Shown here piece after piece: positions 1-64,000 of a stretch of 64,000 nucleotides of DNA (positions are counted from its first letter, which is position 1; the number at the start of each line of letters is the position of its first letter). Below the pieces are notes generated by a model. It ran no database searches, was not told where the DNA came from, and saw only the letters and a list, made by a program, of their open reading frames with translations. The stretch comes from an uncultured Candidatus Saccharibacteria bacterium. GTDB lineage: Bacteria; Patescibacteriota; Minisyncoccia; Minisyncoccales; GWA2-38-27. The translations under genes and the position numbers were made by a program. The DNA is taken from positions 12,746 through 76,745 of the forward strand of contig CAYMZK010000004.1 in the NCBI GenBank assembly GCA_964394985.1. The letters are read 5' to 3'.

Positions 1-1
1 T

Positions 2-280
2 AATACTCTTACTTCAATAATTATTATTTTAATCGTTTTATGCGCTTTTATTTTTTTGGCTTTGGGTTTTGAAAAAGCAAAACTTTCGGCTTCAATTTCA
101 GCAACTCAGTTTAATCCGATTACTTTATCTCAATGTTATAAAGAAGCATATGAAAATTTTTGCAATCAGTGGAATCAAGAATGTTTTTCAAAAGGGCTAG
201 AAGAAAAATGTAGTCTGCCAAAAGAAATTGCTACAGAATTAAAATCAGAATATCAGGGACTAAAGAATAATTGTCAATGA
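2..280 (+). CDS. hypothetical small Cys-rich membrane-anchored protein, 5'-partial at window edge
   Basis: Frame is open from nt 2 to TGA at 278-280. A hydrophobic stretch (IIIILIVLCAFIFLALGF) is followed by a Cys-rich tail. No family recognised. Confidence 0.35.
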   Translation, partial: NTLTSIIIILIVLCAFIFLALGFEKAKLSASISATQFNPITLSQCYKEAYENFCNQWNQECFSKGLEEKCSLPKEIATELKSEYQGLKNNCQ

Positions 281-1212
281 AGAAATCTTCTAAATTAATT
301 ATTTTAATATTAGCAGTTTTTTTGCTTTTATCTTTTGGAATTATTATTTGGTTAACCTATAACCAAACAAGCAACCAAGAACAAGAGAGAATTTTTTCTT
401 TGAAAGAAACTCAGTTTGATCAAAATAGGACTCAAGAAAGAATAAAACAATTAGAAGATAAAATAAAAGAACTGGAAGAAGAAGATGTTCCTTTTCCTGA
501 CATTAGACCTTCGGTTTTAACTGATAATGAAATAAAATCTGTTGTTGAGTTGTGGTGTCCAGGCGATAATTATGGACGAGGTGATAGTTTTATTAGTATT
601 GGTTCTGGGACTATTATTAGTCCCGAAGGATTAGTTGTTACCAATAGGCACGTTGTTTCTAATGAAGACTGGAGTATTATCTCTGCTACTCCAACTTGTT
701 ATGTTTCGGTGACTGATGATATTTCTGAAAAACCTTCTATTAAGTATTTAGCTAATGTTGTTGCCTATTCTCCTGCTCAAGGAGGAAAGGTTGATTTTGA
801 TATTGCTGTGTTAAAAATATATGATGTTTGCGATTATTGCCAAGGTGCTCCCAAAAAATTACCTTCAGAATTCTCCCACTTAACTATTGGCTATTCAGAT
901 AAGCTAGAGATAGGGGATTACGTAGCCGTTGCCGGTTATCCAGAGATTGGGGGCGGAACCTTTAATTTAACTGATGGTATAATAAGCGGTAGAGTTGGTG
1001 ATTTTGTTTTAAAAACTGATGCAAAAATTGATTCGGGTAATTCTGGGGGAGCGGTTTTAAATAAAAATCATGAGCTGATAGGAGTGCCAACTTGGACTGT
1101 TTCTGGGCTTGCAGAGACAATCGGCTATATTATTGGGATAGATCAGATTTTTGAATGGTATAATAATCAAGTTATAAATTCAGATAAAAAAGAAGTGCCA
1201 TATGAAAACTAA
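277..1212 (+). CDS. trypsin-like (S1C/HtrA-like, no PDZ) secreted serine protease
   Basis: N-terminal TM/signal segment. Catalytic-triad contexts TNRHVV, DFDIAVLKI and DSGNSGGAVL are present. ATG at 277 is preferred over the TTG at 271 used by the ORF track. Confidence 0.8.
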   Translation: MKKSSKLIILILAVFLLLSFGIIIWLTYNQTSNQEQERIFSLKETQFDQNRTQERIKQLEDKIKELEEEDVPFPDIRPSVLTDNEIKSVVELWCPGDNYGRGDSFISIGSGTIISPEGLVVTNRHVVSNEDWSIISATPTCYVSVTDDISEKPSIKYLANVVAYSPAQGGKVDFDIAVLKIYDVCDYCQGAPKKLPSEFSHLTIGYSDKLEIGDYVAVAGYPEIGGGTFNLTDGIISGRVGDFVLKTDAKIDSGNSGGAVLNKNHELIGVPTWTVSGLAETIGYIIGIDQIFEWYNNQVINSDKKEVPYEN

Positions 1213-1297
1213 AATTTTAACCAAAATTCTAGTAGGGGTTGCGCTTTTGCAAGTTGTTCTTGGTTTTGTTCAAATAATTATAATGCTATTTAAATAA
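1202..1297 (+). CDS. possible 31-aa hydrophobic micropeptide (MKTKILTKILVGVALLQVVLGFVQIIIMLFK)
   Basis: ATG overlaps the protease 3' end. Contains a single predicted TM helix. Below the ORF-track size cut-off and has no homology support. Confidence 0.2.
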   Translation: MKTKILTKILVGVALLQVVLGFVQIIIMLFK

Positions 1298-1353
1298 AAT
1301 AGGTTTAAAAAATTCTGCCTATAGCAGGTTTTTTATTTTCTTCATTTTCTGTT

Positions 1354-1677
1354 ATGATGGTAATAATGATGGATTATAAAGAAATCTTAAAAATTATTGC
1401 TACGGCTGGTAAGAATTTGGAAGCGGTTGAAATTTATTATCCAAAAACAGACAATAGTCCGGCTGGCTGGAGAGAGGTTGAGCCCTATAGTTTGACTCTT
1501 GATCCAGGAGAAGGGGCTGAGCATTTAATTTATGGTAAAGATAGATTAAGTCCTGGTCATATTTTTAACGGTCGAATGAAAAGAAGAAGATATTGCAACT
1601 CTTTTATTATTGGTAAGATTAAAAAGGCTAGACTAACTTATAAAAAGTTTGAACCAAAATGGCCAGTAGAGTTTTAA
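1354..1677 (+). CDS. stand-alone WYL-like domain protein (no HTH)
   Basis: The pattern REVEPYSL...HLIYG...SFIIGKIKKARL...F resembles the WYL-domain core (RxVxPYxL ... FxxxRIxxxxL). Several in-frame ATGs lie at 1354-1372, so the start is uncertain. Confidence 0.45.
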   Translation: MMVIMMDYKEILKIIATAGKNLEAVEIYYPKTDNSPAGWREVEPYSLTLDPGEGAEHLIYGKDRLSPGHIFNGRMKRRRYCNSFIIGKIKKARLTYKKFEPKWPVEF

Positions 1678-1701
1678 TTAATAATAATTTAAAATAAAGT
1701 A

Positions 1702-2526
1702 ATGGCTGATTTTGATTTCTCTAAAATTTATTCTTATTCTAAGTTAGATCTTTTTGATCAATGTCCTCAAAAGTATTATTTTAATTATTTAGATCCTGAA
1801 ATTGCTCCAATTAAAAAGCAATTTTTAAAACCTAAGGATTATAATACAAAAGGGAGTGCTGTTCATGGAGCAATTACCCTGTTTTATCATTTACCTAAAA
1901 AAGAGAGAATCTTTGACAACTTAAAAAAATGTTTAAAAGAAGCTTGGTATTCTGAATTAGATATTTATCGACAGCCTCCTTTGGGATTGTTGGGCGGCTT
2001 TAAAGACATTGAACACGAAAGAGAAACTTATTTAGAATCTTTAAGGCAATTACGTAATTTTTTAGAGATTGAAAAGGAAGAAAAGCCTAATCCTTTTTAT
2101 GTTCCAATAAAGACAATCAGAAAATCTTTTAAAGATTATGAGAGAATGATCAAGTTCTTAAATAGCAAAGTAGCCGTTTCTGGAAAATTTGATCGGATAG
2201 ACGAGCTCGAAGACGGTGGATTAAGAGTGGTTGATTTTAAAACCGGAAAAAGTAAAAATGGTATTGATCAATTAGAATTTTATAAGTTATTAGCAGAGAT
2301 GAATTTTAATAAAAAAGTTAAGAAAGTAAGCTATCATTATTTAAATAATGGCAAAGTTGATGATTTTGATGTTTCAAAAACCAAAACAGCAGACATTAAA
2401 AAGAAGATTTTAAAGAAAGTAAAAGAAATAGAAGAGACTAAAGAATTTAATCCTCGGCCAAGCCATCTGTGTAATTACTGCGACTTTAAAGAAATTTGCC
2501 CGGTCTTTAAGCCCATAGAGTCATGA
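1702..2526 (+). CDS. PD-(D/E)XK nuclease, Cas4/AddB-like with 4-Cys (Fe-S) signature
   Basis: Motifs GKFDRID...VVDFKTGK (D..D/ExK) and QLEFYKLL (QxxxY). N-terminal Cys (DQCPQKYY) plus C-terminal CNYCDFKEIC. Confidence 0.7.
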   Translation: MADFDFSKIYSYSKLDLFDQCPQKYYFNYLDPEIAPIKKQFLKPKDYNTKGSAVHGAITLFYHLPKKERIFDNLKKCLKEAWYSELDIYRQPPLGLLGGFKDIEHERETYLESLRQLRNFLEIEKEEKPNPFYVPIKTIRKSFKDYERMIKFLNSKVAVSGKFDRIDELEDGGLRVVDFKTGKSKNGIDQLEFYKLLAEMNFNKKVKKVSYHYLNNGKVDDFDVSKTKTADIKKKILKKVKEIEETKEFNPRPSHLCNYCDFKEICPVFKPIES

Positions 2527-3038
2527 AAAAAGTGAGGGTGAATGATAAAATGCAAAAGGGCTATGTCTACATTTTGTCCGAGCCCAAAGGTAAAAACTTT
2601 GACCTTAATTTTAAGCCAGAATTAACCCCTAAAGAAATGTTAGAATTAGGGGTTTTTGGTGGTCGATATATGAGAGATTGCAAAAAAGAATTTCCTGACA
2701 GCTGGTTTAAAAAAGCTAAGCTTCATAAAGAAGGAGCTCCTGGCCACAATCCAGAATTAAACTATTTTAGTGTTGATGCTAGTCAGCCGTTATCTGTTTG
2801 GCGTAAAAAGGGCTGGATCAATGAAAAACATGATCCTCGTGGTTGGTTTCAATGGTATTGTCGCTACTATGTGGGCAGAAGACTAGAAAGTGAAGATCAA
2901 AAACAAATTAAAAGGTGGAGAGCCATGAAAAGACACATTGCTCAAGTTAAAAAGAATTGCAAAAAGAAAGATTATAATTGTCGAAGAAAACAAAGACAAG
3001 CTTTATTGCATTGGGCCTATGATTCTAGAAAATATTAA
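2523..3038 (+). CDS. conserved hypothetical protein with W/R-rich motif PRGWFQWYCRYYVGRR
   Basis: ATGA overlap with the upstream nuclease gene. I recall a similar uncharacterised DUF family but cannot verify it. Confidence 0.4.
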   Translation: MKKVRVNDKMQKGYVYILSEPKGKNFDLNFKPELTPKEMLELGVFGGRYMRDCKKEFPDSWFKKAKLHKEGAPGHNPELNYFSVDASQPLSVWRKKGWINEKHDPRGWFQWYCRYYVGRRLESEDQKQIKRWRAMKRHIAQVKKNCKKKDYNCRRKQRQALLHWAYDSRKY

Positions 3039-3062
3039 TTGAACTGCTTTTTTTATCCACAG

Positions 3063-3091
3063 TTGACAAGGGTTTTTAATGATAATAAAAT
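3063..3091 (+). promoter_or_regulatory. sigma70-like promoter with overlapping Fur/PerR-box-like AATGATAAT
   Basis: TTGACA (3063-3068), 17-nt spacer, TAAAAT (3086-3091). AATGATAAT at 3078-3086 matches a Fur-box half. Confidence 0.6.
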
Positions 3092-3113
3092 GTAATTAGG
3101 AATAGTTATTATT

Positions 3114-3485
3114 ATGGAAAGATTAACATCTCAAAAAAAGATCATCCTTGATTATTTAAAGAAGAGCAAGAATCACCCTACCGCCGAAACTGTTTTTTTG
3201 GCAGTCAAAGAGAAGCTCCCTCAAATTAGCCAGGCTACTATTTATAGGGTGTTAAATAATTTCAAAGGAAAAGATTTGGCCCAAATAATCAATGTTAAAG
3301 GAATAGCTCATTTTGATGGCGATGTTTCTCCTCATTCTCATTTTATTTGTGAAGAATGTAGCAAGGTTTATGATGTTTTTGATGTTTGTTCAAAATGTAA
3401 TATTTTAAAGAATAAAAAAATAAAGGTCGGGAAAATTAATAAGTATAAAATATATTTTTATGGAAAATGTAAAAAATGCCAGTAG
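3114..3485 (+). CDS. Fur family metalloregulator (PerR/Fur-like)
   Basis: N-terminal winged helix (HPTAETVF...SQATIYRVLN). HSHFICEEC...CKKC metal-binding cysteines. Confidence 0.85.
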   Translation: MERLTSQKKIILDYLKKSKNHPTAETVFLAVKEKLPQISQATIYRVLNNFKGKDLAQIINVKGIAHFDGDVSPHSHFICEECSKVYDVFDVCSKCNILKNKKIKVGKINKYKIYFYGKCKKCQ

Positions 3486-3741
3486 ATGTTTTGACTGCAA
3501 TAAAAAGATTGAGATCAATGGTCAAACAATCAATAATGGCTATCTTCTTTGCTATAAAGATGGCGATGAAGAAATTAAAACATATAAGTGCAAAGAATGC
3601 TATGACAAAAATCCAGCTTTAAGTAATTTCAGGAACTGTGAAGTGTATTCGAGAGTGGTTGGGTATATAAGGCCGGTTAGCCAATGGAATATTGGTAAAA
3701 AAAGAGAATACGGTGATCGTAAAGAATTCACTAATAATTAA
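3460..3741 (+). CDS. stand-alone NrdD C-terminal-like glycyl-radical/zinc-ribbon domain protein
   Basis: CFDC...CKEC zinc-ribbon cysteines, then SRVVGYIRPVSQWNIGKKREYGDRKEF. This closely resembles the class III RNR C-terminus (E. coli NrdD ...RRVCGYLG...FNAGKQEEVKRRVKH). Confidence 0.65.
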   Translation: MENVKNASRCFDCNKKIEINGQTINNGYLLCYKDGDEEIKTYKCKECYDKNPALSNFRNCEVYSRVVGYIRPVSQWNIGKKREYGDRKEFTNN

Positions 3742-3766
3742 TCATTAATAAGTTAAAATAAAACAT

Positions 3767-4048
3767 ATGTTATCACAGCTACCAATTGATTTAAGTAAAA
3801 TAGATAAAAACAATATTAATAAAGAGATTTTAAGAGCAGGAATGATCGCTGAGCTTGACGCTGTTAGTTTTTATGAGCAAATGGCAGCAATGACCGACGA
3901 TGCAAACATTAAAAGAGTGCTTTTAGATATTGCTAAAGAAGAAAAAACTCACATTGGGGAGTTTGAAACAATGCTTTTGAAGATAGATCAAGAGCAGGTT
4001 TCAGAAAACGAAGAAGCTAAAAAAGAAATAGAAGAACTAACTTCTTAA
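3767..4048 (+). CDS. ferritin-like (rubrerythrin/EncFtn-type) di-iron carboxylate domain protein
   Basis: [10 protein letters not shown] ... [10 protein letters not shown] gives an E...ExxH motif pair. Short, all-helical, about 93 aa. Confidence 0.6.
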
Positions 4049-4053
4049 GGATT

Positions 4054-4431
4054 ATGGTAGAACAAAAACAAATATATAAATGCAAAGTTTGCGGAAATAT
4101 TGTTGAAGTTTTACATGTTGGTGGTGGAGAGTTAGTTTGTTGTGGCCAACCAATGGAACTTCAAAACGAAAAAAACCAAGATGAAGGACAAGAAAAACAC
4201 GTTCCAGTAATTGAAAAAACCGATGAAGGTGTTTTAATTAAAGTTGGCTCTAATCCTCACCCAATGGAAGAAAGTCATTACATTGAATGGATTGAAGCTG
4301 TTATTGATGGCAAATATTGTCGTAAGTTTTTAACTCCTTCAGATAGACCAGAAGCATTGTTTCATATTTCTGGAGATAATGTTTCAGCTAGAATTTATTG
4401 TAATATTCATAATCTTTGGAAGAGTTCTTGA
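4054..4431 (+). CDS. dfx: desulfoferrodoxin / superoxide reductase (2Fe-SOR)
   Basis: N-terminal desulforedoxin-like CKVCGN...VCCG. C-terminal [21 protein letters not shown] and YCNIHNLW iron-ligand contexts. Confidence 0.9.
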
Positions 4432-4462
4432 TTTAAACCTGATCGATTGCTATAATTAGATT

Positions 4463-5587
4463 ATGAAAAAGATATTTCTTGCGTTATTTTTTTTACTATT
4501 TGCTTTGCCGGTTTTTGCTCAAGAAGCAGATATAAATTTCTTTTATAGTCCAACTTGTCCTCATTGTCATGAAGAGCAAGCTTTTTTAGATGAGCTAGAA
4601 AAAGAATATCCAGATGTTACCGTTAATCGTTATTCAGTGACCGATAAAGAAAATGTTAAATTGCTAAAAGATTTTTATGATCGCTATGATGTTCCTGATC
4701 ACTACAAAGGAATGGTGCCGGCAACTTTTACTAGAGATAACTATTTTATTGGCTTTAATGACAATGTAGCTAAAGATATTGAGGATTGCTTTTTGCATTG
4801 TACTAAAGAGGATGTCTCTAAGGGAGAGGTTTCAGTTGTAGATATTGAGAGGAATATTACTGTTCCGATAATAGGAAATATTAATATAAAAAAATATTCT
4901 CTACCGGCTTTAGCGGTTATTTTGGGGACATTAGATGGTTTTAATGTTTGTTCTTTGGGTGCTTTAGTTTTGATTTTAGGACTTGTTTTAGCAATTAAGT
5001 CTCGTAAAAAGACTTTGCTTTTTGGCGGAATCTTTATTTTAACTACGGCAATTGTTTATGGTCTTTTAATTTTTATTTGGTATCAAGTATTTTCGTTCTT
5101 TTCTTCTTATTTAAAAATAATGCAGATTATTATTGGCTTAATAGGGATTATTGGCGGAATTTATTTTTTCAAACAATTTTTAAAGTATCGAAAATATGGT
5201 CCAACTTGTGAAGCTGGTGTTGGTAATGACTTGATTTCTAGATTCTCAAATAAATTTAAAAACTCTTTAAGCGAATCAAAAAATATCTTTTTATTAGCAT
5301 TAAGTATTCTTGTTTTTGCTGGCATTATTACTATTGTAGAATTTCCTTGTTCAGCGGTAGTTCCAGTTGCTTTTGCTGGAATATTGGCAGAGGCCAATCT
5401 TTCCGTTTTTTATTATTTGTTATATATAGTAATTTTTGTATTTTTCTATATGCTAGATGAGGTTGTCGTTTTTCTAATTGCTTTCTTTACTATGAAGGTT
5501 TGGTTAGCTTCAAATAAGGTGGTAACTTGGATAACTTTAATTGAAGCCATTGTTTTAATTGGCTTAGGTGTTTATTATTTATTATGA
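4463..5587 (+). CDS. thioredoxin-fold (CPHC) domain fused to a multi-pass CcdA/DsbD-like membrane domain
   Basis: Signal sequence, then FFYSPTCPHCHEEQAFL, then about 6 TM helices with the EFPCSAVVP motif. Confidence 0.65.
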   Translation: MKKIFLALFFLLFALPVFAQEADINFFYSPTCPHCHEEQAFLDELEKEYPDVTVNRYSVTDKENVKLLKDFYDRYDVPDHYKGMVPATFTRDNYFIGFNDNVAKDIEDCFLHCTKEDVSKGEVSVVDIERNITVPIIGNINIKKYSLPALAVILGTLDGFNVCSLGALVLILGLVLAIKSRKKTLLFGGIFILTTAIVYGLLIFIWYQVFSFFSSYLKIMQIIIGLIGIIGGIYFFKQFLKYRKYGPTCEAGVGNDLISRFSNKFKNSLSESKNIFLLALSILVFAGIITIVEFPCSAVVPVAFAGILAEANLSVFYYLLYIVIFVFFYMLDEVVVFLIAFFTMKVWLASNKVVTWITLIEAIVLIGLGVYYLL

Positions 5588-6330
5588 TATTTATTTATAT
5601 AATCACAGCCACTTTAATTATTAGTACCATTTCTTTTATTGGAGTTTTGACTTTAATTTTTAACAAAGATTTACTCAATAGAATATTATTAGGTCTAGTT
5701 TCTTTTTCAGCTGGAGCTTTGTTAGGTGGCGCTTTTTTTCACTTATTGCCAGAATCAATAGAAGAAATAGGGCCAAGTATTAATATTTTTATCGCTTTAA
5801 TTTTTGGTTTTTGTCTTTTTTTTATTCTAGAGCAATTTATCCACTGGCATCATAATCATAAGTGTAAAGGGTGTAAAAAAGTAGCCCCATTTTCTTACTT
5901 AGTTTTAATTTCTGATGGAATTCATAATTTTTTAGACGGGTTTATTATTGCTGCTTCTTTTATTGTTGCTTTTCCGGTTGGCGTTGCAACGACAATAGCA
6001 GTTGCTTTGCATGAAATTCCTCAAGAAATAGGAGATTTTGGTGTTTTAATTTATGGAGGAATGAGAAGGAAGAAAGCATTATTATTAAACTTTTTTTCTG
6101 GTTTAGTGGCCGTAGTTGGAGGAATAGTCGGTTTTTTACTTTCAAATAGTTTAGGAGAATCTGTTATTTATTTGTTGCCTTTTGCGGCTGGTAATTTTAT
6201 TTATATTGCTTCTTCTGATTTAATTCCAGAGATTAAACATGGAGCGAATAAAAAAGAATCTCTATATTGTTTTTTTCTTTTTTTGGTTGGAATAGGATTA
6301 ATGCTTGCTTTTCGCTTTTTTGGAGAGTAA
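5584..6330 (+). CDS. ZIP family divalent metal (zinc) transporter
   Basis: Multi-TM protein with HWHHNHKCKGC loop and the ZIP signature HEIPQEIGDF. ATGA overlap with the upstream gene. Confidence 0.85.
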   Translation: MIFIYIITATLIISTISFIGVLTLIFNKDLLNRILLGLVSFSAGALLGGAFFHLLPESIEEIGPSINIFIALIFGFCLFFILEQFIHWHHNHKCKGCKKVAPFSYLVLISDGIHNFLDGFIIAASFIVAFPVGVATTIAVALHEIPQEIGDFGVLIYGGMRRKKALLLNFFSGLVAVVGGIVGFLLSNSLGESVIYLLPFAAGNFIYIASSDLIPEIKHGANKKESLYCFFLFLVGIGLMLAFRFFGE

Positions 6331-6372
6331 TCAGAGGGTTGATTTTTTTTGGACTTTGATTAAAATAGATAT

Positions 6373-7998
6373 ATGAATACTTTAAAGAAATATTTAAGCG
6401 TGAAGAGGGTAATAATTTTAGTGATTATTGTTGCTCTTGTTTTTGTTGGTTATAGATACTTTAAAAAAGATGGACCAGAATATATCGCCGAAGCAGTCGA
6501 TTATGGCCAAGTAATTAAAGAAGTGTCTGAAACTGGAATGATTAAAGTTTCTGAAGAAACTAACTTAGGCTTTAAAAGTTCCGGTAAAATTGAAACCGTT
6601 TATATCAAGGTAGGAGATAAGGTTTTAGCCGGGCAAGCTTTAGTGGAATTAGACACCGATCAATTAAGAATTGAGCTTTCTGAAGCCAGAGCTAATTTAA
6701 GAGTGGTTGAGGCAGATTATGATGAGCTTTTAGCTGGTAGCTCTGAAGAAGAAATTCAAATAGCAAAAATTGATGTTCTTAATGCTGAAACAGATTTAAG
6801 TAATAAAAAGCAATCTTTAGAAAATATTAAAATTGAATCAGAAGAAGATTTAGTCCAATCCTATGAAAATGCTTATGATGAATTAAGTGATGCTCAATTA
6901 GATATTGCTAATGCTTTATCTCAAGTAGGTATAATAGAAAGTAAATACTTTGGTGGCGTAGATTCTCAAGGATCAACAGTTAGAAACGCTAAAATAGCGA
7001 TTACCAATGCATTAGAGTCAATGAACGATTATTTAAACAACACCAATGCAGGCGAAAGAGGAGAAATAGACCTGGTTTTATCTGAAACTAAAAACTTATT
7101 ATCTAATGTTAGAAATGCTTTAATTGATGTCAAAGGAGCTATGGAGTCACCTTCATATAGTGATGATATTTCTAGTACCGATAAAACGGCTATTGATAAT
7201 CATCGATCATATATTAATACTGCTTATAGCGAAATTTTAGCTAGTCAACAGGCAATCGCAACAGCCAGAATTAATATTAGAACCAATCTCGATGATGCTC
7301 AAGCGCTAGTGACTTCTGCCGAAGTAGCTTTAGAGAGAGCTATAGATCATTTAGCCTTAGTTCAGGCCGATCCGGTACAAGAAACAAAAGAATTGTATTT
7401 AGCTAAAGTAAATCAAGCTCAAACTAAAGTTTCTTTGATTCAGACTAAAATCAATGAAGCAGTTTTGACTAGTCCGGTTGAAGGTCAAATTATTAGGGTG
7501 AATAAGAGAAAAGGAGAGACAGTTCAACTATCAGAGTCAGTGGTTACTATTTTGCCAGAAGGACCATTTCAAGTAGAAGTAGATATTTATGAAGAAGATA
7601 TTGTTGATGTAGATCCTGGTGATAGCGTAATAGTAGAATTGCCGGCTTTTCCTGATAAAAAATTAGAAGGAAGGGTTTTGTCGGTTGACCCAGCTGAAAA
7701 ACTAATAGACGGCATTGTTTATTACGAAGTAAATATTAGCGTAGAGGTTAATGATTTAAATGTTAAGCCGGGGATGACTGCCGATGTTGTTATTGAAACT
7801 AATAAAAAAGAAAATGTTTTGAGAGTGCCAATTGAGGCAATTGAAAGAGAAGATGGTAAAAGAAAAATTAAGGTGTTGGAAAATAATCAATTAGTGTATA
7901 AAGAGGTTGAGTTTGGGCTAGAAGGAGAAGATTATGTTGAAATTATTTCTGGCGTTTCTCAAGGCGAACAAGTGATAATTGGCGAGAATAATGAGTAA
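6373..7998 (+). CDS. HlyD/MacA-family periplasmic adaptor with long coiled coil
   Basis: N-terminal TM, lipoyl-like GKIETVYIKVGDKVLAGQALVELD, long coiled coil and a beta-barrel C-terminus. Precedes an ABC ATPase and an FtsX-type permease. Confidence 0.8.
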   Translation: MNTLKKYLSVKRVIILVIIVALVFVGYRYFKKDGPEYIAEAVDYGQVIKEVSETGMIKVSEETNLGFKSSGKIETVYIKVGDKVLAGQALVELDTDQLRIELSEARANLRVVEADYDELLAGSSEEEIQIAKIDVLNAETDLSNKKQSLENIKIESEEDLVQSYENAYDELSDAQLDIANALSQVGIIESKYFGGVDSQGSTVRNAKIAITNALESMNDYLNNTNAGERGEIDLVLSETKNLLSNVRNALIDVKGAMESPSYSDDISSTDKTAIDNHRSYINTAYSEILASQQAIATARINIRTNLDDAQALVTSAEVALERAIDHLALVQADPVQETKELYLAKVNQAQTKVSLIQTKINEAVLTSPVEGQIIRVNKRKGETVQLSESVVTILPEGPFQVEVDIYEEDIVDVDPGDSVIVELPAFPDKKLEGRVLSVDPAEKLIDGIVYYEVNISVEVNDLNVKPGMTADVVIETNKKENVLRVPIEAIEREDGKRKIKVLENNQLVYKEVEFGLEGEDYVEIISGVSQGEQVIIGENNE

Positions 7999-8704
7999 CG
8001 AGATAATCAAAGTTGAAGATATTTGGAAGACATATAGGCTAGGCGAGGTGAATTTAACTGTTTTAAAAGGAGTAAGTTTTGGAGTTAAAGAAGGTTCTTT
8101 TGTGGCTATTATGGGTCCCTCTGGATCTGGAAAATCTACTCTTTTACATATTATCGGTGCTCTAGACTTGCCTTCTAAGGGCAAGGTCTTTATCGCCGGG
8201 AAAGATATTTCTCAAATGTCAGAAGACGAGCTTTCTATGGTTCGTGGCCAAAAGATTGGTTTTGTTTTCCAACAATTTAATTTGCTTCACAATCTTACTG
8301 CTTTAGAAAATGTTATGTTGCCAATGGTTTTTCAAGGAACTGACGAAAATGAAAGAAAAAAAAGAGCTGAAGAATTGCTTCAGTCTTTAGGATTAGGGCA
8401 TAGATTAAATCATAAACCAAACGAACTTTCTGGCGGAGAAAGACAAAGAATCGCTATCGCTAGGGCTTTGGCCAATAATCCAGATATGATTGTTGCCGAT
8501 GAGCCAACTGGAAATCTGGATTCTTCTACTGGTCAAAAGATAATGGATATTTTAGTTGATTTACATAAGAATCAGAAAAAAACTATTATTGTGGTTACTC
8601 ATGATCCCAACATTGCTGATTACACTGAACATACTATTAGCATTAAAGATGGCCAATTAGTTAAAAATGGGCGTCAAGAAAGCCAAGTTATATGGGAGCG
8701 TTAA
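7991..8704 (+). CDS. ABC transporter ATP-binding protein (MacB/LolD-type)
   Basis: Walker A GPSGSGKST, signature LSGGERQR, Walker B MIVADEPT. ATG at 7991 (MSNEIIKV) is preferred over the TTG at 7979. Confidence 0.9.
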   Translation: MSNEIIKVEDIWKTYRLGEVNLTVLKGVSFGVKEGSFVAIMGPSGSGKSTLLHIIGALDLPSKGKVFIAGKDISQMSEDELSMVRGQKIGFVFQQFNLLHNLTALENVMLPMVFQGTDENERKKRAEELLQSLGLGHRLNHKPNELSGGERQRIAIARALANNPDMIVADEPTGNLDSSTGQKIMDILVDLHKNQKKTIIVVTHDPNIADYTEHTISIKDGQLVKNGRQESQVIWER

Positions 8705-9909
8705 AAGAATATATTAAAATTGCTATAAGGAGTTTAAGGAGAAGTAAAATTAGAAGCTGGCTGACCATGATCGGTGTAGTTATTGGCGTCTTTTTAATTA
8801 TTTCTTTAATGTCTTTGAGTGAAGGATTAAAAGGAGCTATTTTGCAACAATTAAGCATGATTGGAAAAGATGTAATTATGGTCTTTCCGGGTGAAATAAC
8901 TAATCCAGCAGTTACTTTTGGTGGCGATTTAGAACTAAGCAATAATGATATTTCAGCAATTAAGAAAGCAAAAGGAGTAGAGGATATTGTTCCAATGACT
9001 TACAAGGCTTTGGCCGTTCGTTATCAAGGAGAAGTTAAAACTATTTTAATTAATGGGATTTCATTAGAAGAAGGGCTAGATGTTTTACAGGGAGATATGG
9101 GTTGGCAAGCTAGCGATGGTAGGTGGTCTATTCCCGGCAAAAAAGAAATTGTTATTGGTAAGGTTATTCCTGAAGATGTTTTTCCGGGCATTAAGGTTGG
9201 AGATGAAGTTATTATAAACGGAAAAGATTTTGAAGTGGCAGGAATTTTACAATCTTTAGGGAATAAGCAAGACGACTCTTCTATTACTATGGATTTAGAA
9301 ATATTTAGATCGCTGACTGGAGAAAGAGAGGGCGCTAAATTTGTTATGGCTAAAGTAGAGCCAGGATATAATGTTGACACGGTTGCTAAAAACATTGAAA
9401 GAGAATTAGAGGAAAGCAGAAAAAGGGTTAGGGGTGTTGATTCGCCTACTTTTTCGGTGATAACTAGCGAGAAAGCAATTGGAATTGTTGAAGATGTTTT
9501 AGCCATAATCCAAGGAACTATTTTTGGCTTTGCTAGTATTTCTATTATTGTTGGAGCGGTGGGGATTATGAATACAATGTATACTTCAGTCCATGACCGA
9601 ATTAGAGAGATTGGAATTATGAAAGCGGTAGGAGCAAAGAGAAAAACAATTACTTTAATCTTTCTAATTGAGTCTGGCTTTTTTGGATTATTTGGTGGAC
9701 TAGGAGGAGTAATTTTAGGATTAGGATTGGCTAAACTTACCGAAATTATTCTTCAATCAACTGGTGGATTTTATCTTAAAGCTTCAATGAGTCCTTGGTT
9801 AATAATTTTTGGACTAACCTTTTCTTTTATAATTGGGTGTATTGCTGGTTATCTTCCAGCTAAAAGTGCGGCTAAACTAAGACCAGTCGATGCTCTTCGT
9901 TACGAATAG
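8692..9909 (+). CDS. ABC transporter permease, MacB/FtsX-like
   Basis: N-terminal TM, large periplasmic domain and C-terminal 3-TM FtsX domain (IREIGIMKAVGAKR). Confidence 0.85.
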   Translation: MGALKEYIKIAIRSLRRSKIRSWLTMIGVVIGVFLIISLMSLSEGLKGAILQQLSMIGKDVIMVFPGEITNPAVTFGGDLELSNNDISAIKKAKGVEDIVPMTYKALAVRYQGEVKTILINGISLEEGLDVLQGDMGWQASDGRWSIPGKKEIVIGKVIPEDVFPGIKVGDEVIINGKDFEVAGILQSLGNKQDDSSITMDLEIFRSLTGEREGAKFVMAKVEPGYNVDTVAKNIERELEESRKRVRGVDSPTFSVITSEKAIGIVEDVLAIIQGTIFGFASISIIVGAVGIMNTMYTSVHDRIREIGIMKAVGAKRKTITLIFLIESGFFGLFGGLGGVILGLGLAKLTEIILQSTGGFYLKASMSPWLIIFGLTFSFIIGCIAGYLPAKSAAKLRPVDALRYE

Positions 9910-9950
9910 CTCGTATTTTATTAAAAGCTCGTATAGAGGAAGAACACTTC

Positions 9951-9975
9951 GGGGGGGGGGTTAATAACCCCTTTT
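9951..9975 (+). terminator. G10 homopolymer forming a GGGG-TTAATAA-CCCC hairpin followed by TTTTG
   Basis: Ten consecutive G at 9951-9960, CCCC at 9967-9970, then a T-run. Lies downstream of the permease stop. Confidence 0.4.
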
Positions 9976-9981
9976 GTTATG

Positions 9982-10008
9982 GTTTACTATTGACTGTTAA
10001 TAGTAAAC
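9982..10008. promoter_or_regulatory. 10-bp perfect inverted repeat (GTTTACTATT/AATAGTAAAC) overlapping a TTGACT -35; candidate operator
   Basis: IR arms at 9982-9991 and 9999-10008. TTGACT at 9990-9995. Immediately upstream of the HTH-containing gene at 10018. Confidence 0.4.
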
Positions 10009-10017
10009 TATGTTAAT

Positions 10018-11019
10018 ATGTCCCTAAGACTAAGACAAATTATGAAAACAGATACAAGAGAGAAAATTAAAGAATTTATAGCCAAAGAGGGACAAGTCTC
10101 TGCTAAAAAAATTGTTAATCATTTTGACATAAGTAAGCAAGCGGTTTTTAGGCATCTTGCGAAAGAAATTAAAAATAAAGGAATAGCAAAAACGGGTAAA
10201 CCCCCTAAAGTATTTTATTATATTCCTGAAAAGAAAAGGAAAGTAAAAAAATATGCTATTTCTAAAAAACTCGAATCCTTTATTGATGAAAAATTTTTTG
10301 ACATAACTCCAACTGGTGAAATTAATAAAGGTTGGCAAGGTTTTGTGAAATGGTGCTTGAAAAGAGAGCAAGATGTAAAAAAATCAGCAGAAGAATATTT
10401 TAATATTCTTAGTAAATATGAAAAGATTAAAAGAAATGGACTAATAAACGGAAAAGCTAAGATGAAAAATAGTTTTTCAAAGGTTTATCTTGATCAGGTT
10501 TTTTATATTGATTTTTATAGCATTGAGAGGTTTGGCAAAACAAAACTAGGAAAAATTCTACTTTACGCCAAACAAAGCCAAAACAAGAAAATGATAAAAG
10601 AAATTTCGGAGCAAGCAAAACCATATGTTAAATGGCTAATTAGTAAATATAAGGTAGATGCAATTGCTTTTATACCGCCTACAGTGAAAAGAGAAATTCA
10701 ATTTATGAAAGAACTTAAAGGAGATCTAAATATTAATTTGCCTGAAATTAATATTCTTAAAGTGAAAACCGAGATAATAATTCCTCAAAAAACTCTTAAT
10801 AAATTAGAAGATAGGATAGAAAACGCAAAAGCTACCTTTTTTATTGAAGAAAGTAGGAAATTTAAAAATATCTTGCTAATTGACGATGCAATTGGTTCTG
10901 GAGCAACTTTCAATGAAATTGCTTTTAAGATAAAGGATAAAGGAATAGTTAGTGGCAAAATAATAGGACTGGCGATAACAGGAAGTTTAAAGGGCTTCGA
11001 TGTTATTAGCGAAATATAA
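10018..11019 (+). CDS. winged-HTH fused to a ComF-like phosphoribosyltransferase domain
   Basis: N-terminal HTH (SAKKIVNHFDISKQAVFRHL). C-terminal PRTase motif ILLIDDAIGSGATFNE. The start may instead be the downstream Met (MKTDTRE, 10042). Confidence 0.55.
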   Translation: MSLRLRQIMKTDTREKIKEFIAKEGQVSAKKIVNHFDISKQAVFRHLAKEIKNKGIAKTGKPPKVFYYIPEKKRKVKKYAISKKLESFIDEKFFDITPTGEINKGWQGFVKWCLKREQDVKKSAEEYFNILSKYEKIKRNGLINGKAKMKNSFSKVYLDQVFYIDFYSIERFGKTKLGKILLYAKQSQNKKMIKEISEQAKPYVKWLISKYKVDAIAFIPPTVKREIQFMKELKGDLNINLPEINILKVKTEIIIPQKTLNKLEDRIENAKATFFIEESRKFKNILLIDDAIGSGATFNEIAFKIKDKGIVSGKIIGLAITGSLKGFDVISEI

Positions 11020-11158
11020 TTTTTAATTATTCTTAGATCAAATTAAGAATTAAGTATTTCTAGAGGATTTTCAATACAAACAACCCATCTTAAAGTTCGG
11101 AAAATGTCCCATTTAGGGGTTTGACTTGGGATATTTTTATTGGTATCATATAGATATT

Positions 11159-12313
11159 ATGAAAAGAACATATTTAGATTATGCGGCAACAACTCCAACA
11201 GATAAACGCGTAGTAAAAGCTATGCTCCCTTATTTTACCGAAAAGTATGGCAATACGATGTCTATTCATAGTTTTGGGCAAGAAGCTAAGCTTGTTTTAG
11301 AGCAAAGTCGTGAAACTGTGGCTAGCTTGATTAAAGCTAAAGCTAATGAAATTGTTTTTACTGGTTCGGCAACTGAAAGCAATAATACAGTTTTAAAAGG
11401 TGCAAAGAAGGGTCATATTATTATTTCTTCTATTGAGCATCCTTGTATTATGGAAACGGCAGAGTGGTTAGAAAAGAAAGCCATACCTACCGGCAGGCAG
11501 GGGGTTAAAATAACTAGGATTAAAGTAGATAGCAACGGTATTGTTAATCCAGAAGATGTTAAAAGGGCGATTAGAAAAGACACAGTTTTAGTTTCTGTGA
11601 TTCATGCTTCAAATGAAATAGGGACAATTCAAGACATTGCTAAAATTGGCAAGATTTGTCGCCAAAAAGGAATTTTATTTCATACCGATGCTTCTCAAAC
11701 TTTTGGTAAAATTCCAATTGATGTTGATAAAATGAACATAGACTTGCTTACTGCTAGTGCACATAAGATTTATGGACCTAAAGGAGTAGCTTGTTTGTAT
11801 ATTAGAGATGGAGTTGATTTATCTCCACTATTTCATGGTGGCGGTCAAGAAGGAGGATTTCGTCCCTCAACAGTAAATATTCCTGGAATTATTGGCTTTG
11901 CCAAAGCTTGCGAGATTGCTAAAAGTGAAATGAAGAAAGAAACAGAAAGATTAACAAAATTAAGAAAGAAATTAATTAAAGGGGTGCTAAAAATTAAAGA
12001 CTCACATCTAACCGGTCATCCAATCAAAAGACTGCCCAATAATGCTAGTTTTAGATTTGATCATATTGAAGGCGAATCTTTAGCTATTAGATTGGATTTG
12101 CAAGGAATAGCAATTTCTACTGGTTCGGCTTGTTCTTCAATGAAGTTAGAGCCAAGTTATGTTTTAACAGCAACGGGATTGACTCATGGTCAAGCTCATG
12201 GTTCAATTAGAGTTTCTTTGGGAAGACAAACAACAGAAAAAGATATTGATTATTTTTTGAAGGTTTTGCCAGATATTGTTAAAAAATTAAGAGATATTTC
12301 TCCTTTTAAATAA
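11159..12313 (+). CDS. iscS: cysteine desulfurase (NifS/IscS class)
   Basis: MKRTYLDYAATTP..., SAHKIYGPKG (PLP lysine) and SACSS active-site Cys loop. Start moved to ATG 11159. Confidence 0.9.
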   Translation: MKRTYLDYAATTPTDKRVVKAMLPYFTEKYGNTMSIHSFGQEAKLVLEQSRETVASLIKAKANEIVFTGSATESNNTVLKGAKKGHIIISSIEHPCIMETAEWLEKKAIPTGRQGVKITRIKVDSNGIVNPEDVKRAIRKDTVLVSVIHASNEIGTIQDIAKIGKICRQKGILFHTDASQTFGKIPIDVDKMNIDLLTASAHKIYGPKGVACLYIRDGVDLSPLFHGGGQEGGFRPSTVNIPGIIGFAKACEIAKSEMKKETERLTKLRKKLIKGVLKIKDSHLTGHPIKRLPNNASFRFDHIEGESLAIRLDLQGIAISTGSACSSMKLEPSYVLTATGLTHGQAHGSIRVSLGRQTTEKDIDYFLKVLPDIVKKLRDISPFK

Positions 12314-12315
12314 CT

Positions 12316-12753
12316 ATGCCTTATTCACAAAAAGCAATAGAGCATTTTCAAAATCCTCATAATTATGGAAGTATGGATAATCCTGATGCAATTGGTCAGG
12401 TGGGTAATTTAGTCTGTGGAGACGTAATGAAGATGTATATAAAAATTAAAAATGATGTTATTGAGGGTATAAAGTTTGAGACTTTTGGTTGTGCTGCGGC
12501 TATTTCAACCAGTAGTGTGGTTACCGATTTAGCTAAAGGAAAAAAGTTAAGTGAAGCTTTAAAGATTACCAATAATCAAGTCTTAGAAGAATTGAGCGGG
12601 TTGCCTCCGGTTAAAATACATTGTTCTCTTTTAGCCGTTGATGCTCTAAATGAGGCAATTTATGATTATCTTTTAAAGAATAAAAAGAAAATACCCAAAT
12701 CTTTAGAAGAAAAACATCAGATAATTGTCAAAAAACACAATATTGAGAAATGA
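12316..12753 (+). CDS. iscU: Fe-S cluster scaffold IscU/NifU-like
   Basis: NPxNxG, GNLVCGD, FGCAAAI and IHCSLLA conserved Cys contexts. Confidence 0.9.
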   Translation: MPYSQKAIEHFQNPHNYGSMDNPDAIGQVGNLVCGDVMKMYIKIKNDVIEGIKFETFGCAAAISTSSVVTDLAKGKKLSEALKITNNQVLEELSGLPPVKIHCSLLAVDALNEAIYDYLLKNKKKIPKSLEEKHQIIVKKHNIEK

Positions 12754-13919
12754 GAAAACCGGAATTATTAGCTCCTGTTGGTAACTTTAAAACATTGGTT
12801 GCCGCCATTAACGCAAACTGCGATGCAGTTTATTTTGGCCTTCAAGAGTTTAATATGAGAGCTCGAGCCAAGAACTTTAAATTATCAGACTTGCCTAAGA
12901 TAAGAAAGGCTTGTGGGGATGTTAAGATGTATTTAACTTTAAATACCATTGTTTATGATGAAGAGTTAAAGAAAATAGAAAGGATTATTAAAAAAGCTAA
13001 AGATTATGTAGACGCAGTTATTTGCTCTGATTTAGCGGTGATGATGCTTTGCAAGAAGTATAAAGTTCCTTTCCATATTTCTACTCAATGTTCTGTTTCT
13101 AATTTTCAGGTGGCTAAATATTATAAGAAGTTGGGAGCCGAGAGAGTTGTTTTAGCTAGAGAATTGAATTTAAAACAGATTAAGAAAATAGCTAAAATTG
13201 TTCCGGTAGAGATTTTTGTTCATGGAGCAATGTGTGTTGCTATCTCAGGAAGATGTTTTACTTCTCAATTTTTATTTAATCAATCAGCTAATAGAGGTCA
13301 ATGTATTCAGCCTTGTAGAAGGCCTTATGTTGCCAAAGACAATCAAGGAAAAACTTTAAGGGTAACTAATCATCATATTTTTTCAGCCAAAGATCTTTGC
13401 ACCTTGCCTTTTATTGAAAAGCTTAAAAAAGCCGGTATAGTTTCTTTTAAAATAGAAGGGAGAAACAGAGAGCCGGAATATGTAGATACGGTAGTTAGGG
13501 TTTATAGAGAAGCTATTGATAATAATTTAAAAGAAGAAAGAATTAAAGAGTTGCTTTTAGAATTAGAAAAGGTTTTTAATAAGGGGCTTTCTTCCGGGTT
13601 CTTAATTAAACCACCAACAGCCGATGATTTTTCTAATGTAGAAAATAGTAATGCCAAAGAATCTAAAAAGTTTGTTGGAAAGATTTTTCATTACTATAAA
13701 AAGATTGGAGTTGCTTTGGTAAAAATTAACGCTAATAACTTAAGCGCAGGAGACAGGGTTTTAGTTACTGGAAATACTACGCCCGTTTTTAAGCACAAGA
13801 TAAAGAGCATAGAAATAGATAAGAAAGAGACTTCGAGGACCAAAAAAGGACAAATAGTTGGGATTAAAATGCCACTTTGTCGAAAGAATGACGAAGTGTA
13901 TAAAATATATGAGAAATAA
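12750..13919 (+). CDS. peptidase U32 family protein (RNA-hydroxylation-type U32)
   Basis: KPELLAPVGN...CDAVYFG N-terminus and Cys-rich CxxxxGRC...C motif typical of U32. Confidence 0.75.
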   Translation: MRKPELLAPVGNFKTLVAAINANCDAVYFGLQEFNMRARAKNFKLSDLPKIRKACGDVKMYLTLNTIVYDEELKKIERIIKKAKDYVDAVICSDLAVMMLCKKYKVPFHISTQCSVSNFQVAKYYKKLGAERVVLARELNLKQIKKIAKIVPVEIFVHGAMCVAISGRCFTSQFLFNQSANRGQCIQPCRRPYVAKDNQGKTLRVTNHHIFSAKDLCTLPFIEKLKKAGIVSFKIEGRNREPEYVDTVVRVYREAIDNNLKEERIKELLLELEKVFNKGLSSGFLIKPPTADDFSNVENSNAKESKKFVGKIFHYYKKIGVALVKINANNLSAGDRVLVTGNTTPVFKHKIKSIEIDKKETSRTKKGQIVGIKMPLCRKNDEVYKIYEK

Positions 13920-14883
13920 AAAAGTTATTATTGCCATGTCTGGAGGGATTGATTCTAGTGTTGCCGCTGCTCTTTTAAAGAAGCAAGAGTTCGAGGTGAT
14001 CGGAGTTTTTATGAAGCTTTTAGAGGCTGGGCGTTGTTGTACTTTAGAATCAGAAATGAGAGCTAGGTTGGTGGCTCAAAAACTAGATATCCCTTTTTAT
14101 GTTTTAAACTTTGAAAAAGAATTCAAGAGGAGTGTAGTTAATTATGCCCTAGATCAAGAAAAATTAGGATTAACTCCCAATCCTTGCGTTGTTTGTAATA
14201 AAGAGATTAAATTTGGCTTGCTTTTTGATAAAGCTCTTTCTCTTGATGCTGACTATATTGCTACTGGTCATTATGTTAAAGTAGAAGACAGTTTGTTGTT
14301 GAAAGGAAAAGATAAGAATAAAGATCAAAGTTATTTTTTGTGGGGATTAGACAAAAAGGTGTTAGATAGAGTTATTTTTCCGGTGGGTAATTATACTAAA
14401 CCAGAAATAGTGAAAATGGCTAAGAAATTTAATTTACCTGTTTTAGACATTGCTGAGTCTCAAGATGTTTGTTTTAATTTAGAGCATAGTAAAAAGGAAG
14501 GAGAGATTATTGATGATCAAGGACGAGTGGTTGGACGTCATCAAGGTATTTGGTTTTATACCATTGGTCAAAGAAAAGGCATTGGGTTGTCTGGCGGTCC
14601 TTATTATGTTATAGATAAAGACTCCCAAAAGAATCGTTTAATTGTTAGTAAAGACGAAAAAAAACTTAATCAAAAAGAATTAAGTTTTAAATCTTCTAAT
14701 TTCTTTGTTGATCCAGAAGATAAGGTTTATAATATTAAGATAAGATACCGAACAAAAGAAGAAAAAGGAAGGATTAAGGGGAGCAAAGTGATTTTTAATA
14801 ATCCTCAAAGAGCGATTACTCCAGGTCAGTCAGTGGTTTTTTATGATGATAATAAATTAATTGGAGGAGGGATAATAAAATGA
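13909..14883 (+). CDS. mnmA: tRNA-specific 2-thiouridylase MnmA
   Basis: PP-loop AMSGGIDSSV, NPCVVCN, YIATGHY and DQSYFL. ATG at 13909 (MRNKKVIIAM) is preferred over the track start. Confidence 0.9.
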   Translation: MRNKKVIIAMSGGIDSSVAAALLKKQEFEVIGVFMKLLEAGRCCTLESEMRARLVAQKLDIPFYVLNFEKEFKRSVVNYALDQEKLGLTPNPCVVCNKEIKFGLLFDKALSLDADYIATGHYVKVEDSLLLKGKDKNKDQSYFLWGLDKKVLDRVIFPVGNYTKPEIVKMAKKFNLPVLDIAESQDVCFNLEHSKKEGEIIDDQGRVVGRHQGIWFYTIGQRKGIGLSGGPYYVIDKDSQKNRLIVSKDEKKLNQKELSFKSSNFFVDPEDKVYNIKIRYRTKEEKGRIKGSKVIFNNPQRAITPGQSVVFYDDNKLIGGGIIK

Positions 14884-15917
14884 AAAAAGGTATTTTAATT
14901 GCATACGGAGAATTATTCTTGAAATCCGAAGGGGTAAGAAGATTGTTTCAACAAAGGTTGATAAATAATATTAATGCTTTTTTGCCTAAAGCAAAATTTC
15001 AAGTCTCAAGAGAAAGGATCTTTATTCAAGGGGGTAAAAAGAAAAAACTTAAAGAGATTTTCGGCATTGCTTGGATTGCTGATGCTTTTTATTTTGAAAA
15101 CTTAAAAGAATTGTTATCTTTTAATTTTAACGATTATGTTAAAAAAACAGATACCTTTGCTATTAGAATGAAACATGATCGTCAGGTTATAGATAAAGTA
15201 GCCAAGCTGATACCAGCTAAAGTTGATCTGGATAAGCCCAAAAAAGAGATCTTTATTGAAAAAAGAGGCCGAGCTTTCTTTTTATATTTTAAAAAAGAAA
15301 AAGGAGCAGGAGGACTGCCGGTTGGTTCTGGTGGCAAGGTTTTGGCTATGATCTCTGGTGGCATTGATTCAGTTCCCGCCTCTTATCTCTCGGCTAAAAG
15401 AGGAGCTGAAAATGTTTGGATTCATTTTCATAGCTTTCCTTTAGTTTCAAATAAAAGCATTAATAAGGTTAAAGAATTAGCCGAGAAATTTAAAAGATAC
15501 CAAAAAGAGCTTAAAGTTCATTTTGTTCCTTTTGGTGATCTTCAAATGAAGATTAAGGCTAGGGCACCGGCTAAATACCGAGTTTTACTTTATCGAAGGG
15601 CAATGCTTAAAATAGCTGAAAAGGTGGCTAAGAAAGAGGGTTGCGACGCTATAATTACTGGTGAGAGCTTGGGTCAGGTTAGTTCTCAAACTTTAGCTAA
15701 TTTAAAAATAACCGATGAGGCAATAAAATTGCCAATTTTAAGGCCATTGATAGGAATGGATAAAGAGGAGATAATAAGGTTGGCGAAGAAGATAGATGTT
15801 TTTGAGATCTCTATCAAGCCTCAAGAAGATTGTTGCACTTTGTTTGTTCCTAAAAAGCAAACAGCCAAAGGAGATTTAAAATCAGTTAAAAAAATAGAAA
15901 AAGAAGTACTTGACTAG
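14880..15917 (+). CDS. thiI: tRNA 4-thiouridine synthase ThiI (THUMP + PP-loop, no rhodanese)
   Basis: PP-loop AMISGGIDS, GESLGQVSSQT and C-terminal CC motif. Confidence 0.85.
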   Translation: MKKGILIAYGELFLKSEGVRRLFQQRLINNINAFLPKAKFQVSRERIFIQGGKKKKLKEIFGIAWIADAFYFENLKELLSFNFNDYVKKTDTFAIRMKHDRQVIDKVAKLIPAKVDLDKPKKEIFIEKRGRAFFLYFKKEKGAGGLPVGSGGKVLAMISGGIDSVPASYLSAKRGAENVWIHFHSFPLVSNKSINKVKELAEKFKRYQKELKVHFVPFGDLQMKIKARAPAKYRVLLYRRAMLKIAEKVAKKEGCDAIITGESLGQVSSQTLANLKITDEAIKLPILRPLIGMDKEEIIRLAKKIDVFEISIKPQEDCCTLFVPKKQTAKGDLKSVKKIEKEVLD

Positions 15918-16006
15918 TTTTTTTGCTTAAACTAAGGTATAATAAAGGAATAGAAAGCTTAAACCTAATAAAGGTCGTTGTTATAAAGAAAATAATAATC
16001 ATCACT

Positions 16007-16198
16007 ATGGATTACACAGGATATTGCGTAAAGTGCAAAAAAAAGAACGTTAAAATGGAAAATCCTGAACTTGTAAATATGAAAGGTAAAGGCAAGGTTC
16101 AAAGATATGCTATTACCGGAACTTGTCCAATATGTAGTACTAAAATGTTTAAGATTGTTGGAAAAGATACTGCCGAAGAATTTAAAAAAGCTGCTTAG
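16007..16198 (+). CDS. small zinc-ribbon protein (DUF5679-like)
   Basis: MDYTGYCVKCKKK...GTCPICSTKMFKIVGK gives CxxC...CxxC. ATG at 16007 is preferred; the track start adds an implausible AT-rich extension. Confidence 0.6.
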   Translation: MDYTGYCVKCKKKNVKMENPELVNMKGKGKVQRYAITGTCPICSTKMFKIVGKDTAEEFKKAA

Positions 16199-16226
16199 TT
16201 ATTGAATTTAATGGTTCGAATCATTG

Positions 16227-16250
16227 CCCCCTCTATTAGAGGGGGTTTTG
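16227..16250 (+). terminator. rho-independent terminator
   Basis: CCCCCTCT-ATT-AGAGGGGG stem followed by TTTTG. Confidence 0.8.
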
Positions 16251-16265
16251 TGTTAAAATAAATTA

Positions 16266-17084
16266 ATGAGAAAAAAGATATTATTATTTTTAATAATCCT
16301 TCTTCTTTTTTTAAATATTCTTGTTTGGACAGTAATAAAAGAAGAGTCTAATTATTTAGAAGTAGTCTATTTTAATGTTGGCCAGGGTGATAGTATTTTT
16401 ATTGAATTTCCTTCTGAATTTCAAGTTTTAATTGATGGCGGTCCGGACTTAACTGTTTTAGAAAAATTAGGAAAAGAAATGCCTTTCTACGACCGTAGCA
16501 TTGACCTTGTAGTTTTGACTCATCCAGATAGTGATCACCTTTTTGGTTTAATAGAGGTATTGAAAAGATATGAGATTAAAAATATCTTATGGTCAGGAGG
16601 AGAAAAAGACACAGCTTTATTTAAAGAATGGTCTAGGCTGATAGAAGAAGAAGGAGCAAATATTATTATCGCCGACTCTTCAAAGAAAATTTATTACAAT
16701 GATATTAGCATTACAACTCTTTATCCTTTAGATAAGGTAAGCGAAGCTAATAATGATACTTCGGTTGTTCTGGAGCTAAAGTATAGGGACGTATCTTTTC
16801 TTTTTACTGGCGATATTTCCTGTAAGATAGAAAAAGAAATTAATATTGACACTGATGTTTTAAAAGTTGCTCATCATGGAAGCAAAACTTCTACTTGTAA
16901 GTATTTTTTAGAAAAAACTTCTCCGGAATTAGCGGTTATTAGTGTAGGAGAGAATAATTGGAATCATCCGCACCCTGACGTCTTGGCAAACTTGAAAGAA
17001 TTTGGTATAAAGACTTTAATTACCCGAGATTATGGTGATGTAAAGATTATTTCCGATGGAAATAATTTTATTATTAATAAATAG
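16266..17084 (+). CDS. ComEC/Rec2-related metallo-beta-lactamase-fold domain protein
   Basis: N-terminal TM, GQGDSIFI, LTHPDSDHLFG and VAHHGS motifs. Confidence 0.8.
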   Translation: MRKKILLFLIILLLFLNILVWTVIKEESNYLEVVYFNVGQGDSIFIEFPSEFQVLIDGGPDLTVLEKLGKEMPFYDRSIDLVVLTHPDSDHLFGLIEVLKRYEIKNILWSGGEKDTALFKEWSRLIEEEGANIIIADSSKKIYYNDISITTLYPLDKVSEANNDTSVVLELKYRDVSFLFTGDISCKIEKEINIDTDVLKVAHHGSKTSTCKYFLEKTSPELAVISVGENNWNHPHPDVLANLKEFGIKTLITRDYGDVKIISDGNNFIINK

Positions 17085-17110
17085 GCTTCAATAATAAATA
17101 TATAATTATT

Positions 17111-18172
17111 ATGAAAGATTTAGAATTTCCATTATTTAAAACAAGAGTAGAAGATTCTCCTAATTTTGATTTAACCGACCCTGATCAACGTCGAGCTTAT
17201 TTTGAATTAAAAGCTGGAGATGAAATTAAGAAAATAAAAGAATATTTAGAAAGCAATAGTTTTATTGCTTACTTTTTAGGCAAGAAGAACTCTGGGAAAG
17301 GAACTTATGCTAAGATGTTTCGAGAGATCTTCGGGCAAGACAAAATTGCTCATATTTCTATTGGAGATATGGTCAGAGGAGTAGACAAAGAATTACAAGA
17401 TCCAGAGAAAAAAGAAGAATTAGTAAAATTCTTAGAAGAGAATTATAGGGGGTTTGATCCTTTAGATAAAATCATTGAATCTTTAGAAAGCAGAAGCACA
17501 TCTAAATTATTATCTTCTGAATTGATTTTAGCTTTGGCTAAAAGAGAAATTTCTCGATTGGGCAAGAAATCTATTTTTATTGATGGGTTTCCAAGAGACC
17601 TAGATCAAATTTCTTATTCTCTTTTTTTTAGAGATTTGGTTGATTATAGGCAAGATCCAGACATTTTAGTTTTAATTGATGTCCCAGAGCCAGTAATTGA
17701 TGAAAGAATAAAGCATCGAGTTATTTGTCCTTTGTGTAACACTTCTAGAAGTTTAAAGCTTTTACCAACTAGAAAGGTAGAGCATGAAGATGATAAATTC
17801 TATTTATTTTGTGATAGTTCTGAATGTACTGGATCTAGAATGGTTCCCAAAGAAGGAGATGAGTTGGGAATAGAGCCAATTAAAGATAGATTGGCTTTAG
17901 ACGAGAAGTTAATTAAAAGAGCTTTTTCTCTTTATGGTATTCCCAAAGTTCTATTAAGAAACTCTGTTCCTAAAGACAAGGCCGATGAATTGTTAAATGA
18001 TTATGAGATTACTCCAGAATATGATTATGAATTGCAAGACAATGGAGAAATTAAGATAATTGAAAAGCCTTGGGAGGTTCCAGATGATAATGGTGTTGCT
18101 AGTTATAGTTTAATGCCACCTCCAGTAGTCGTTTCTTTGATCAAACAACTTGCCGAAAGTCTTGGTTTATAG
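17111..18172 (+). CDS. atypical long adenylate-kinase-like NMP kinase (353 aa)
   Basis: P-loop GKKNSGKGT, ISIGDMVR, IDGFPRDLDQ and LID-like RVICPLCN. Carries about 55 aa N-terminal and about 100 aa C-terminal extensions. Confidence 0.6.
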   Translation: MKDLEFPLFKTRVEDSPNFDLTDPDQRRAYFELKAGDEIKKIKEYLESNSFIAYFLGKKNSGKGTYAKMFREIFGQDKIAHISIGDMVRGVDKELQDPEKKEELVKFLEENYRGFDPLDKIIESLESRSTSKLLSSELILALAKREISRLGKKSIFIDGFPRDLDQISYSLFFRDLVDYRQDPDILVLIDVPEPVIDERIKHRVICPLCNTSRSLKLLPTRKVEHEDDKFYLFCDSSECTGSRMVPKEGDELGIEPIKDRLALDEKLIKRAFSLYGIPKVLLRNSVPKDKADELLNDYEITPEYDYELQDNGEIKIIEKPWEVPDDNGVASYSLMPPPVVVSLIKQLAESLGL

Positions 18173-18318
18173 CACTTCGTGAGCTTATAATGTCTTAAAT
18201 TTTATATGTTTTGAGCTTTATTTCGAGTTCGAGGCACAGTATGTGATTTTTATCTTATTTATTTAATAAGAATAATTTCTTAATCTTAATTCTTACTTTG
18301 TTTTTTCTAAATATTCTG

Positions 18319-18628
18319 TCTAGGTTCAGATACATATGATACGCTCGCTCAGTTAATGTAATTAGGTTGCTCGGCTTGGCCGAGCAACCTAACGAGGAGC
18401 GTCTAGGTTCAGATAGATATTACACATCTGATTTTGTCCGATTGACCGGTCAATGGGACTATTTTTAGTATGAAGGTAGTATGAAGGTTGAACCTTCATA
18501 TATTGTGTTTTCATTGTTGTGCTCCACCTGGTGGAGCACAATGCTCCACCAGGTGGAGCACAATCGGGCGGAGCACTATGTTTTTCAAGGGGTTAGGTGT
18601 ATCATATCATATGGACCAGTACAAGCAC
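18319..18628 (+). repeat. modular multi-hairpin intergenic element, long copy (type B)
   Basis: Shares its ends and several modules with 57297-57470. Contains a 14-bp stem at 18362-18392, palindrome ATTGACCGGTCAAT at 18441-18454, hairpin ATGAAGGT-TGA-ACCTTCAT and tandem GTGCTCCACC/GGTGGAGCAC palindromes. Confidence 0.85.
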
Positions 18629-18656
18629 TTGACATGGGGGTATAATTTGCTATAAT
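18629..18656 (+). promoter_or_regulatory. sigma70-like promoter (TTGACA-16-TATAAT)
   Basis: TTGACA at 18629-18634 and TATAAT at 18651-18656. Homologous in position to the tRNA-operon promoter at 57471-57499. Confidence 0.7.
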
Positions 18657-18756
18657 GGAGGCAATAGGTAGATAATCTGTATAAACTACGGGTTATGCTC
18701 TACGTGTCAATCAAAAAGGTCCTTTTCGGGATCTTTTTGTTTTGATATAATTAACT

Positions 18757-18843
18757 CGTGGACTCGGGCTCGTAGTTTTATGTAGTTAAAATTCTACCTT
18801 TGACACGTAGAGTAACGGGTGCAAATCCCGTCGAGTCCACGCA
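18757..18843 (+). ncRNA. tRNA-like structured RNA element (non-canonical)
   Basis: 10-bp perfect helix CGTGGACTCG (18757-18766) / CGAGTCCACG (18832-18841). It directly abuts a T-arm-like hairpin ACGGG-TGCAAAT-CCCGT (18815-18831). The D and anticodon regions do not fit a cloverleaf. Confidence 0.4.
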
Positions 18844-18852
18844 CGCACCTAA

Positions 18853-18882
18853 TTGACATTGCTTCGAGTATGGAGTTATAAT
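18853..18882 (+). promoter_or_regulatory. sigma70-like promoter (TTGACA-18-TATAAT)
   Basis: TTGACA at 18853-18858 and TATAAT at 18877-18882. Confidence 0.55.
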
Positions 18883-18885
18883 GAA

Positions 18886-19034
18886 AGTGGACCCTGTGGT
18901 TGTTTGTTAATTCTGGACTATATAGATATATAGGGAATTCCATATAGGCACTTGCCTTGGTAAGTGCTTGCGAAATCCCACTTGGAATTATTTTCCTTAG
19001 AATTTTCAAATATACGCAGGGTTCCGTTTTTTTT
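18886..19034 (+). ncRNA. candidate ~145-nt small RNA with paired 5'/3' ends and U-tract
   Basis: GGACCCTG (18889-18896) pairs with CAGGGTTCC (19017-19025), followed by T8. Internal hairpin GCACTT-N8-AAGTGC. No plausible ORF on this strand. Confidence 0.35.
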
Positions 19035-19043
19035 GTAAAAAAA

Positions 19044-19072
19044 CAATCCCGTTTTATTGGGATTGCTTTTTT
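19044..19072. terminator. bidirectional rho-independent terminator
   Basis: CAATCCC-N8-GGGATTG with an A-run upstream and a T-run downstream. Sits between the sRNA locus (+) and rpmB (-). Confidence 0.75.
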
Positions 19073-19286
19073 ATTTCCCTAGAGCTTTAATACATTTTGC
19101 ACAAGCTTTTACTTTTTGCCCGGCAAATGGTTTGTATTTTGGCTTAGTAATATCTTTAGGGATATATATCCATTGCAGATTAGGATACTTTCTTCTTTTG
19201 ATAGTCGGGTTATATTTTCCCCTTAGTTTTACTCTGTGCCAAACCATCATTGATCCTTTTTTGCAAATTTTACATTCTTTAGTCAT
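19071..19286 (-). CDS. rpmB: 50S ribosomal protein L28 (zinc-ribbon C+ form)
   Basis: KRRKYPNLQ matches the L28 core KRRFLPNLQ. CKIC...CAKC cysteines. The overlapping plus-strand ORF 19057-19314 is spurious. Confidence 0.8.
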   Translation of the reverse strand: MTKECKICKKGSMMVWHRVKLRGKYNPTIKRRKYPNLQWIYIPKDITKPKYKPFAGQKVKACAKCIKALGK

Positions 19287-19369
19287 AATTGATTTTAAAT
19301 TAAAGGTTGTATGATTATCCTAACAGATTATTTTAATTTTGGCAAGACTATGGTATAATTCAAGCAGTT

Positions 19370-19996
19370 ATGGAAATACTTTTTGTAGTCATCATTTTAA
19401 TACTTTCAGTTATTATCCATGAAGTTTCTCACGGAGGAGTGGCTTATTATTTAGGAGACCCAACGGCTAAATATGCTGGTCGTCTTACTTTAAACCCTTT
19501 AAAGCACTTAGATCCAATCGGTTCGGTGATTGTTCCCTTGTTTCTAGTTGTTATGTCTCAATTAGGTGGAGGAGGGATTATCTTTGGTTGGGCTAAGCCG
19601 GTACCAATTAATCCGTACAACTTTAGAGATCAAAAATATGGCTCTTTAAAGGTGGCTTTAGCTGGCCCTTTATCTAATTTGGCAGTAGCTTTAGTTTTTG
19701 GTCTTATTTTAAGATTTGTTCCTCAAGTTACAGCGATTAATGGAGCAATTGTAATATTATCTTATATTGTTTATATAAATATATTGTTGGCTATTTTTAA
19801 CCTTATTCCAGTTCCACCACTAGATGGATCACATATCCTATTTTCTCTTTTACCTCATCAAGCTAGACAAGTAGAAAGATTTCTTCGACAGTATGGAATA
19901 TTTATTCTTCTTTTAATTATCTTTTTTGCTTTCCCTTTTTTGATTAGGATTATAAGTAGTATTTTTAGTTTAATCACTGGCTTCCCTCTTTTCTAA
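19370..19996 (+). CDS. M50-family (site-2 protease-like) membrane metalloprotease
   Basis: HEVSHG zinc motif and NLIPVPPLDGSH. Multi-TM. Confidence 0.8.
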   Translation: MEILFVVIILILSVIIHEVSHGGVAYYLGDPTAKYAGRLTLNPLKHLDPIGSVIVPLFLVVMSQLGGGGIIFGWAKPVPINPYNFRDQKYGSLKVALAGPLSNLAVALVFGLILRFVPQVTAINGAIVILSYIVYINILLAIFNLIPVPPLDGSHILFSLLPHQARQVERFLRQYGIFILLLIIFFAFPFLIRIISSIFSLITGFPLF

Positions 19997-20025
19997 TTTA
20001 CGAATTGCAGGGTGCTTCGCGGTGG

Positions 20026-20054
20026 TTGACATTAGTTTTGTTATTTGCTAAACT
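20026..20054 (+). promoter_or_regulatory. str-operon promoter (TTGACA-17-TAAACT)
   Basis: TTGACA at 20026-20031 and TAAACT at 20049-20054, upstream of rpsL. Confidence 0.55.
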
Positions 20055-20087
20055 TTTTATTAAGCGTATAACGCTAATTTTTTAATT

Positions 20088-20498
20088 ATGCCTACAACAA
20101 GTCAATTAGTTAAAAAACCGAGAAAAAGCAAAAAGAAAAAGAACAAAGCTCCGGCTTTGGCCTTTGGCTTTAACGTATTGAAAAATAGACCAAAGAGATA
20201 TAATTCTCCTTTTAAGAGAGGAGTTTGTTTAAAGGTGTTTACGGTTACTCCTAAAAAACCTAACTCTGCTTTGAGAAAGGTTGCTAGAGTAAGATTGACC
20301 AACGGAATGGAGGTTACAGCCTACATCCCAGGAGAAGGACATAATTTACAAGAGCACTCCGTTGTTCTGTTGAGAGGAGGAAGAGTTAGAGATTTGCCGG
20401 GTGTTAGATACCATGTAGTCAGAGGAGCTTTAGACGCTGGGCCAGTAGATGGCCGAAAACAAGGAAGAAGCAAGTACGGCACCAAGAAACCTAAATAA
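20088..20498 (+). CDS. rpsL: 30S ribosomal protein S12
   Basis: [20 protein letters not shown]...[10 protein letters not shown]...[15 protein letters not shown] ~12-aa insertion lies near the N-terminus. Confidence 0.97.
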
Positions 20499-20499
20499 T

Positions 20500-20961
20500 A
20501 TGAGTAAATATAAGAAACATCCAGTAACTCCAGATCCAAAATATGATAGTGAAGCAGTAGCTAAACTAGTTAATCATATAATGGAAAGAGGTAAAAAAAC
20601 AGTAGCCAGAAAGATAGTTTATGGCGCTTTTGATATTATTGAGAATAAAACTAAAAAAGACCCAATAGAAGTTTTTGAAACAGCTTTAGAGAATACTTCA
20701 CCAAAAATTGAGGTAAAGTCTAAAAGGGTTGGAGGAGCTACTTATCAAGTTCCTATGGAGGTAAGAGGATCAAGAAAGATGACTTTAGCAATGAGATGGA
20801 TAATTACTGGAGCTAAGAATAAAAAAGGAAGTCCAATGAGAGAAAGATTAGCCACCGAATTAATGGATGCTGCTAATAATACTGGTTGGGCTATTAAAAA
20901 GAAATCAGATACACATAGAATGGCTGAAGCCAATCGTGCTTTTGCTCATTTTGCGTGGTAA
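20500..20961 (+). CDS. rpsG: 30S ribosomal protein S7
   Basis: [19 protein letters not shown]...[13 protein letters not shown] at 20500 (MSKYKKH) is preferred over the track start inside rpsL. Confidence 0.95.
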
Positions 20962-20975
20962 TTTAAATAATTTTT

Positions 20976-23096
20976 ATGCCAAGAAAATATCCAATAAAAA
21001 GAGTAAGAGATATTGGGATTATTGCCCATATTGACGCTGGGAAAACAACAGTTTCAGAGCGTGTTTTATTTTATACTGGAATTTCTCACAAAATAGGCGA
21101 AGTTCATGATGGTGGTGCTATTATGGATTGGATGGAACAAGAAAGAGAAAGAGGAATTACTATTACTTCTGCTGCTACTACTTGTTTTTGGGTTCCAAGC
21201 CAGTTCCAAGGAGATAAAGAGCACGAGTATAGAATTAATATTATTGACACCCCTGGTCACATTGACTTTACCGCTGAAGTTCAAAGATCTTTAAGGGTTT
21301 TGGATGGTGCGGTGGTTGTTTTTGATGGAGTGGCTGGCGTAGAACCTCAATCAGAAACTGTTTGGAGGCAAGCAGACAAGTTTAAAGTGCCAAGAATGTG
21401 TTTTATTAACAAATTAGATAGGACAGGAGCTAGTTTTGAGAGGGGTTTCCAGTCAATTTTAGATAAACTTACTCCTAATGCTGTGGCTATGCAGTTACCT
21501 ATTGGACTAGAACAAGAACACAAAGGTGTTATTGACCTATTAAAAATGAAAGCAATTAAGTTTGACGGTGATTTTGGTCAAATTATCAAAGAAGAAGAAA
21601 TTCCGGAAGATTTAAAGGAAGAAGCTAATAAGTGGAGAGATAAAATGATTGAAAAGATTGTTTCAGAAGATAACGAAGCAACGGAGAAGTATTTAAATGG
21701 AGAAGAAGTCTCAGAAGAGAAAATTAAAGAAGTTCTAAGAAAAGCAGTTCTAGATTATAAGTTGGTACCGGTATTTTGCGGTTCAGCTTTAAAGAACAAA
21801 GGAGTTCAGCCAATGTTAGACGCTGTCTGTGATTACTTGCCTAGCCCGATTGACCTACCCCCAATTAAGGGACTTGACCCTAATTTGCCAGCTGGAGAAG
21901 GAGAAGAAACTGAATCAAGAAAAGCTGATGATGATGAGAAGTTTTCTGCTTTAGCTTTTAAAATTGCCACTGATCCTTTTGTGGGATCACTTACCTACTT
22001 CCGTGTTTATTCGGGAACCCTGAAAGCTGGTTCTTATGTTTTAAATCCAAGAACAGGAGACAAAGAAAGAGTTGGAAGAATTGTAAGAATGCACTCAGCT
22101 GAAAGAGAAGAGGTAGACGAGGTTTATGCTGGAGATATTGCTGCTACGGTCGGTCTTAAAAATGTCCGAACTGGTGACACTCTTTGCGATGAATCAGCTC
22201 CTATTATTTTAGAACAAATTACTTTTCCAGATCCAGTTATTGGTATCAGAATTGAACCTAAATCTAAAGCTGATCAAGAAAAGATGGGAATTGCTCTTAG
22301 AAGATTGTCTGACGAAGATCCCACTTTTAGAATTAAGAGTGATTTAGAGACTGGAGAGACTATTATCTCTGGAATGGGAGAGCTTCATTTAGAAGTTTTG
22401 GTTGATAGAATGAAAAGAGAATTTAATGTTGAAGCCTCAGTTGGTCAGCCTCAAGTAGCGTATAAAGAAACCATTAAGGCGGAAGCTCAAGGAGAAGGTA
22501 AATATGTTAAACAGTCCGGAGGTAGAGGGCAGTATGGCCATGCAATGATTAAAATTAAGCCATTAGAGCAGGGCAAGGGTTTTGTTTTTAATGATGAAAT
22601 TAAAGGAGGATCTATTCCAAAAGAATTTATTCCGGCTGTTGAAAAGGGAATTAAAGAAGCTATGGACAAAGGAGTGGTAGCTGGTTATCCAATGGTAGAT
22701 ATTGAAACTACTTTGTATGATGGTTCTTTCCATGAAGTTGATTCTTCTGAAAGCGCTTTTAAAATTGCAGGATCAATGGCCTTTAAGCAAGCCACTAAAT
22801 CTGCTAACGCTATTTTGCTTGAGCCGGTTATGAGATTAGAAGTAATTATTCCTGAAGAGTTTTTTGGAGATATTATTGGAGACTTATCTTCTAGAAGAGG
22901 AAGAGTAGAAAAAACTGATGATCGCCAAAATTTAAAGGTAATTGATGCTTTCATTCCTTTATCTGAAATGTTTGGTTACGCTACTAATTTAAGATCTTTG
23001 ACTGAAGGAAGGGGTAACTTTACTATGGAATTTGATAAGTATGATGAGGTTCCTGGTAATGTAGCTCAAGAGATTATCGAAGGAAAAAGAAAATAA
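20976..23096 (+). CDS. fusA: elongation factor G
   Basis: [29 protein letters not shown] and the full EF-G domain order. Confidence 0.97.
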
Positions 23097-23120
23097 CTAT
23101 GACCGGGGTTGACAAATTTA

Positions 23121-23149
23121 TTGATATCAACTAAGATATCTGATATAAT
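23121..23149 (+). promoter_or_regulatory. internal promoter upstream of tuf (TTGATA-17-TATAAT)
   Basis: TTGATA at 23121-23126 and TATAAT at 23144-23149. A second TTGACA lies at 23109-23114. Confidence 0.5.
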
Positions 23150-23186
23150 TAAAAGAAATAATAAGAACTAATAATTTAATAAAAAT

Positions 23187-24386
23187 ATGGCAGAAAAAGC
23201 TAAATTTGAAAGAGGGAAACCTCATGTAAATGTTGGTACTATTGGTCATGTTGACCATGGTAAAACAACTTTAACAGCTGCAATTTTACACTCTTTAGCT
23301 CTAAAGGGTTTAATTTCAGCTGAGAAGGCAGTTGATCAGATTGATTCAGCTCCTGAAGAAAAAGCGAGAGGTCTTACAATTTCTGTTTCTCATCTTGAAT
23401 ATGAGTCAGAAAAAAGACACTATGCTCACATTGACTGTCCTGGACACGCCGATTACATTAAGAATATGATTACCGGTGCTGCTCAAATGGATGGTGCTAT
23501 TTTAGTAGTATCTGGTCCTGATGGACCAATGCCTCAAACTAGAGAACACATTTTGTTAGCTAGACAGGTTGGTATTCCATCAATTGTCGTCTTTTTAAAT
23601 AAGACTGATCAAGTTGATGATCCAGAGATTCTCGAGTTAGTAGAATCTGAAATTAGGGAGTTATTAAACAAATACGAATTCCCTGGAGACGAAACCCCAA
23701 TTATTAAAGGATCAGCTCTTAAAGCTCTAGAAGCAAGCTCTGCTGATGATGAAAATGTTAAGGCAGTTTTAGAATTAATTCAAAAACTAGATGAATTTAT
23801 TCCAGAGCCACAAAGAGATGTTGATAAACCTTTCTTAATGGCCGTTGAGGATGTTTTCTCAATTGAAGGTAGAGGAACCGTTGCTACTGGAAGAATTGAA
23901 AGAGGAGCTATTAACGCTAATGAAGAAGTTGAATTAGTTGGAATTAAAGACACTACTAAAACAACTGCAGTTAGTGTTGAGATGTTTAACAAGATTCTTG
24001 ATAGGGGTGAGGCTGGAGATAATGTTGGCATTCTTTTAAGAGGGACTAAAAAAGAAGATATTGAAAGAGGTCAGGTATTAGCTAAACCAGGATCAGTTAC
24101 TCCTCATACTGAATTTGAAACTGAAATTTATGTTCTTACCAAAGAAGAAGGGGGAAGACATACTCCATTTTTCAAAGGATATAAGCCACAGTTTTACATT
24201 AGAACCACCGATGTAACTGGAGATGTTGAACTTCCTGAAGGAACTGAGATGGTTATGCCTGGCGATACAGTAACCTTAAAAGTTAAACTAATTGTTCCTG
24301 TTGCTTTAGAGGAAAAACAAAGATTTGCTATTAGAGAAGGAGGAAGAACTGTAGGTGCAGGAGTAGTAACAAAAATTATAAAATAA
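23187..24386 (+). CDS. tuf: elongation factor Tu
   Basis: [26 protein letters not shown] and GGRHTPF. Confidence 0.98.
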
Positions 24387-24395
24387 GAGAACCAG

Positions 24396-24413
24396 CCCCG
24401 ATTTTTATCGGGG
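24396..24413 (+). other. hairpin CCCCGAT-TTTT-ATCGGGG between tuf and rpsJ
   Basis: 7-bp stem with a 4-nt loop and no clear U-tract. Possible processing or pause site. Confidence 0.4.
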
Positions 24414-24435
24414 TTGATTCGTTAAAAAGTTAACA

Positions 24436-24774
24436 ATGCCGGTCAAGCAGAAAAAAGAAGAGTCTGGGGTTAATCAAAAATTAAGAATTAAACTCAGGGC
24501 TTACGATTACAAAGTAATAGACAATAGTGCTCGACAGATTGTTGAGACTGTTTTAAGATTTGGAGTTCAGGTTTCTGGTCCAGTTCCCTTGCCAACGGAA
24601 ATAAAGAAATACACTGTTAATCGTTCTACTTTTGTTCATAAAGACGCTAGAGAGCAGTTTGAAATGAGAATTCATAAAAGATTAATTGACATTATTAATC
24701 CTAACCCGAATGTAATTGATGCTTTGATGAATTTAACCTTGCCTGCTGGTGTTGACATTGAAATTAAATCGTAG
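24436..24774 (+). CDS. rpsJ: 30S ribosomal protein S10
   Basis: [10 protein letters not shown]...GPVPLPT...[28 protein letters not shown]. Confidence 0.97.
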
Positions 24775-24821
24775 TAGGATACTGCTACAAGCATATATCT
24801 GTCCCAATGGGGCGTATGATA

Positions 24822-24845
24822 TGCCTGCCTGCCGGCAGGCAGGCA
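24822..24845. repeat. perfect 24-nt GC-rich palindrome TGCCTGCCTGCCGGCAGGCAGGCA
   Basis: Read directly. Lies in an unusual 117-nt rpsJ-rplC spacer. Its right arm overlaps a second hairpin, GGCAAATG (24842-24849) / CATTTGCC (24868-24875), which is followed by a T-run. Confidence 0.9.
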
Positions 24846-24891
24846 AATGACACAGTTTGAGGCTGGGCATTTGCCCCAGTTTTTGTTTATT

Positions 24892-25467
24892 ATGAGATTT
24901 ATTTTAGGAAAAAAATTAGAAATGTCACAGATATTTGATGAGAATGGAAAGGTTATACCAGTAACCTTAATTGAAGCTGGTCCTTGTTTTGTCACTCAGA
25001 TAAAGAATAATTCTGTTCAAGTTGGTTTTGAAAGACTAAGAGAGAAAAAAGTAAAAAAACCTCAAAAAGACAAGCCTTACAGATATTTTAAAGAACAAAA
25101 AACAAAAAACACCGATCAATTTAAATTGGGAATGAAAATTACTTTAAATGGATTTAAAGAAGGAGATAAAGTAGTTGTTTCTGGCATAACTAAAGGAAAA
25201 GGATTTCAGGGAGGAGTTAAAAGGCATGGTTTTGCTGGAAGAGACGCTACTCATGGAACCAAGCACGAAGAAAGAACTATAGGTTCTATTGGTTCTGGTT
25301 TTCCTCAAAGAGTTATCAAAGGAAGAAAAATGCCAGGAAGGATGGGTAGTGATAGAGTTTCAATTAAGGGATTGAAAATTGTTAAAATAAAAGATAATAT
25401 AGTAGCTATAAAAGGAGCTATTCCAGGCTATAAAGGAACTTTATTAGAGATAAGAACATGCAAGTAA
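24892..25467 (+). CDS. rplC: 50S ribosomal protein L3
   Basis: MRFILGKKLEMSQIFDENGKVIPVTLIEAGPC...GKGFQGGVKRHGF. ATG at 24892 is preferred; the track start lies inside the structured spacer. Confidence 0.95.
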   Translation: MRFILGKKLEMSQIFDENGKVIPVTLIEAGPCFVTQIKNNSVQVGFERLREKKVKKPQKDKPYRYFKEQKTKNTDQFKLGMKITLNGFKEGDKVVVSGITKGKGFQGGVKRHGFAGRDATHGTKHEERTIGSIGSGFPQRVIKGRKMPGRMGSDRVSIKGLKIVKIKDNIVAIKGAIPGYKGTLLEIRTCK

Positions 25468-26081
25468 CAGTTTACAATCAAAATAAAGAAGAGATTAAAA
25501 AGATTGAATTGCCTAAAGATGTTTTTGGCGTAGATTTGAACCTAAATTTAATTCATCAAGTAGTTTTAAGTCAACAATCAAATAGAAGACAAGGAACTGC
25601 TCAAGCTAAAATGAGAGGAGAAGTTAGAGGGGGTGGAAGAAAACCTTGGCGTCAAAAAGGAACTGGAAGAGCTAGGCATGGATCTAATCGTTCTCCGATC
25701 TGGATTGGTGGAGGAGTTACTTTTGGCCCTAGAGCTGATCGAAATTACAAAAAAAGAATTCCAGCTAAAATGAGAAGAAAAGCTTTATTAATGGCTCTTT
25801 CTTCTAAGGCTAAGGATGGATCAATTATTATTATTGATAAATTAGATTTTAATAAACCAAGCACTAAAGAAATGAGTAATGTTTTAAATAAGTTTTTTAA
25901 AGGTTCTGGCTTATTAGTGCTATCTAAAATGAATAAAAGTTTAATTCTTTCAGTTAGAAATATACCAAAGAAAAATTCTATTCAAGCAACAGACTTAAAT
26001 GTTTTAGACTTATTAAATCATAAATATTTAGTTGTTTCCCCGGCGGGAATTAAAAAGATTAAAGAAACATTTGTAAAATAG
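25458..26081 (+). CDS. rplD: 50S ribosomal protein L4
   Basis: RRQGTAQAKMRGEVRGGGRKPWRQKGTGRARHGS. Confidence 0.96.
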   Translation: MQVTVYNQNKEEIKKIELPKDVFGVDLNLNLIHQVVLSQQSNRRQGTAQAKMRGEVRGGGRKPWRQKGTGRARHGSNRSPIWIGGGVTFGPRADRNYKKRIPAKMRRKALLMALSSKAKDGSIIIIDKLDFNKPSTKEMSNVLNKFFKGSGLLVLSKMNKSLILSVRNIPKKNSIQATDLNVLDLLNHKYLVVSPAGIKKIKETFVK

Positions 26082-26082
26082 C

Positions 26083-26463
26083 ATGGCTTTAAAGAATATA
26101 TTTAAACATAAAAAAGAGGAGCCAAAGAAAGAGATTAAGAAAGAGATTAAGAAAGAAGTGGTTAAAAAACCAAGTAGTTCCAAGTTGGCTTATAAGGTTA
26201 TTGAAGCGCCACATATTACCGAAAAAGCTACTGTTTTAGCTGAAAGTAATAAGTATGTTTTTAAAGTTTTTCCTAGAACAAATAAAGTAGAAATTAAAAA
26301 AGCGATTGAAGATCTTTATGGAGTAGAGGTAATTGGCGTAAATATTATCAAAGTACCAAGAAAGAGAAAAAGAATCGGTCGAACCAGAGGTTTTAAAAAG
26401 GGCTACAAAAAAGCTGTAATTGAAATTAAAAAAGGGCAAAAAATAGAAATAACAGCAAGATAA
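26083..26463 (+). CDS. rplW: 50S ribosomal protein L23 (Lys-rich N-terminal extension)
   Basis: PHITEKA...KYVFKV...[17 protein letters not shown]. Operon position. Confidence 0.93.
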
Positions 26464-26464
26464 T

Positions 26465-27262
26465 ATGAGAAGAAAAAAGGTATCAGCAAAAAAGATATTA
26501 AGCAAAAAAGAACCTGAAAAAGGACTGCTTTTGACCTTAAAATCTAGAGCCGGTAGAGGAAATTCTGGAAAAATTACTGTTCGTCATAAGGGAGGGGGAG
26601 TTAAAAAAAGATATCGAGTAGTAGATTTTAATCAAAAAAGAAAAGATATGAAAGCTAAGGTTGTTGCTTTAGAGTATGATCCTTATAGAACTGCCTTTTT
26701 GATGCTTTTAGAATATGAAGATAAAAGCAAAAGATATCGAATTGCGCCAGATGGAATTAAAGTTGGTGATACAGTTATTTGTTCTCCAAAAGCAGAAATT
26801 AAAGATGGTAATCGAACTTTAGTAGGCAATATTCCAGTAGGAACCTTAATCTATAATATTGAACTAATTCCAGAGCATGGTGGTAAAATCGTTAGATCAG
26901 CTGGAAGCTCAGCCAAGGTTTTAGCTAATGAAGGAAAATACACTAACTTAGAAATGCCGTCAGGAGAGATCAGGAGAGTTTCTCAGAAATGTTATGCTAC
27001 TATTGGAACAGTTTCTTATCCAGAATGGAGATATGTTAATATCAAAAAAGCAGGAAGCAAGAGATTAAAAGGAGTTAGGCCAAAAGTTAGAGGAAGTGCT
27101 ATGAATCCAGTTGATCATCCTCATGGAGGGGGAGAAGGAAGAACAGGAATTGGACTAAAGCATCCAAAAACCCCCTGGGGAAAACCTGCTCTAGGAGTTA
27201 AAACTAGAAAAAGAAAGAAATGGACAAATAAATTAATCGTTAAAAGAAGAAAGAAGAAGTAA
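26465..27262 (+). CDS. rplB: 50S ribosomal protein L2
   Basis: [16 protein letters not shown]...[19 protein letters not shown]. Confidence 0.97.
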
Positions 27263-27264
27263 TT

Positions 27265-27540
27265 ATGTCAAGAAGCATTAAAAAAGGTCCATACGTAGAT
27301 GAAAGATTATTAAAGAAAGTTGAGAAGTCTGATCAAAATCAAGTAATTAAAACTTGGTCTAGATCAGCTACTGTTGTTCCAGAAATGATTGGATATACTT
27401 TTGGAATTCATAATGGAAAAGAACATATTCCAGTAAAAATAACAGAAGAAATGGTTGGTCATAAATTAGGTGAATTTTCTCCGACCACTAAATTTTCAAG
27501 GCATGGAGGTAAAATGCAAAGAGAATTAGAAAAGAAATAA
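27265..27540 (+). CDS. rpsS: 30S ribosomal protein S19
   Basis: [11 protein letters not shown]...TWSR...[10 protein letters not shown]. Confidence 0.97.
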
Positions 27541-27541
27541 T

Positions 27542-28024
27542 ATGAAAGTTCAAAGTCAGTTAAAATATTTAAGAATTGCACCAAGAAAGGTTAGATTAAT
27601 GGCCGATATGATTAGAGGGAAAAAAGTTGAGGAAGCTCAAACAGCTTTAAGCTTTACTGTTAAAAAGTCATCTGAGCCATTATTAAAACTTTTAAATACT
27701 GCTATTTCTGACGCAAAGAATAATTTTCAGTTAGACCCAAGTAATTTAATTATTTCTGAGATAAGGGTTGATGGCGGTCCAATATTAAAAAGATGGAGAG
27801 CTAGATCAAGAGGGATGGTGGCTCCGATCCAAAAGAAAACTTCCCATGTCACTGTAATTTTAAATGAAATAGAGGCTGGAAAAAGAATTAAAAAGAAAGA
27901 AGTTAAAAAAGAAGAAAAGGTAATTAAAGAAGAAAAACCCAAAACCAAAAGACCGGTAATTGAAACACCAAAGCCAAAATCATCTAAGGGATTAAAAAAG
28001 ATATTTAGAAGAAAATCCATATAA
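27542..28024 (+). CDS. rplV: 50S ribosomal protein L22 (Lys/Glu-rich C-terminal extension)
   Basis: LRIAPRKVRLMADMIRGKKVEEA...RWRARSRGMVAPIQKKTSH. Confidence 0.95.
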   Translation: MKVQSQLKYLRIAPRKVRLMADMIRGKKVEEAQTALSFTVKKSSEPLLKLLNTAISDAKNNFQLDPSNLIISEIRVDGGPILKRWRARSRGMVAPIQKKTSHVTVILNEIEAGKRIKKKEVKKEEKVIKEEKPKTKRPVIETPKPKSSKGLKKIFRRKSI

Positions 28025-28137
28025 AATGCCAATCTACAAATGATACGCAAATACTACGAATTTTCAGGAAAATTATTAATTATTTAAATTATTCGTATCA
28101 TTTGCATAAATTCGCATTAAATTAGCATTATAACACT
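28025..28137 (+). repeat. type A ~110-nt hairpin element, copy 1 (between rplV and rpsC)
   Basis: Near-identical to 31923-32039, with 4 substitutions. 11-bp stem CAAATGATACG (28037-28047) / CGTATCATTTG (28094-28104). Phased GCATWA triplet near the 3' end. Confidence 0.9.
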
Positions 28138-28782
28138 ATGTCACATAAAGTACACCCAAAAGCTTATAGAATTAAAGGATTAAGTGATTGGCAGTCACGG
28201 GGTTTTTATAATAATCCAGCTATTCAACTAGAAGAAGATTATAAAATAAGAGAATATTTAACTAGAAAATTAAAGAGTCTTGGCGTTGAAAAAATAGAGA
28301 TTGAAAGATATACCAACAAAATGAATATTATTATCTTTAGCTCTAGACCAGGATTAATTATTGGAAGAGGGGGTGAAGGAGTCGAAAAACTTAAACAAGA
28401 ACTAGAGAATAAGATTATTAGACCAACAAAAAGGAAGTTTGAATTAAGGTTAGAAATTAGAGAAATTAAAGATCCGTGGACTTCTGCTAGTTTAAGTGCT
28501 CAGTCTATTGCTCAGCAAATTGAAAAAAGAATGCCTTATCGAAGAGTGTTAAAGCAAGCCTTAAGTAAAATAATGACCCACAAAGAAATTAAAGGAGCTA
28601 GAATCCAAGTTTCTGGAAGATTAAATGGAGTAGAGATCGCTAGAAGAGAGTGGGTTGGAAAAGGTCAGCTTCCCCGTCAAACAATTAGAGCGGATATTGA
28701 TTATTACCAGGTCAACGCAGTTTGTTCTTATGGAGTGATTGGAGTAAAAGTTTGGATATATAAAGGTGAAAAATTTGAATAA
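28138..28782 (+). CDS. rpsC: 30S ribosomal protein S3
   Basis: MSHKVHPKAYRI...GRGGEGVEKLK (KH domain)...GRLNGVEIAR. Confidence 0.96.
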   Translation: MSHKVHPKAYRIKGLSDWQSRGFYNNPAIQLEEDYKIREYLTRKLKSLGVEKIEIERYTNKMNIIIFSSRPGLIIGRGGEGVEKLKQELENKIIRPTKRKFELRLEIREIKDPWTSASLSAQSIAQQIEKRMPYRRVLKQALSKIMTHKEIKGARIQVSGRLNGVEIARREWVGKGQLPRQTIRADIDYYQVNAVCSYGVIGVKVWIYKGEKFE

Positions 28783-28785
28783 TTT

Positions 28786-29193
28786 ATGTTACAGCCAAAA
28801 AAAGTAAAACATAGAAAAAGATTTGTTGGAACTTCTAGAAAAGGTGTTGATCAAAGATCAAATACTGTTGATTTTGGTAGTTATGGACTAAAGGCTATGG
28901 GAGAAAAATGGATTACTTCTAGACAAATAGAATCAGCAAGAAGGGCAATTATTAGATATTTAAGAAAAGGGGGAAAGCTTTGGATTAGAATTTTTCCAGA
29001 TAAACCAGTTACTAGAAAAGGAACTGAAGTTCCAATGGGAGGTGGAAAGGGAGCAGTAGAGTTTTATGTTTTTCCAGTTAGGCCAGGTAGAATTCTCTTT
29101 GAATTAGAAGGTATTCCAGAAGAAATGGCTAGAGAAGCTTTTAGAAAAGCTGGTGATAAGTTGCCAATTAAAACTAAGTTTATAAAGAGATAA
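28786..29193 (+). CDS. rplP: 50S ribosomal protein L16
   Basis: [11 protein letters not shown]...[10 protein letters not shown]...PMGGGKG. Confidence 0.97.
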
Positions 29194-29351
29194 TGAAAGA
29201 ATCAATTAAACAATTAGAAGAAAAAAGAGAAAAGCTAAGAGAGCTTAGATTTGACTTATCAGCTGGAAAAATTAAGAATGTAAGAGAGATAAGAAAGATT
29301 AGAAAAGAAATTGCCAGAATATTAACTAAGCTAAATAATAAACATGCCTAA
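29193..29351 (+). CDS. rpmC: 50S ribosomal protein L29
   Basis: Not in the ORF track (52 aa). Translated by hand as [57 protein letters not shown] overlap with rplP and overlap with the rpsQ start. Confidence 0.85.
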   Translation: MKESIKQLEEKREKLRELRFDLSAGKIKNVREIRKIRKEIARILTKLNNKHA

Positions 29352-29571
29352 GAGAAGATTAAAAGGAATTATAATTTCTAATAAAATGCAGAATACTGTG
29401 GTTGTTAAGGTTGAAAGAATTAAAGAACATCCAAAGTATAAAAAAAGATATCGATTTCATAAAAACTATAAAGCTCATTATGATAAAGGAGATTATAAAA
29501 TAAATGATGAAGTGATAATTGAAGAAACAAAACCAATTAGTAAAGATAAAAAATGGATAATTATACAATAA
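29344..29571 (+). CDS. rpsQ: 30S ribosomal protein S17
   Basis: [29 protein letters not shown]...ISKDKKW. Confidence 0.95.
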
Positions 29572-29572
29572 T

Positions 29573-29944
29573 ATGATTCAACCAGAGACAGTTTTAAAAG
29601 TTGCAGATAATTCAGGAGCCAAGGTGATTAAGTGCATCAAGGTTTTAGGTGGATCTAAGAAAAGATATGCTCGAATCGGGGATATTGTTGTTGCTAGCGT
29701 TAAGGTGGCTGAACCACGAAGACCAGTTAAAAAGCACGACGTGATTAAAGCAGTAATTGTTAGGCAGAAAAAAGAACTAAGAAGGCCTGATGGATCATAT
29801 ATTAGATTTGATGATAACGCGGCTATTATTCTTGAATCTTCTGGAAACAATCCAAGAGGGGGGAGAATTTTTGGTCCAATTGCTAGAGAATTAAGAGAAA
29901 AAGGTTTTAGTAAAATTATTAATTTAGCTAATGACATTGTATGA
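29573..29944 (+). CDS. rplN: 50S ribosomal protein L14
   Basis: [17 protein letters not shown]...IRFDDNAAI...GPIAREL. Confidence 0.97.
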
Positions 29945-30246
29945 AGATTAAGAAAGGTGACCAAGTTTTAATAATATCAGGAAAAGATAAAGGTAAGAAA
30001 GGTAAGGTTATTGAAGCTCTTCCAAAAGAAGATAGAATTATAGTTGAGAATGTTAATTTAAAGAAAAAGCATGTTAGGCCCAAGAAGTCTGGAGAAAAAG
30101 GACAAATGGTTGAACTGGCTATGCCCTTTGATGTTTCTAATGTAAAAGTAGTTTGCTCTAAGTGTAGCAAAGCTAGTCGGGTGGGGTACAAAAAGGAAGG
30201 TGATAAAAAACATAGAATTTGTAAAAAATGTAATCAAGTAATATGA
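29941..30246 (+). CDS. rplX: 50S ribosomal protein L24 (C-terminal CxxC...CxxC)
   Basis: [22 protein letters not shown] (KOW). C-terminus has CSKC...CKKC. Confidence 0.95.
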
Positions 30247-30791
30247 TTGAAATTAAAGAAAATTACAAGCAAATAATCCCAGAATTAAAAGAGAAGTATC
30301 AGAATATAATGGCTATTCCTCGTATAAAGAAGGTGGTTGTTAATACTGGACTGGGAAAAATGGTGGCTACAGCTACTTCAGATGAAAAGAAAAAGACTCT
30401 TGAAGCGGTGATAAACGATCTTAGCGCTATTTGCGGTCAAAAGGTGGTTTTAACTAAAGCTAAAAAATCTATTGCTGGCTTTAAGTTAAGAGAAGGAATG
30501 CCTGTCGGAGCGAAAGTTACCTTAAGGGGCCCTATAATGTATGACTTTTTAAGCAGATTAATTAACATTGCTCTTCCAAGGTCTAGAGACTTTCAAGGAA
30601 TTAGTTTAAATTCTTTTGACAATCAAGGGAATTTAACTATTTCTATTAAAGAACAGATTATTTTTCCAGAAATTTCTCCAGAAAAAGCTAAAAAAATATT
30701 TGGATTTGAAATTACAGTTGTTACCAGTGCTAAAAGAAAAGAAGAAGGACTAGAGCTATTTAGATTATTAAAGTTTCCATTAAAAAAATAA
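30243..30791 (+). CDS. rplE: 50S ribosomal protein L5
   Basis: [14 protein letters not shown]...[18 protein letters not shown]...RDFQG. Confidence 0.96.
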
Positions 30792-30796
30792 TTATT

Positions 30797-30982
30797 ATGG
30801 CCAAGAAATCAGATATTGCAAAAGCAAATAAAAAACCAAAGTATAGTTCTAGAAAAGAGAATCGTTGTTTCAAGTGTGGTCGAAGACACGGATATATTAG
30901 AAACTTTGGCTTATGTCGAGTTTGTTTTAGAGAGATGGCTAATAAAGGTGAAATTCCTGGAGTTAAAAAATCATCTTGGTAA
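30797..30982 (+). CDS. rpsN: 30S ribosomal protein S14 type Z (zinc-binding, 61 aa)
   Basis: [23 protein letters not shown]. Confidence 0.96.
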
Positions 30983-30988
30983 AAAAAT

Positions 30989-31369
30989 ATGACAGATCCA
31001 ATTACAGACATGTTAAATAGAATAAGAAATGCCCAAGCTGTTTCACGCAAAACAGTAGAGGTTCCTTTTTCAAAAATTAAGTTTGAGATTGCTAAAATAT
31101 TAGAACAGCAAGGTTTTGTTAACTCTGTTGTCAAAAAAGGCAGAGTTCCTAGTAAGATAGTTGAAATTAGCTTAAAATATCCTTCAACTATTTTAGGGCT
31201 TAAGAGAGTTTCTAGGCCAGGACAAAGAATTTATTCTGGCTTTAAAACTATTAAAAGTTCTAAAGGTAAATATGGTTTAGTAATTATTTCTACCCCGAAG
31301 GGGTTAATGACTGACAGAGATGCTAGGAAAAATAAAATTGGAGGAGAAATAATTTGTGAAATTTGGTAA
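30989..31369 (+). CDS. rpsH: 30S ribosomal protein S8
   Basis: MTDPITDMLNRIRNA...ISTPKGLMTDRDARKNKIGGEIICEIW. Confidence 0.97.
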   Translation: MTDPITDMLNRIRNAQAVSRKTVEVPFSKIKFEIAKILEQQGFVNSVVKKGRVPSKIVEISLKYPSTILGLKRVSRPGQRIYSGFKTIKSSKGKYGLVIISTPKGLMTDRDARKNKIGGEIICEIW

Positions 31370-31376
31370 TAATATT

Positions 31377-31922
31377 ATGTCAAGAATAGGTAAAAAAGAA
31401 ATTTTAATACCGAAAGAAGTAACTGTTGAAATAACAGATAATAATAAGGTTTCGGTAAAAGGACCCAAGGGCGAATTAGAAAGATACATTCGACCGGAAA
31501 TTAAGATTGAAAAAAAAGATGATCAGATTGCTGTTCAACCTTACAAGGAAACCAAGCGAACTAAGTCCTTTTGGGGTTTGAGCCGAACTATAATCGCTAA
31601 TATGATTAAGGGCGTAACTGAAGGATATGAAAAGAAATTAGAAATTAATGGCGTTGGTTATCGAGCCAATTTAGAGGGAGAGAACCTAGTATTGTTGGTA
31701 GGTTTTTCTCATCCAGTAAAGATAGAAAAAGTAGAAGGAATTAAGTTTGAAGTAGAAAAAAATATTGTTACTGTTTCCGGAATAGACAAAGAATTAGTTG
31801 GTCAAGTTGCTGCTAAAATTAGAAAAGTTCGTCCACCAGAGCCATATAAAGGAAAGGGTATTAGATATGTGGGTGAATATGTAAGAAGAAAATCAGGTAA
31901 AAAGGCCGTAGGCGCTGAGTAG
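31377..31922 (+). CDS. rplF: 50S ribosomal protein L6
   Basis: MSRIGKKEILIP...VKGPKGEL...GVGYRA...PEPYKGKGIRY. ATG at 31377 is preferred. Confidence 0.95.
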   Translation: MSRIGKKEILIPKEVTVEITDNNKVSVKGPKGELERYIRPEIKIEKKDDQIAVQPYKETKRTKSFWGLSRTIIANMIKGVTEGYEKKLEINGVGYRANLEGENLVLLVGFSHPVKIEKVEGIKFEVEKNIVTVSGIDKELVGQVAAKIRKVRPPEPYKGKGIRYVGEYVRRKSGKKAVGAE

Positions 31923-32039
31923 AAAAAATGCCAATCTACAAATGATACGCAAATACTACGAATTTTCAGGAAAATTATTAATTATTTAAATTATTCGCAT
32001 CATTTGCATAAATTCGCATTACATTTGCATTATAACAAT
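31923..32039 (+). repeat. type A ~110-nt hairpin element, copy 2 (between rplF and rplR)
   Basis: Near-identical to 28025-28137, in the same orientation and the same position relative to the downstream ATG. Confidence 0.9.
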
Positions 32040-32360
32040 ATGTTAGAGAAAAAAGTTAAAAAAAATAGAAGACATAGAAGGGTTAGAGCTAAAATTAAAG
32101 GAACAGCTGAGATTCCAAGGCTTTGTATTTTTAGATCTAATAGGTATATTTATGCTCAAGCTATAAACGACGATAATGGTCAAACTTTAATGAGTGCTAA
32201 AGGAGAATTAACTAAGGCTAAAGATGTTGGTCAAATTATCGCCAAAAAGGCTTTAGAGAAAAACATTAAGAAAATAGTCTTTGATCGAGCTGGATATAAA
32301 TATCATGGTCGAGTTAAAGATTTGGCTGAAGGAGCTCGTGAAGCTGGATTAAATTTTTAA
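32040..32360 (+). CDS. rplR: 50S ribosomal protein L18
   Basis: [31 protein letters not shown]...[27 protein letters not shown] at 32040 is preferred; the track start lies in the repeat. Confidence 0.95.
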
Positions 32361-32365
32361 TAATT

Positions 32366-32836
32366 ATGAAAAAGAATTTTAAGAAAAAATCATTTGAGAA
32401 AAAAGACGAATTTGATTCCAAGCTTTTAGATTTAACTAGAGTAATGAGAATGACTGCTGGAGGAAGGCGTTTTAGATTTAGGGCTGGAGTAGTAGTTGGG
32501 AACAAAAAAGGAAAGATTGGTTTTGCTGTTGCTAAAGGAGCTGATGTTGCTCAAGCTATTGAAAAAGCAACTAGAATTGCTAAAAAAGATTTAGTAACCG
32601 TTCCGATGGCTAACGAAACCATTCCTCATCCAGTAGAAGCAAAGTTTGGAGCAGCTAGAGTAGTTTTAAAGCCTCAGAGAAAAGGAAGAGGTTTAGTGGC
32701 TGGAGGAACAGTGAGGGTGATTTGCTCAATGGCTGGAATTAGAAATATTTCTTCAAAAAAGCTAGGTAAAACATCAAATAAAGTTAATAATGCTAAGGCA
32801 ACTATTTCTGCCTTAAAGAAATTAAAAGCATCTTAA
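32366..32836 (+). CDS. rpsE: 30S ribosomal protein S5
   Basis: RVMRMTAGGRRFRFRAGVVVGNKKGKIGFAVAKG... Confidence 0.96.
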   Translation: MKKNFKKKSFEKKDEFDSKLLDLTRVMRMTAGGRRFRFRAGVVVGNKKGKIGFAVAKGADVAQAIEKATRIAKKDLVTVPMANETIPHPVEAKFGAARVVLKPQRKGRGLVAGGTVRVICSMAGIRNISSKKLGKTSNKVNNAKATISALKKLKAS

Positions 32837-32838
32837 TT

Positions 32839-33252
32839 ATGCAATTACACGAACTAAAATCTAAAAAATTAAAGACTCGAAAAAGAATTGGTCGTGGTGG
32901 TAAAAGAGGAACTTATTCTGGCAGAGGAATGAAGGGCCAGAAATCAAGAGCAGGAACTAGAAAGTTTGCTCCTGTTATTCGTGGTTTGATTAAAAAATAT
33001 CCTAAACTAAGAGGTTATCGAAATCAAAAAAAAGAACTTCCTTATTTTGTAGTTAATCTTGGTGATTTAGATAAAGCTTACAATGATTCAGAGATAGTTA
33101 ATCCTAAAACCTTGATTGAAAAGGGATTAGTGACTAAAATGAAAGGAAGGTTGCCTAAGATAAAGATTTTAGGAAACGGAAAATTAACTAAAAAAGTAAA
33201 AATAGAAGACTGTAAGCTATCTAAAAAAGCTCAAGAAAAATATGCTAAATAA
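32839..33252 (+). CDS. rplO: 50S ribosomal protein L15
   Basis: RIGRGGKRGTYSGRGMKGQKSRAG. Starts 3 nt after the rpsE stop, so no rpmD lies between. Confidence 0.95.
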   Translation: MQLHELKSKKLKTRKRIGRGGKRGTYSGRGMKGQKSRAGTRKFAPVIRGLIKKYPKLRGYRNQKKELPYFVVNLGDLDKAYNDSEIVNPKTLIEKGLVTKMKGRLPKIKILGNGKLTKKVKIEDCKLSKKAQEKYAK

Positions 33253-34534
33253 GTTAATTCAAATTTTTAAGATAAAAGATTTACGTAAAAAGATATTATT
33301 TATTCTTCTGATTTTTGTTATTTTCAGACTAATGGCTAATATACCGATGCCAGGAATTAACCCAGAGAACCTTCAGGAATTTTTTGCTCGATTTAAAATG
33401 TTAGGATTTTTAAGTGTTTTGACCGGAGGCGCTCTAAGTAGGTTTTCTATTATTATGCTTGGTATTGGACCATACATTACTGCTGTGATTATTTTACAAC
33501 TTTTGACAATGATTTTTCCGGCCTTAGAAAGAATGTATAAAGAAGAAGGAGAAGCAGGTAAAAAAAAGTTTAATCAATGGGGAAGATTATTGACCATTCC
33601 CATGGCTTTTTTGCAAGGATATGCAATGCTTGGCTGGCTTCAAAGACCGCCAACACCAGTTATTTCTCCACCATTGGAGTTTTTTGAAACTATCGCTGCT
33701 CTTTTAACTATTACCGCCGGAACAGTCTTTTTAATGTGGTTAGGAGAATTGATTACTGAAAAAGGAATTGGAAATGGTGTTTCTTTGTTGATTTTTGCTG
33801 GAATTGTAGCTTCCTTGCCAATGAATATTTTCCAGGCTTTTCAGGATGTTAGTGTTGACCCAAGTAAAATAACTAGTTATGTTTTATTCTTTGTTATTTC
33901 TCTAGTAATTATTGCCGGAGTAGTTTTGATAACTGAGGGAAGAAGAAATATTCCAATTTCTTATGCTAAAAGAGTAAGAGGGAATAAAATGTATGGAGGA
34001 GTTTCTACTTATCTGCCAATGAATGTCAATCCGGCTGGAGTTATCCCAATTATTTTTGCCATGTCCATTTTGTTGCTCCCAGAAATGGTAGCCAATTTTT
34101 TAGGTGGAGCTGGAGGATTTGTTGGTGGTGTCGCTCAAGCGGTGGCTAATTTTATGGTTAATCCGTGGGCTAGAGGAGGACTTTATTTTGTCTTTGTTAT
34201 CCTCTTTACTTATTTTTATACTGCTGTTACTTTTGATCCGAAAGCTATCTCTGAAAACTTGCAGAAGATGGGCGGTTTTATTCCAGGAATTAGACCGGGA
34301 GAATCTACCGCCAAATTTATCAAGTACATCTTAAACAGAGTCCTTCTTATTGGTGCTTTGTTTTTAGGATCAATTGCGGTTATGCCTTCTATTGTTGGCG
34401 GGCTTACCGGTGTTCAGAATGTTTTCGGATTCTTAGTTGGAGGAACTTCTGTTTTGATTGTTGTTTCCGTTGTTTTAGAAACAATGAAACAAATCAACGC
34501 TCAGCTCCAAATGAGAGAATACGACACTTTTTAA
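33242..34534 (+). CDS. secY: preprotein translocase SecY
   Basis: 10-TM protein with GINP...GPYITA...GELITEKGIGNG. Operon position. Confidence 0.96.
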   Translation: MLNKLIQIFKIKDLRKKILFILLIFVIFRLMANIPMPGINPENLQEFFARFKMLGFLSVLTGGALSRFSIIMLGIGPYITAVIILQLLTMIFPALERMYKEEGEAGKKKFNQWGRLLTIPMAFLQGYAMLGWLQRPPTPVISPPLEFFETIAALLTITAGTVFLMWLGELITEKGIGNGVSLLIFAGIVASLPMNIFQAFQDVSVDPSKITSYVLFFVISLVIIAGVVLITEGRRNIPISYAKRVRGNKMYGGVSTYLPMNVNPAGVIPIIFAMSILLLPEMVANFLGGAGGFVGGVAQAVANFMVNPWARGGLYFVFVILFTYFYTAVTFDPKAISENLQKMGGFIPGIRPGESTAKFIKYILNRVLLIGALFLGSIAVMPSIVGGLTGVQNVFGFLVGGTSVLIVVSVVLETMKQINAQLQMREYDTF

Positions 34535-34628
34535 GAAAAGAACATAAATCTTATCTTTTTTGGGTAGGGTCTGGTGGCTTCACTAGCTTTTAAGTATTAG
34601 TTATGTTATAATTAATGTATATAAAGTT

Positions 34629-34910
34629 ATGAAAAAAGTTTCGGTAAAACTACCAGTTTCAATTATTAAGGAAGGAGAAAGTTACATTGCCTACACTCCA
34701 GCTTTAGATTTGTCTACTTGTGCAAATAGTTATGAAAAAAGTAAAAAAAGATTTGGAGAAGCTGTAGCAATATTTTTTGAAGAAACTATGAAAAAGGGAA
34801 CGTTAGAAGATGCTCTAATTGATCTTGGTTGGAAAAAGGTAAAATCAAAATGGAGCCCTCCCGTTGTTGTTTCTCAAGAATTGCAAGAGGTTTGTGTGTC
34901 AGTAAAATAA
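34629..34910 (+). CDS. HicB-like (UPF0150-type) antitoxin candidate
   Basis: IKEGESYIAYTPALDLSTCANSYEKSKKRFGEAVAIFFEE fits the HicB N-domain pattern (xGxYxAxxPxLxxxxxxGxTxEEAxxxxxEAI). Confidence 0.5.
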   Translation: MKKVSVKLPVSIIKEGESYIAYTPALDLSTCANSYEKSKKRFGEAVAIFFEETMKKGTLEDALIDLGWKKVKSKWSPPVVVSQELQEVCVSVK

Positions 34911-34911
34911 T

Positions 34912-35100
34912 ATGCCTCATTTTGTTGGTTGTGAATTTCAAAGAGAAAAAGGAGATCATAGAATATATTGGAGAAGTGATTTAAAAAGGCCGGTAGTTGT
35001 TCCAAGAGACAAAGAATTACCGGTTTTTGTTATTAAAAATAACATTAGATTATTAGAAATTAGTTCTGAAGAATATCTTGAAATATTAAAACAAATTTAG
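34912..35100 (+). CDS. HicA/YcfA-like mRNA-interferase toxin candidate
   Basis: REKGDHRIYWRS...VVVPRDKELPVFVIKNNIRLLEI resembles the HicA core (kGSHxxy...vPxHxxkel..gtl..Il). Starts 1 nt after the upstream stop. Confidence 0.45.
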   Translation: MPHFVGCEFQREKGDHRIYWRSDLKRPVVVPRDKELPVFVIKNNIRLLEISSEEYLEILKQI

Positions 35101-35116
35101 TAATTAAAACAAAAAT

Positions 35117-35824
35117 ATGAATAAGCAAACAGTTGTATTATTTGGCCCGCCAGGGGCTGGAAAAGGAACGCAATCAGAGTTATTAAAGGATAAACTAGGA
35201 TTGTATTATTTTGAAACAAGTAAAATATTAGAAAGAACGTTTTCTAGAGCAGAAAATCTTCCAGGAGATTCTTCGGAAAGATACGTTGAGGTTGACGGAG
35301 AAAAATTCGATGTTATGCAAGAAAAACAACTTTGGTTAGATGGAAAATTATGTGATCCACCATATGTTACTTATTTAGTTAAAAAAGAAATCAAAGAATT
35401 AGCAAATCAAGGAGAAAGCATAGTTTTGTCCGGATCTCCAAGAACAGTTTACGAAGCCGAAAAAATCATCCCTTTGTTAAAAGGGCTTTATGGAAATAAT
35501 ATTAAGGTAGTTTCAATGGAAATTAGCCCAGAAACAACTATTTATAGAAACTCAAATAGAAGACTTTGTGAATTAGTTCGTCACCCAATTTTATTTTCTG
35601 AACAGACTAAAGACTTAAAAAATTGCCCAATAGACGGATCTAAATTAGTTAAAAGAGATGGCCTGGATAATCCCGAAACTATTAAAACTCGACTAGAAGA
35701 ATACAAAAATAGAACTTATCCAGTGCTAGAAGTTTTTGAAAAAAATGAAATACTAGTCAAAAAAATTAACGGAGAGCAGTCTCCGGCAGACGTCCATCGA
35801 GCTATTCTTTCTGAAATTATCTAA
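35117..35824 (+). CDS. adk: adenylate kinase
   Basis: VVLFGPPGAGKGTQ...GSPRT. Canonical position after secY. Divergent LID. Confidence 0.85.
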   Translation: MNKQTVVLFGPPGAGKGTQSELLKDKLGLYYFETSKILERTFSRAENLPGDSSERYVEVDGEKFDVMQEKQLWLDGKLCDPPYVTYLVKKEIKELANQGESIVLSGSPRTVYEAEKIIPLLKGLYGNNIKVVSMEISPETTIYRNSNRRLCELVRHPILFSEQTKDLKNCPIDGSKLVKRDGLDNPETIKTRLEEYKNRTYPVLEVFEKNEILVKKINGEQSPADVHRAILSEII

Positions 35825-35827
35825 ATT

Positions 35828-36571
35828 ATGTCAATAAGAATTAAGACAGAAAAAGAAATAGAGGTAATGGCTGAAGGTGGGCATATTTTGGCTAGAATAA
35901 TGAATAAGCTTATTGAAAAGTCTAAGGCCGGCATTACTACTCAGGAATTAGACGAGGTTGCCAACAACCTTATTTTAAGTCATGGCGGAAAACCTTCCTT
36001 TAAAGGACATAATGGCTTTCCAGCTACTATTTGTGCTTCTATTAATAATGAATTAGTTCATTGTGCTCCTTCAGAAAGAAAACTTAAAGAAGGAGACATC
36101 TTTTCTATAGATATAGGGATGAAGTATAAAGGGTATCATACCGATATGGCAGTAACTATTCCTATCGGAGAAGTAGATCAAGAAGCTATGAGATTGATTA
36201 GAATAACCAAAAAGGCTCTTAAGAGAGGAATAAAGAAGTCTAGAATTGGTAATACTTTTGGCGATGTTGGCAATACTATTCAAAGATATGTTGAAGATCA
36301 AGGTTTTGAGGCTATCCGAGATTTATGCGGTCATGGTATTGGAAAAGATCTTCATGAAGATCCTCAAATTATGAATTACGGAAGAAGAAAAACTGGACCA
36401 GAAATTAAAAAAGGAATGGTTTTTTGTCTTGAGCCAATGGTTGCTATGGGGGATTGGAATATTGAAAAAAGTAGTGACGGCCACGGCTTTAAAACAAAAA
36501 AGCTCTCAGCTCATTTTGAGCACACAATAGCTATAAGTAAAAATGGCTTGAAGGTTTTAACCCTGTTATAG
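35828..36571 (+). CDS. map: methionine aminopeptidase type I
   Basis: IKTEKEIEVMAEGG...FSIDIG...GYHTDMA...CGHGIG...EPM...FEHT. Confidence 0.95.
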   Translation: MSIRIKTEKEIEVMAEGGHILARIMNKLIEKSKAGITTQELDEVANNLILSHGGKPSFKGHNGFPATICASINNELVHCAPSERKLKEGDIFSIDIGMKYKGYHTDMAVTIPIGEVDQEAMRLIRITKKALKRGIKKSRIGNTFGDVGNTIQRYVEDQGFEAIRDLCGHGIGKDLHEDPQIMNYGRRKTGPEIKKGMVFCLEPMVAMGDWNIEKSSDGHGFKTKKLSAHFEHTIAISKNGLKVLTLL

Positions 36572-36614
36572 TTGTGCTTGTTTTTATTTCTTTGATTGGT
36601 ATAATAAAAACAAC

Positions 36615-37304
36615 ATGGAAAAACTAATTATTGCCAATTGGAAAATGAACCCGAAAAGTTTTAAAGAAGCCGAAGAGCTTTTTGAAGCTGTTAAAGGAAT
36701 AGATTCGGTTATTTGCCCTCCTTTTGTTTATTTACAAAAATTGGGAACTTTAGGGGGTTCTGTGAAACTTGGATCTCAAGATATTTTTTGGGAAGATAGC
36801 GGAGCTTTTACCGGAGAGGTTTCTCCGGCGATGGTAAAAAATTTAGGATGTCAGTATGCTATTATTGGCCATTCTGAAAGAAGAAAATATTTCTATGAAA
36901 CGGATCAAATGGTTAATGATAAGGTTTTGGCTTCTCTAAAAGCTGGACTTACTCCAATTGTTTGTATTGGAGAAACAGAACAAGAAAGAGAATTGGGTCA
37001 AACAGAAGAGATTCTAGAAAGAGAAATAGCTGAAGGACTAAAAGATATAGACTGCTCTAAAATAATTATTGCTTATGAGCCAATTTGGGCTATTGGAACT
37101 GGTAATGCTTGTGATATAGAAGAAGCTAAAAAAGTAAAAGATGTTATTAAACAAATGACCTTAAAAGATGTTAAGGTGCTTTATGGTGGAAGCGCTAAAG
37201 CAGAAAATGCTGGTGGCTATTTAAATGAAGCTGGATTTGACGGTCTCTTAGTTGGTGGCGCCTCTTTAAAGCCGGAAGAATTCAAAAAGATTTGTGAAAT
37301 ATGA
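36615..37304 (+). CDS. tpiA: triosephosphate isomerase (short, 229 aa)
   Basis: IIANWKMN...IIGHSERR...AYEPIWAIGTG...YGGS. Confidence 0.92.
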   Translation: MEKLIIANWKMNPKSFKEAEELFEAVKGIDSVICPPFVYLQKLGTLGGSVKLGSQDIFWEDSGAFTGEVSPAMVKNLGCQYAIIGHSERRKYFYETDQMVNDKVLASLKAGLTPIVCIGETEQERELGQTEEILEREIAEGLKDIDCSKIIIAYEPIWAIGTGNACDIEEAKKVKDVIKQMTLKDVKVLYGGSAKAENAGGYLNEAGFDGLLVGGASLKPEEFKKICEI

Positions 37305-39061
37305 AATCTGAAGAACTGCGAAGTAAATTTTTAGACTATTTTAAAAGAAAGGGGCATAGAATTGTGCCCTCTAGCTCTTTAATTCCTCAAGATAATACCG
37401 TGCTTTTAACTACAGCTGGAATGCAACAATTTGTTCCTTATCTTTCTGGAGAAAAAGATCCGGTTGAAGATCTTGGATCTTTGCATTTAGTTTCGGTTCA
37501 AAAGTGTTTTCGGACTCCGGATATTGATGAAGTTGGCGATGATACTCATCATACTTTTTTTGAAATGCTTGGTAATTGGTCTATTGGCACAGATGAAAAG
37601 GGAAACTATTTTAAAGAAGGAGCTATTAAGCTTGCTCTAGATTTTTTCCTAAATGAAATTGGACTAGATAAAGAAAGGATTTATGTTACTGTTTTTAAGG
37701 GCGAAGGAGATATTCCTAAAGATACCGAAGCAATAGAAATTTGGAAAGAAAATGGTATTTCAGAAGAAAGAATTAAAGAATTTGGCCTAGAAGATAATTT
37801 TTGGGGACCAACAGCTGAAACTGGTCCTTGTGGTCCTTGCTCTGAAATTCATTATGATAGAGGAGAGTATTATGGTTGTGGAAAAGAATGCGGACCTAAT
37901 TGCGAAGAATGCAAAAGGTTTGTAGAACTCTGGAACTTGGTTTTTATGGAGTATAACAAGAAGACTGATGGGACCTTTGAGAAATTATCACAAACTAACA
38001 TTGATACTGGTATTGGCTTTGAAAGATTGCTTTCTCTATTAAACGATAAAGATTCGGCTTATGAAACTGATTTGTTTGATGAGATTATCGGGAAAATAGA
38101 AGATCTTTGTGATAAAGAATATGGGGAGAACAAAAAAGCCTTTAGAGTAATTGCTGATCATATTAAGGGAGCTTGTTTTCTAGTTGCCGATGGTGTAGTT
38201 CCAAGCAATACCGAAAGAGGGTATATTTTAAGAAGAGTTTTAAGAAGAGCGATTAGGTTTGGTAAGTTGTTGGGAATGGAAAACTTTTTAGCTGATGTTG
38301 CTAAGGTGGTAATAGATAAATATGGAGATATCTATTCTGAATTAAGAAGAAGCGATCTTTTAGATATAATTAAAGAGGAAGAGGAGAAGTTTGAAAAAAC
38401 TTTAGAAAATGGCTTAAAACAATTTGAGAAATTAAATAAAATTACCGGAGAAAGCGCCTTTGATCTTTATCAAACTTATGGTTTTCCTTTAGAGTTAACT
38501 GAAGAACTAGCCAAGGAGAAGGGAATAGAGGTAGATAAAGATTCTTTTAAAAAAGCCCTAAAGAAACATCAAGAGATATCTAGGGCTGGGGCTGAAAAGA
38601 AGTTTAAGGGAGGACTAGCTGATACTTCTGATCAAGTAGTTAAATATCATACTACTAACCACTTGCTTTTAGCGGCCTTAAGAGAGATTTTAGGTGATCA
38701 TGTAGAGCAAAAAGGAAGTAATATTACAGCCGAGCGCTTACGTTTTGATTTTTCTCATTCAGAAAAGCTTACCAACGAAGAGATTAAAAAAGTAGAAGAT
38801 TTGGTTAACAAAAAGATTGAAGAAGATCTAGAAGTTAGCTTTGAAGAGATGTCTTTAGAGGAAGCAAGGGCAAAAGGAGCAATGGGTGTTTTTGGAGAAA
38901 GATATGGAGAAGTTGTCAAAGTTTATTCTATTGGAGATTTTTCAAAAGAGATTTGTGGTGGTCCTCATGTTAAAAGAACTTCTGAATTGGGGAAGTTTAA
39001 AATAGTTAAAGAAAAATCATCTAGCTCCGGTATCCGGAGAATAAAGGCTATTTTGGAGTAA
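37301..39061 (+). CDS. alaS: alanyl-tRNA synthetase, truncated form lacking the C-Ala domain (586 aa)
   Basis: RSKFLDYFKRKGHRIVPSSSLIP...TTAGMQQF...CGPCSEIHYD. Editing-domain HxxxH (TTNHLLLAAL) and CGGPHV are present. Ends soon after. Confidence 0.9.
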   Translation: MKSEELRSKFLDYFKRKGHRIVPSSSLIPQDNTVLLTTAGMQQFVPYLSGEKDPVEDLGSLHLVSVQKCFRTPDIDEVGDDTHHTFFEMLGNWSIGTDEKGNYFKEGAIKLALDFFLNEIGLDKERIYVTVFKGEGDIPKDTEAIEIWKENGISEERIKEFGLEDNFWGPTAETGPCGPCSEIHYDRGEYYGCGKECGPNCEECKRFVELWNLVFMEYNKKTDGTFEKLSQTNIDTGIGFERLLSLLNDKDSAYETDLFDEIIGKIEDLCDKEYGENKKAFRVIADHIKGACFLVADGVVPSNTERGYILRRVLRRAIRFGKLLGMENFLADVAKVVIDKYGDIYSELRRSDLLDIIKEEEEKFEKTLENGLKQFEKLNKITGESAFDLYQTYGFPLELTEELAKEKGIEVDKDSFKKALKKHQEISRAGAEKKFKGGLADTSDQVVKYHTTNHLLLAALREILGDHVEQKGSNITAERLRFDFSHSEKLTNEEIKKVEDLVNKKIEEDLEVSFEEMSLEEARAKGAMGVFGERYGEVVKVYSIGDFSKEICGGPHVKRTSELGKFKIVKEKSSSSGIRRIKAILE

Positions 39062-39088
39062 TTATTTTTTCTGTGGTATAATTAATAA

Positions 39089-39766
39089 ATGAGAAGTTTT
39101 TTAAAAAAACCTTTTCTAGTTTTAGATGTTGATCAAGATTTGATAAAAGCTTTAATCCTTGAACAAAAAGGCAAAGATTTGGTTGTTTTAAGAAATCATA
39201 TTAACAAAGAAGGAATTTTAAGTTCTTTGCAAGAAATTCAAGAAGGATTTAGAAAAGACATAAAAAAAATACCTTTATTAGTTTGTCCTCCTTCTAATCT
39301 TTTAAGAGCTAGGGCCATTGATTTTTCTTTTAATAGAAAGATTGATTGCCCAATTGATAAAAAGGAAGAGATGGATTTAATGGGAAAAGTTTTAGATTCA
39401 GTTAAAAAAAGAGTTAGTCAAGAGTTTTTAAGAGATTGCGGTATTTTGCCAGAAGACCTTCATTTTACTAATTTTAAAGTAACTGAGAGAAAGATTAATG
39501 GCTATCTAGTGGATAGATTAGCTGGTTATAGTGGTCTAGAATTAGACCTTAAAGTTTTAGTTAGCTTTATTCCCAAAAGAGACTTTAAGAAGATAAATTT
39601 TACTTTTGATCAAGCGGGTGTTAAAATTGATAAAATAGCCCATTTATCTGAAGCTTTATCTGAAGTGAGCTATTTAAGAGATTTTAAGCATATCAAGCCT
39701 ATATCAAATGATAGGCGCTATTTATCAAGCTTATTAATGTCATACTATGCCAAAGAAGTTTTATGA
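39089..39766 (+). CDS. hypothetical protein (possibly a divergent actin-fold FtsA/PilM-like N-domain)
   Basis: LVLDVDQDLIKALILEQ weakly resembles the phosphate-1 strand of actin-fold proteins. No confident family. Confidence 0.3.
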   Translation: MRSFLKKPFLVLDVDQDLIKALILEQKGKDLVVLRNHINKEGILSSLQEIQEGFRKDIKKIPLLVCPPSNLLRARAIDFSFNRKIDCPIDKKEEMDLMGKVLDSVKKRVSQEFLRDCGILPEDLHFTNFKVTERKINGYLVDRLAGYSGLELDLKVLVSFIPKRDFKKINFTFDQAGVKIDKIAHLSEALSEVSYLRDFKHIKPISNDRRYLSSLLMSYYAKEVL

Positions 39767-41000
39767 TATCATGCCACCGGGAAAAAAAATAGAACCAGTG
39801 GAGACAAATCCTCAAGAAGAGATTTCTCTAAAGGTTAAAACCCCCGGAAAAAAAAGAAAATGGATTATTGGTTTAGTTGTCTTTCTTCTTTTAGTCGGAG
39901 TTTCTCTTTGGGTTTCTTTTGCTTTTTCTGAAGTCAAAATAGCTATTTTTCCTAAATTAGATAAAGTGGCTTTAACTGAGACAGTAACGGTTAAACTAGA
40001 CTCTTCTTTGGATTTAGAAAATAATATTATTCCTGGTCAAAAGGTAGATAATGAAAAGATTTTAGCTCAAGATTTTCAGGCTACCGGGAAGGCGACCAAA
40101 GAAGCCAAAGCTACGGGAACAATTACAGTATACAATGCTTATTCCTCAACTCCAAGAACTTTTATTCCTTCTCGTTTTGTTTCAGCCGATGGCAAATTGT
40201 TTTGGTCAACTGAAAAAATTAGCGTGCCTGGATATACTAAAGAGGGGAATAAAGTTATTCCTGGAGAGGTTCAAGTCCCTGTTATTGCTAGTGAAGCTGG
40301 GCCAGAGTATAATATAGAGGCGACTACTTTTGCTATGCCGGGATTAGCTGGAACAGCTCTTTATACCACTATTTATGCTAAGTCTTTTGAGCCGATGACT
40401 GGTGGCTATATTGGTGAGTCAAGAAAGATTACAGAATCAGATTTAGAAAATGCTAAAAATGTCTTAATTGATAAGACCAAAGTTGAGGGTAAAGAGATTT
40501 TAAAAAAATCTTTACCCTTAGATCTTGTTCTTCTTGAAGAAACTTTAACTCAAGAAGTTTTAGAAGGTAAGTTTTCTCATTCATTGAGTGACGAAGTGGA
40601 TAATTTTAATTATGAAGTAAAGGTTAGATCTGAAGGGGTTGCTTTTAGTCGGTTAGATATAGAATTATTAGCTAAAGAAAGAATTAATTCAATAATTGAT
40701 AAAGATAAAACAATTAAAAAGGACAGTTTTAAGATAGAGTATAATTTAAAGGAAGTTAGTCCTGATGAAATGACTATTGAAATAGTTTTTAGTGTTGATG
40801 TATATACTGATATTAACTTAGAAGAAGCTAGAAAGGCTGTTACGGGGAAGTCTTTAGAGGAAACCTCTTTATTTTTAAAGTCCTTGTCTGGAATAGAAAA
40901 GGTTAAAATAGATAAAGGTAGCTTTATGCGAAGAAGCGTTCCAAGCTCTTTAGATAAAGTGAAAATCGATCTAATACTTGACCCCGCAGAAGAAATTTGA
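39747..41000 (+). CDS. hypothetical membrane-anchored protein (N-terminal TM, large extracytoplasmic domain)
   Basis: MPKKFYDIMPPGKK, then a TM helix, then a beta-rich domain. The last 5 codons and the stop lie inside the repeat element at 40982-41057. Confidence 0.5.
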   Translation: MPKKFYDIMPPGKKIEPVETNPQEEISLKVKTPGKKRKWIIGLVVFLLLVGVSLWVSFAFSEVKIAIFPKLDKVALTETVTVKLDSSLDLENNIIPGQKVDNEKILAQDFQATGKATKEAKATGTITVYNAYSSTPRTFIPSRFVSADGKLFWSTEKISVPGYTKEGNKVIPGEVQVPVIASEAGPEYNIEATTFAMPGLAGTALYTTIYAKSFEPMTGGYIGESRKITESDLENAKNVLIDKTKVEGKEILKKSLPLDLVLLEETLTQEVLEGKFSHSLSDEVDNFNYEVKVRSEGVAFSRLDIELLAKERINSIIDKDKTIKKDSFKIEYNLKEVSPDEMTIEIVFSVDVYTDINLEEARKAVTGKSLEETSLFLKSLSGIEKVKIDKGSFMRRSVPSSLDKVKIDLILDPAEEI

Positions 41001-41057
41001 TTTAGATTTTTTTAAAAAAATCTAAACTGTGGAACAGATCAAATTTTCTCTGCGGGG
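40982..41057. mobile_element. short (76-bp) member of the CCCCGYAGA-TIR MITE-like family
   Basis: TIRs CCCCGCAGAAGAAATTTGAT / ATCAAATTTTCTCTGCGGGG, flanked by TTGA on both sides. Internal palindrome TTTAGATTTTTTT/AAAAAAATCTAAA. Confidence 0.7.
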
Positions 41058-41086
41058 TTGACTAAATAATTGGATTTTGTTAGACT
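41058..41086 (+). promoter_or_regulatory. promoter upstream of infA (TTGACT-17-TAGACT)
   Basis: TTGACT at 41058-41063 and TAGACT at 41081-41086. Confidence 0.45.
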
Positions 41087-41097
41087 TATTACCATAA

Positions 41098-41322
41098 ATG
41101 GATAATCAGAATAAAAACACAATTAAAAAACAAGGCACCGTTTTGGAAGCTTTGCCAAGTACTCATTTTAAAATAGAATTAGAAGATGGTAAGGTTATTA
41201 TCGCTCATTTGGCTGGTAAAATGAGAATTCATAGAATTAAAGTTTTGCCGGGAGATAAAGTTACTGTTGAAATGAGTCCTTATGATGAAAACCGTGGAAG
41301 GATTGTCTATCGCGGTAAATAG
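41098..41322 (+). CDS. infA: translation initiation factor IF-1
   Basis: [51 protein letters not shown]...GRIVYRGK. Confidence 0.97.
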
Positions 41323-41323
41323 T

Positions 41324-41440
41324 ATGAAAGTAAGAGCATCGGTAAAAAAAATTTGTCGAGACTGTAAAATCGTCCGAAGAAAGGGACGAATTTATGTTAT
41401 TTGCAAAAAGAATCCAAAACACAAACAGCGCCAAGGTTAA
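41324..41440 (+). CDS. rpmJ: 50S ribosomal protein L36 (zinc form)
   Basis: Not in the ORF track. Hand translation: [38 protein letters not shown]. Confidence 0.93.
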
Positions 41441-41447
41441 AAATATT

Positions 41448-41837
41448 ATGCCAAGAATTGCAGGAGTAAATATACCTAATGACAAAAAAATAGTAATCGC
41501 CCTAACCTATATCTTCGGAATAGGTCTTTCTTCTAGTAAGAAAGTTTTAAAACAAACTGGAATTGATCCTAATCTTAGGGCGTCAGAATTAAAAGCTGAC
41601 CAAATTAATACTTTAAAAGATGTAATTGAAAAGAATTACCGAATTGAAGGTGATTTAAAAAAAGACTTAATTACAGATGTTAGAAGATTAAAAGACATTA
41701 GTTGTTGGCGAGGAGGCCGTCATATTAAAAACCTTCCAGTTAGAGGTCAAAGAACTAAAACTAACAGTAGGACTATTAGGGGGAATACTAGAAAAACTGT
41801 TGGTTCTGGCAGGAAAGGCGCTCCAGCTCCTAAATAA
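41448..41837 (+). CDS. rpsM: 30S ribosomal protein S13
   Basis: MPRIAGVNIPNDKKIVIALTYIFGIG...CWRGGRH. ATG at 41448 is preferred. Confidence 0.96.
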   Translation: MPRIAGVNIPNDKKIVIALTYIFGIGLSSSKKVLKQTGIDPNLRASELKADQINTLKDVIEKNYRIEGDLKKDLITDVRRLKDISCWRGGRHIKNLPVRGQRTKTNSRTIRGNTRKTVGSGRKGAPAPK

Positions 41838-41842
41838 TAAAT

Positions 41843-42292
41843 ATGGGGAAAAAGAGAATTATTCAAAAAAGTGAAGAAGAGTTAATTAAAGAAAGAGAGC
41901 AAGTAGATGCTGGCGTTAAAGGTGTTAAGGTTAAAAAATCTGCTAAAACTAGAGAGGGTCGTGTTTATATTTCTTCTTCTTATAATAATACCCTTATTAG
42001 CTTAACTGATGATAGAGGGAATAAGCTAGCGGCTGCTAGTGCTGGATCAATTGGTTTTAAGGGGGCCAAAAAAGCTACTCCTTTTGCTGCCTCTAAAGTA
42101 GCTGAAAGTATTTGCTTAGTGGCTCAGAAGATGAGAATAGAAAGTGTTTCAGTTTTTGTTAAAGGAATTGGGTCTGGAAGAGATTCGGCCATAAGATCAC
42201 TAGCCAATCATGGCTTAGAGATATTAGCAATTAAAGATGTTACTCCTATTCCGCATAATGGATGTAGGGCTCCTAAGCCAAGAAGAGTATAA
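41843..42292 (+). CDS. rpsK: 30S ribosomal protein S11
   Basis: GRVYISSSYNNTLISLTD...GFKGAKKATPFAA...DVTPIPHNGCRAPKPRR. Confidence 0.97.
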   Translation: MGKKRIIQKSEEELIKEREQVDAGVKGVKVKKSAKTREGRVYISSSYNNTLISLTDDRGNKLAAASAGSIGFKGAKKATPFAASKVAESICLVAQKMRIESVSVFVKGIGSGRDSAIRSLANHGLEILAIKDVTPIPHNGCRAPKPRRV

Positions 42293-42294
42293 TT

Positions 42295-42924
42295 ATGCAA
42301 AATAATAAATGTAAAATTTGTAGAAGGTCAGGAATTAAGCTTTTTTTAAAGGGGGAGCGTTGTTTTTCGCCAAAATGTGCCATTATTAAAAGACCCTATG
42401 CTCCCGGACAAAAAGCGAAAAAAAGAAGAAGAAATATCTCAGAGTTTGGTAAAGAATTAAAAGAAAAACAAAAGCTAAAGAACTGGTATAATTTAAACGA
42501 AAAACAGTTTAGCTCTTATGTAAAGGAAGTTTTAAATAAAGGCTCGGAGACAATTGATGCTGGAACCGCGCTTTTAGCTAAATTGGAGAGTCGTTTTGAT
42601 AATGTTATTTTTCAAGCTGGCTTTGCTAGCTCTAGATCGCAAGCTAGACAACTAGTAGGCCATGGATTTTTTATGCTTAATGGCAGAAAAGTTAATGTTC
42701 CTTCTGTAAATATTAAAAAAGGAGATAAGATAACTCTTCATTCAAAGGTAACTAAAAAGAAATCTTTCACTAATCTTTCAACTTATTTAAAAAAACATAA
42801 AGCACCTTCTTGGATTAGGGTAAATACTGAAAAGTCAGAAATAGAAATTATTGGTCAGCCAGGATTGGAAGATACTGCTTCGCCAGCAGAACTTTCTTCA
42901 ATCTTTGAGTTTTATTCTAAATAA
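42295..42924 (+). CDS. rpsD: 30S ribosomal protein S4
   Basis: CKICRRSGIKLFLKGERC...LESRFDNVIFQAGFASSRSQARQLVGHG (S4 domain). Confidence 0.96.
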   Translation: MQNNKCKICRRSGIKLFLKGERCFSPKCAIIKRPYAPGQKAKKRRRNISEFGKELKEKQKLKNWYNLNEKQFSSYVKEVLNKGSETIDAGTALLAKLESRFDNVIFQAGFASSRSQARQLVGHGFFMLNGRKVNVPSVNIKKGDKITLHSKVTKKKSFTNLSTYLKKHKAPSWIRVNTEKSEIEIIGQPGLEDTASPAELSSIFEFYSK

Positions 42925-42948
42925 ATAGTTATAAAATAATTAAAAAAT

Positions 42949-43698
42949 ATGATTCCTTTACCAAAAAAACCAAAAATTGTTAAAACAAAGGATAACTGGG
43001 CTCAATTTGAAATAGAGGGGCTTTATCCTGGTTATGGTGTTACTCTTGGAAATTCTTTAAGAAGAGTTTTGCTTTCTTCTCTAGAGGGGGCCGCTGTAAC
43101 TCAAGTTAAAATCAAAGGAGCTCAACATGAATTTTCAACAATTTCCGGGGTTTTAGAAGATGTAATTACTATTATTATGAACTTAAAACAATTAAGGTTT
43201 AAAGTTTATTCAGAAGAACCTCAAAAGGCTACTTTGAAAATAAAAGGAGAAAAAAAGGTAAAAGGTAAAGATTTAAAGTTACCAACTCAATTAGAATTAA
43301 TGAACAAAGAGGCTCATATTGCTACTCTAACTAGCTCTAAGTCTGACTTCGAAATGGAAATTCAAATAAAAAAAGGGATTGGCTATGAGCCAGTGGAAAG
43401 AAGAAAAAAAGACAAGAAGCTAGAGATTGGAGTTATTCCGATAGACGCTATTTATACTCCAGTTAAAAGAGTAAGTTATAATGTAGAGAATATGAGAGTT
43501 GGAGAAAGAACAGATTTTGATCGCTTGAATTTAGAAATTGAAACAGATAGCATTATTTCTCCAGAAGAGGCTCTAGAGCAATCAGCAGATATTTTAGTCA
43601 AGCACTTTTCTTTATTGACTAAAGAAGAAGAAAAAGAACCCGCTAAGACTAAAAGTTCAGGAGAAACAAAGAAGAAAGAAGAGAAAAAGAAGAAATAA
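42949..43698 (+). CDS. rpoA: DNA-directed RNA polymerase alpha subunit, N-terminal domain only (249 aa, no alpha-CTD)
   Basis: GYGVTLGNSLRRVLLSSLEGAAVT...IPIDAIYTPVKRVSYNVE...TDFDRL. Ends in a Lys/Glu tail (KEEEKEPAKTKSSGETKKKEEKKKK) directly before rplQ. Confidence 0.9.
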   Translation: MIPLPKKPKIVKTKDNWAQFEIEGLYPGYGVTLGNSLRRVLLSSLEGAAVTQVKIKGAQHEFSTISGVLEDVITIIMNLKQLRFKVYSEEPQKATLKIKGEKKVKGKDLKLPTQLELMNKEAHIATLTSSKSDFEMEIQIKKGIGYEPVERRKKDKKLEIGVIPIDAIYTPVKRVSYNVENMRVGERTDFDRLNLEIETDSIISPEEALEQSADILVKHFSLLTKEEEKEPAKTKSSGETKKKEEKKKK

Positions 43699-43700
43699 TT

Positions 43701-44048
43701 ATGAGAAAATTAAAGCAAGGTAGAAAATTTGGTAGAGAAAAAGATCAAAGGAAAGCTTTAAAGAAATCTTTAGCTAGATCCTTGTTTTTGTATGGCAAAA
43801 TAACAACTACTGAAGCCAAAGCCAAAGAGCTTTCTAGTTTTGCCGAAAAGATGATTACTAAAGCTAAAAATAATACTTTGGCTTCCAGAAGGGCTTTAAC
43901 TACTTATTTCTCAAAAGATTTAACTAAAAAATTAATTGAAGAAATTGCTCCTAAATACCAAGAAAGAAAGGGAGGCTATACTCGAATTATTAAAAAGGGT
44001 CCAAGGAGTTCCGATGGAGCTAAAATAGCTATAATTGAATTAGTTTAA
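43701..44048 (+). CDS. rplQ: 50S ribosomal protein L17
   Basis: KLKQGRKFGREKDQRKALKKSLARSL...GGYTRIIK. Confidence 0.95.
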   Translation: MRKLKQGRKFGREKDQRKALKKSLARSLFLYGKITTTEAKAKELSSFAEKMITKAKNNTLASRRALTTYFSKDLTKKLIEEIAPKYQERKGGYTRIIKKGPRSSDGAKIAIIELV

Positions 44049-44052
44049 AGTT

Positions 44053-44400
44053 ATGGAAAGAAAAACACATACAATTGATGCTGCAAATAAGGTCTTGGGA
44101 AGATTGGCTGTTGAGATTGCTGGTCTATTAAGAGGAAAGAGTAAAGTGGACTTTAGACCTAATAAAGACGATGGAGATGTTGTTATTGTTAAAAATGCTG
44201 ACAAGATTATTATTAGTGGTAAAAAGTTTGACAACAAAGTTTATTACCATCACTCCGGCTATTTGGGAGGGTTGAAAGAAACTCCTTACAAGAAAGTTTT
44301 TAAAAATGATCCTGGAGAAGTTATCAGAAGAGCAGTTTATGGAATGATGCCTAAAAATAAATTAAGAGATATACAAATTAAACGTTTAAAGTTTGAATAA
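44053..44400 (+). CDS. rplM: 50S ribosomal protein L13 (short)
   Basis: IDAANKVLGRLAVEIAGLLRGK...YYHHSGYLGGLK...MMPKNKL. Confidence 0.95.
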   Translation: MERKTHTIDAANKVLGRLAVEIAGLLRGKSKVDFRPNKDDGDVVIVKNADKIIISGKKFDNKVYYHHSGYLGGLKETPYKKVFKNDPGEVIRRAVYGMMPKNKLRDIQIKRLKFE

Positions 44401-44840
44401 TGGAAGAAACAACTACAACAACAAAAGAAATTACCTTTAGCCTTCCAAAAGATAAATATGTTGAAGCTATTGGTAGGAGAAAAACCAGCACTGCTAGGGT
44501 TCGTCTTTTTGGCTCTAAAGACAAAGGAATAATTGTAAATGATAAAGATTATAAAGATTATTTTCAAAGTCCAGAACTTCAAAGTATAATTACTGACGCT
44601 CAAGAAACAATGAAGGTTTTAGGGAAGTTTGCTATTTCAGTTAAAGTAAAAGGAGGAGGAATTAATGCTCAAGCAGAAGCAGTAAGACATGGAATTGCCA
44701 GGGCATTAGTAGAAATTAATCCGGACTCTAGAAAAAAATTAAGAAGAATTGGTTATTTAACTAGAGATCCAAGAATGAGAGAAAGAAAGAAATTTGGGCT
44801 TAAAAGAGCTAGAAGAGCACCTCAATGGTCTAAGAGATAA
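44400..44840 (+). CDS. rpsI: 30S ribosomal protein S9
   Basis: GRRKTSTARVRL...KGGGINAQAEAVRHGIARAL...GYLTRDPRMRERKKFGLKRARRAPQWSKR. Confidence 0.97.
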   Translation: MEETTTTTKEITFSLPKDKYVEAIGRRKTSTARVRLFGSKDKGIIVNDKDYKDYFQSPELQSIITDAQETMKVLGKFAISVKVKGGGINAQAEAVRHGIARALVEINPDSRKKLRRIGYLTRDPRMRERKKFGLKRARRAPQWSKR

Positions 44841-44847
44841 AAAAAGA

Positions 44848-44877
44848 ACCCTCCGATGTTTTATCGGAGGGTTTTTG
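44848..44877 (+). terminator. rho-independent terminator ending the alpha/L13-S9 operon
   Basis: ACCCTCCGAT-GTTTT-ATCGGAGGGT (10-bp stem) followed by a T-run. Confidence 0.85.
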
Positions 44878-44886
44878 GTTGCTTAA

Positions 44887-45090
44887 TTAATCGCAGGGCA
44901 TCGGAATTTCAACGATTCGTTTGTACCAGTGAGAGAAAAACCCCTCCTGGTCTGCTATTCTAGAGGCAATAAAGCGATTAATTACTTCTTCATTTGCGGA
45001 CGCTCTTGTTTCTAACAAGAGATTGTTGTCCGCAAGAATCTCGGCGACCTTCCGATCGTTTTCTGCCTTTACGGCAACATATAATTTCAT
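44887..45090 (-). CDS. hypothetical 67-aa protein (visibly higher GC than its surroundings)
   Basis: Consensus promoter on the minus strand (TTGACA-17-TATAAT, plus-strand coordinates 45132-45160). GGAG lies 9 nt before the ATG. No family recognised. Confidence 0.6.
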   Translation of the reverse strand: MKLYVAVKAENDRKVAEILADNNLLLETRASANEEVINRFIASRIADQEGFFSHWYKRIVEIPMPCD

Positions 45091-45131
45091 AAGACAATCT
45101 CCAAAAAAAGAACAAGTTTTTGGTTTTCTTT

Positions 45132-45160
45132 ATTATACTTGATTATTATCTTTATGTCAA
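45132..45160 (-). promoter_or_regulatory. consensus sigma70 promoter for the 67-aa minus-strand gene
   Basis: The minus strand reads GGGGTTGACA-taaagataataatcaag-TATAAT. Confidence 0.7.
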
Positions 45161-45187
45161 CCCCACCTTAAAACAGAATTAAATGCA

Positions 45188-45207
45188 CCGATTGACCGGT
45201 CAATCGG
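45188..45207. promoter_or_regulatory. perfect 20-nt palindrome CCGATTGACCGGTCAATCGG between divergent promoters; candidate operator
   Basis: Read directly. The core ATTGACCGGTCAAT recurs at 18441-18454. The plus-strand promoter TTGACT (45209-45214)-17-TAAAAT (45232-45237) follows. Confidence 0.55.
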
Positions 45208-45244
45208 TTTGACTGTTTTGGGGGGATGAATTAAAATAAAAGAT

Positions 45245-45934
45245 ATGTTAAAGGAAGTTATTGATAAATATTATTTAGATAGTAGAAAAACTAGAGAACA
45301 AACTCATTTCTATATCAGTCAAGCTGGGAAGTGTCCTCGTTCTATTTTTTTTAAATTCAAGGGGGTCCCCGAAAAAGAATTAGAGCCTCATATTTTAAGA
45401 TTGTTTGAACATGGTGATCATATGCATCAATTAATAATGAGTGCCTTGCTAAGTGCTCGTGATATTCATGTAGTCGCTTCTGAAGTTAAAATTCCTCCTC
45501 AAGAATTAATTTCTGGAAGAGCTGATGCGGTTTTAAGCGACGGTGATCAATTATATGTTTTAGATATTAAAAGTATGAATAGTATGGTGTTTAGGTCTTT
45601 AAAGGAACCTAAGCCAGAAAATGTTCAACAAATACAACTTTACCTCTATTATTTTAAAATTCCAAAAGGAATATTGCTTTATGTGAATAAAGATAATTTA
45701 CAATTAAAGGAGTTTGTTTTTGATTATGATGCCCAACAAGCCAGGTGTTTAATTGATGAGATGAACCTCTTAAAAGAACAAATAGATACTAATATTATTC
45801 CTAAAAGGTTAGAAGATTATCCTAATAATTGGCAGTGTCGTTATTGTCAATATCGATCGGTTTGTGATATGGCCTCTCCTTTAGAAATGAATTGGGGTGA
45901 TTTTAAATCTCAAATTAATTCATTGGAAGAATAA
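45245..45934 (+). CDS. PD-(D/E)XK nuclease, Cas4-like with 4-Cys signature (second copy in window)
   Basis: GKCPRS (N-terminal Cys), GRADAV...VLDIKS, QQIQLYLYY and CRYCQYRSVC. Confidence 0.7.
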   Translation: MLKEVIDKYYLDSRKTREQTHFYISQAGKCPRSIFFKFKGVPEKELEPHILRLFEHGDHMHQLIMSALLSARDIHVVASEVKIPPQELISGRADAVLSDGDQLYVLDIKSMNSMVFRSLKEPKPENVQQIQLYLYYFKIPKGILLYVNKDNLQLKEFVFDYDAQQARCLIDEMNLLKEQIDTNIIPKRLEDYPNNWQCRYCQYRSVCDMASPLEMNWGDFKSQINSLEE

Positions 45935-47292
45935 AGAACTCCTTCAGAGAGAAGATAGAGCTTTCCATTAGTAAAGAGTATTTCTTGATGAGGGGATTCA
46001 GTTAAAGTAACAATGTTTAATTTATCTCTGTTGTCTAATTCAGAAACCTTTATTTTATCTCCAAGATCAAAGATAAGGTAGTGGTTATTGTACCAGAAAA
46101 CTTTATTAATTTTTTCAGAAAATCTAGTTAAAAATAATATTCCTCCTTTTTCTTTTTGTGGTTGTTCATATTGTTTTTCTAAGTAAATAACCTTTATTTC
46201 ATTATTGGTATAGTAAGTTAGTTTTTTTTGATCTGGAGATACTCGATATCCTTTAATTGAATCAGAAAGCTTTTTAAATGATTTGGTTATTTCATCTAAA
46301 AAATAAAGACTATCCTTTTCCATTAAAAAGAAATTAGAATTAAAGACAATTAATTGATATTTAATTTCCTCTTTAATTGGAAAACTGATTATATTACTCT
46401 CTTTAAATTCGTCTCCATTAGATTCTAAAATATATCCTTCTTGATTAAGACAATAAATAGAGCTTTTAATAGAGCAGGTGATAACTTCTTTTAATAATGG
46501 AGCCAATATTTCTTTTTCTTTGATTTCTACTTCGTTTAGAGTTTTAAAGGTTTTACTTTTTTCGGTTACTGATTGAATAATATATATTTTATTATTATCT
46601 CTTGGATGAAAGATTATTTCTTCCGGAGAGCCGATAAAATCTAGACGGTTGATAATTGTTGGGCTTTGACTAATATCTAAAAGAAAATACTGGACTTTCT
46701 CTTTTAGTCCTAGCTCCAAAAGAACTTTTTCTTCATTAGGAGATATTTTTAAATCATAAAAAACAATATTGCTTTTAGAAAAGTCTTCTTTGTCAATAAT
46801 GTGACTTTTTAAATTATTTTTAGTGTCATAAAGTTTTAAACTCCAATCTTTTTCTCCTTCTTTGACAATAACAATATTATTGCTTTGAGAAACAAAAAAA
46901 TCTTCTACATTTTCTAAAAGTTCGTCAAAATTAATTTCGGCAGGGATTAAGGTTATATTGCTAGCCTCGGTTGCTTCCCCTTTTTTAATTTCAAGATTTT
47001 TAGACCAATTATGATAGTTCTCTTTTTGGATTTCTATTTTATAGTTTCCAGGAATAAGATTATCTATCAAAGAAGACCCAAAGAAAATATCTGTACGATC
47101 TTTGAATTCGTTGTTGACATAGATTGCTAAACCCTTGGGTTGAGCTTTAAAATAAAAAAGACCGGTTTGGACAAATTTTAGTTCTTGCCAATCAAAGCGC
47201 CAGCCAAGAGAATAAAAGACTACTAACGGAGCAATGATTAAAAAAGAAACAAGTAAAATTCCAAATATTATATTACTAACTTTCTTGTTCAT
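45910..47292 (-). CDS. membrane-anchored PEGA-domain / beta-propeller-like protein
   Basis: N-terminal TM. PEGA-like segment GLAIYVNNEFKDRTD...GNYKIEIQKENYHNW. Long repetitive beta-rich C-terminus. Confidence 0.6.
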   Translation of the reverse strand: MNKKVSNIIFGILLVSFLIIAPLVVFYSLGWRFDWQELKFVQTGLFYFKAQPKGLAIYVNNEFKDRTDIFFGSSLIDNLIPGNYKIEIQKENYHNWSKNLEIKKGEATEASNITLIPAEINFDELLENVEDFFVSQSNNIVIVKEGEKDWSLKLYDTKNNLKSHIIDKEDFSKSNIVFYDLKISPNEEKVLLELGLKEKVQYFLLDISQSPTIINRLDFIGSPEEIIFHPRDNNKIYIIQSVTEKSKTFKTLNEVEIKEKEILAPLLKEVITCSIKSSIYCLNQEGYILESNGDEFKESNIISFPIKEEIKYQLIVFNSNFFLMEKDSLYFLDEITKSFKKLSDSIKGYRVSPDQKKLTYYTNNEIKVIYLEKQYEQPQKEKGGILFLTRFSEKINKVFWYNNHYLIFDLGDKIKVSELDNRDKLNIVTLTESPHQEILFTNGKLYLLSEGVLYSSNELI

Positions 47293-47372
47293 ATTAACCT
47301 TATTTTATCACTTGTTCTTGTTGAAATCAAGAACTTGATTTTATCTGAATATTATTTTAGAATAAGTACATG

Positions 47373-47510
47373 CCCCGTAGAGAAATTTCAATACATTCGC
47401 TGTAAGCGAATAAAAGAATACGGGGAATAATAAAGTATAATTAATAAATAGAAAAACAAACATAAGAATTTCAAGAAAGATGAGCAAACTAATTGAAATT
47501 CTTCTACGGG
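47373..47510 (+). mobile_element. CCCCGYAGA-TIR MITE-like element, full-length copy 1 (upstream of murA)
   Basis: Differs from 52208-52346 by 2 substitutions and 1 terminal nt. TIRs CCCCGTAGAGAAATTTCAAT / ATTGAAATTCTTCTACGGG. Flanked by ACATG (47368-47372) and ACATG (47511-47515). Confidence 0.8.
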
Positions 47511-47512
47511 AC

Positions 47513-48790
47513 ATGGAAGAAAAATTTATCATCAAAGGAGGAATTCCTTTAAAGGGAGAAGTAGGAGTAAGAGGAGCTAAAAATGCCGCCTTTCCAATTT
47601 TGGCCGCTTCTTTACTAACCAAAGAAACTTGCACTATAGATAATTTACCTTTAATAGAAGATGTCTTAAAGATGATCAGGATTTTAGAAAATATGGGTGC
47701 TGAGATTTCTTGGGTTGGCAAAAGAAAAATAGAAATAAATTGTTCTAAGATAAAGCCTTCTAAAACACCTTATGATTTAGTAAAATGTTTTCGAGGCTCT
47801 GTTTTGTTGTTGGGGGGATTGTTGGGAAGATTTAATAATGTTAGAATTCCTAAGCCAGGAGGTTGTGTTATTGGTTCTCGTCCAATTGATACTCATCTAG
47901 ATGCTTTTGATCAGTTAGGGATAAAGATTCACAAAACAGGCCAGTTTTACAATTTTAAAAAGAATAAAGATAATAATTCTAAAGAAGTTGTTTTAAAAGA
48001 AATTAGCGTTACGGCCACTGAAAACGTTTTACTCTATGCCACTAGTAACTCTAAACAAAAAACAACTCTTAAAATAGCCGATCAAGACTATCAAGTTCAG
48101 GATTTAATTAGGGTGTTAGAGAAAATGGGAGCTAGTATTAAGAATACCGGGATTAGGGAATACGAAATAACTGGTAAAAACAACTTAAAGGGTTTTAGTC
48201 ATAGTATTGTTAATGACCCTATTGAGGCCGGAACTTTCATTGTTGCGGCTTTAGCTACTAATGGAGAAGTTTTGGTTAAAAATGCCGAGTTGCAATATTT
48301 AGACTTGTTTCTAAAAAGATTAAAAGATTTTGGCGCAAAGTATAAAGTGATAGACGCAAAGACAATAAAAGTTTTACCTTCTAAAAAAGATTTAAAAATA
48401 GACAAAATTCAAAGCTTGCCTTATCCAGGAATTCACTCAGATCTTCAGCCGGAATTAGGGGTATTAGCTACTCAAACTAAAGGACCGACAATGATTCATG
48501 ATCCGCTTTTTGAAGGAAGATTAAGATATTTAAATGAGTTAAACAAAATGGGAGCTGATATCATTTTTTGTGATCCTCATAGAGCGATTGTTTATGGTCC
48601 TACTAAACTTCAGGGAGCTAATATCCCAAGTTTAGACTTAAGAGCAGGAGCAGCAGTGATTATTGCCGGTTTGATTGCTAAAGGTACGACTAATATAAAT
48701 AATATTTATCAAATTGATAGGGGTTATGAAAAAATAGAAGAACGTCTTAGTGATTTGGGGGCTGATGTTAAAAGGAGAATTAAAAAGTAA
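47513..48790 (+). CDS. murA: UDP-N-acetylglucosamine 1-carboxyvinyltransferase
   Basis: MEEKFIIKGG..LKGEVGVRGAKNAAFPILAASLL aligns to the MurA N-terminus (MDKFRVQG...ISGAKNAALPIL). The track start at 47480 lies inside the repeat. Confidence 0.93.
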   Translation: MEEKFIIKGGIPLKGEVGVRGAKNAAFPILAASLLTKETCTIDNLPLIEDVLKMIRILENMGAEISWVGKRKIEINCSKIKPSKTPYDLVKCFRGSVLLLGGLLGRFNNVRIPKPGGCVIGSRPIDTHLDAFDQLGIKIHKTGQFYNFKKNKDNNSKEVVLKEISVTATENVLLYATSNSKQKTTLKIADQDYQVQDLIRVLEKMGASIKNTGIREYEITGKNNLKGFSHSIVNDPIEAGTFIVAALATNGEVLVKNAELQYLDLFLKRLKDFGAKYKVIDAKTIKVLPSKKDLKIDKIQSLPYPGIHSDLQPELGVLATQTKGPTMIHDPLFEGRLRYLNELNKMGADIIFCDPHRAIVYGPTKLQGANIPSLDLRAGAAVIIAGLIAKGTTNINNIYQIDRGYEKIEERLSDLGADVKRRIKK

Positions 48791-48792
48791 TT

Positions 48793-49803
48793 ATGTTAAA
48801 GAAGAAAATAGGTATTGATCTGGGAACTTGTAACTCCATCGTTTTTACTCCTCAAAAGGGAGTGGTTTTAAGCGATCCTTCGGTTGTAGCAGTAAGTTTA
48901 GATGACAACAGAATTTTAGCAGTTGGTAAAGAAGCCAAGGAAATGACTGGTAGAACACCGGACACCATTAGAATTTATCGCCCCTTAAAAGACGGCGTTA
49001 TTGCTGATTATCGAGTAACTGAAGCAATGATTAGGTATTTTGTTAAAAGCGCCGGATCTAAATTTCGTTTTTTAAAGCCAGAGTTATTAGTAGGAGTCCC
49101 AGCCGGAATTACTTCTACTGAAAAAAGAGCAGTGATTGAAGCGGGAATGGCTGCTGGCGCCAAAGGAGTTTATGTTGCCAAAGAGCCGGTTTTAGCGGCT
49201 ATTGGAGCTGGTATTCCTATTAATTCTTGCTCTGGTCATATGATTGTAGATATCGGCGGGGGAACTGCTGAAGTGGCCGTTATTTCTTTGGGTGGAATAG
49301 TTACAGCTAAATCTTTAAGAGTGGCTGGAGACAAAATGGATAGAGCTATTTCAGAATACATTAAAAAGAAGTATAATTTAGTTGTTGGAGAGCAAACGGC
49401 GGAAGAAGTTAAAATTAAAATCGGGACTGCTGTTCCGGAAAAAACTCCAAGAGAAATTGAGATTAGAGGAAGAGATATGATTTCTGGCTTGCCTCAAAAC
49501 ATTAAGGTTAATTCTAATGAGGTTTGTGAGGCGATATCAGAAAGACTTTCAGATATCGTTCAAACCGTTAAAGAGGTTTTGAGAGACACGCCACCAGAGT
49601 TGTCGGCTGATATTATGGACAAGGGAATGATTATCTCTGGAGGCGGAGCTTTAGTTAGAAATATTGACGAACTAATTGCTGAATCAACTGGCGTCCCCTG
49701 CTTTATAGCCGAAGATCCCTTGCTTTGTGTTGCCAAGGGAACCGGAGCGGTATTGGACAACCTTGAAGCTTACAAAAAGAGCATAATGTCAAAAAGAAAA
49801 TAA
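48793..49803 (+). CDS. mreB: rod-shape protein MreB (paralog 1)
   Basis: IGIDLGTCNS...DGVIADY...VDIGGGTAEVAVISLGG...GGGALV. Confidence 0.93.
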   Translation: MLKKKIGIDLGTCNSIVFTPQKGVVLSDPSVVAVSLDDNRILAVGKEAKEMTGRTPDTIRIYRPLKDGVIADYRVTEAMIRYFVKSAGSKFRFLKPELLVGVPAGITSTEKRAVIEAGMAAGAKGVYVAKEPVLAAIGAGIPINSCSGHMIVDIGGGTAEVAVISLGGIVTAKSLRVAGDKMDRAISEYIKKKYNLVVGEQTAEEVKIKIGTAVPEKTPREIEIRGRDMISGLPQNIKVNSNEVCEAISERLSDIVQTVKEVLRDTPPELSADIMDKGMIISGGGALVRNIDELIAESTGVPCFIAEDPLLCVAKGTGAVLDNLEAYKKSIMSKRK

Positions 49804-50522
49804 TGCATGAAAAACAAAGGAAGTTTTTAGTAGAATCAATTGAGCTTGGGAGATTGCCCCATGCTCTTTTATTCTACGGTCAAGAAAAACTGGGTAAAAA
49901 AGATTTTGCTATTGATTTTGCTAAACATTTAGTCGGAGAGTTAAAAAACAACCCGGACTATTTATTAATTGAAGCAGAAAGTAAAGAAATTCAAATTAGC
50001 CAAATTAGAGACTTGGTTTCTAAGCTTTCTTTTAAGCCCCATCAATCAGATTATAAAGTAGCGATTATTGATAAGGCTCATTTAATGACTACTGAAGCAC
50101 AAAACTGTTTTTTAAAGTTTTTAGAAGAACCTACTGGAAAAACCCATTTAATACTAATTACTGAATATCCAGCCATTTTATTACCAACTATAACTTCTCG
50201 GGTTCAGAGAATAAGGTTTTATCCCGATAAGGGGTTTCAATCAATAGAATCAAAGGAGAATATAGAAGAGCTAGAAAAGCTTCTTAATTCAGATTTAGCT
50301 TATCGGTTTCAATATGTTAAAAAAATAACTGATAAGAACTCAGATTATAACTTAAAAGAGATACTGGATTCTTGGTTGAGTTATTTTAGAAAGAAGATGC
50401 TTTCTAGTAATGACTCTAAATATTTAAACATAGTCAAAGAAATACAAAAAACTCAAGTTTTACTTTCAACAACTAATACTAATTCTAAAATAGCTTTAGA
50501 GATACTCTTAATGAAACTTTAG
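49803..50522 (+). CDS. holB: DNA polymerase III delta-prime subunit
   Basis: LPHALLFYGQEKLGKK...AIIDKAHLMTTEAQNCFLKFLEEP...SRVQRIRF. Confidence 0.8.
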   Translation: MHEKQRKFLVESIELGRLPHALLFYGQEKLGKKDFAIDFAKHLVGELKNNPDYLLIEAESKEIQISQIRDLVSKLSFKPHQSDYKVAIIDKAHLMTTEAQNCFLKFLEEPTGKTHLILITEYPAILLPTITSRVQRIRFYPDKGFQSIESKENIEELEKLLNSDLAYRFQYVKKITDKNSDYNLKEILDSWLSYFRKKMLSSNDSKYLNIVKEIQKTQVLLSTTNTNSKIALEILLMKL

Positions 50523-50578
50523 TTTGGCAAGAGGGGAATAATTTGATATAGTGGAAGATAGATAAATATAATAAAAAT

Positions 50579-51136
50579 ATGGATTATAAAGAAATAATAA
50601 ATAGAGTAAAACCAGAAATGGACAAAGTAATCTCTTTTTTAGAAAGAGAGCTTTCTAAAATTAGAACAGGGAGAGCTTCGTCTAGTTTAGTAGAAGATAT
50701 TGTTGTTGATTGTTTTGGTCAGAAGCTTCCTTTGAAGCAATTAGCTTCTATCTCTTCACCAGAGCCAAAACAAATCATTATTCAGCCTTGGGATAAATCA
50801 TATATTGAGTCAATAGAAAAAGCTATTTCTCAATCTAGCCTAGGAACTTCTCCTATTGTTGATAAAGATATGATCAGAATATCTTTGCCTCCTTTAAGTG
50901 ATGAGTATAGAGAAACTTTAAAAAGAGTTATTTCTGAAAAACAAGAAGAAGCAAGAAAAACTATTAGGCATTGGCGAGGAGAAGCTTGGGATGAAGTTCA
51001 GGCTAAGACCAAAGAAGGGGAGATTAGAGAAGATGATAAATTTAGAGCTAAAGACGAACTTCAAGATTTAGTTGATGAGTATAATAAAAAAATAGAGGAT
51101 TTGGGCGAGAGAAAACAAAAAGAGATCTCTCAATAA
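50579..51136 (+). CDS. frr: ribosome recycling factor
   Basis: IRTGRASSSLVEDIVVDCFGQKLPLKQLASIS...IQPWD...NLGTSP-like...IRISLPPL. Confidence 0.95.
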   Translation: MDYKEIINRVKPEMDKVISFLERELSKIRTGRASSSLVEDIVVDCFGQKLPLKQLASISSPEPKQIIIQPWDKSYIESIEKAISQSSLGTSPIVDKDMIRISLPPLSDEYRETLKRVISEKQEEARKTIRHWRGEAWDEVQAKTKEGEIREDDKFRAKDELQDLVDEYNKKIEDLGERKQKEISQ

Positions 51137-51139
51137 AAT

Positions 51140-52207
51140 ATGACAATTGTTATTGCAATAATATCTCTAATCTTTTTAATAATTTTTCATGAATTAGGCC
51201 ATTTTCTTTTTGCTAAAAAGTTTGGCGTTAGAGTAGATGAGTTTGGGATTGGCTATCCGCCTAGGGTTTGGGGTAAAAAGATTGGAGAAACTCTTTATTC
51301 TATCAACCTTCTTCCTTTAGGGGGGTTTGTTAAGATTTATGGTCATGAGGAAAGAATTGAAGAATCAGATAGTTTTACCACTAAGCCTTTTTGGCAGAAA
51401 TCTATAATCATTTTAGCGGGAGTGGCTGTTTTTTGGGTAATTGCCGCTATTTTATTAAGTGTAGTCGTCTATATCGGTGCTCCCTCAGCTATTAGTGATA
51501 ATGAAGTAACTGGATTTCAAGATCCTAAGGTTCAAATAATTAGTATTGCTGACAGCTCTCCAGCTTCAGGGTCTAATTTAAAAGTGGGAGATATCATTAA
51601 ATCAATTAATGATCAAGAAATAGATAAAGTTTATCAGGTTCAAAATTTAGTTTCTGAAAATAAAGGAGAAGAGATTATTTTAACTGTTCAAAGAGGACAA
51701 AAGTTAGAAGATATTAAAATAACTCCTCGCTTAGATTATCCTCAAGAAGAGGGCTCTATGGGGGTGGGTCTATTAAGAACCGGGCTGAAAAAAACAGTTT
51801 GGTATAAGGCGCCAGTTAAAGGAGTAGAGGCAACCGTTAATTTAACCAAAGCAGTTGTTGGTGGTTGGATAATTACTATAAAAGGATTAGTTCAGAACGG
51901 TGAACTTCCAGCTGGAGTAGAGGTGAAGGGTCCTATTGGAATATTTGAGCTTTTTAATAACTTTGGCGGATTGGGTGTTAGTTATTTTTTGCAATTTGTA
52001 GCCGTAATTGCTATTTCTTTGGCTTTAATTAATATTTTACCAATTCCTGCTCTAGATGGTGGTTGGTTTTTGTTCTTGGTTATTGAAAAAATAATAGGAA
52101 GACCATTGAATCAAAAATGGGTCCAAAATATTAGTGTCTTTTTCTTCTTTCTGTTAATTTTATTGTTAATTTGGGTAACTGTAAAAGATGTAATCGGGCT
52201 ATTATGA
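51140..52207 (+). CDS. rseP: RIP metalloprotease RseP (M50 with PDZ)
   Basis: HELGHF, central PDZ (GDIIKSINDQEI) and NILPIPALDGG. The TGA stop lies within the left TATGA repeat. Confidence 0.9.
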   Translation: MTIVIAIISLIFLIIFHELGHFLFAKKFGVRVDEFGIGYPPRVWGKKIGETLYSINLLPLGGFVKIYGHEERIEESDSFTTKPFWQKSIIILAGVAVFWVIAAILLSVVVYIGAPSAISDNEVTGFQDPKVQIISIADSSPASGSNLKVGDIIKSINDQEIDKVYQVQNLVSENKGEEIILTVQRGQKLEDIKITPRLDYPQEEGSMGVGLLRTGLKKTVWYKAPVKGVEATVNLTKAVVGGWIITIKGLVQNGELPAGVEVKGPIGIFELFNNFGGLGVSYFLQFVAVIAISLALINILPIPALDGGWFLFLVIEKIIGRPLNQKWVQNISVFFFFLLILLLIWVTVKDVIGLL

Positions 52208-52346
52208 CCCCGTAGAGAAATTTCAATACATTCGCTGAAAGCGAATAAAAGAATACGGGGAATAATAAAGTATAATTAATAAATAGAAAAACAAATATAA
52301 GAATTTCAAGAAAGATGAGCAAACTAATTGAAATTCTTCTACGGGG
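52208..52346 (+). mobile_element. CCCCGYAGA-TIR MITE-like element, full-length copy 2 (between rseP and proS)
   Basis: TIRs CCCCGTAGAGAAATTTCAAT / ATTGAAATTCTTCTACGGGG. Flanked by TATGA (52203-52207) and TATGA (52347-52351). Confidence 0.85.
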
Positions 52347-52347
52347 T

Positions 52348-53538
52348 ATGAGACAATCAAATCTTTTTTACAAAAGCTTAAAAGAAACACCTAAGGATGC
52401 TGAGGCCATTTCTCACATCCTTTTGTTAAGAGCCGGCTTTATTGATCAAACAGCAGCCGGAATTTTTAGTTTTTTACCTTTAGGATTAAAGGTTTTAAAA
52501 AACATTGAAGAGATTATTAGAGAAGAAATGGAAGCTGTTGGTGGTCAAGAAATTTTAATGCCGGCCTTAACTCCAAAGGAAAATTGGGATAAAACTGGAA
52601 GATGGGACGCTTTTGATGTTTTGTTCAAGTTAAAAGGAGGAAACAAAAAAGAGTATGCTTTGGGTCCAACTCACGAAGAAATAATTTCTCCCTTGGTAAA
52701 AAAACATATTTTATCGTATAAAGACTTGCCTTTTTCTTTGTTTCAAATTCAAACTAAATTTAGAAATGAATTAAGAGCCAAATCCGGGCTTTTAAGAACA
52801 AGAGAGTTTTTAATGAAAGATCTTTATTCTTTTCATATTGACCAGAAAGATCTAGATAACTATTACGAGAAAGTTGCCAAAGTTTACTTTGGGATTTTTA
52901 AAAGATGCGGATTGAAGGTGTATAAGACTCTAGCTTCTGGTGGTAGTTTTTCTAAATATTCTCATGAATATCAGGTAATAACTGGAGCTGGTGAAGATGT
53001 AATTTATCTTTGTGATAAATGCGGAATAGCTATAAACAAAGAAATAAAAGAGAAGAAGTGTCCTGAATGTGGCGGGACTAAATTTAAAGAAACTAAAGGA
53101 ATAGAGGTGGGAAACATTTTCAAATTAAAAGATAAATATTCTCTTCCTTTCCAACTAACCTTTAAAGACAAAGATGGTAAAGAAAAACCAGTTTTAATGG
53201 GTTGTTATGGAATTGGTCTAAGTCGAGTATTAGCCGCTATAGTTGAAACCAATAATGATGAGAATGGAATTATTTGGCCAAAAGAAGTAGCTCCTTTTGA
53301 TATTCATTTAATTTCTTTGAATAACATTAAGGCCGATAAAATTTATTCTAAATTAATTAAAGAAGGAAAAAGAGTGTTATACGATGATAGAAAAGAAGTT
53401 AGCGCTGGTCAAAAATTAGCCGAAGCTGATTTAATTGGAATTCCGGAAAGATGGGTGGTGAGCAAGAAGACTTTAGCTAAAAAATCAGTTGAAATTAAAA
53501 AAAGAAATCAAAAGAAAGTAAAATTGACAAAGATCTAG
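52348..53538 (+). CDS. proS: prolyl-tRNA synthetase, bacterial-type N-terminus, INS editing domain absent (396 aa)
   Basis: MRQSNLFYKSLKETPKDAE aligns to ProRS MRTSQYLLSTLKETPADAE. FRNELRAKSGLLRTREFLMKDLYSF. A CDKC...CPEC knuckle sits where INS normally lies. The track start at 52315 lies in the repeat. Confidence 0.9.
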   Translation: MRQSNLFYKSLKETPKDAEAISHILLLRAGFIDQTAAGIFSFLPLGLKVLKNIEEIIREEMEAVGGQEILMPALTPKENWDKTGRWDAFDVLFKLKGGNKKEYALGPTHEEIISPLVKKHILSYKDLPFSLFQIQTKFRNELRAKSGLLRTREFLMKDLYSFHIDQKDLDNYYEKVAKVYFGIFKRCGLKVYKTLASGGSFSKYSHEYQVITGAGEDVIYLCDKCGIAINKEIKEKKCPECGGTKFKETKGIEVGNIFKLKDKYSLPFQLTFKDKDGKEKPVLMGCYGIGLSRVLAAIVETNNDENGIIWPKEVAPFDIHLISLNNIKADKIYSKLIKEGKRVLYDDRKEVSAGQKLAEADLIGIPERWVVSKKTLAKKSVEIKKRNQKKVKLTKI

Positions 53539-53559
53539 GTTAAAAGTTATAATTAACTT

Positions 53560-53919
53560 ATGACAAACGACTTTTCAGAATTAATAGAATATTTAGATCA
53601 AAAATTCTCTAAAATAGACGAGAGGTTTTCTAAAATAGACGAGAGGTTTTCTAAAATAGACGAGAGGTTTTCTAGGATAGATAACAAGTTATCTGGTATA
53701 GATGGCAGGCTTTTTTCTTTGGAATCTAAAGTAGAAGATCTTCAAGAGACTAAAGCGGATAAAGAAGATGTTAATAATTTATTAAACGCTGTTGATGCTT
53801 ACGCTAAAAAATCAGATACTTATTTTCAAGAAATGACAATGCTATCTCATAAAGTAGATCGTCATGAAAGGTGGTTTCAACAAGTAGCTCAAAAGTTAGA
53901 CATTAAGCTTGAACACTAA
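53560..53919 (+). CDS. coiled-coil protein with tandem heptad repeat FSKIDER
   Basis: Three near-perfect 21-nt units at 53605-53667 plus two degenerate units extending to 53709. The remainder is helical. Confidence 0.6.
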   Translation: MTNDFSELIEYLDQKFSKIDERFSKIDERFSKIDERFSRIDNKLSGIDGRLFSLESKVEDLQETKADKEDVNNLLNAVDAYAKKSDTYFQEMTMLSHKVDRHERWFQQVAQKLDIKLEH

Positions 53920-53922
53920 TTT

Positions 53923-53951
53923 CTCCAGAGGCTAGGCCTCTGGAGTTTTTT
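53923..53951 (+). terminator. rho-independent terminator
   Basis: CTCCAGAGGC-TAG-GCCTCTGGAG followed by T6. Confidence 0.85.
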
Positions 53952-54000
53952 CTTGCTTGAAAAAAGAGTTTCTGCTAAGATAAATTATAACCCTTAATTT

Positions 54001-55053
54001 ATGTTAGATAAACTTTTTTCATATATTTCTCATAATATTGCTATAGACTTAGGAACTGCCAACTCTCTTGTCTATGTTCAAGGCAAGGGCATCGTCATAA
54101 ATGAGCCCTCCGTTGTTGCCGTAAACCAAAAAACAGGACAGGTTTTGGCTATTGGTGAAGAGGCTAAAAGAATGGTTGGCAGAACACCAGCTCATATTGT
54201 CGCTACTCGTCCTTTGGTGGATGGTGTGGTTTCAGACTTTGAAGTTACTGAGCAAATGCTTAAATACTTTATTGAAAAAGTTCACAAAAGAAAGTTTCTT
54301 TTAGGTCCTCGGCCAAGAGTTATTGTTGGAATACCTTATGGCGTTACCGAAGTAGAAAAAAAGGCTGTAAAGGACGCAGCTAGAAATGCTGGAGCCAGGG
54401 AGGTGTTTTTAATTGAAGAGCCGATGGCGGCAGCCATTGGCTCTCGACTAGCAGTTCAAGAAGCTGGTGGTAATTTCATAATTGATATTGGAGGAGGAAC
54501 AACCGAGGTCGCTGTTATTTCTCTTGGAGGAGTAGTTTTGGCTAAGAGCTTAAGAGTGGCTGGCGATAAGTTAAATGAGGACATCGTTCGTTTTGCTCAA
54601 AACGAGTATAAGTTGCTGATTGGTGAAAGAGCGGCAGAAAGTGCTAAAATAGGAATAGGATCGGCTTATCCTTTAAAAGAAAAAAGAGAATTACCATTAA
54701 GGGGTAGAAATATTGTTACTGGTTTGCCAGAAGAAATTTTAGTCAATGACGAAGGAATTAGAAAGGCGATGCAAAAGTCAGTTAAGCAAATAGTTACGGC
54801 AATAAAAACTACTGTTGAAGAAACTCCACCAGAACTGTTGGCTGATATTATGGCCAAGGGAATCTTTTTGTGTGGCGGTGGCAGCCTTTTGAAAGGATTA
54901 GATATTTTAATTCAAGAAGAGGTTAAGATTCCAGTTAAAATTATTGAAGATCCAATGACGGCGGTGGTTAGAGGAGCTGGGGTGGTTTTAGAAAATATCG
55001 ATCAGTTATCAGAAACCTTAACTGAAACCGAGGAATTAGCTCCTCCTAAATAA
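54001..55053 (+). CDS. mreB: rod-shape protein MreB (paralog 2)
   Basis: IAIDLGTANS...DGVVSDF...IDIGGGTTEVAVISLGG...CGGGSLL. Confidence 0.92.
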   Translation: MLDKLFSYISHNIAIDLGTANSLVYVQGKGIVINEPSVVAVNQKTGQVLAIGEEAKRMVGRTPAHIVATRPLVDGVVSDFEVTEQMLKYFIEKVHKRKFLLGPRPRVIVGIPYGVTEVEKKAVKDAARNAGAREVFLIEEPMAAAIGSRLAVQEAGGNFIIDIGGGTTEVAVISLGGVVLAKSLRVAGDKLNEDIVRFAQNEYKLLIGERAAESAKIGIGSAYPLKEKRELPLRGRNIVTGLPEEILVNDEGIRKAMQKSVKQIVTAIKTTVEETPPELLADIMAKGIFLCGGGSLLKGLDILIQEEVKIPVKIIEDPMTAVVRGAGVVLENIDQLSETLTETEELAPPK

Positions 55054-55070
55054 CAAAATAAATAATTATT

Positions 55071-55364
55071 ATGATTGGCAAAGAAGAAGTTAAACATATT
55101 GCCAAATTGGCTCGTCTGGGAATATCTTCCCAAGAAGAGAAAAAGTTTCAAAAAGATCTTTCTTCTATCTTAGATTACATTGACTCTTTAAACAAAGCTG
55201 ACGTTTCTGGAGTTAATCCGCTTTATCATCCGATGGAAGAGTTTTTTGATGAAAATGTGACCAGAGAAGATATTGATCAAGAACAAGAAATAGCTGATAA
55301 GTTGATTGAATCGGCTCCGGATAAAAAGAAAAGATATATTAAAGTAAAATCTATACTAAAATAA
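55071..55364 (+). CDS. gatC: Asp/Glu-tRNA amidotransferase subunit C
   Basis: [31 protein letters not shown]...D. Confidence 0.9.
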
Positions 55365-56752
55365 TGGATTTAAATTTAACCATTAAAGAAGCTCATGATA
55401 AGTTGAAAAAGAAGGAATTTACTGCTTTTGAATTAACAAAAGCTTTTTTAGATAGAATTGAAAAAGAGGACGATCAAATAAATGCCTTTTTAACCGTAGA
55501 TAGAGAAGGGGCTCTAGAGCAAGCCAAGCAAGCAGATAAAAGGATTATGAAGGGCGATATGGGGGTTTTGACTGGGATGCCGGTAGCGATTAAAGATAAT
55601 ATGTTAGTTAAAGGATTAAAAAACACTTGCGCTTCTAAGATTTTAGAAAACTATATTGCTCCTTATAATGCTACGGTAATTGAGAAGTTTAAAAAAGAAG
55701 GAGCTATTATTTTAGGCAAAACTAATTTAGATGAATTTGCTATGGGCTCTTCAACAGAGAATTCTGCCTTTGGAGTTACTAAAAATCCCCATGATCGAGA
55801 AAGAGTTCCTGGTGGTAGTTCTGGAGGGTCAGCGGCAGCTGTTGCTCATAATTTTTGCGTGTTTGCTCTTGGGTCAGATACAGGCGGTTCAATCAGGCAA
55901 CCAGCTAGTTTTTGTGGAATAGTGGGTCTAAAGCCAACCTATGGAGCAGTTTCTCGTTATGGATTAGTGGCTTTTGCTTCTTCTTTTGATCAAATAGGAC
56001 CAATGACCAAAACAGCTCAAGATGCTCAGATTGTTTTTGAAACTATTAGTGGTCAAGATCCTAAAGATTCAACTAGTCTAGAGCCAAAAATTCAAAATTC
56101 AAAATTCAAAATTCAAAATTTACGCATAGGAGTGCCTAAAGAATATTTTGAGGGAGATTTTGAAACTAAGTCAGGAATATTAAAATCATTAGAGCTAGCC
56201 AAAGCTAAAGGAGCTCAGATAGTAGATATTAGTTTGCCGAATACTAAATACGCTCTATCTTCATATTATATTCTTACTCCTTCTGAGGCCTCAGCTAATT
56301 TATCCAGATATGACGGAATAAAGTTTGGCTTGTCTGAAGAGGGTAAAGATTTAATGGATGTTTATTTAAATACTAAAGAAAAAGGATTTGGTGCTGAAGT
56401 TAAAAGAAGAATTATGATTGGAACTTATGCCTTGTCTTCCGGATACTATGATGCCTATTATTTAAAAGCGCAAAAAGTAAGGAGTTTAATTAAACAAGAC
56501 TTTCAAAAAGCTCTTGAGAAAGTAGACATTATTGTTACTCCGACTACTCCGACTAAAGCCTTTAAAATAGGAGAAAAGATGGATCCTCTTTCAATGTATC
56601 TTTCAGACATTTTCACTGTTTCGGCTAATTTGGCGGGACTGCCTGCTGTTTCAATTCCTATTGATTCCGATGATCTTCCAATTGGTTTGCAAATTATTGG
56701 AAAACCCTTTGAAGAGAAGGGGATTTTAGAAATAGCTAAAATGTATGAATAA
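55364..56752 (+). CDS. gatA: Asp/Glu-tRNA amidotransferase subunit A
   Basis: Amidase signature [12 protein letters not shown]...[16 protein letters not shown]. Contains the AAAATTC heptamer repeat at 56087-56121. Confidence 0.95.
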
Positions 56753-57287
56753 GATTTATCAGTTAGCAGATCTCTCAACTATTTATTATGCTAATTTTTT
56801 AGAAATAATAAATTCTCAAAACTTTATTTTTTTTCTAAAGGCCATTTTTTTAATTATTAGTTTATTGCTTTTGATATTAATTGCTGTTCTTTTTAAAAAA
56901 ACAAAATGGTTTAAAGATATTTATGGTGAAAACTTAGTGGAATTTGTGGCTAGTAGACCTTATGGGGTTCAAAAGACTTTTAAAGATTGGGGAAAGATTG
57001 TTAGTAGAATCAAGGGGGAGAAAGAAGAAGATTACAAAATGGCTATTATTGAAGCCGATGACTTATTAAAAGAAATTCTTTTAAAGATGAACTTTAAGGG
57101 AGAAACTATGAACGATCTTTTATCTCAAGTAGATGAAAAGAGTTTGCCTAGTATTGAAGATGTTTATTATGCTCATGGACTTCGTAATAATATAGTTCAT
57201 AATCCTGATTATGATTTGAATATAGATCATGCCAAGAAGTCCTTGAAGATCTATGAACAAGCCTTCCGTGACCTTCAATTATTTTAG
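56745..57287 (+). CDS. hypothetical membrane protein
   Basis: One TM helix followed by a helical cytoplasmic domain. No family recognised. Confidence 0.5.
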
Positions 57288-57296
57288 AGAACTCTA

Positions 57297-57470
57297 TCTA
57301 GGTTCAGATACATATGATACGCTCAGTTAATTTATTACGTTTGGTAACTGGGTTGCTCGGCTTGGCCGAGCAACCCTGGGACTATTTTTAGTATGAAGGT
57401 TGAACCTTCATATATTGTGCTTCAAGGGTCTTTTGGTGTATCATATCATATGGACCACCAGTACAAGAAC
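57297..57470 (+). repeat. modular multi-hairpin intergenic element, short copy (type B)
   Basis: Collinear with 18319-18628 minus three inserted modules. Closing helix CATATGATAC (57311-57320) / GTATCATAT (57438-57446). Confidence 0.85.
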
Positions 57471-57499
57471 TTGAGTTTTTTTCTTTAATATACTATAAT
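57471..57499 (+). promoter_or_regulatory. tRNA-operon promoter (TTGAGT-17-TATAAT)
   Basis: TTGAGT at 57471-57476 and TATAAT at 57494-57499. The first tRNA nucleotide lies about 6 nt downstream. Confidence 0.7.
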
Positions 57500-57504
57500 G
57501 GTTG

Positions 57505-57575
57505 TGCGGGGTGGAGAAGTAGTATCTTGTGAGGCCCATAACCTCAAGACGCGGGTGCAATTCCCGCCCCCGCAA
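57505..57575 (+). tRNA. tRNA-Met(CAT), initiator-like, with atypical D- and T-loops; no encoded CCA
   Basis: Cloverleaf folded by hand. Acceptor TGCGGGG/CCCCGCA, D-stem GAGA/TCTT (A11:T24), anticodon loop CCCATAA, T-arm GCGGG-TGCAATT-CCCGC. Resembles E. coli tRNA-fMet ends (CGCGGGGTGGAG...CCCCCGCAA). Confidence 0.7.
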
Positions 57576-57584
57576 CAAGCATGA

Positions 57585-57656
57585 GCCGGTGTAGCTCAGT
57601 GGTAGAGCAGCGGGATCATAATCCGCGTGTCGGGGGTTCAATTCCCTCCATCGGCA
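57585..57656 (+). tRNA. tRNA with CAT anticodon (elongator Met or Ile2/lysidine type); no encoded CCA
   Basis: GCCGGTG-TA-GCTC-AGTGGTA-GAGC-A-GCGGG-ATCATAA-TCCGC-GTGTC-GGGGG-TTCAATT-CCCTC-CATCGGC-A. Confidence 0.85.
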
Positions 57657-57665
57657 CTTTATTTT

Positions 57666-57742
57666 GGGGGCGTAGATCAATTGGTTAGATCATTTCCCTG
57701 TCACGGAAAAGGTTGCCGGTTCGAGTCCGGTCGCTCCCGCCA
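57666..57742 (+). tRNA. tRNA-Asp(GTC) with encoded CCA
   Basis: GGGGGCG-TA-GATC-AATTGGTTA-GATC-A-TTTCC-CTGTCAC-GGAAA-AGGTT-GCCGG-TTCGAGT-CCGGT-CGCTCCC-G-CCA. Confidence 0.9.
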
Positions 57743-57750
57743 GAAAAAGA

Positions 57751-57780
57751 AGCTGTCTGTTCAAACAGGCAGCTTTTTTA
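57751..57780 (+). terminator. rho-independent terminator of the tRNA operon
   Basis: AGCTGTCTGT-TCAA-ACAGGCAGCT followed by T6. Confidence 0.85.
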
Positions 57781-57836
57781 TTAACATTTCAGGGATTGAA
57801 TTAAAGTATAATTTAGGGTAAAATAAAGGTATAGTT

Positions 57837-58628
57837 ATGAAAAAGAAGCCACTTAAAATTAGTACTAGAAGTGATTTATTTGATATTACTGTTCCTGGAG
57901 AAAAACAAGAAACAGGAACTCTGCATCCCTTAACTTATATTAGAAGAACCGTTGAAGATATTTTTAGATCAATGGGTTTTGCTATTGTTGAAGGTCCTCA
58001 AATTGAAAATGAATGGTATAATTTTGATGCTTTAAATATTCCTAAAGATCATCCGGCTAGAGATATGTGGGATACTTTTTGGCTTAAAGATGGAAGATTA
58101 TTAAGAACTCATACTTCTCCGGTTCAAATTAGGTTTATGGAAAATCATCAGCCCCCTTTCAGAATAGTTGCTCCAGGGAGAATCTTTAGACATGAAGCTA
58201 CTGATGCTAGCCACGAAACTAATTTTTATCAAATGGAAGGGTTGATGGTTGGAAAAGATATTTCAGCTTCTAATTTTAAGGCAATGATTCAAGAGTTCTT
58301 GTCTAAGTTTTTTAATAGCAAAATAGATATTCGTTTAAGGCCAAGCTTTTTTCCTTTTACCGAACCAAGTTTTGAAGTTGATATTTCTTGTTTGGTTTGT
58401 AATGGTAAGGGTTGTAGTGTTTGTTCTAAGACTGGTTGGCTAGAGTTGATGGGAGCTGGTATGGTCCATCCTAATGTTTTAAAAAATAGTGGAATTAATT
58501 CTAAGAAATGGCAGGGATTTGCTTTTGGAGTTGGAATGGATAGATTGGCAATGATGAAATACAAAATAGATGATATTAGATTGCTCTATTCCGGGGATTT
58601 AAGATTTTTAAAACAATTTAGAAAATGA
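57837..58628 (+). CDS. pheS: phenylalanyl-tRNA synthetase alpha subunit (short, catalytic core only)
   Basis: HPLTYIRR...FDALNIPKDHPARDMWDTF...LRTHTSPVQIR...FRHEATDASH...FFPFTEPS...GAGMVHPNV. Confidence 0.93.
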   Translation: MKKKPLKISTRSDLFDITVPGEKQETGTLHPLTYIRRTVEDIFRSMGFAIVEGPQIENEWYNFDALNIPKDHPARDMWDTFWLKDGRLLRTHTSPVQIRFMENHQPPFRIVAPGRIFRHEATDASHETNFYQMEGLMVGKDISASNFKAMIQEFLSKFFNSKIDIRLRPSFFPFTEPSFEVDISCLVCNGKGCSVCSKTGWLELMGAGMVHPNVLKNSGINSKKWQGFAFGVGMDRLAMMKYKIDDIRLLYSGDLRFLKQFRK

Positions 58629-60580
58629 AGTTTTCGTATAATTGGTTAAAAGAATATGTTGATTTGCCTAAACCAAAAGAGTTGGTTGAGCTTTTAACTA
58701 TGCATGCTTTTGAAGTGGAAGGAGTAGAAAAGATAAAAGGTGATTATGTTTTAGATATTGATGTCTTGCCAAATAGAGGGTCAGATTGTTTTTCTTGTAT
58801 CGGTATGGCTAGAGAGATTTCAGCAATTACTAATAAAAAGCTTAAATTGACTAATTCTAAAGTAAAAGAAAGCAGTAAATCATACGCTAAAGATTTGGTT
58901 TCGGTTTATGTTAAAGAAAAGAATCTTTGTGATCGATATTCAGCCAGAGTGGTTTTAGATGTGAAAGTTAAAGAATCGCCTAAAAAAATTAAAGATTATT
59001 TAATTGCTTGTGGTCTAAAACCGATTAACAACATTGTTGATTTAACTAATTATGTTATGCTTGAAACTGGCCAACCTCTACATGCTTTTGATTTGGATAA
59101 AATAGAAGGGGAGAGGATCTTTGTTAGAAAAGCTAATAAAAAAGAAAAGATTACTAGTCTAGATAACAAAGAGTATGTCTTAAATGAAGGTATTTTAGTT
59201 ATAGCTGACAATAAAGAACCTCTGGCTATTGCTGGAATTAAGGGCGGTAAAAAGGCAGAAATAGACAAAAATACTAAAAGAATTGTGGTGGAATCAGCTA
59301 ATTTTAAGCCTAGCTTAATTCGTCAAACTTCAAAAGAGATTAATTTAAAAACTGATGCTTCTTGGAGGTTTGAGCATAAAATTGATCCCGACTTAACTTC
59401 TATTGCCCTAGATCGTTTTGCTAGCTTGGTTGATGGCGAAGTTTCTAAGGGGATAGTTGATATATATAACTTTAAGAATAAACCAAGAAAGATAAAGTTA
59501 AATATGGATTATGCCCGAGACTTATTAGGGCTTGATATTAACAAAAAAGATGTTTTAGATATTTTAAAAAGATTAGGATTTAAATATTCTAATGGTTTTG
59601 TCACTGTGCCGGAATTTAGATTAGATATTAATATAGAAGAAGATCTAATAGAGGAAATTGGCCGACTTTATGGTTATGAAAAAATTCCTTCCGTTTTCCC
59701 AATTGCCTTATTATCGCCACCAGAAAGAAACCCTAATATTTATTGGCAAAACTTTATCAAAAATACCTTGAAAGAACTTGGTTTTTCAGAAGTATATAAT
59801 TATTCTTTTGTTAGGGAGGCTAAACTTTTTGGGGGAGCAATTGAGCTAGAAAATCCAATTAGTTCTGAGCAAAAATACTTAAGGCCAAGTTTAATTTCTA
59901 ATTTGTTAAAGAATGTTGAGACTAATTTTAAGTATTTTGATCAGTTTAAAATTTTTGAACTAGGAAAAATCTTTACTAATAAGGGAGAAAAAAATATGCT
60001 TTCAGGTTTAGTAGCTAAGAAAAATCCAAGTAAGCAAGATTTTTATTACCTAAAAGGGGTGATTGATTCTTTGTTAAATAAAATAGGGATAACAGATATT
60101 TATTATGATGATTATAAGCCGACTCCAGAAGATAGCAGTCTTTCTATTTGGAACCAAAAAGAAATAGCTGAAATTCAGGCCAATGGAAAAGAAATTGGTT
60201 TTATTGGTAGGATTGGCAAGGCGGTTCTCTTTGATATTGATTTTGATTTGCTTCAAAAACTTAGTTCTGAAGAAAATATTTATCAACCAATTTCTCAATA
60301 TCCATCTGCGGTAAGAGATATAGCCGTTTTAGTTCCGCTAGAAATAAAAGTAGTTGAGGTTATGAATTTAATTAATAGTGTTGAGCCAAAATTAATTAAA
60401 GACATTGATTTGTTTGATATTTATGAAGGAGAAGGAATTCCAGGTGGAATGAAGAACTTGGCTTTTCATATTATCTATCAAGCCGAAGATAGAACCTTAA
60501 GTTCCTCCGAGGTTAATAAGTTACAAGACAAAATAATTAAAGCTTTAGAGCAAAAATCACAATGGCAGGTAAGAAAATAG
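58625..60580 (+). CDS. pheT: phenylalanyl-tRNA synthetase beta subunit (no N-terminal tRNA-binding domain evident)
   Basis: MKFSYNWLKEYVDL. B3/4 and B5 regions, then the C-terminal FDX-ACB-like AFHIIYQAEDRTL. Confidence 0.9.
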   Translation: MKFSYNWLKEYVDLPKPKELVELLTMHAFEVEGVEKIKGDYVLDIDVLPNRGSDCFSCIGMAREISAITNKKLKLTNSKVKESSKSYAKDLVSVYVKEKNLCDRYSARVVLDVKVKESPKKIKDYLIACGLKPINNIVDLTNYVMLETGQPLHAFDLDKIEGERIFVRKANKKEKITSLDNKEYVLNEGILVIADNKEPLAIAGIKGGKKAEIDKNTKRIVVESANFKPSLIRQTSKEINLKTDASWRFEHKIDPDLTSIALDRFASLVDGEVSKGIVDIYNFKNKPRKIKLNMDYARDLLGLDINKKDVLDILKRLGFKYSNGFVTVPEFRLDINIEEDLIEEIGRLYGYEKIPSVFPIALLSPPERNPNIYWQNFIKNTLKELGFSEVYNYSFVREAKLFGGAIELENPISSEQKYLRPSLISNLLKNVETNFKYFDQFKIFELGKIFTNKGEKNMLSGLVAKKNPSKQDFYYLKGVIDSLLNKIGITDIYYDDYKPTPEDSSLSIWNQKEIAEIQANGKEIGFIGRIGKAVLFDIDFDLLQKLSSEENIYQPISQYPSAVRDIAVLVPLEIKVVEVMNLINSVEPKLIKDIDLFDIYEGEGIPGGMKNLAFHIIYQAEDRTLSSSEVNKLQDKIIKALEQKSQWQVRK

Positions 60581-62487
60581 AAAAACAAGCCTATACGGCT
60601 AAAGATATTTATGTTTTAGAAGGTCTTGATCCGGTAAGGAAAAGACCGGGAATGTATATTGGATCAACTGGTCCAGATGGTCTCCATCATTTAATTTGGG
60701 AGGTAGTAGATAATGGTCTTGATGAGGCCATGGCTGGTCATGCTGATGAAATTCAAATTACTTTATTATCTAACAATAGAGTTAAGGTTTCTGATGATGG
60801 AAGAGGGATTCCGGTTGAAAAACACTCGCAAACAGGAAAGTCAGCTCTAGAAACGGTAATGACTACCCTTCATGCCGGAGGTAAGTTTGGCGGTGAAGCG
60901 TATAAGGTTTCTGGAGGATTGCACGGAGTGGGTGTTTCAGTTGTTTGTGCTCTGTCTAATTACACTAGAGCTGAAATTTGTCGAGGAGGGACTAAATATT
61001 ATCAAGAATACGCTAAAGGAAAAGTAAAGACCAAATTAAAAAAAGATGGTAAATGCAAGAAAAGTGGAACAACTATTATTTTTGAACCAGACGATACTAT
61101 TTTTTCTGAAACAGAATTTAATAAGAAAAAGATTTTAACTCATTTACGTCAACAAGCTTATTTAACCAAGAGTGCTAAAATTACAGTAAGAGATGAAAGA
61201 GGAAAAATTCCAGAGAGCTACAGTTTCTATTTTGAGGGAGGACTAGCTTCTTATGTTAAGTATTTAATTGGCAACAGTACTCTACGTCATCCAAATAGTT
61301 TCTATTGTTCAGCAGAAAAGAATGATATTTTAGTTGAAGCAGCTTTTCAATATACCGAGGAATATGAATGTCACGAACAAAGCTTTGCTAATAATATTTT
61401 TACCGGCGAAGGAGGAACTCATTTAACCGGTTTTAGAACGGCTTTGACTAGAACCTTAAATGATTGGGCTAGAAAAAATGAGATTTTAAAAGATTCAGAC
61501 AATAATTTGTCTGGAGAAGATATTAGAGAGGGTTTAACCTCTGTTATTTCTATTAAAATAAAAGAGCCTCAATTTGAAGGTCAGACTAAAGCTAAGTTGG
61601 GAAATGTTGAAGCAAAAACGGCGGTTGATCAGGCAGTCTCAGAAAGTTTAACTGATTTTCTTGAAAGAAACCCTCAAGATGCCAAAGCTATCATTGAGAA
61701 ATGTCTTTTAGCTTCAAGAGCTAGAAAAGCTGCTAGAGCTGCTAGAGAAACAGTTTTGCGTAAAGGTGCTCTAGAGGGGCTAGCTTTACCAGGAAAACTA
61801 TCTGATTGCTCTTCTAAAAAACCGGAAGATTCTGAGCTCTTTATAGTTGAAGGAGAAAGTGCTGGTGGTTCTAGTCGTCAGGGAAGAGACAGAAAACATC
61901 AAGCTATTTTGCCCTTAAGGGGTAAGATTTTAAATGTAGAAAGAGCTAGGCTAGATAAAATTCTTAACTCTAAAGAAATTAGAGCTTTAATTATTGCTCT
62001 AGGAACTGCTATTGGTGATGATTTTAATATAGATAAGTTGAGATATCACAAGATTATTTTAATGGCTGATGCAGACTCTGATGGAAATCACATTAAAACC
62101 CTACTTTTAACTTTGTTCTTTAGGCACTTTAAACCAATCATTGAACAAGGTTATCTTTACGCTGCTCATCCGCCTTTGTACAAAATACAACTAGGTAAAA
62201 AGGTAGAATATGCCTATACCGAATCAGAAAAAGAAGATATTCTTAAATCTTTAGAGAAAAGCAAAATTTCTCCCTCGGTTCAAAGGTATAAAGGTTTAGG
62301 TGAAATGAACCCCAATCAATTATGGGAAACAACTATGGATCCGGAAAATCGGATTTTAAATCAAATTACTATTGAAGACGCCAAAGAAGCAGATGAAACC
62401 TTTGATACTCTAATGGGGAGTGAAGTGCCAGCTAGAAGAAAGTTTATTCAAACTCACGCTAAAGGAGTTAAAAATCTTGACATTTAA
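60562..62487 (+). CDS. gyrB: DNA gyrase subunit B
   Basis: LEGLDPVRKRPGMYIGST...HHLIWEVVDNGLDEA...GGLHGVG...EGESAGGS...PLRGKILNVE...DADSDGNHI. Confidence 0.96.
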   Translation: MAGKKIEKQAYTAKDIYVLEGLDPVRKRPGMYIGSTGPDGLHHLIWEVVDNGLDEAMAGHADEIQITLLSNNRVKVSDDGRGIPVEKHSQTGKSALETVMTTLHAGGKFGGEAYKVSGGLHGVGVSVVCALSNYTRAEICRGGTKYYQEYAKGKVKTKLKKDGKCKKSGTTIIFEPDDTIFSETEFNKKKILTHLRQQAYLTKSAKITVRDERGKIPESYSFYFEGGLASYVKYLIGNSTLRHPNSFYCSAEKNDILVEAAFQYTEEYECHEQSFANNIFTGEGGTHLTGFRTALTRTLNDWARKNEILKDSDNNLSGEDIREGLTSVISIKIKEPQFEGQTKAKLGNVEAKTAVDQAVSESLTDFLERNPQDAKAIIEKCLLASRARKAARAARETVLRKGALEGLALPGKLSDCSSKKPEDSELFIVEGESAGGSSRQGRDRKHQAILPLRGKILNVERARLDKILNSKEIRALIIALGTAIGDDFNIDKLRYHKIILMADADSDGNHIKTLLLTLFFRHFKPIIEQGYLYAAHPPLYKIQLGKKVEYAYTESEKEDILKSLEKSKISPSVQRYKGLGEMNPNQLWETTMDPENRILNQITIEDAKEADETFDTLMGSEVPARRKFIQTHAKGVKNLDI

Positions 62488-62511
62488 TCAGTTCTCGGCT
62501 ATCATAGAGGT

Positions 62512-62531
62512 GAGGCCGAAAGGCTGTTTTT
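62512..62531 (+). terminator. small GGCC-GAAA-GGCT hairpin followed by a T-run after gyrB
   Basis: Short stem with a GNRA loop followed by GTTTTT. A weak terminator candidate. Confidence 0.35.
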
Positions 62532-62537
62532 AAAACC

Positions 62538-62738
62538 ATGAAAATTGTAAATAAGATAAAATCATTTCCAAACTTTTTAAGAGAGGTTATTCTGGAAATG
62601 AAAAAGGTAAATTGGCCTACTAAAAAAGAAACGATAAAATACACCCTTATCGTGGTTTTGGTTTCTTTTGTTATAGCTGCTTTTCTAGGTGGGCTAGACT
62701 ATTTATTTTCTACTATTATTAATAGAATAATGTTGTAA
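62538..62738 (+). CDS. secE: preprotein translocase SecE
   Basis: FLREVILEMKKVNWPTKKETIKYTLIVVLV followed by a single TM. Precedes nusG. Confidence 0.9.
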   Translation: MKIVNKIKSFPNFLREVILEMKKVNWPTKKETIKYTLIVVLVSFVIAAFLGGLDYLFSTIINRIML

Positions 62739-62740
62739 TT

Positions 62741-63286
62741 ATGCCAAAACAACAATTACCACAACAAAAAAACTGGTATGTTATTCACACTTATTCTGGA
62801 TATGAGGATGCTGTTGCTAAAGGACTTCAACAAAGAGTGGAGAGTTTAGGCATGGAAGATAAGATCTTTAGCGTTATTGTTCCTAAAGAAAAAAAGATTA
62901 AAATTAAAGCAGGAAAAAGAAAAGTTGTTGAAGAAAAAATTTATCCAGGCTATGTTTTAGTTGAAATGGTTGTTACTGATGATTCTTGGTATGTTGTTAG
63001 AAATACCCCTAATGTAACTGGTTTTGTGGGAGTAGGAACTACCCCAGTACCAGTTTCTTTAAAAGAAATAGAAACCCTAAAGAAAAGAATGGGAGTTGAA
63101 GCTCCTAAGCACAACATTGAAGTTAAAATTGGAGATGCGGTTAAGATTATTGATGGTCCTTTTAAAGACTTTGATGGAAAGGTTTCTGGCATTGATCCTG
63201 AAAGAGGTAAGATTAAAGTATTAGTTAATATGTTTGGCAGAGATACCCCAGTGGAATTGGACTCTCTACAAATTAAAAAAATATAA
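62741..63286 (+). CDS. nusG: transcription termination/antitermination factor NusG
   Basis: [13 protein letters not shown]...[11 protein letters not shown] motif [18 protein letters not shown]. Confidence 0.95.
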
Positions 63287-63288
63287 TT

Positions 63289-63711
63289 ATGCCAAAAGTA
63301 ATTGCAAAGATTAAACTTCAAATTCCAGCAGGAAAAGCAACACCAGCTCCGCCGGTTGGTCCAGCTTTAGCTCCTCATGGAATTAATATGTCTGAGTTTT
63401 GTCAGAAATTTAACGATGTAACTAAAGAACAATCTGGATTTAAAATTCCGGTTGAGATTTATGTTTTTGAAGATAGAAGTTATGACTTTAAAGTAAAACA
63501 GCCACCAGCCTCCGAATTAATTAAAAAAGAGATTGGATTAGAAAAAGGATCAGGCGTTCCTAACAAAAAGAAAGTTGGTAAAATTACCGAAGCTCAATTA
63601 AGAAAAGTGGCTGAAAGAAAAATGCCAGACCTAAACACTGACGACGTTGAGCAAGCCATGAAGATTATTGAAGGGACGGCTAAGAATATGGGGGTTGAAA
63701 AAACAAAATAA
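63289..63711 (+). CDS. rplK: 50S ribosomal protein L11
   Basis: [35 protein letters not shown]... Confidence 0.97.
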
Positions 63712-63723
63712 TTTTAAACAAAC

Positions 63724-64000
63724 ATGGAAGAAGAAAACACAAAACCTAAATATATTCGTCCTAGTTGGGATGAATATTTTTTATCTCTAATAGATCTAAT
63801 TGGCGCTAGAGGAACTTGTGATAGGGGAAGAAGCGGGGCTTTGATTGTTAGTCCTGGAAACACGATTTTAGCTACTGGTTATGTAGGATCTCCTCCAGGA
63901 CAACCTCATTGTGATGATGTTGGTCATTTAATGATTACTGTTATTAAAGATGACGGAGAAGAATCTCAACATTGTGTCAGAACCCTACATGCCGAAGAAA
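63724..64000 (+). CDS. dCMP deaminase-like (CMP/dCMP deaminase zinc-binding), 3'-partial at window edge
   Basis: RPSWDEYFLSLIDLIGARGTC.R...GA.IV......ATGY.G.P.G...C......HAEE. Occupies the slot where rplA normally follows rplK. Confidence 0.8.
   Translation, partial: MEEENTKPKYIRPSWDEYFLSLIDLIGARGTCDRGRSGALIVSPGNTILATGYVGSPPGQPHCDDVGHLMITVIKDDGEESQHCVRTLHAEE

Follow-up and report, generated by a model that had tools for sequence, protein, structure and literature searches.

Two palindrome-rich intergenic segments are probably decayed MITEs of an IS481-like family that inserts 5 bp upstream of sigma70-type -35 boxes

The window (the whole stretch of DNA analysed here, 64 kb in length) has a base composition of 33% G+C, and the closest homologues of its proteins are found in Patescibacteria/Parcubacteria. 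Two palindrome-rich segments were examined within it. As the initial annotation had reported, each is located between the stop codon of a gene and a promoter, and at both loci the promoter is of the sigma70 type (18629-18656 and 57471-57499). The features are listed below by window position; IS denotes the related full-length insertion sequence, IRL its transposase-proximal end, IRR the opposite end, and TSD a target-site duplication.

18317..18623, minus strand: probable long composite MITE, 307 bp; both termini match the IS, no transposase coding sequence
18317..18342: outer IRR, TGTCTAGGTTCAGATACATATGATAC, intact, 26/26 identical to the left end of the full-length IS
18362..18392: hairpin M3 of the long copy, about -24 kcal/mol; filler that is also found in the short copy
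18400..18437: internal second IS left end (CGTCTAGGTTCAGATAGATATTACACATCTGATTTTGT) with subterminal IS sequence
18436..18459: palindrome M4, GTCCGATTGACCGGTCAATGGGAC, with TTGACC on both strands; operator-like
18468..18501: 11-nt duplication GTATGAAGGTA, then hairpin M6 (18479-18501), terminator-like on the plus strand
18517..18576: M7, tandem GTGCTCCACC-N-GGTGGAGCAC hairpins, long copy only
18577..18623: IRL and subterminal IS sequence; IRL proper at 18599-18623, intact, 25/25 against the right end of the IS at locus L003
18624..18628: AGCAC, the 5 bp separating the IRL from the -35 box; no matching copy on the left
18629..18656, plus strand: host promoter TTGACA-16-TATAAT (12/12, with TG); a leader RNA and an unusual tRNA-Ser lie downstream
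45188..45207: independent perfect 20-nt palindrome CCGATTGACCGGTCAATCGG, upstream of a 229-aa gene; relative of M4
57288..57292: left TSD copy AGAAC, directly after the stop codon TAG (57285-57287)
57293..57465, minus strand: probable short MITE, 173 bp, degenerate tips
57348..57378: hairpin M3 of the short copy, 12 bp, G-C at the base
57391..57413: hairpin M6 of the short copy, terminator-like on the plus strand
57466..57470: right TSD copy AGAAC
57471..57499, plus strand: host promoter TTGAGT-17-TATAAT of a tRNA-Met/tRNA-Met/tRNA-Asp cluster

Alignment of the two segments confirmed that they are collinear, with four blocks identical in both: TCTAGGTTCAGATACATATGATACGCTC (28 nt), GGTTGCTCGGCTTGGCCGAGCAACC (25 nt), TGGGACTATTTTTAGTATGAAGGT...TTGAACCTTCATATATTGTG (about 43 nt) and GGTGTATCATATCATATGGACCA (23 nt). 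The three extra modules that had been described for the long copy are all present and are found in that copy only. The first (18393-18454) brings the palindrome at 18436-18459 as well as another TCTAGGTTCAGATA, at 18402, the second (18468-18489) is the 11-nt duplication, in which 18468-18478 adjoins 18479-18489, and the third (18517-18576) consists of the tandem hairpins. The limits of the segments required correction, from 18319-18628 to 18317-18623 and from 57297-57470 to 57293-57465, and the last five nucleotides of the earlier spans (AGCAC and AGAAC) are target DNA rather than part of the element. Within the corrected limits the terminal inverted repeat is imperfect and 18-26 nt long. Both tips of the long copy (TGTCTAGG...CCAGTACA) are intact. 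In the short copy the left tip reads TCTATCTAGG in place of TGTCTAGG, and the right inverted repeat is interrupted by a 3-nt insertion, CCA.

To identify the source of these ends, the left-end motif TCTAGGTTCAGATASATATKAYAC was scanned against one genome per species. At the 11 loci recovered, TG+TCTAGGTTCAGATACATATGATAC marks where a longer element terminates, and this element has a transposase gene oriented towards the motif; the hosts were Paceibacterota, Minisyncoccales, Saccharibacteria and Staskawiczbacteria MAGs, and Minisyncoccus archaeiphilus. Ends of this parent IS were present in more than 120 metagenome contigs, and a scan of metagenomes with the right-end motif TGTATCATATCATATGRACCAG returned at least 120 loci. 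In one MAG at least four contigs break off about 100 nt from the left-end motif, as contigs do at a repeat. In the 64 kb two copies were seen, and Logan contigs from the source sample stop inside both of them.

Complete IS copies measure 1113-1118 bp. The copy at L003 (1115 bp) ends on the right in GTATCATATCATATGGACCAGTACA, a sequence that the long window copy repeats at its right end without a mismatch (25/25), and the left end of the long copy is identical at 26/26 positions to full-length IS copies. The left tip of the IS reads TGT(C/A)NA in 56/56 copies and the right tip ends in ACA. A single 346-aa ORF fills the element, intact in 51 of the 62 copies examined, and its product carries HTH_28/HTH_32, rve and rve_3 domains (Pfam); a sigma70 region-4-like domain was sought in the transposase and gave no Pfam match even at E<=5. 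The best NCBIfam model was IS481 (E about 1e-60, profile positions 2-283 of 284), about 100 bits above the IS3 model. The five proteins scored 203-217 bits, below the curated cut-off of 224, and judged on these sequence scores they may represent a divergent IS481-like clade. At E<=1e-20 the transposase recovers at least 1,940 clusters, which public sources name only generically.

A tblastn search with this transposase found none in the 64-kb window, and both copies hold chance ORFs only. What the two segments retain of the IS is about 26-45 nt of IRR on the left and about 38-48 nt of IRL on the right, placed around filler that is not IS sequence; on the IRL side the retained sequence extends to about the former start codon of the transposase. 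Because their ends match IS termini and the window encodes no transposase, we read both segments as MITEs, and because the transposase-proximal end lies at the right they are placed on the minus strand by IS convention.

The filler is made of hairpins. The M3 arms are perfectly complementary over 14 nt in the long copy and 12 nt in the short copy when located with a repeat finder, and in the minimum-energy fold the stem (GGTTGCTCGGC) comprises 13 and 12 pairs, respectively; the A-T versus G-C difference that had been reported at the base of this stem is real. Searches for M3-M7 allowing up to three mismatches found no match in 131 IS-bearing loci (about 630 kb), and the filler is therefore foreign to the IS. 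M3, M6 and M7 have no copy elsewhere in the window, and viral contigs gave 0 matches for the IS right end, M3, M6 and M7. An independent MITE of 258 bp at locus L111 has the same ends, an unrelated filler and a TSD (CGGGC), and it too adjoins TTGACA. Since its filler is unrelated and that of the window is unmatched elsewhere, the filler appears to be lineage-specific. Elements at two further loci, L118 (641 bp) and L129 (895 bp), look like internal-deletion derivatives because they are shorter than the 1.1-kb IS yet keep transposase-coding sequence.

The segments could instead be structured RNA (a 3'-UTR domain or a small RNA), with a 9-bp helix closing a fold that is under selection. Both strands do fold far better than shuffled sequences (z = -5 to -12), with a modest advantage in stability for the plus over the minus strand (-139 versus -122 kcal/mol for one copy and -62 versus -52 kcal/mol for the other), and the A-T to G-C change at the base of M3 is compensatory. 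However, any palindromic DNA yields such z-scores on both strands, and two copies with one compensatory pair are too few for statistical covariation. The 9-bp helix itself, which the initial annotation had proposed to close the whole domain, does exist; it belongs to the terminal inverted repeat of the IS, as its inner portion, and brings no evidence of an RNA fold. Furthermore, no Rfam family was matched at the gathering threshold, with only hairpin noise at E<=1, and the filler of the L111 element is wholly different. We therefore consider selection for an RNA structure very unlikely.

The segments had also been likened to REP/BIME elements, that is, dispersed host palindromes maintained by a RAYT-type enzyme or by selection. 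Several perfect hairpins do lie in intergenic DNA, and M4 (CCGATTGACCGGTCAATGG) has a near-identical independent copy in the perfect palindrome at 45188-45207. Against this, the hairpin modules are not dispersed: M3, M6 and M7 are absent from the rest of the window, the related loci and the viral collection searched above, and IS ends delimit the units, with a TSD at the short copy. A REP/BIME origin is thus highly improbable. An additional resemblance, to the arms of a "type A" element (28023/31925), did not hold, as only the 9-mer ATGATACGC is shared; we treat this match as chance because about 0.4 such matches are expected in 128 kb from a composition estimate.

Returning to the reading of the segments as MITEs, the suggestion that they are nested MITEs was correct as to the class of element and correct in part as to nesting, since the long copy holds a second IS end. 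A search for independent occurrences of the modules had been proposed, and such occurrences were found: the TCTAGG module also occurs elsewhere, as the end of a full-length IS, the CCGATTGACCGGTCAAT palindrome is found again at 45188, and the GTGCTC.ACC hairpin is a stand-alone gene terminator in the closest relative. The internal IS left end (18400-18437) is 82-88% identical over 26-39 nt to dozens of IS left ends (blastn). M7 agrees at 21/23 positions with a terminator that stands alone in the closest relatives (L139/L140); one pair is compensatory, and in these relatives the terminator directly follows the orthologous kinase-like gene in the order gene, hairpin, promoter, ncRNA. Compared with that locus the window has about 680 extra bp, made up of 144 nt, the MITE, the promoter, the leader and the tRNA-Ser; the 144 nt, which separate the stop codon from the long copy (18173-18316), gave no informative match. 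M7 is followed by TATGTTTTT, M6 scored as terminator-like on the plus strand in both copies, and neither gene upstream of the MITEs has another terminator.

The long copy is thus a mosaic that combines a further IS end in its interior with an operator-like palindrome and with hairpins that look like terminators. Simple nested insertion is ruled out, because the long copy has one extra IRR and no extra IRL. One possible history, which we propose tentatively, is that two successive insertions occurred at one promoter and were followed by a deletion, the short form then arising through further deletions. Among the fetched loci no tandem arrays of IS or MITE copies were found at a single promoter, and a tandem-insertion origin is therefore without direct precedent. 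Alternatively, the long copy may have arisen by capture of filler DNA. M7 resembles the native terminator found after the orthologous gene in relatives yet sits inside the inverted repeats. Its position there points to a more complicated history of the long copy.

To define where the parent family inserts, right ends from the metagenome matches listed were combined with the genome loci, giving 106 distinct right flanks. Among these, the IS tip (...ACA) is followed by five variable base pairs and then by TTG at +6 to +8 in 95/106, with TTGAC at the same place in 73/106, and a -10 box (TANNNT) follows at a spacer of 16-18 nt in 87/106. Base frequencies across the hexamer T-T-G-A-C-A were 96, 97, 90, 82, 73 and 60% in these 106 flanks. 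Both boxes matched at five or more of six positions in 60 of the 106 flanks listed, compared with 18 of 29,973 random positions on the same contigs. The target consensus is thus TTGACA-17-TATAAT, a sigma70 promoter. The left flanks contained TTGAC in 0/54 cases, with no second target motif detected. When loci were instead retrieved through the protein, independently of any DNA pattern, TTGA was present at +6 in 21/21, and the gene adjoining the IRL was divergent in every locus that had such a gene. Exact 5-bp TSDs (e.g. AGGTC, TATCA) were found in 13 of 50 two-ended copies. One left flank was joined to different right flanks in different contigs, indicating that most of the "missing" duplications are assembly chimeras across the repeat, or recombinants.

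These data show that the elements insert in one orientation, which places the IRL upstream of a promoter that was already there, at 5 bp from its -35 box. The rule is drawn from surviving natural insertions and may have been made sharper by selection, although selection can account neither for single-base precision nor for a fixed orientation.

Both copies in the window follow the rule. At the long copy the junction reads GTACA/AGCAC/TTGACA, without a target duplication (TATTC on the left, AGCAC on the right). At the short copy it reads GTACA/AGAAC/TTGAGT, and the full site (TAG/AGAAC/element/AGAAC/TTGAGT) shows the 5-bp TSD on both sides; here the entire spacer between the stop codon and the -35 box was the 5-bp target, duplicated on insertion. 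Corresponding empty sites were identified in relatives. For the short copy, at L141 and L144 the orthologous gene (176/177 aa) is followed by 35 nt (L141) or 4 nt (L144) and then, with no element present, by TTGATT-17-TATAAT and a tRNA-Met gene. For the long copy, the promoter at L133 (TTGACA..GTAT..TTTGCTATAAT) has the same leader and tRNA-Ser downstream and lacks the element. Taken together, the observations on ends and sites indicate that both segments are very probably decayed MITEs of the IS481 family, and that the parent family targets a site 5 bp upstream of a sigma70-type -35 box. Both window copies adjoin strong promoters because this is where the parent family inserts.

The same sites bear on a reading in which a regulatory region upstream of stable-RNA promoters has been duplicated to give the two segments, with factor-binding sites or UP elements common to both through descent or selection. 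Such a region would account for the location of both copies upstream of tRNA or ncRNA promoters and for the operator-like M4; however, the orthologous promoters of relatives lack the segment, and its ends are IS ends. Moreover, no preference of the family for tRNA or stable-RNA promoters was detected, as a tRNA lay within 400 nt in only 2/88 flanks and the downstream genes were mostly protein-coding. We hold this explanation to be scarcely probable.

Outward -35 boxes or whole promoters are supplied by many IS families, and TTGACA always lies at a fixed distance from the IS end, but a promoter carried by the IS or MITE itself and activating its neighbours is barely credible here, since the IS tip is separated from TTGACA by the 5-bp duplications, the sequence beyond TTGACA is unrelated between sites, and the empty sites, where the same promoters occur in relatives without the element, already contradict it. 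Outward promoters of this kind are discussed elsewhere (bioRxiv 10.1101/2022.12.17.520857).

We propose that the IRL would integrate exactly 5 bp upstream of a sigma70-type -35 hexamer and duplicate those 5 bp, leaving the host promoter to read away from the element. Such placement would spare both the upstream ORF and the core promoter, providing a safe harbour in genomes where intergenic space is almost absent. The MITEs would presumably have been mobilised in trans by a full-length copy elsewhere in the genome, and transposition may proceed by a copy-out/paste-in route. Read outward, the IRR tip is TAGACA (TGGACA in the TGTCCA variant), and TATGAT lies within the IRL, 12 nt from its tip; with a 5-bp spacer, a circle junction is therefore predicted to create a promoter (-35, 17 nt, -10) facing the transposase gene. 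A promoter at the circle junction is a hallmark of copy-out/paste-in elements and has been described for related IS (bioRxiv 10.1101/2022.12.17.520857). The predicted junction also puts a -35-like hexamer 5 bp from the IRL tip. The short copy is likely to be immobile now because its tips are degenerate, and the filler hairpins M3, M6 and M7 may at present serve to stop read-through from the upstream genes.

As to what the IS recognizes, the landmark might be sigma70 or RNA polymerase bound at the promoter, or the DNA bend that it induces, rather than the letters TTGACA alone; we regard this as somewhat unlikely. The conservation gradient of the -35 box at insertions resembles what we take to be sigma70's own -35 preference. 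Among 15 insertions with a weak -35 box, eight are still correctly spaced from a good -10 (background 3.5%); three of these eight have an extended TGn -10, and in two of the three the hexamer is TTTTAG. The -35-like hexamer of the predicted circle junction is a further hint. The gradient and the weak-box insertions fit recognition of a polymerase-bound promoter, and they equally fit selection for harmless sites. It was noticed post hoc that TGTCAA, the complement of the target hexamer, agrees with the IS tip TGTCTA at 5/6 positions, and no reliance was placed on this match.

With these assignments the odd "palindrome cluster" becomes an ordinary pair of MITEs whose position is explained. The MITEs themselves, one a fossil (short) and one a mosaic (long), are new members of an ordinary kind of object. 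The target rule of the parent family illustrates how genomes of about 1 Mb, with hardly any DNA to spare, can keep hosting a transposon, and each insertion provides an independent promoter marker in uncultured CPR bacteria, amounting to about 100 promoters among the matches listed. Within the literature covered, which lay outside ISfinder and most subscription journals, we found no report of an IS targeting -35 boxes and no link of IS481 with CPR/Patescibacteria. Base-precise, oriented targeting of the -35 box by the parent IS family is probably new.

Among known systems, the IS481 family is described as having TGT...ACA termini and a TSD of 2-15 bp (PMC10045372). The parent IS resembles members of this family (IS481, IS1002) in its length of about 1.1 kb, its single transposase, a DDE enzyme with an rve core and an HTH at the N terminus, its TGT...ACA tips and its short TSD. 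It differs from most members, which have a 6-bp TSD, in duplicating 5 bp, and strict placement 5 bp upstream of a -35 box is absent from the family features that we found described.

The closest parallel in target geometry is the ISAba32 subgroup of the IS1202 family, which inserts next to XerCD sites, leaving 5 bp between the target and the IRL and generating a 5-bp direct repeat. Its authors discuss a safe haven as the rationale, as well as circular intermediates, and they cannot yet separate protein-directed from sequence-directed targeting (bioRxiv 10.1101/2022.12.17.520857). The elements described here share the 5-bp distance between IRL and target motif, the 5-bp direct repeat and the fixed orientation. 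In contrast to the XerCD/dif-like sites of ISAba32, their target is the -35 box of a promoter, and their hosts are CPR bacteria. They are also distinct from IS1202 at the protein level, scoring 212 bits with the IS481 model and 47.6 bits, against a cut-off of 250, with the NCBIfam ISNCY_2 model, which we assume to represent IS1202-type transposases. IS1202 was formerly filed under ISNCY (bioRxiv 10.1101/2022.12.17.520857) and branches within IS481 in one phylogeny (PMC10045372). Considered with ISAba32, the present family suggests that a targeting design of the form "IRL + 5 bp + landmark" can be reused among IS481/IS1202-type transposases, and such a design could serve programmable or safe-harbour insertion.

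Like other bacterial MITEs (MITEAba12, Correia/NEMIS, those of Coxiella), the two window copies are short, non-coding, intergenic and hairpin-rich, with the inverted repeats of a parent IS and, at the short copy, a TSD. Unlike these, their position is set by promoter targeting, and one copy is a mosaic with an additional IS end and apparently host-derived hairpins.

REP sequences reportedly serve as a recurrent harmless intergenic landing site for IS1397/ISKpn1 and for the IS110-family elements ISPpu9/ISPpu10. Here the landmark is a functional transcription signal and not a repeat, and the enzyme is of the DDE type, whereas the IS110-family elements rely on bridge-RNA-guided DEDD recombination.

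Finally, the yeast retrotransposons Ty3/Ty1 and Tf1 integrate at a fixed distance upstream of transcription starts and so leave the coding DNA of compact genomes intact. If promoter-bound polymerase were the landmark, the present family would be a bacterial counterpart of Ty3/Tf1-type promoter tethering, and targeting through RNA polymerase would make it, to our knowledge, the first known bacterial transposon tethered to the transcription machinery. Ty3/Ty1 and Tf1 differ from it in being eukaryotic retroelements, whose integrases are tethered by transcription factors.

The leader driven by the promoter adjoining the long MITE copy is ~80 nt in length and finishes with a terminator (18712-18739). 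Downstream of this leader lies an odd 75-nt 'tRNA-Ser(UGA)' (42 bits with Rfam tRNA), which lacks a long variable arm and whose anticodon loop has 9 nt. The leader and this tRNA are perfectly complementary over 13 nt, leader positions 18698-18711 (GCTCTACGTGTCAA) matching tRNA-Ser positions 18800-18812 (TTGACACGTAGAG), and the pairing is maintained through covariation (GCTGGGTGTCA / TGACACCCAGC) in the relative L133, where the unit occupies another genomic location; it is not present in the relatives L136 and L139. Beyond this unit a second 12/12 promoter (TTGACA-18-TATAAT) precedes an ncRNA of ~155 nt closed by GGACCCTG...CAGGGTTCC. This ncRNA, for which Rfam holds no matching family, is conserved between the kinase-like gene and rpmB in L133, L136 and L139. 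These features and the others considered here are as follows.

18664-18840 (L133: 6275-6066, minus strand): leader and odd tRNA-Ser unit
18853-19033: second promoter and conserved ncRNA
18392 and 57373: ends of the Logan contigs L001 and L146, respectively
47373-47515 and 52208-52350: 143-nt repeat, copies 97% identical
28023-28149 and 31925-32051: 127-nt repeat, copies 94% identical
45188-45207: perfect 20-nt palindrome
L141 3126-3318 (also L144): group I intron in tRNA-Met

Both Logan contigs, from source sample SRR7048227, terminate within the M3 hairpin, one in each MITE copy. These ends suggest assembly breaks at a repeat or strong hairpin, and the source genome possibly carries copies additional to the long and short ones.

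Other repeats were present in the window. The 143-nt repeat has inverted ends of ~20 nt (CCCCGTAGAGAAATTTCAAT...ATTGAAATTCTTCTACGGGG), with the next ATG starting 2-3 nt beyond each copy, and it looks like another MITE-like family. The 127-nt repeat, termed 'type A' in the initial annotation, extends to the next ATG in both copies; the only sequence it has in common with the long and short MITE copies is the 9-mer ATGATACGC. The palindrome (CCGATTGACCGGTCAATCGG), near-identical to the M4 module of the long copy, has the appearance of an operator; it precedes by ~40 nt a 229-aa gene whose product ends in the Cys-rich motif CRYCQYRSVC.

In the relatives L141 and L144, the anticodon loop of the first tRNA-Met in the cluster holds the group I intron (Rfam Intron_gpI, 93 bits); the window counterpart (57505-57576) is intron-free. 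Finally, the only cultured host among the matches was Minisyncoccus archaeiphilus PMX.108, whose chromosome (L011) carries a decayed copy of the parent IS of the two MITEs: no TTGACA adjoins it, its right end contains five mismatches and its transposase is in fragments.

What the first reader, a model, noticed from the sequence alone, without database searches (positions are those of the whole stretch)
18629..18843. Promoter-driven non-canonical tRNA-like RNA with a leader complementary to its own body
The promoter TTGACA-16-TATAAT drives a region with no credible ORF. At its 3' end a perfect 10-bp helix (18757-18766 with 18832-18841) stacks directly on a T-arm-like hairpin, ACGGG-TGCAAAT-CCCGT. 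This gives tRNA/tmRNA-like geometry, but 10+5 bp instead of the canonical 7+5. The 50 nt between them cannot be folded into canonical D and anticodon arms; the best fit is a 5-7 bp stem with a 9-nt loop CTTTGACAC. The upstream leader is strikingly complementary to the body. CTCTACGTGTCAA (18698-18710) pairs with TTGACACGTAGAG (18800-18812), extended by GTTA/TAAC, and AACTACG (18684-18690) pairs with CGTAGTT (18771-18777). These pairings cross the acceptor-like helix, so the folds are either mutually exclusive or form a pseudoknot. An alternative reading is a 121-bp inverted-repeat-bounded insertion (18694-18814) flanked by direct ACGGGT repeats (18688-18693 and 18815-18820). That model does not explain the 10-bp helix. 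The unusual T-loop TGCAAWT is shared with the initiator-like tRNA at 57505. I cannot assign this to any RNA family from memory. The size of the gene-free locus and its link to tRNA-type elements is loosely reminiscent of large ornate ncRNAs that sit next to tRNAs, but that is unverified.
Basis: partly seen in the sequence, partly recalled or inferred. Interest (0 to 1): 0.68.

Follow-up and report, generated by a model that had tools for sequence, protein, structure and literature searches.

The report
tRNA gene with its own anti-tRNA
The locus is a real but odd tRNA gene (alanine-type acceptor stem, enlarged 9-base anticodon loop) sitting just downstream of a separately promoted ~80-nt small RNA that is antisense to that tRNA, and the two co-evolve in related Patescibacteria, a pairing I could not find described anywhere.

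Summary
Its reading is only partly right. Bases 18766-18839 are a cloverleaf tRNA (Rfam tRNA 42.2 bits against a threshold of 29; ARAGORN also calls it).

The tRNA is atypical. G1-G2-G3•U70 and A73, the AlaRS identity set, are invariant in 10 of 10 homologs. The anticodon loop has 9 nt, the variable arm is short, and no CCA is encoded. ARAGORN's label 'tRNA-Ser(UGA)' is a numbering artefact.

The upstream 'leader' has the anatomy of its own gene:
- a perfect extended sigma-70 promoter;
- a 5' stem-loop domain;
- a single-stranded 'anti-loop';
- an intrinsic terminator.

A second extended -10 box lies exactly 6 nt before the pre-tRNA.

I found 10 distinct cassettes in Parcubacteria-type genomes, at eight or more different intergenic sites. 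Close relatives have empty sites, and there is no conserved protein partner.

The small RNA is antisense to tRNA nt ~2-33 and 33-47. Three different anticodon loops (UUGACAC, AUGGUAC, UUAGCAC) face matching anti-loops (GUGUCAA, GUACCAA, GUGCUAA). All five anticodon-stem pairs covary in both RNAs.

Best model: an accessory, protein-free cassette in which the small RNA sequesters, or triggers destruction of, a possibly miscoding tRNA. Its logic resembles a toxin-antitoxin pair. Expression and function are untested.

The parts
18629..18656 (+). Promoter P1: -35 TTGACA (18629-18634), 16-nt spacer, extended -10 TGcTATAAT (18648-18656). The predicted transcription start is about 18663.
   Evidence: 12/12 match, TG present. 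TTGACA-16/17-TA(T/C)A(A/C)T is conserved in all 10 homologs.
18663..18745 (+). Predicted ~83-nt small RNA ('anti-tRNA'): a 5' stem-loop domain, a single-stranded anti-loop and terminator T1.
   Evidence: Fold. It is antisense to the tRNA in two blocks. No Rfam family matches.
18668..18672 (+). Outer stem, 5' strand (GUAGA). It is a copy of the tRNA's 3' anticodon-stem strand. It pairs with 18699-18703 within the sRNA, or with the tRNA 5' anticodon-stem strand 18793-18797.
   Evidence: 100% of cells paired; 5/5 pairs have changes on both sides.
18673..18695 (+). Hairpin H1 (UAAUCUGUA / UACGGGUUA, loop UAAAC). Its loop and 3' strand are complementary to tRNA nt 2-13.
   Evidence: RNAalifold and pair counts show compensatory changes within H1. 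Pairing of its 3' strand to the acceptor 5' strand is 93% kept but shows no covariation.
18699..18710 (+). Outer stem 3' strand (UCUAC) plus the single-stranded anti-loop GUGUCAA. It is complementary to tRNA 18800-18811 (anticodon loop and 3' stem strand).
   Evidence: I1; 94.2% paired, 8 of 12 pairs with changes on both sides, 0/500 shuffles reach the covariation score. Anti-loops GUACCAA and GUGCUAA match the loops AUGGUAC and UUAGCAC in L088 and L090.
18712..18745 (+). Intrinsic terminator T1: A-tract, G+C stem, then U-tract UUUUUGUUUU.
   Evidence: The hairpin covaries in all homologs.
18743..18751 (+). Candidate promoter P2: extended -10 TGaTATAAT. It is a near copy of the P1 -10 region and ends exactly 6 nt before GUGGAC.
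   Evidence: D1: TTTGCTATAAT / TTTGATATAAT. The constant 6-nt spacing (7 nt in L090) and a -10-like hexamer in all homologs are seen. Promoter activity is inferred.
18758..18765 (+). Pre-tRNA 5' leader GUGGACUC, a shifted near-duplicate of the acceptor 5' strand. With G18766 it pairs with 18832-18840, and in this genome also C18757:G18841. This is the alternative 9-10-bp helix.
   Evidence: I3. 100% paired in 10 of 10 homologs, and the leader varies only by pair-preserving transitions. It is the RNAalifold consensus for the precursor and the MFE in all 7 single sequences then in hand.
18766..18839 (+). tRNA. Acceptor 18766-18772 / 18832-18838 with G3•U70; D arm 18775-18792; anticodon stem 18793-18797 / 18807-18811; 9-nt loop CUUUGACAC 18798-18806; T arm 18815-18831; A73 at 18839. 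No CCA is encoded.
   Evidence: 42.2 bits. Covariation of the stems. The custom model R1 gives at least 91 bits for family members and at most 36 bits for other tRNAs.
18300..18628 (+). Upstream module brought in with the cassette in this genome. It is a mosaic duplicate of the region upstream of the tRNA-fMet/Met/Asp operon promoter (57290-57475), plus two copies of the palindrome TGCTCCACCWGGTGGAGCA.
   Evidence: In relatives the Adk-like gene is followed directly by promoter P3.

Best explanation
The locus is an accessory, protein-free cassette of two RNA genes.

Gene 1 runs from P1 to terminator T1 and makes an ~80-nt small RNA. Gene 2 is a tRNA, transcribed from the extended -10 box P2 and/or by read-through of T1.

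The tRNA:
- It keeps the L-shape determinants.
- It carries the alanine identity set (G3•U70, A73).
- Its anticodon loop is enlarged to 9 nt. Counted from the 3' side, the last seven bases read N-U-[GAC | GGU | AGC]-A-C.

The small RNA is a dedicated anti-tRNA:
- Its 5' block is a collinear imperfect antisense of tRNA nt ~2-33.
- Its 3' block is antisense to nt 33-47.
- The 6-7-nt 'anti-loop' is left single-stranded, next to the terminator, as a toehold for the anticodon loop.

Inferred mechanism:
1. The anti-loop kisses the anticodon loop.
2. The sRNA outer stem and the tRNA anticodon stem have the same sequence, so they swap partners.
3. Pairing spreads into the D and acceptor 5' strands. 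The tRNA or its precursor is unfolded and held inactive, and/or the ~30-bp duplex is cut by RNase III.
4. Independently, the pre-tRNA's 5' leader (GUGGACYY) sequesters the 3' acceptor strand. The primary transcript is therefore born in a non-tRNA fold with its 5' acceptor strand exposed.

Together this resembles hok/sok-type or RNA-RNA toxin-antitoxin logic: a strong promoter for a short antisense RNA, a weaker promoter for a stable and potentially harmful (Ala-miscoding or frameshifting) tRNA, and 5'-3' fold-back of the precursor.

Shown here: the gene anatomy, the tRNA fold, conservation, patchy distribution, and covariation of the intermolecular pairs.
Inferred: that the two transcripts are separate, the direction of regulation, charging with alanine, and any toxicity.
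For: **tRNA**
- Searches identify it. Searches show covarying stems and a sharply separated family.
- G3•U70 is present in 10 of 10 homologs and A73 is invariant.
- The tertiary pair 18:55 switches together: G18/U55 in L002, L055 and L056; A18/G55 in the other seven (read).

**Small-RNA gene anatomy**
- Perfect promoter and terminator.
- P2 copies the P1 -10 region at constant spacing.

**Pairing**
- The 12-bp sRNA:tRNA helix is 94% kept, 8 pairs change on both sides, and 0 of 500 shuffles reach the score.
- The second helix is 100% kept with 5 of 5 pairs changed on both sides.
- Loop and anti-loop switch together in L088 and L090.
- Departures from Watson-Crick pairing inside these two helices are G•U on this strand (10 cells) and never other mismatches. 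This points to selection at the RNA level rather than DNA homogenisation.
- Duplex energies for both blocks are far beyond shuffles in all 10 homologs.
- Cognate pairs bind better than non-cognate ones.

**Accessory nature**
- Syntenic sites are empty in the closest relatives.
- An occupied and an empty site occur in two assemblies that encode the identical M50-like protein.
- The cassette sits at eight different sites, with no shared protein neighbour.

**Leader**
- Fold-back of the leader onto the 3' strand is supported.

**Literature**
- Four full-text searches returned nothing comparable.
Against: - There are no expression data. P2 and the efficiency of T1 are sequence inferences.
- The same pairings could form in cis in a read-through transcript.
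- There are only 10 distinct sequences in about 5 anticodon-stem classes, so the number of independent events is small.
- I chose the sRNA 'outer 5' strand' by eye, although it sits at a consistent position 0-3 nt before H1.
- The net cofold gain is modest (-3 to -10 kcal/mol). The program cannot form both blocks at once, and a mature modified tRNA would resist invasion.
- G3•U70 might be kept to balance the two competing helices rather than for AlaRS.
- One variant (AGC in the 3' register) would be a cognate Ala anticodon. That does not fit a simple 'miscoding toxin'.
- Rfam's tRNA model reports only 3 of the 10 copies as tRNA, all above threshold. Four others match the tmRNA model better, and two (L088, L090) give no match at E <= 1.
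Confidence: 0.6

Rival explanations
1. One transcript with a cis-acting leader. P1 drives a single precursor, T1 is only a structural hairpin or a leaky terminator, and the 'TATAAT' box is an unpaired linker. The leader pairs intramolecularly with the tRNA body, and the GUGGACYY segment pairs with the 3' strand. This would control folding, RNase P/3' processing or the stability of the pre-tRNA, as a self-contained maturation switch.
For: - All the complementary segments lie on one strand within about 180 nt.
- In 9 of 10 homologs the base before GUGGAC can still pair with position 75 (read). That fits an RNA that starts further upstream.
Against: - T1 has every feature of an efficient intrinsic terminator in all 10 homologs.
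- A -10 hexamer sits at fixed spacing from GUGGAC. It carries a properly spaced TG extension in 4 of the first 6 distinct homologs (counted in reading, not from a call) and is near-identical to the P1 -10 region.
- The -9:75 pairing is not beyond chance.
- This rival differs from the main model only in cis versus trans.
Confidence: 0.2
2. A T-box-like autoregulatory attenuator. The mature tRNA binds the nascent P1 transcript through anticodon-loop / anti-loop pairing next to T1. This changes termination, so the tRNA feeds back on read-through into its own gene.
For: - The anti-loop lies 0-2 nt upstream of the terminator stem in every homolog.
- An RNA that reads an anticodon ahead of a terminator is the T-box principle.
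Against: - No T-box (RF00230) match, even at E <= 10.
- I found no alternative antiterminator pairing.
- No element pairs with the tRNA 3' end.
- Complementarity extends over about 45 nt of the tRNA, far more than a specifier codon. It would unfold the tRNA rather than dock it.
Confidence: 0.08
3. An ordinary accessory tRNA gene next to a decaying inverted partial duplicate of itself, or a 121-bp inverted-repeat element (MITE) inserted into a tRNA-like hairpin. Under this reading the complementarity has no function.
For: - The reverse complement of the sRNA looks like a permuted, internally deleted tRNA copy (AC loop-AC3-V-...-D arm-AC5; reading). The sRNA probably did arise by duplication.
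- ACGGGT direct repeats are present in the window.
Against: - Both partners changed together in 8 + 5 intermolecular pairs and in the loop.
- The only non-Watson-Crick pairs inside these helices are G•U on this strand.
- The promoter, terminator and sRNA hairpins are all conserved across lineages whose anticodon stems have turned over completely.
- The direct repeats are not conserved.
- The empty-site comparison shows that the whole cassette is the unit of insertion.
Confidence: 0.03
4. A split, tmRNA-like or otherwise non-decoding Ala-tRNA system. The acceptor/T-arm minihelix stays chargeable by AlaRS while the sRNA replaces the anticodon arm. The complex would be an Ala-carrying RNA used for ribosome rescue, or by a tRNA-dependent transferase in cell-wall or lipid synthesis.
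For: - For four homologs the best Rfam clan match is the two ends of the tmRNA model (33, 29.9, 25.2 and 15.9 bits).
- G3•U70 and A73 are invariant.
- The enlarged loop could keep the tRNA off the ribosome.
Against: - All tmRNA scores are below the gathering score of 47, and ARAGORN finds no tmRNA.
- There is no tag reading frame and there are no pseudoknots.
- The cassette is sporadic, whereas ribosome rescue is universal.
- No Fem/MprF-type gene is linked.
Confidence: 0.04

Closest known systems
Canonical bacterial tRNA (Rfam RF00005), in particular tRNA-Ala identity
   Same: - Cloverleaf with a 7-bp acceptor stem, D, anticodon and T arms.
- U8, A14, A21 and T-loop / D-loop partners.
- G1-G2-G3•U70 plus A73, as in tRNA-Ala.
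   Different: - The anticodon loop has 9 nt, with a Y31•C39 mismatch.
- The anticodon differs between homologs (GAC, GGU or AGC in the 3' register; UGA, UGG or UAG in the canonical register).
- G55 and A18 are present in most copies.
- Distribution is sporadic.
- It comes with its own antisense RNA and a leader that mimics the acceptor strand.
Type I (hok/sok) and RNA-RNA (type VIII, e.g. SdsR/RyeA, CreT/CreA) toxin-antitoxin modules
   Same: - A small, mobile-looking two-gene cassette.
- A short antisense RNA with a strong promoter and an intrinsic terminator.
- A target made from a weaker promoter.
- The target precursor is folded back 5'-to-3', as in the hok fbi element.
- Patchy presence among close relatives.
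   Different: - The target is a tRNA, not an mRNA or a toxic sRNA.
- The genes lie in tandem and do not overlap.
- Toxicity is entirely hypothetical.
T-box riboswitch
   Same: An RNA recognises one specific tRNA by base-pairing with its anticodon loop, immediately upstream of an intrinsic terminator.
   Different: - No Stem I platform, T-box sequence or antiterminator, and no downstream protein gene.
- Pairing covers about 45 nt and invades the stems.
Antisense-RNA kissing systems (CopA/CopT, RNAI/RNAII, RNA-IN/OUT)
   Same: - A single-stranded segment or loop attacks a U-turn hairpin loop.
- Pairing then propagates by strand exchange between stems of matching sequence.
   Different: - The attacked loop is a tRNA anticodon loop.
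- The two antisense blocks lie in swapped order relative to the target, which gives a pseudoknot-like topology.
tRNAs with enlarged anticodon loops (frameshift suppressors such as SufB2; yeast mitochondrial tRNA-Thr1 with an 8-nt loop)
   Same: Extra nucleotides in the anticodon loop of an otherwise normal tRNA.
   Different: - There are two extra nucleotides, conserved across a natural family.
- The decoding behaviour is unknown.

Membership tests
tRNA (Rfam RF00005) | Score at or above the curated gathering score (29 bits) | tested here: met
   The window copy scores 42.2 bits. Among the homologs L076 scores 38.7 and L059 34.6. L002, L055, L056 and L077 are out-competed by sub-threshold tmRNA matches, and L088 and L090 give no match at E <= 1. 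ARAGORN of the 10.
tRNA (Rfam RF00005) | Cloverleaf helices supported by compensatory change | tested here: met
   acceptor stem 100% paired; anticodon stem 96% paired with 5/5 pairs changed on both sides; T stem 100% paired with 3/5 changed on both sides. The D stem is weak and A/U-rich, and its register differs between clades (reading).
tRNA (Rfam RF00005) | 7-nt anticodon loop with U33 and a purine at 37 | tested here: not met
   The loop has 9 nt in 10 of 10 homologs. In canonical numbering position 37 is C or U, and position 33 is A in L088. The rule holds only if the loop is counted from the 3' side (N-U-NNN-A-C).
tRNA-Ala identity (AlaRS substrates) | G3•U70 wobble pair together with A73 | tested here: met
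   G•U at 3:70 in 10 of 10, while pairs 5:68 and 6:67 vary. A73 is invariant (column 82).
tRNA-Ala identity (AlaRS substrates) | Aminoacylation with alanine | not testable with these tools
   This needs an in vitro charging assay.
tRNA-Ser (the ARAGORN label) | Long variable arm (type II tRNA), as required by bacterial SerRS | tested here: not met
   The variable region is 3-4 nt long. The UGA 'anticodon' is produced by forcing a 7-nt loop.
tmRNA (RF00023) | Gathering score of 47 bits; tag reading frame and pseudoknots between the tRNA-like ends | tested here: not met
   The best score is 33 bits, covering only the model ends. ARAGORN finds no tmRNA. The RNA is a 74-nt cloverleaf.
T-box riboswitch (RF00230) | Stem I with specifier, T-box/antiterminator, and a regulated downstream ORF | tested here: not met
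   No match even at E <= 10. What lies downstream is the tRNA itself.
RNA antitoxin / toxin cassette (type I or VIII logic) | Antisense RNA complementary to the adjacent target, with selected pairing | tested here: met
RNA antitoxin / toxin cassette (type I or VIII logic) | The target is harmful when the antisense RNA is absent | not testable with these tools
   This needs expression of the tRNA with and without the sRNA.
MITE / small insertion element | Terminal inverted repeats at the element ends, flanked by a target-site duplication | tested here: not met
   The inverted repeats are internal functional segments. The ACGGGT repeats are not conserved. The occupied site in L088 and the empty site in L087 differ by the whole ~300-bp cassette, with only a loose direct repeat at the junctions.

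The most novel reading that the evidence does not exclude
An all-RNA addiction or defence module. The 'toxin' would be a stable tRNA that AlaRS charges through G3•U70 but that reads non-alanine codons, or shifts frame, with its 9-nt anticodon loop. The 'antitoxin' would be a labile, strongly transcribed small RNA that recognises the anticodon loop and unzips the tRNA. Different cassettes would form orthogonal pairs through co-varying loops and stems.
Probability: 0.22. Interest if true: 0.9.

Novelty: new variant of a known kind. Interest (0 to 1): 0.74.

Why it matters
Bacterial small RNAs are known to target mRNAs and other sRNAs. I found no description of a dedicated, co-evolving antisense RNA for a tRNA.

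If the model holds, it adds several things:
- a new layer of control over the decoding machinery;
- a possible natural case of regulated miscoding in organisms with minimal genomes;
- a set of naturally orthogonal RNA-RNA pairs built on a tRNA scaffold.

It also matters for annotation. ARAGORN labels these genes tRNA-Ser(UGA) or misses them. Rfam reports only some of them. The partner sRNA is invisible to current libraries.

Tried and rejected
**Searches that found nothing relevant**
- Phage origin. blastn against phages found only rpsL. The window is a Patescibacteria chromosome.
- Two viral-contig pattern scans gave one chance match and otherwise ordinary phage tRNAs.
- Rfam at E <= 10 over 18200-19200 gave only noise apart from tRNA. 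There was no T-box, YrlA or tmRNA hit in the window.
- Model R1 found no further family members in 78 + 80 sources.
- Four literature searches returned nothing comparable.

**Hypotheses tested and dropped**
- MITE model (see the membership test).
- A conserved protein partner. Neighbours differ at every site.
- Derivation from the neighbouring tRNA-Pro(GGG) of relatives. There is no special similarity.

**Not established**
- Pairing of the sRNA H1 3' strand with the acceptor 5' strand as a separately selected helix. It is compatible (93% paired) but shows no covariation.
- An mRNA target for the sRNA within the window. I found none.

**Limits reached**
- The genome contigs and metagenome-contig scans were each used once. 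I therefore could not do a wider census, or check whether host genomes lack the matching canonical tRNAs.
Full report
**Context**

The window is a ~33% G+C Patescibacteria (Parcubacteria/Nealsonbacteria-like) chromosome, with almost all genes on the + strand. The finding lies in a 1.2-kb gene-free gap. On one side is an Adk-like ORF (17111-18172). On the other is rpmB/L28 on the minus strand (19071-19286), followed by an M50-like protease gene, rpsL, rpsG, fusA and tuf. An independent Logan assembly of the same organism (L110) carries the identical sequence.

**Checking the observation**

- The promoter is TTGACA-16-TATAAT at 18629-18656 (12/12, with a TG extension).
- The 13-nt perfect inverted repeat is 18698-18710 / 18800-18812. 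The 10-nt repeat is 18757-18766 / 18832-18841.
- The 13-mer occurs nowhere else in the window, even with two mismatches allowed.
- A terminator-like hairpin at 18712-18739 plus a U-tract lies between the 'leader' and the tRNA-like part.

**What the 3' part is**

ARAGORN calls a tRNA at 18766-18840. Rfam's tRNA model gives 42.2 bits (gathering score 29) for 18766-18839, and its only non-standard pair is 31:39.

It lies immediately after a shifted near-duplicate, GUGGACUC, which forms the 10-bp helix.

The tRNA has these features:
- U8, A14 and a 4-bp A/U-rich D stem.
- A 5-bp anticodon stem, UCUAC/GUAGA.
- A 9-nt loop, CUUUGACAC.
- A 3-4-nt variable region.
- A T arm, ACGGG-UGCAAAU-CCCGU.
- A73, and no encoded CCA.

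It cannot be a bacterial tRNA-Ser because it lacks the long variable arm. That rests on established knowledge of SerRS identity. The 'UGA' anticodon comes from forcing a 7-nt loop.

**Homologs**

- A protein-anchored scan of species-representative genomes found one homolog (L002). It lies at a different site and in the opposite orientation.
- A D-loop/anticodon-loop pattern scan of metagenomes found more.
- Contigs encoding relatives of the M50-like protein added L088 and L090.
- In total there are 10 distinct cassettes: window, L002, L055, L056, L059, L060, L076, L077, L088 and L090.
- A covariance model of the pre-tRNA separates them sharply. Members score at least 91 bits and every other tRNA in 78 sources at most 36 bits.
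- Phage tRNAs that share the T-arm/acceptor pattern score at most 41 bits.

**Conserved architecture**

1. P1: TTGACA, 16-17 nt, then TGnTATAAT.
2. An ~80-90-nt RNA with a 5-bp outer stem, an 8-9-bp hairpin H1, a single-stranded heptamer and an intrinsic terminator. RNAalifold recovers H1 and T1, with 14 of 21 pairs showing compensatory change.
3. A -10-like hexamer ending 6 nt before an invariant GUGG (7 nt in L090). It usually carries a TG extension, and in the window it is a near copy of the P1 -10 region (D1).
4. An 8-nt leader, GUGGRYYY.
5. The tRNA, usually followed by a second terminator.

**The tRNA is under selection as a tRNA**

On a fixed-segment alignment (A4) the separate folds are 96.7% paired, and 18 pairs changed on both sides. 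All five anticodon-stem pairs and three T-stem pairs covary.
- G1:C72, G2:C71, G3•U70 and A73 are invariant, whereas 5:68 and 6:67 vary. This is the AlaRS identity set (established knowledge); charging itself was not tested.
- Position 18 of the D loop and position 55 of the T loop switch together: G/U in three homologs and A/G in seven. The A/G form is also used by this organism's initiator tRNA. The elbow contact therefore seems to be preserved.

The 9-nt loop is present in all 10 homologs. Seven read YNUUGACAC, L088 reads UGAUGGUAC and L090 reads CGUUAGCAC. Counted from the 3' side, all three fit N-U-NNN-A-C, which respects U33 and a purine at 37, with anticodons GAC, GGU and AGC. In canonical numbering the anticodons would be UGA, UGG and UAG, with a pyrimidine at 37 and A33 in L088. 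I favour the 3' register, but that is an inference.

Rfam reports tRNA above threshold for only 3 of the 10 copies. Four score better against the two ends of the tmRNA model (33 bits or less, below the threshold of 47). This reflects the Ala-type acceptor and T arm.

**The upstream RNA is an anti-tRNA**
- Its 3' block (outer-stem 3' strand plus heptamer) pairs with the last 6-7 loop bases and the 3' stem strand. This 12-bp helix is 94.2% kept, eight pairs changed on both sides, and 0 of 500 shuffles reach the covariation score. Slid controls give 19-49% pairing.
- The loop variants AUGGUAC and UUAGCAC face GUACCAA and GUGCUAA. These pairs exist only in the intermolecular (or long-range) fold.
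- Its outer-stem 5' strand pairs with the tRNA's 5' stem strand: 100% kept, with 5 of 5 pairs changed on both sides.
- The whole 5' block (27-31 nt) is a collinear imperfect antisense of tRNA nt ~2-33 in all 10 homologs. Duplex energies are -25 to -36 kcal/mol, against -9 to -15 for shuffles. The 3' block gives -19 to -23 kcal/mol.
- Non-Watson-Crick cells inside the two tested helices are all G•U on this strand (10 cells). On the opposite strand, or as DNA, they would be mismatches.
- Cognate sRNA/tRNA pairs gain more cofold energy than non-cognate ones (means -5.5 and -1.7 kcal/mol). The program cannot form both blocks at once, because their swapped order gives a pseudoknot topology.
- A separately selected helix between the H1 3' strand and the acceptor 5' strand is compatible with the data but not demonstrated.

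**The leader helix**

GUGGRYYY plus G1 pairs with positions 66-74 in 10 of 10 homologs. The leader varies only by transitions that keep pairing. RNAalifold on the precursor chooses this helix over the acceptor stem, and so did the MFE fold of each of the seven homologs in hand at that point. The primary transcript is therefore predicted to start life in a non-tRNA fold, with its 5' acceptor strand free.

**Distribution**

The cassette is accessory.
- The closest relatives have Adk-(P3 RNA)-L28-M50-rpsL with intergenic gaps too short to hold it.
- Two assemblies that encode the identical M50-like protein differ by the presence (L088) or absence (L087) of the ~300-bp cassette between fusA and the tuf promoter.
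- Insertion sites include Adk|P3-RNA (the window), M50|rpsL, rpsG|fusA, fusA|tuf, atpG|NYN, tsf-tRNA-Thr|16S rRNA, upstream of dnaX, and beside murB.
- No protein gene travels with it.
- In the window it arrived together with about 330 bp that duplicate the region upstream of the tRNA-fMet operon promoter.

**Interpretation**

Shown:
- two conserved promoter-like elements and a terminator;
- a tRNA under structural selection;
- an adjacent RNA whose complementarity to that tRNA is maintained by compensatory change;
- a leader that competes for the acceptor 3' strand;
- patchy, site-variable distribution.

Inferred:
- The small RNA is released at T1 and acts in trans on the tRNA or, more plausibly, on its unmodified precursor.
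- It starts at the anticodon loop, swaps stems, and leads to sequestration or RNase III cleavage.

This design mirrors hok/sok: a strong antisense promoter, a weaker target promoter and a folded-back precursor. Together with the Ala identity set and the enlarged, variable anticodon loop, it makes a controlled miscoding tRNA the most interesting possibility.

The main rival is the same set of pairings acting in cis in a read-through precursor. A T-box-like attenuator, a tmRNA-like complex and a non-functional duplicate or MITE are much less likely, for the reasons given under each.

**Novelty**

Rfam has no family for the sRNA, and four full-text literature searches returned nothing comparable. 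The components are of known kinds: a tRNA, and an antisense sRNA with a terminator. A dedicated, co-evolving antisense partner for a tRNA appears to be undescribed, so I rate this a new variant of a known kind and of high interest. Expression and function still need experimental test.

Noticed in passing
window 18853-19034 (+): promoter 18853-18882, RNA about 18889-19034: A second RNA gene lies directly downstream. It has a consensus promoter (TTGACA-18-TATAAT) driving a ~145-nt RNA that ends in a U-tract. It is present between the Adk-like gene and rpmB in every relative examined. It has invariant motifs (AUUCUGGACUAUA, UCCCACUU, AUUAUUYUCC) and a long irregular hairpin in which 16 of 35 pairs show compensatory change. 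No Rfam family matches. The shape (closing stem, internal bubble, apical hairpin) is 6S-like, but it remains unassigned.
   Followed up: partly
window 18300-18628 and 57290-57475: A ~170-330-bp mosaic repeat lies upstream of both stable-RNA promoters. It includes a GGTTGCTCGGCTTGGCCGAGCAACC hairpin, a GTATGAAGGTTGAACCTTCATAT hairpin and an exact 23-mer, GGTGTATCATATCATATGGACCA, just before the -35 box. The copy at 18300-18628 also has two tandem TGCTCCACCWGGTGGAGCA palindromes (about 18520-18566). It could be a shared regulatory module or a trace of how the cassette was inserted.
   Followed up: partly
window 57470-57576: The initiator-type tRNA-Met starts at the 7th base after a TATAAT box, so it may be transcribed with no 5' leader. 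Like the cassette tRNA, it uses the unusual T-loop UGCAAUU (G55) with a GUAG D-loop.
   Followed up: no
window 19071-19286 (-): This 71-aa ORF has no Pfam match for this sequence. By position and sequence (KCxxC...NPT...PNLQ) it is ribosomal protein L28. Homologous ORFs in relatives carry a weak PF00830 hit.
   Followed up: partly
L060 1121-4230: In this metagenome contig the cassette sits between tRNA-Thr(UGU) and a 16S rRNA gene. That gene is followed by a group II intron fragment hit and a LAGLIDADG endonuclease ORF.
   Followed up: no
L106/L107 1396-5196: In one relative a diversity-generating retroelement (bAvd accessory protein, reverse transcriptase and a large target protein) lies just upstream of the L28-M50-rpsL block.
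   Followed up: no
L005-L008, L091, L097, L101, L106 and others (about 100-350 nt downstream of the Adk-like gene, or beside rpmB): Many relatives carry a tRNA-Pro(GGG) on the minus strand next to rpmB. The window has no tRNA-Pro there. This intergenic neighbourhood seems to be a hotspot for gain and loss of small RNA genes.
   Followed up: no

Follow-up and report, generated by a model that had tools for sequence, protein, structure and literature searches.

No gene array in bacteria is more highly conserved than the S10/spc cluster, which forms the backbone of CPR phylogenomics, and to our knowledge the usual assumption is that it lacks mobile DNA. In a Patescibacteria (CPR) contig of 33% GC, two junctions of this operon are filled by the same sequence, which raises the question of whether the repeat controls the ribosomal-protein mRNA in which it lies or is itself a mobile element. 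The window (the whole stretch of 64 kb analysed here) holds nearly all of its genes on the + strand, and its S3 homologues bear the labels Patescibacteria or Nealsonbacteria. Copy A (28025–28137, +) fills the spacer between the stop codon of L22 (TAA, 28022–28024) and the ATG of S3 (28138), its Pfam-assigned neighbours being rplV upstream (27542..28024, +) and rpsC downstream (28138..28782, +). Copy B (31923–32039, +) occupies the spacer from the L6 stop codon (TAG, 31920–31922) to the L18 ATG (32040), between rplF (31377..31922, +), whose true start is likely the ATG at 31377 rather than the GTG at 31356, and rplR (32040..32360, +), both again assigned through Pfam.

An earlier note had described two direct copies of one sequence, and this holds: the copies lie 3.9 kb apart, are 96% identical and differ by four substitutions, copy B having four additional A at its 5′ edge. 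A 27-mer from the element matches the window at copies A and B only (0 matches expected by chance), nhmmer finds no further copy in the 64 kb, and the end repeat alone, searched across the window, gives no further matches above chance. No transposase partner emerged from this end-repeat search. Contig L023, a Logan contig that adds 2 kb of the source genome, carries no copy either. The Logan assembly of SRR7048227 (contig L001, 3,889 nt) begins inside copy A, stops inside copy B and carries the SNPs specific to each; since this independent assembly reproduces the copies with their own SNPs, the repeat is genuine and no assembly artefact. Taken alone, the two window copies do not cluster significantly in the operon (about 0.09, estimated from the fraction of all junctions in the window that fall inside it).

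Both copies end exactly at the downstream start codon, as had been described, although this is partly forced, native spacers being just 0–8 nt long. The accompanying claim that the genes of this operon are otherwise tightly packed stands within L3…SecY, where the other junctions measure −14 to +6 nt, but not at its upstream end, where EF-Tu|S10 spans 49 nt and S10|L3 spans 118 nt when the true L3 start (ATG 24893) is taken.

The intact form of the element, represented by the copy in a related genome (L007), is a near-perfect palindrome of 115 nt that folds at −43.8 kcal/mol (z −7.1), and the family model hits itself in reverse complement (nhmmer, E 1e-4 to 6e-7). TTNGCAT motifs at a spacing of 9–11 nt make up each arm, with an AT-rich centre between the two, and the full element ends in the terminal inverted repeats TGNTATAATRCMAAT / ATTKGCATTATANCA. 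An end-repeat pair flanking any autonomous partner would read TGNTATAATGCAAAT. Copies are short (113–123 nt) and non-coding. Both ends are intact in L007 and the right end in all six copies, while the stop-proximal (left) end of the window and L003 copies is truncated or degenerate, its outer ~8 nt missing. The start-proximal end is complete in 6/6 copies and reads …GCATTATAACA(N1–3)ATG whichever arm lies there. In copy A the left arm (28024..28063, +) has TAAAATGCC in place of TGTTATAATGC as its outer end repeat and shares ATGATAYGCAAAT with a motif of the S10|L3 leader, and the right arm (28087..28134, +) carries the phased TTNGCAT motifs. The imperfect inverted repeats at the ends (AATGCCAAT / ATTAGCATT) and the GCATWA motifs at 28104, 28114 and 28125, 10–11 nt apart, are present in copy A as first reported. 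The left arm of copy B (31926..31965, +) is 100% identical to that of copy A, and its right arm (31989..32036, +) holds three of the four A/B differences.

To follow the element beyond the window, S10/spc operons of relatives were retrieved via S3 homologues, and 185,579 species genomes together with JGI metagenomes were scanned for exact matches to the 20-mer TCATTTGCATAAATTCGCAT, a scan that misses diverged copies such as the L007 type. Only three contigs were returned, with every match inside an S10/spc operon and one or two matches per organism, a distribution unlike that of typical MITEs. The search for further copies that the earlier note had proposed did find them: three other Patescibacteria genomes carry the family, at other junctions. 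One copy lies on the same strand at S14|S8 (L003), copies on the same strand occupy L5|S14 and S14|S8 (L004 / L006), and one lies on the opposite strand at L14|L24 (L007 / L008; nhmmer 87.6–109 bits on the minus strand). None of the other lineages sampled (L002, L010, L013, L017 and L020–L022) carries the family, and no viral contig matched either of two element patterns.

The two junctions that are filled in the window are not conserved sites of the element, as L22|S3 and L6|L18 are tight (2–8 nt) in L002, L003, L004 and L007. Between L004 and L007, which share 98% protein identity and 93% identity at 4-fold sites, no occupied junction is held in common, implying at least three gains or losses within ~7% neutral divergence. 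That the element is present solely at orthologous, vertically inherited junctions is thus already contradicted. Occupation of different junctions, in either direction, in relatives points to a small mobile element and not to an RNA that controls ribosomal proteins; the element is not an autoregulatory leader, nor a leader specific to one position. Among the options first offered for the locus, that of a MITE gains from the five junctions in four genomes, both orientations, presence and absence in very close relatives and inverted-repeat ends. We consider it probable that the repeat represents a new MITE-like palindromic family that moves among the stop/start spacers of the ribosomal-protein operon.

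Under this proposal, a repeat of ~115 bp would circulate in a clade of Patescibacteria and land in the tiny stop-to-start spacers of S10/spc. Comparison of filled and empty orthologous sites gives the appearance of replacement of the native spacer of 1–10 nt (last sense codon to TATG). No target-site duplication fitted all copies when TA, TATAA, TAACAT and TATG models were compared over five filled and empty sites; the L004 copy at S14|S8 fits a TAACAT duplication and the other sites do not, and the TA that flanks 10 of 12 element ends is inseparable from the AT-rich end repeat. Spread may proceed via a transposase or by microhomology-mediated copying between similar TAA..TATG junctions, the latter of which would account for the low copy number, the restriction to the operon and the mobility of the left-truncated form. 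That form (window and L003) has nevertheless moved. What would make insertion tolerable is that the upstream stop codon is kept or supplied by one end, with the other end directly adjoining the downstream ATG. In L004, for example, the TATAA of the element supplies the stop codon of L5, which is two residues longer. The window copies would simply be co-transcribed with the operon, as an mRNA strand that is weakly structured in their orientation.

The two arms of the element differ markedly in conservation. Across the window, L003 and L004 lineages, host 4-fold sites are saturated (48–56% identical), whereas the start-proximal arm is 94–98% identical, the stop-proximal arm 75–82% and the centre 48–74%. 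Near-invariance of one arm needs either selection or recent horizontal spread, and is not predicted by pure selfishness. We ranked three readings of the conserved arm, placing an antisense promoter first, a sense-strand initiation region or promoter second and a protein-binding array third; the evidence that bears on them begins with how each strand of the element folds.

On the mRNA strand, copy A folds at −15.0 kcal/mol (z −2.1) and copy B at −11.0 kcal/mol (z +0.18), near their shuffled controls, and the z-scores of the five same-orientation copies are −2.1, +0.18, +0.96, −2.8 and −2.5. The 11-bp stem first described for this strand (28037–28047 with 28094–28104) has both of its arms in copy A, but one of the four substitutions breaks it in copy B, and its 5′ arm is changed in L003 and L004 without compensation. 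RNAalifold gave a top-strand consensus of 15 pairs, several of them broken and 0 supported by compensatory changes, and Rfam 15 yielded no credible match either for the entire window at the gathering threshold or for 24300–32300 at E <= 10. The suggestion of a structured regulatory RNA on the sense strand is thus not supported, in view of weak folding, loss of the stem in relatives, absence of covariation and absence of an Rfam family.

The other strand, which the earlier note had overlooked as the better-folding and promoter-bearing one, behaves differently. First, the predicted antisense hairpin of copy A (28025..28129, −) has a stability of −30.1 kcal/mol (z −4.9, with 0 of 200 shuffles as stable) and is followed by UUUUAUAU; that of copy B (31927..32020, −) reaches −26.1 kcal/mol (z −2.5) and is followed by UUUUUUCUA, while in L003 the antisense hairpin is followed by UUUUAUUUUA. 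Antisense folds of the five same-orientation copies are −30.1, −26.1, −18.8, −30.2 and −33.9 kcal/mol, against −15.0, −11.0, −7.5, −19.7 and −23.7 kcal/mol for the matching sense folds. In the inverted L007 copy the same strand of the element, which there is the mRNA strand, again folds better (−43.8 versus −31.4 kcal/mol), so that the bottom strand of the element is the more stable by 10–15 kcal/mol in 6/6 copies. Second, in a strand-neutral alignment of arm against arm, all transition-type mismatches become G.U wobbles on the bottom strand (5:0, 4:0, 4:0, 3:0, 3:0 and 3:0), counts that are not independent, the six copies being related by descent. Lastly, the bottom-strand consensus comprises 28 pairs, with 11 one-sided changes that retain pairing, three broken cells and no double compensatory changes.

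Two general causes of this strand asymmetry were considered and rejected. Replication-linked mutation bias predicts the opposite direction, given the genome-wide skew of G over C on the + strand: the GC skew of the element top strand is −0.26 to −0.29, on a + strand whose skew stays everywhere between +0.13 and +0.30. As for general selection against mRNA hairpins in the operon, it fails in that other repeat families form sense hairpins of −27 to −34 kcal/mol in the same operon. Three other repeat families, inspected for the same asymmetry, displayed none.

At its start-proximal end the element also carries an extended −10-type box, TGTTATAAT, which points into the element in 6/6 copies (28127..28135, −, in copy A; 32029..32037, −, in copy B). 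The motif TGNTATAAT occurs at 14 sites in the window against 4.4 expected, a number that 0 of 100 shuffles reach. Twelve of these sites lie on the + strand, seven of them 6–37 nt ahead of a gene or tRNA start, and two on the − strand; in the 64 kb, both − sites are those of the two copies. Judged by sequence, then, TGTTATAAT matches the extended −10 promoter grammar of the genome itself, in which there is no Shine–Dalgarno signal, but points backwards. Such a box, facing into the element, would fire an antisense RNA of ~100 nt, and the putative transcript would be the strand that forms the long G.U-containing hairpin followed by a U-run. The antisense box has no −35 box, the U-run sits a few nucleotides away from the base of the hairpin stem, and TGNTATAAT may simply be the element's end repeat. 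If the element is indeed mobile, an antisense extended −10 promoter that drives a ~100-nt hairpin RNA is the likeliest of the three readings of its conserved arm, though still less likely than not.

Coding potential was also considered. Mini-ORFs on the top strand were rejected since neither frame nor length is conserved between copies. A bottom-strand ORF (MRIYAND…) that begins 9 nt past the −10 box was likewise discarded, as conservation of its N-terminal part does not extend beyond the stretch of invariant DNA; its length (13 codons in the L004 and window copies, 22 in L003) and its C-terminus vary. Across the window, L003 and L004 copies we found no evidence of protein-level selection on mini-ORFs of either strand.

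The second reading of the conserved arm holds that it has been domesticated, the ~50 nt next to the ATG serving the downstream cistron on the sense strand. These nucleotides could be an internal promoter for a leaderless S3 or L18 mRNA (TTGCAT-N18-CATTAT-N6-ATG), or a fixed translation-initiation region that, Shine–Dalgarno sequences being absent from the organism, makes up for the stop/start coupling that has been lost. Consistent with this are the high identity of the arm in the face of saturated 4-fold sites and the constant distance from GCATTATAACA to the ATG, 2–3 nt in 6/6 copies in either orientation. Several genes, moreover, have a −10 box 6–10 nt before their ATG, the start-proximal arm of L007 reads TTGCAT-N16(TGG)-TATTAT-N6-ATG, and the insertions of 113–117 nt in the window abolish the tight coupling that is kept at every other junction. 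On the + strand, however, the window copies match the promoter consensus at only 7/12 positions by hand and lack a TGN, and the promoter scan made no call, so that a sense-strand sigma-70 promoter in the right arm was rejected. The signature TGNTATAAT of the genome lies on the opposite strand, the conserved TAGCATTAT is a poorer −10 than the TGGTATTAT of L007, and 50 invariant nucleotides are more than a translation-initiation region normally needs. We regard domestication of the arm as unlikely.

A further elaboration of the antisense promoter would make it part of the control of the operon, and here the S10|L3 spacer becomes relevant. The left arm of the element and this conserved spacer of the same genomes have the 15-mer ATGATATGCAAATGC in common, and a terminator, CTGGGCATTTGCCC(C)AG-T5 (RNA: CUGGGCAUUUGCCCAG-U5), lies at the end of the spacer. 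Because the CATTTGC of the terminator is complementary to an upstream GCAAATG, S10|L3 looks like an attenuator. The element might accordingly be pictured as a mobile antisense-RNA gene (extended −10, ~100-nt G.U hairpin and U-run) that colonises S10/spc junctions and regulates ribosomal-protein expression. Its RNA could act by one of two routes: by pairing at length with the operon mRNA immediately ahead of a start codon, so that the mRNA is processed or its translation controlled, or in trans via AUGCAAAUG, which is common to the element and to the antiterminator side of the S10|L3 attenuator. Judged on sequence features, we hold this extension to be doubtful; were it true, ribosomal-protein synthesis would have a transposable regulator in the element.

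The third reading takes the conserved arm as DNA, the four phased TTNGCAT motifs of each arm binding a transposase (as subterminal repeats), a host regulator or a nucleoid protein. The motifs are helically spaced (GCAT at 28095, degenerate in copy A, and at 28104, 28114 and 28125) inside the invariant arm, and the same grammar recurs in an unrelated palindromic family of the relatives, the ACAT family, whose arms consist of phased TTAACAT. Yet no candidate protein was found, the left arm diverges freely although it has the same motifs inverted, and a site in double-stranded DNA leaves the strand-specific wobble pattern unexplained. We judge a protein-binding array improbable.

The ACAT family occupies three junctions in L010 and two in L020, in the same operon, and is not the only other repeat there. 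A CCCCGTAGAG family lies at L5|S14 in L010 and, outside the operon, at 47374–47512 and 52208–52346 in the window, where its copies show clean 5-bp duplications (TATGA and ACATG) that regenerate the overlapping stop and start codons; a short relative of this family spans 40981–41058. Small TCCGCC…GGCGAG hairpins occur at several junctions of the operon. The presence of several palindromic families in the operon of relatives suggests that these streamlined genomes tolerate small palindromic repeats in their tight junctions.

Very unlikely, in our judgement, is a cis-regulatory or processing RNA on the sense strand, in which the hairpin would be cleaved (e.g. by RNase III) or bound by a ribosomal protein and so tune the downstream genes. 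Transcription of the operon necessarily includes the element, the mRNA hairpin of L007 is very strong (−43.8 kcal/mol), the 15-mer of the left arm recurs in the terminator-containing S10|L3 leader, and the RNA hairpin of Correia elements is an RNase III substrate (PMC2649163). Against these points, the window copies fold near random, copy B, L003 and L004 do not keep the 11-bp stem intact, there are 0 compensatory pairs, the five junctions share no gene, both orientations are found, and the family is missing from most relatives as well as from Rfam, even at E <= 10. That the repeat is an assembly artefact, or a neutral local duplication that happened once and has no family behind it, is hardly credible: just two copies in 64 kb, so near to each other and so alike, would suit it, but the independent assembly with its copy-specific SNPs and the homologous copies at other junctions in three other genomes refute it.

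Comparison with known systems places the mobile-repeat reading among several classes of repeat. Ribosomal-protein autoregulatory leaders, such as the S10/L4 leader and the spc/S8 site, lie within operons directly upstream of a cistron. The element resembles them in its intra-operon position before a cistron and in the 15-mer that its left arm shares with the S10|L3 leader; they differ in that each is conserved at one fixed junction and structured on the sense strand, whereas the element is found at five junctions in both orientations and has no Rfam family. Integron attC sites are imperfect palindromes of 57–141 bp between genes, of which the bottom strand folds and functions. Against the attC cores RYYYAAC and GTTRRRY, the element ends TTATAAC and GTTATAA have two mismatches each, and here the flanking genes are core ribosomal-protein genes rather than cassettes, with no integrase context. 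ERIC/IRU repeats of enterobacteria are palindromic, lie between cistrons inside operons and are transcribed in polycistronic mRNA. The Chunjie MITE of Geobacter uraniireducens, cited in PMC10969869, is likewise palindromic, situated within operons and present in polycistronic mRNA, with operon structure intact. Unlike the present element, Chunjie and ERIC/IRU repeats have many copies over intergenic regions and defined TIR/DR ends.

In its behaviour the element most resembles, by analogy, the Correia elements (CREE/NEMIS) of Neisseria. These are palindromic, non-autonomous repeats of ~100–150 bp with inverted ends that lie by or between genes and are co-transcribed with them; their ends can make −10-type boxes at one or both ends, and their locations vary between strains (PMC2649163). 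Promoter-type boxes at the element ends are present here too, at the sequence level, as TGNTATAAT. Correia elements differ in having hundreds of copies genome-wide, TA duplications and an IHF site, compared with one or two copies per genome in S10/spc, and the element has one arm far more conserved and a promoter-like box that faces inward and antisense. No sequence relation is visible by eye and the host is not Neisseria, so the likeness is of the ‘works like’ kind. REPINs, which are mobilised by RAYT, also share features with the element, being non-autonomous, ~100 nt long and composed of two inverted halves that form a long single-strand hairpin, with long vertical persistence and a strand-specific single-stranded hairpin as the relevant form (PMC3116915, PMC3337134). 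They number tens to hundreds per genome, are extragenic and are accompanied by a single RAYT gene, in contrast to one or two copies in one operon; each REP, furthermore, is a short palindrome with a GTAG-type head, whereas the arms here are arrays of direct 10-nt motifs. Neither with REPINs nor with Chunjie does the element have any sequence in common. Full-text literature searches returned no Chunjie- or ERIC-type repeats in the S10/spc cluster or in CPR and no paper on MITEs in CPR bacteria or ribosomal-protein operons, and neither ribosomal-protein operons nor Patescibacteria come up in a review of MITEs in prokaryotes from 2024.

The picture that emerges is of a clade of ultra-small Patescibacteria in which the spacers of S10/spc have been repeatedly invaded by several small palindromic families, with turnover between near-identical genomes. 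This has practical consequences. Gene calling is affected, through false N-terminal extensions and wrong starts, as is assembly, contigs breaking inside the operon, and the turnover of repeats complicates the use of operon synteny. For the element itself, a purely selfish repeat would not predict a near-invariant arm, a strand-specific hairpin or a backward-facing promoter box that fits the grammar of the host. If the antisense RNA is real, the family would constitute a rare mobile regulatory RNA module within an essential operon, and would be among the first cis-element families described for CPR bacteria.

The two copies of the palindromic element in the window each contain a short ORF on the minus strand (28075-28116 and 31977-32018), whose ATG lies 9 nt downstream of the antisense TGTTATAAT box, an extended -10-type sequence. 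This ORF comprises 13 codons in the window copies and in those of L004 (MRIYAND..) and 22 codons in L003, where L numbers denote S10/spc operon loci of relatives in their own coordinates. The invariant DNA arm and the conserved portion of the ORF cover the same span, and the window, L003 and L004 copies gave no sign of selection at the protein level. On the coding strand, copy B at the junction of L6 and L18 (L6|L18; 32004-32039) carries an A>T change that turns TTAGCAT into TTTGCAT and abolishes an in-frame TAG, so that ORF callers begin L18 at the TTG of position 32004 and add 12 codons to its upstream end. This extension is likely an annotation artefact due to the repeat.

Further palindromic families occupy junctions of this kind. 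A second MITE-like family of ~140 nt (window 47374-47512, 52208-52346 and 40981-41058) has inverted ends of 20 bp, CCCCGTAGAGAAATTTCAAT, and clean 5-bp target duplications, TATGA and ACATG, which restore the stop/start overlap; its end coincides exactly with the downstream ATG. It folds equally on the sense and antisense strands (z -5.6 to -9), and in L010 (8840-8983) it lies within the r-protein operon, at L5|S14. A third family has the arm grammar of the element studied but differs in motif, with phased TTAACAT/TCAACAT repeats flanking a GACGACG..CGTCGTC centre. Two relatives carry it, at five S10/spc junctions in all and in one orientation throughout (L010 7263-7363, 10942-11027 and 11454-11557; L020 1057-1119 and 2669-2776).

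Other inserts at these junctions are of different kinds. Several relatives repeatedly carry tiny hairpins of ~20 nt, TCCGCCnnnGGCGAGA(T)AAA, at different r-protein junctions (L002 1861-1882; L003 3438-3458; L010 9560-9580; L013 7464-7484, 8898-8924 and 9306-9329). The long L3|L4 junction of L007 (2877-3289) and L010 (3043-3351), 310-413 nt in length, contains a minus-strand ORF, an antisense insertion midway through the S10 operon; the 58-aa ORF of L007 (2923-3099) gave no Pfam match. The 64-nt L22|S3 insert of L022 (325-388), unrelated to the element studied, is made up of a hairpin (CTTCGCTAAAGCGAAG) and, after it, TTGATT..N14..TATAAT, and looks like a terminator and promoter dividing the operon.

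The S10|L3 spacer, of ~118-150 nt, is conserved (window 24775-24892; L007 2165-2294; L010 2341-2460; L013 2657-2775). Downstream of its core, TATATCTG...GGGGCGTATGATATGC..AAATGC, comes CTGGGCATTTGCCC(C)AG-T5 (window 24864-24884), an intrinsic terminator. Because GCAAATG upstream in the spacer is complementary to CATTTGC of the terminator, the spacer resembles an attenuator or a leader acting on L3 and the genes after it; it has no match in Rfam. The L3 start called at 24847 by the ORF caller is wrong, the likely start being the ATG at 24893. In the window (24825-24844) and in L013 (~2706-2726), a perfect, GC-rich palindrome of 20 nt, CTGCCTGCCGGCAGGCAGGC, splits the conserved ATGATATGC|AAATGC motif of this putative leader exactly mid-motif, while L007 and L010 are without it.

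Long non-coding stretches also lie upstream of tRNA-Ser (18173-18765) and of the tRNA-Met/Met/Asp cluster (57290-57500) in the window. Both are mosaics of repeated modules in common, namely TCTAGGTTCAGATACATATGATACGCTC, the hairpin GGTTGCTCGGCTTGGCCGAGCAACC, ATGAAGGTTGAACCTTCAT and GGTGTATCATATCATATGGACC, and neither contains an Rfam family at the gathering threshold. A perfect palindrome of 22+22 nt is located at 18517-18563.

Lastly, the coding strand of the window is strongly enriched in TGNTATAAT, with 12 plus-strand sites (for example 4448, 19351, 36597, 39074, 18743, 23141 and 34604), often just 6-10 nt upstream of an ATG (genes at 4463, 39089, 36615 and 19370). No Shine-Dalgarno motif was seen upstream of any gene examined in the window. 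Together, these sequence features suggest that the source organism uses extended -10 promoters and that its mRNAs are frequently leaderless or nearly so.
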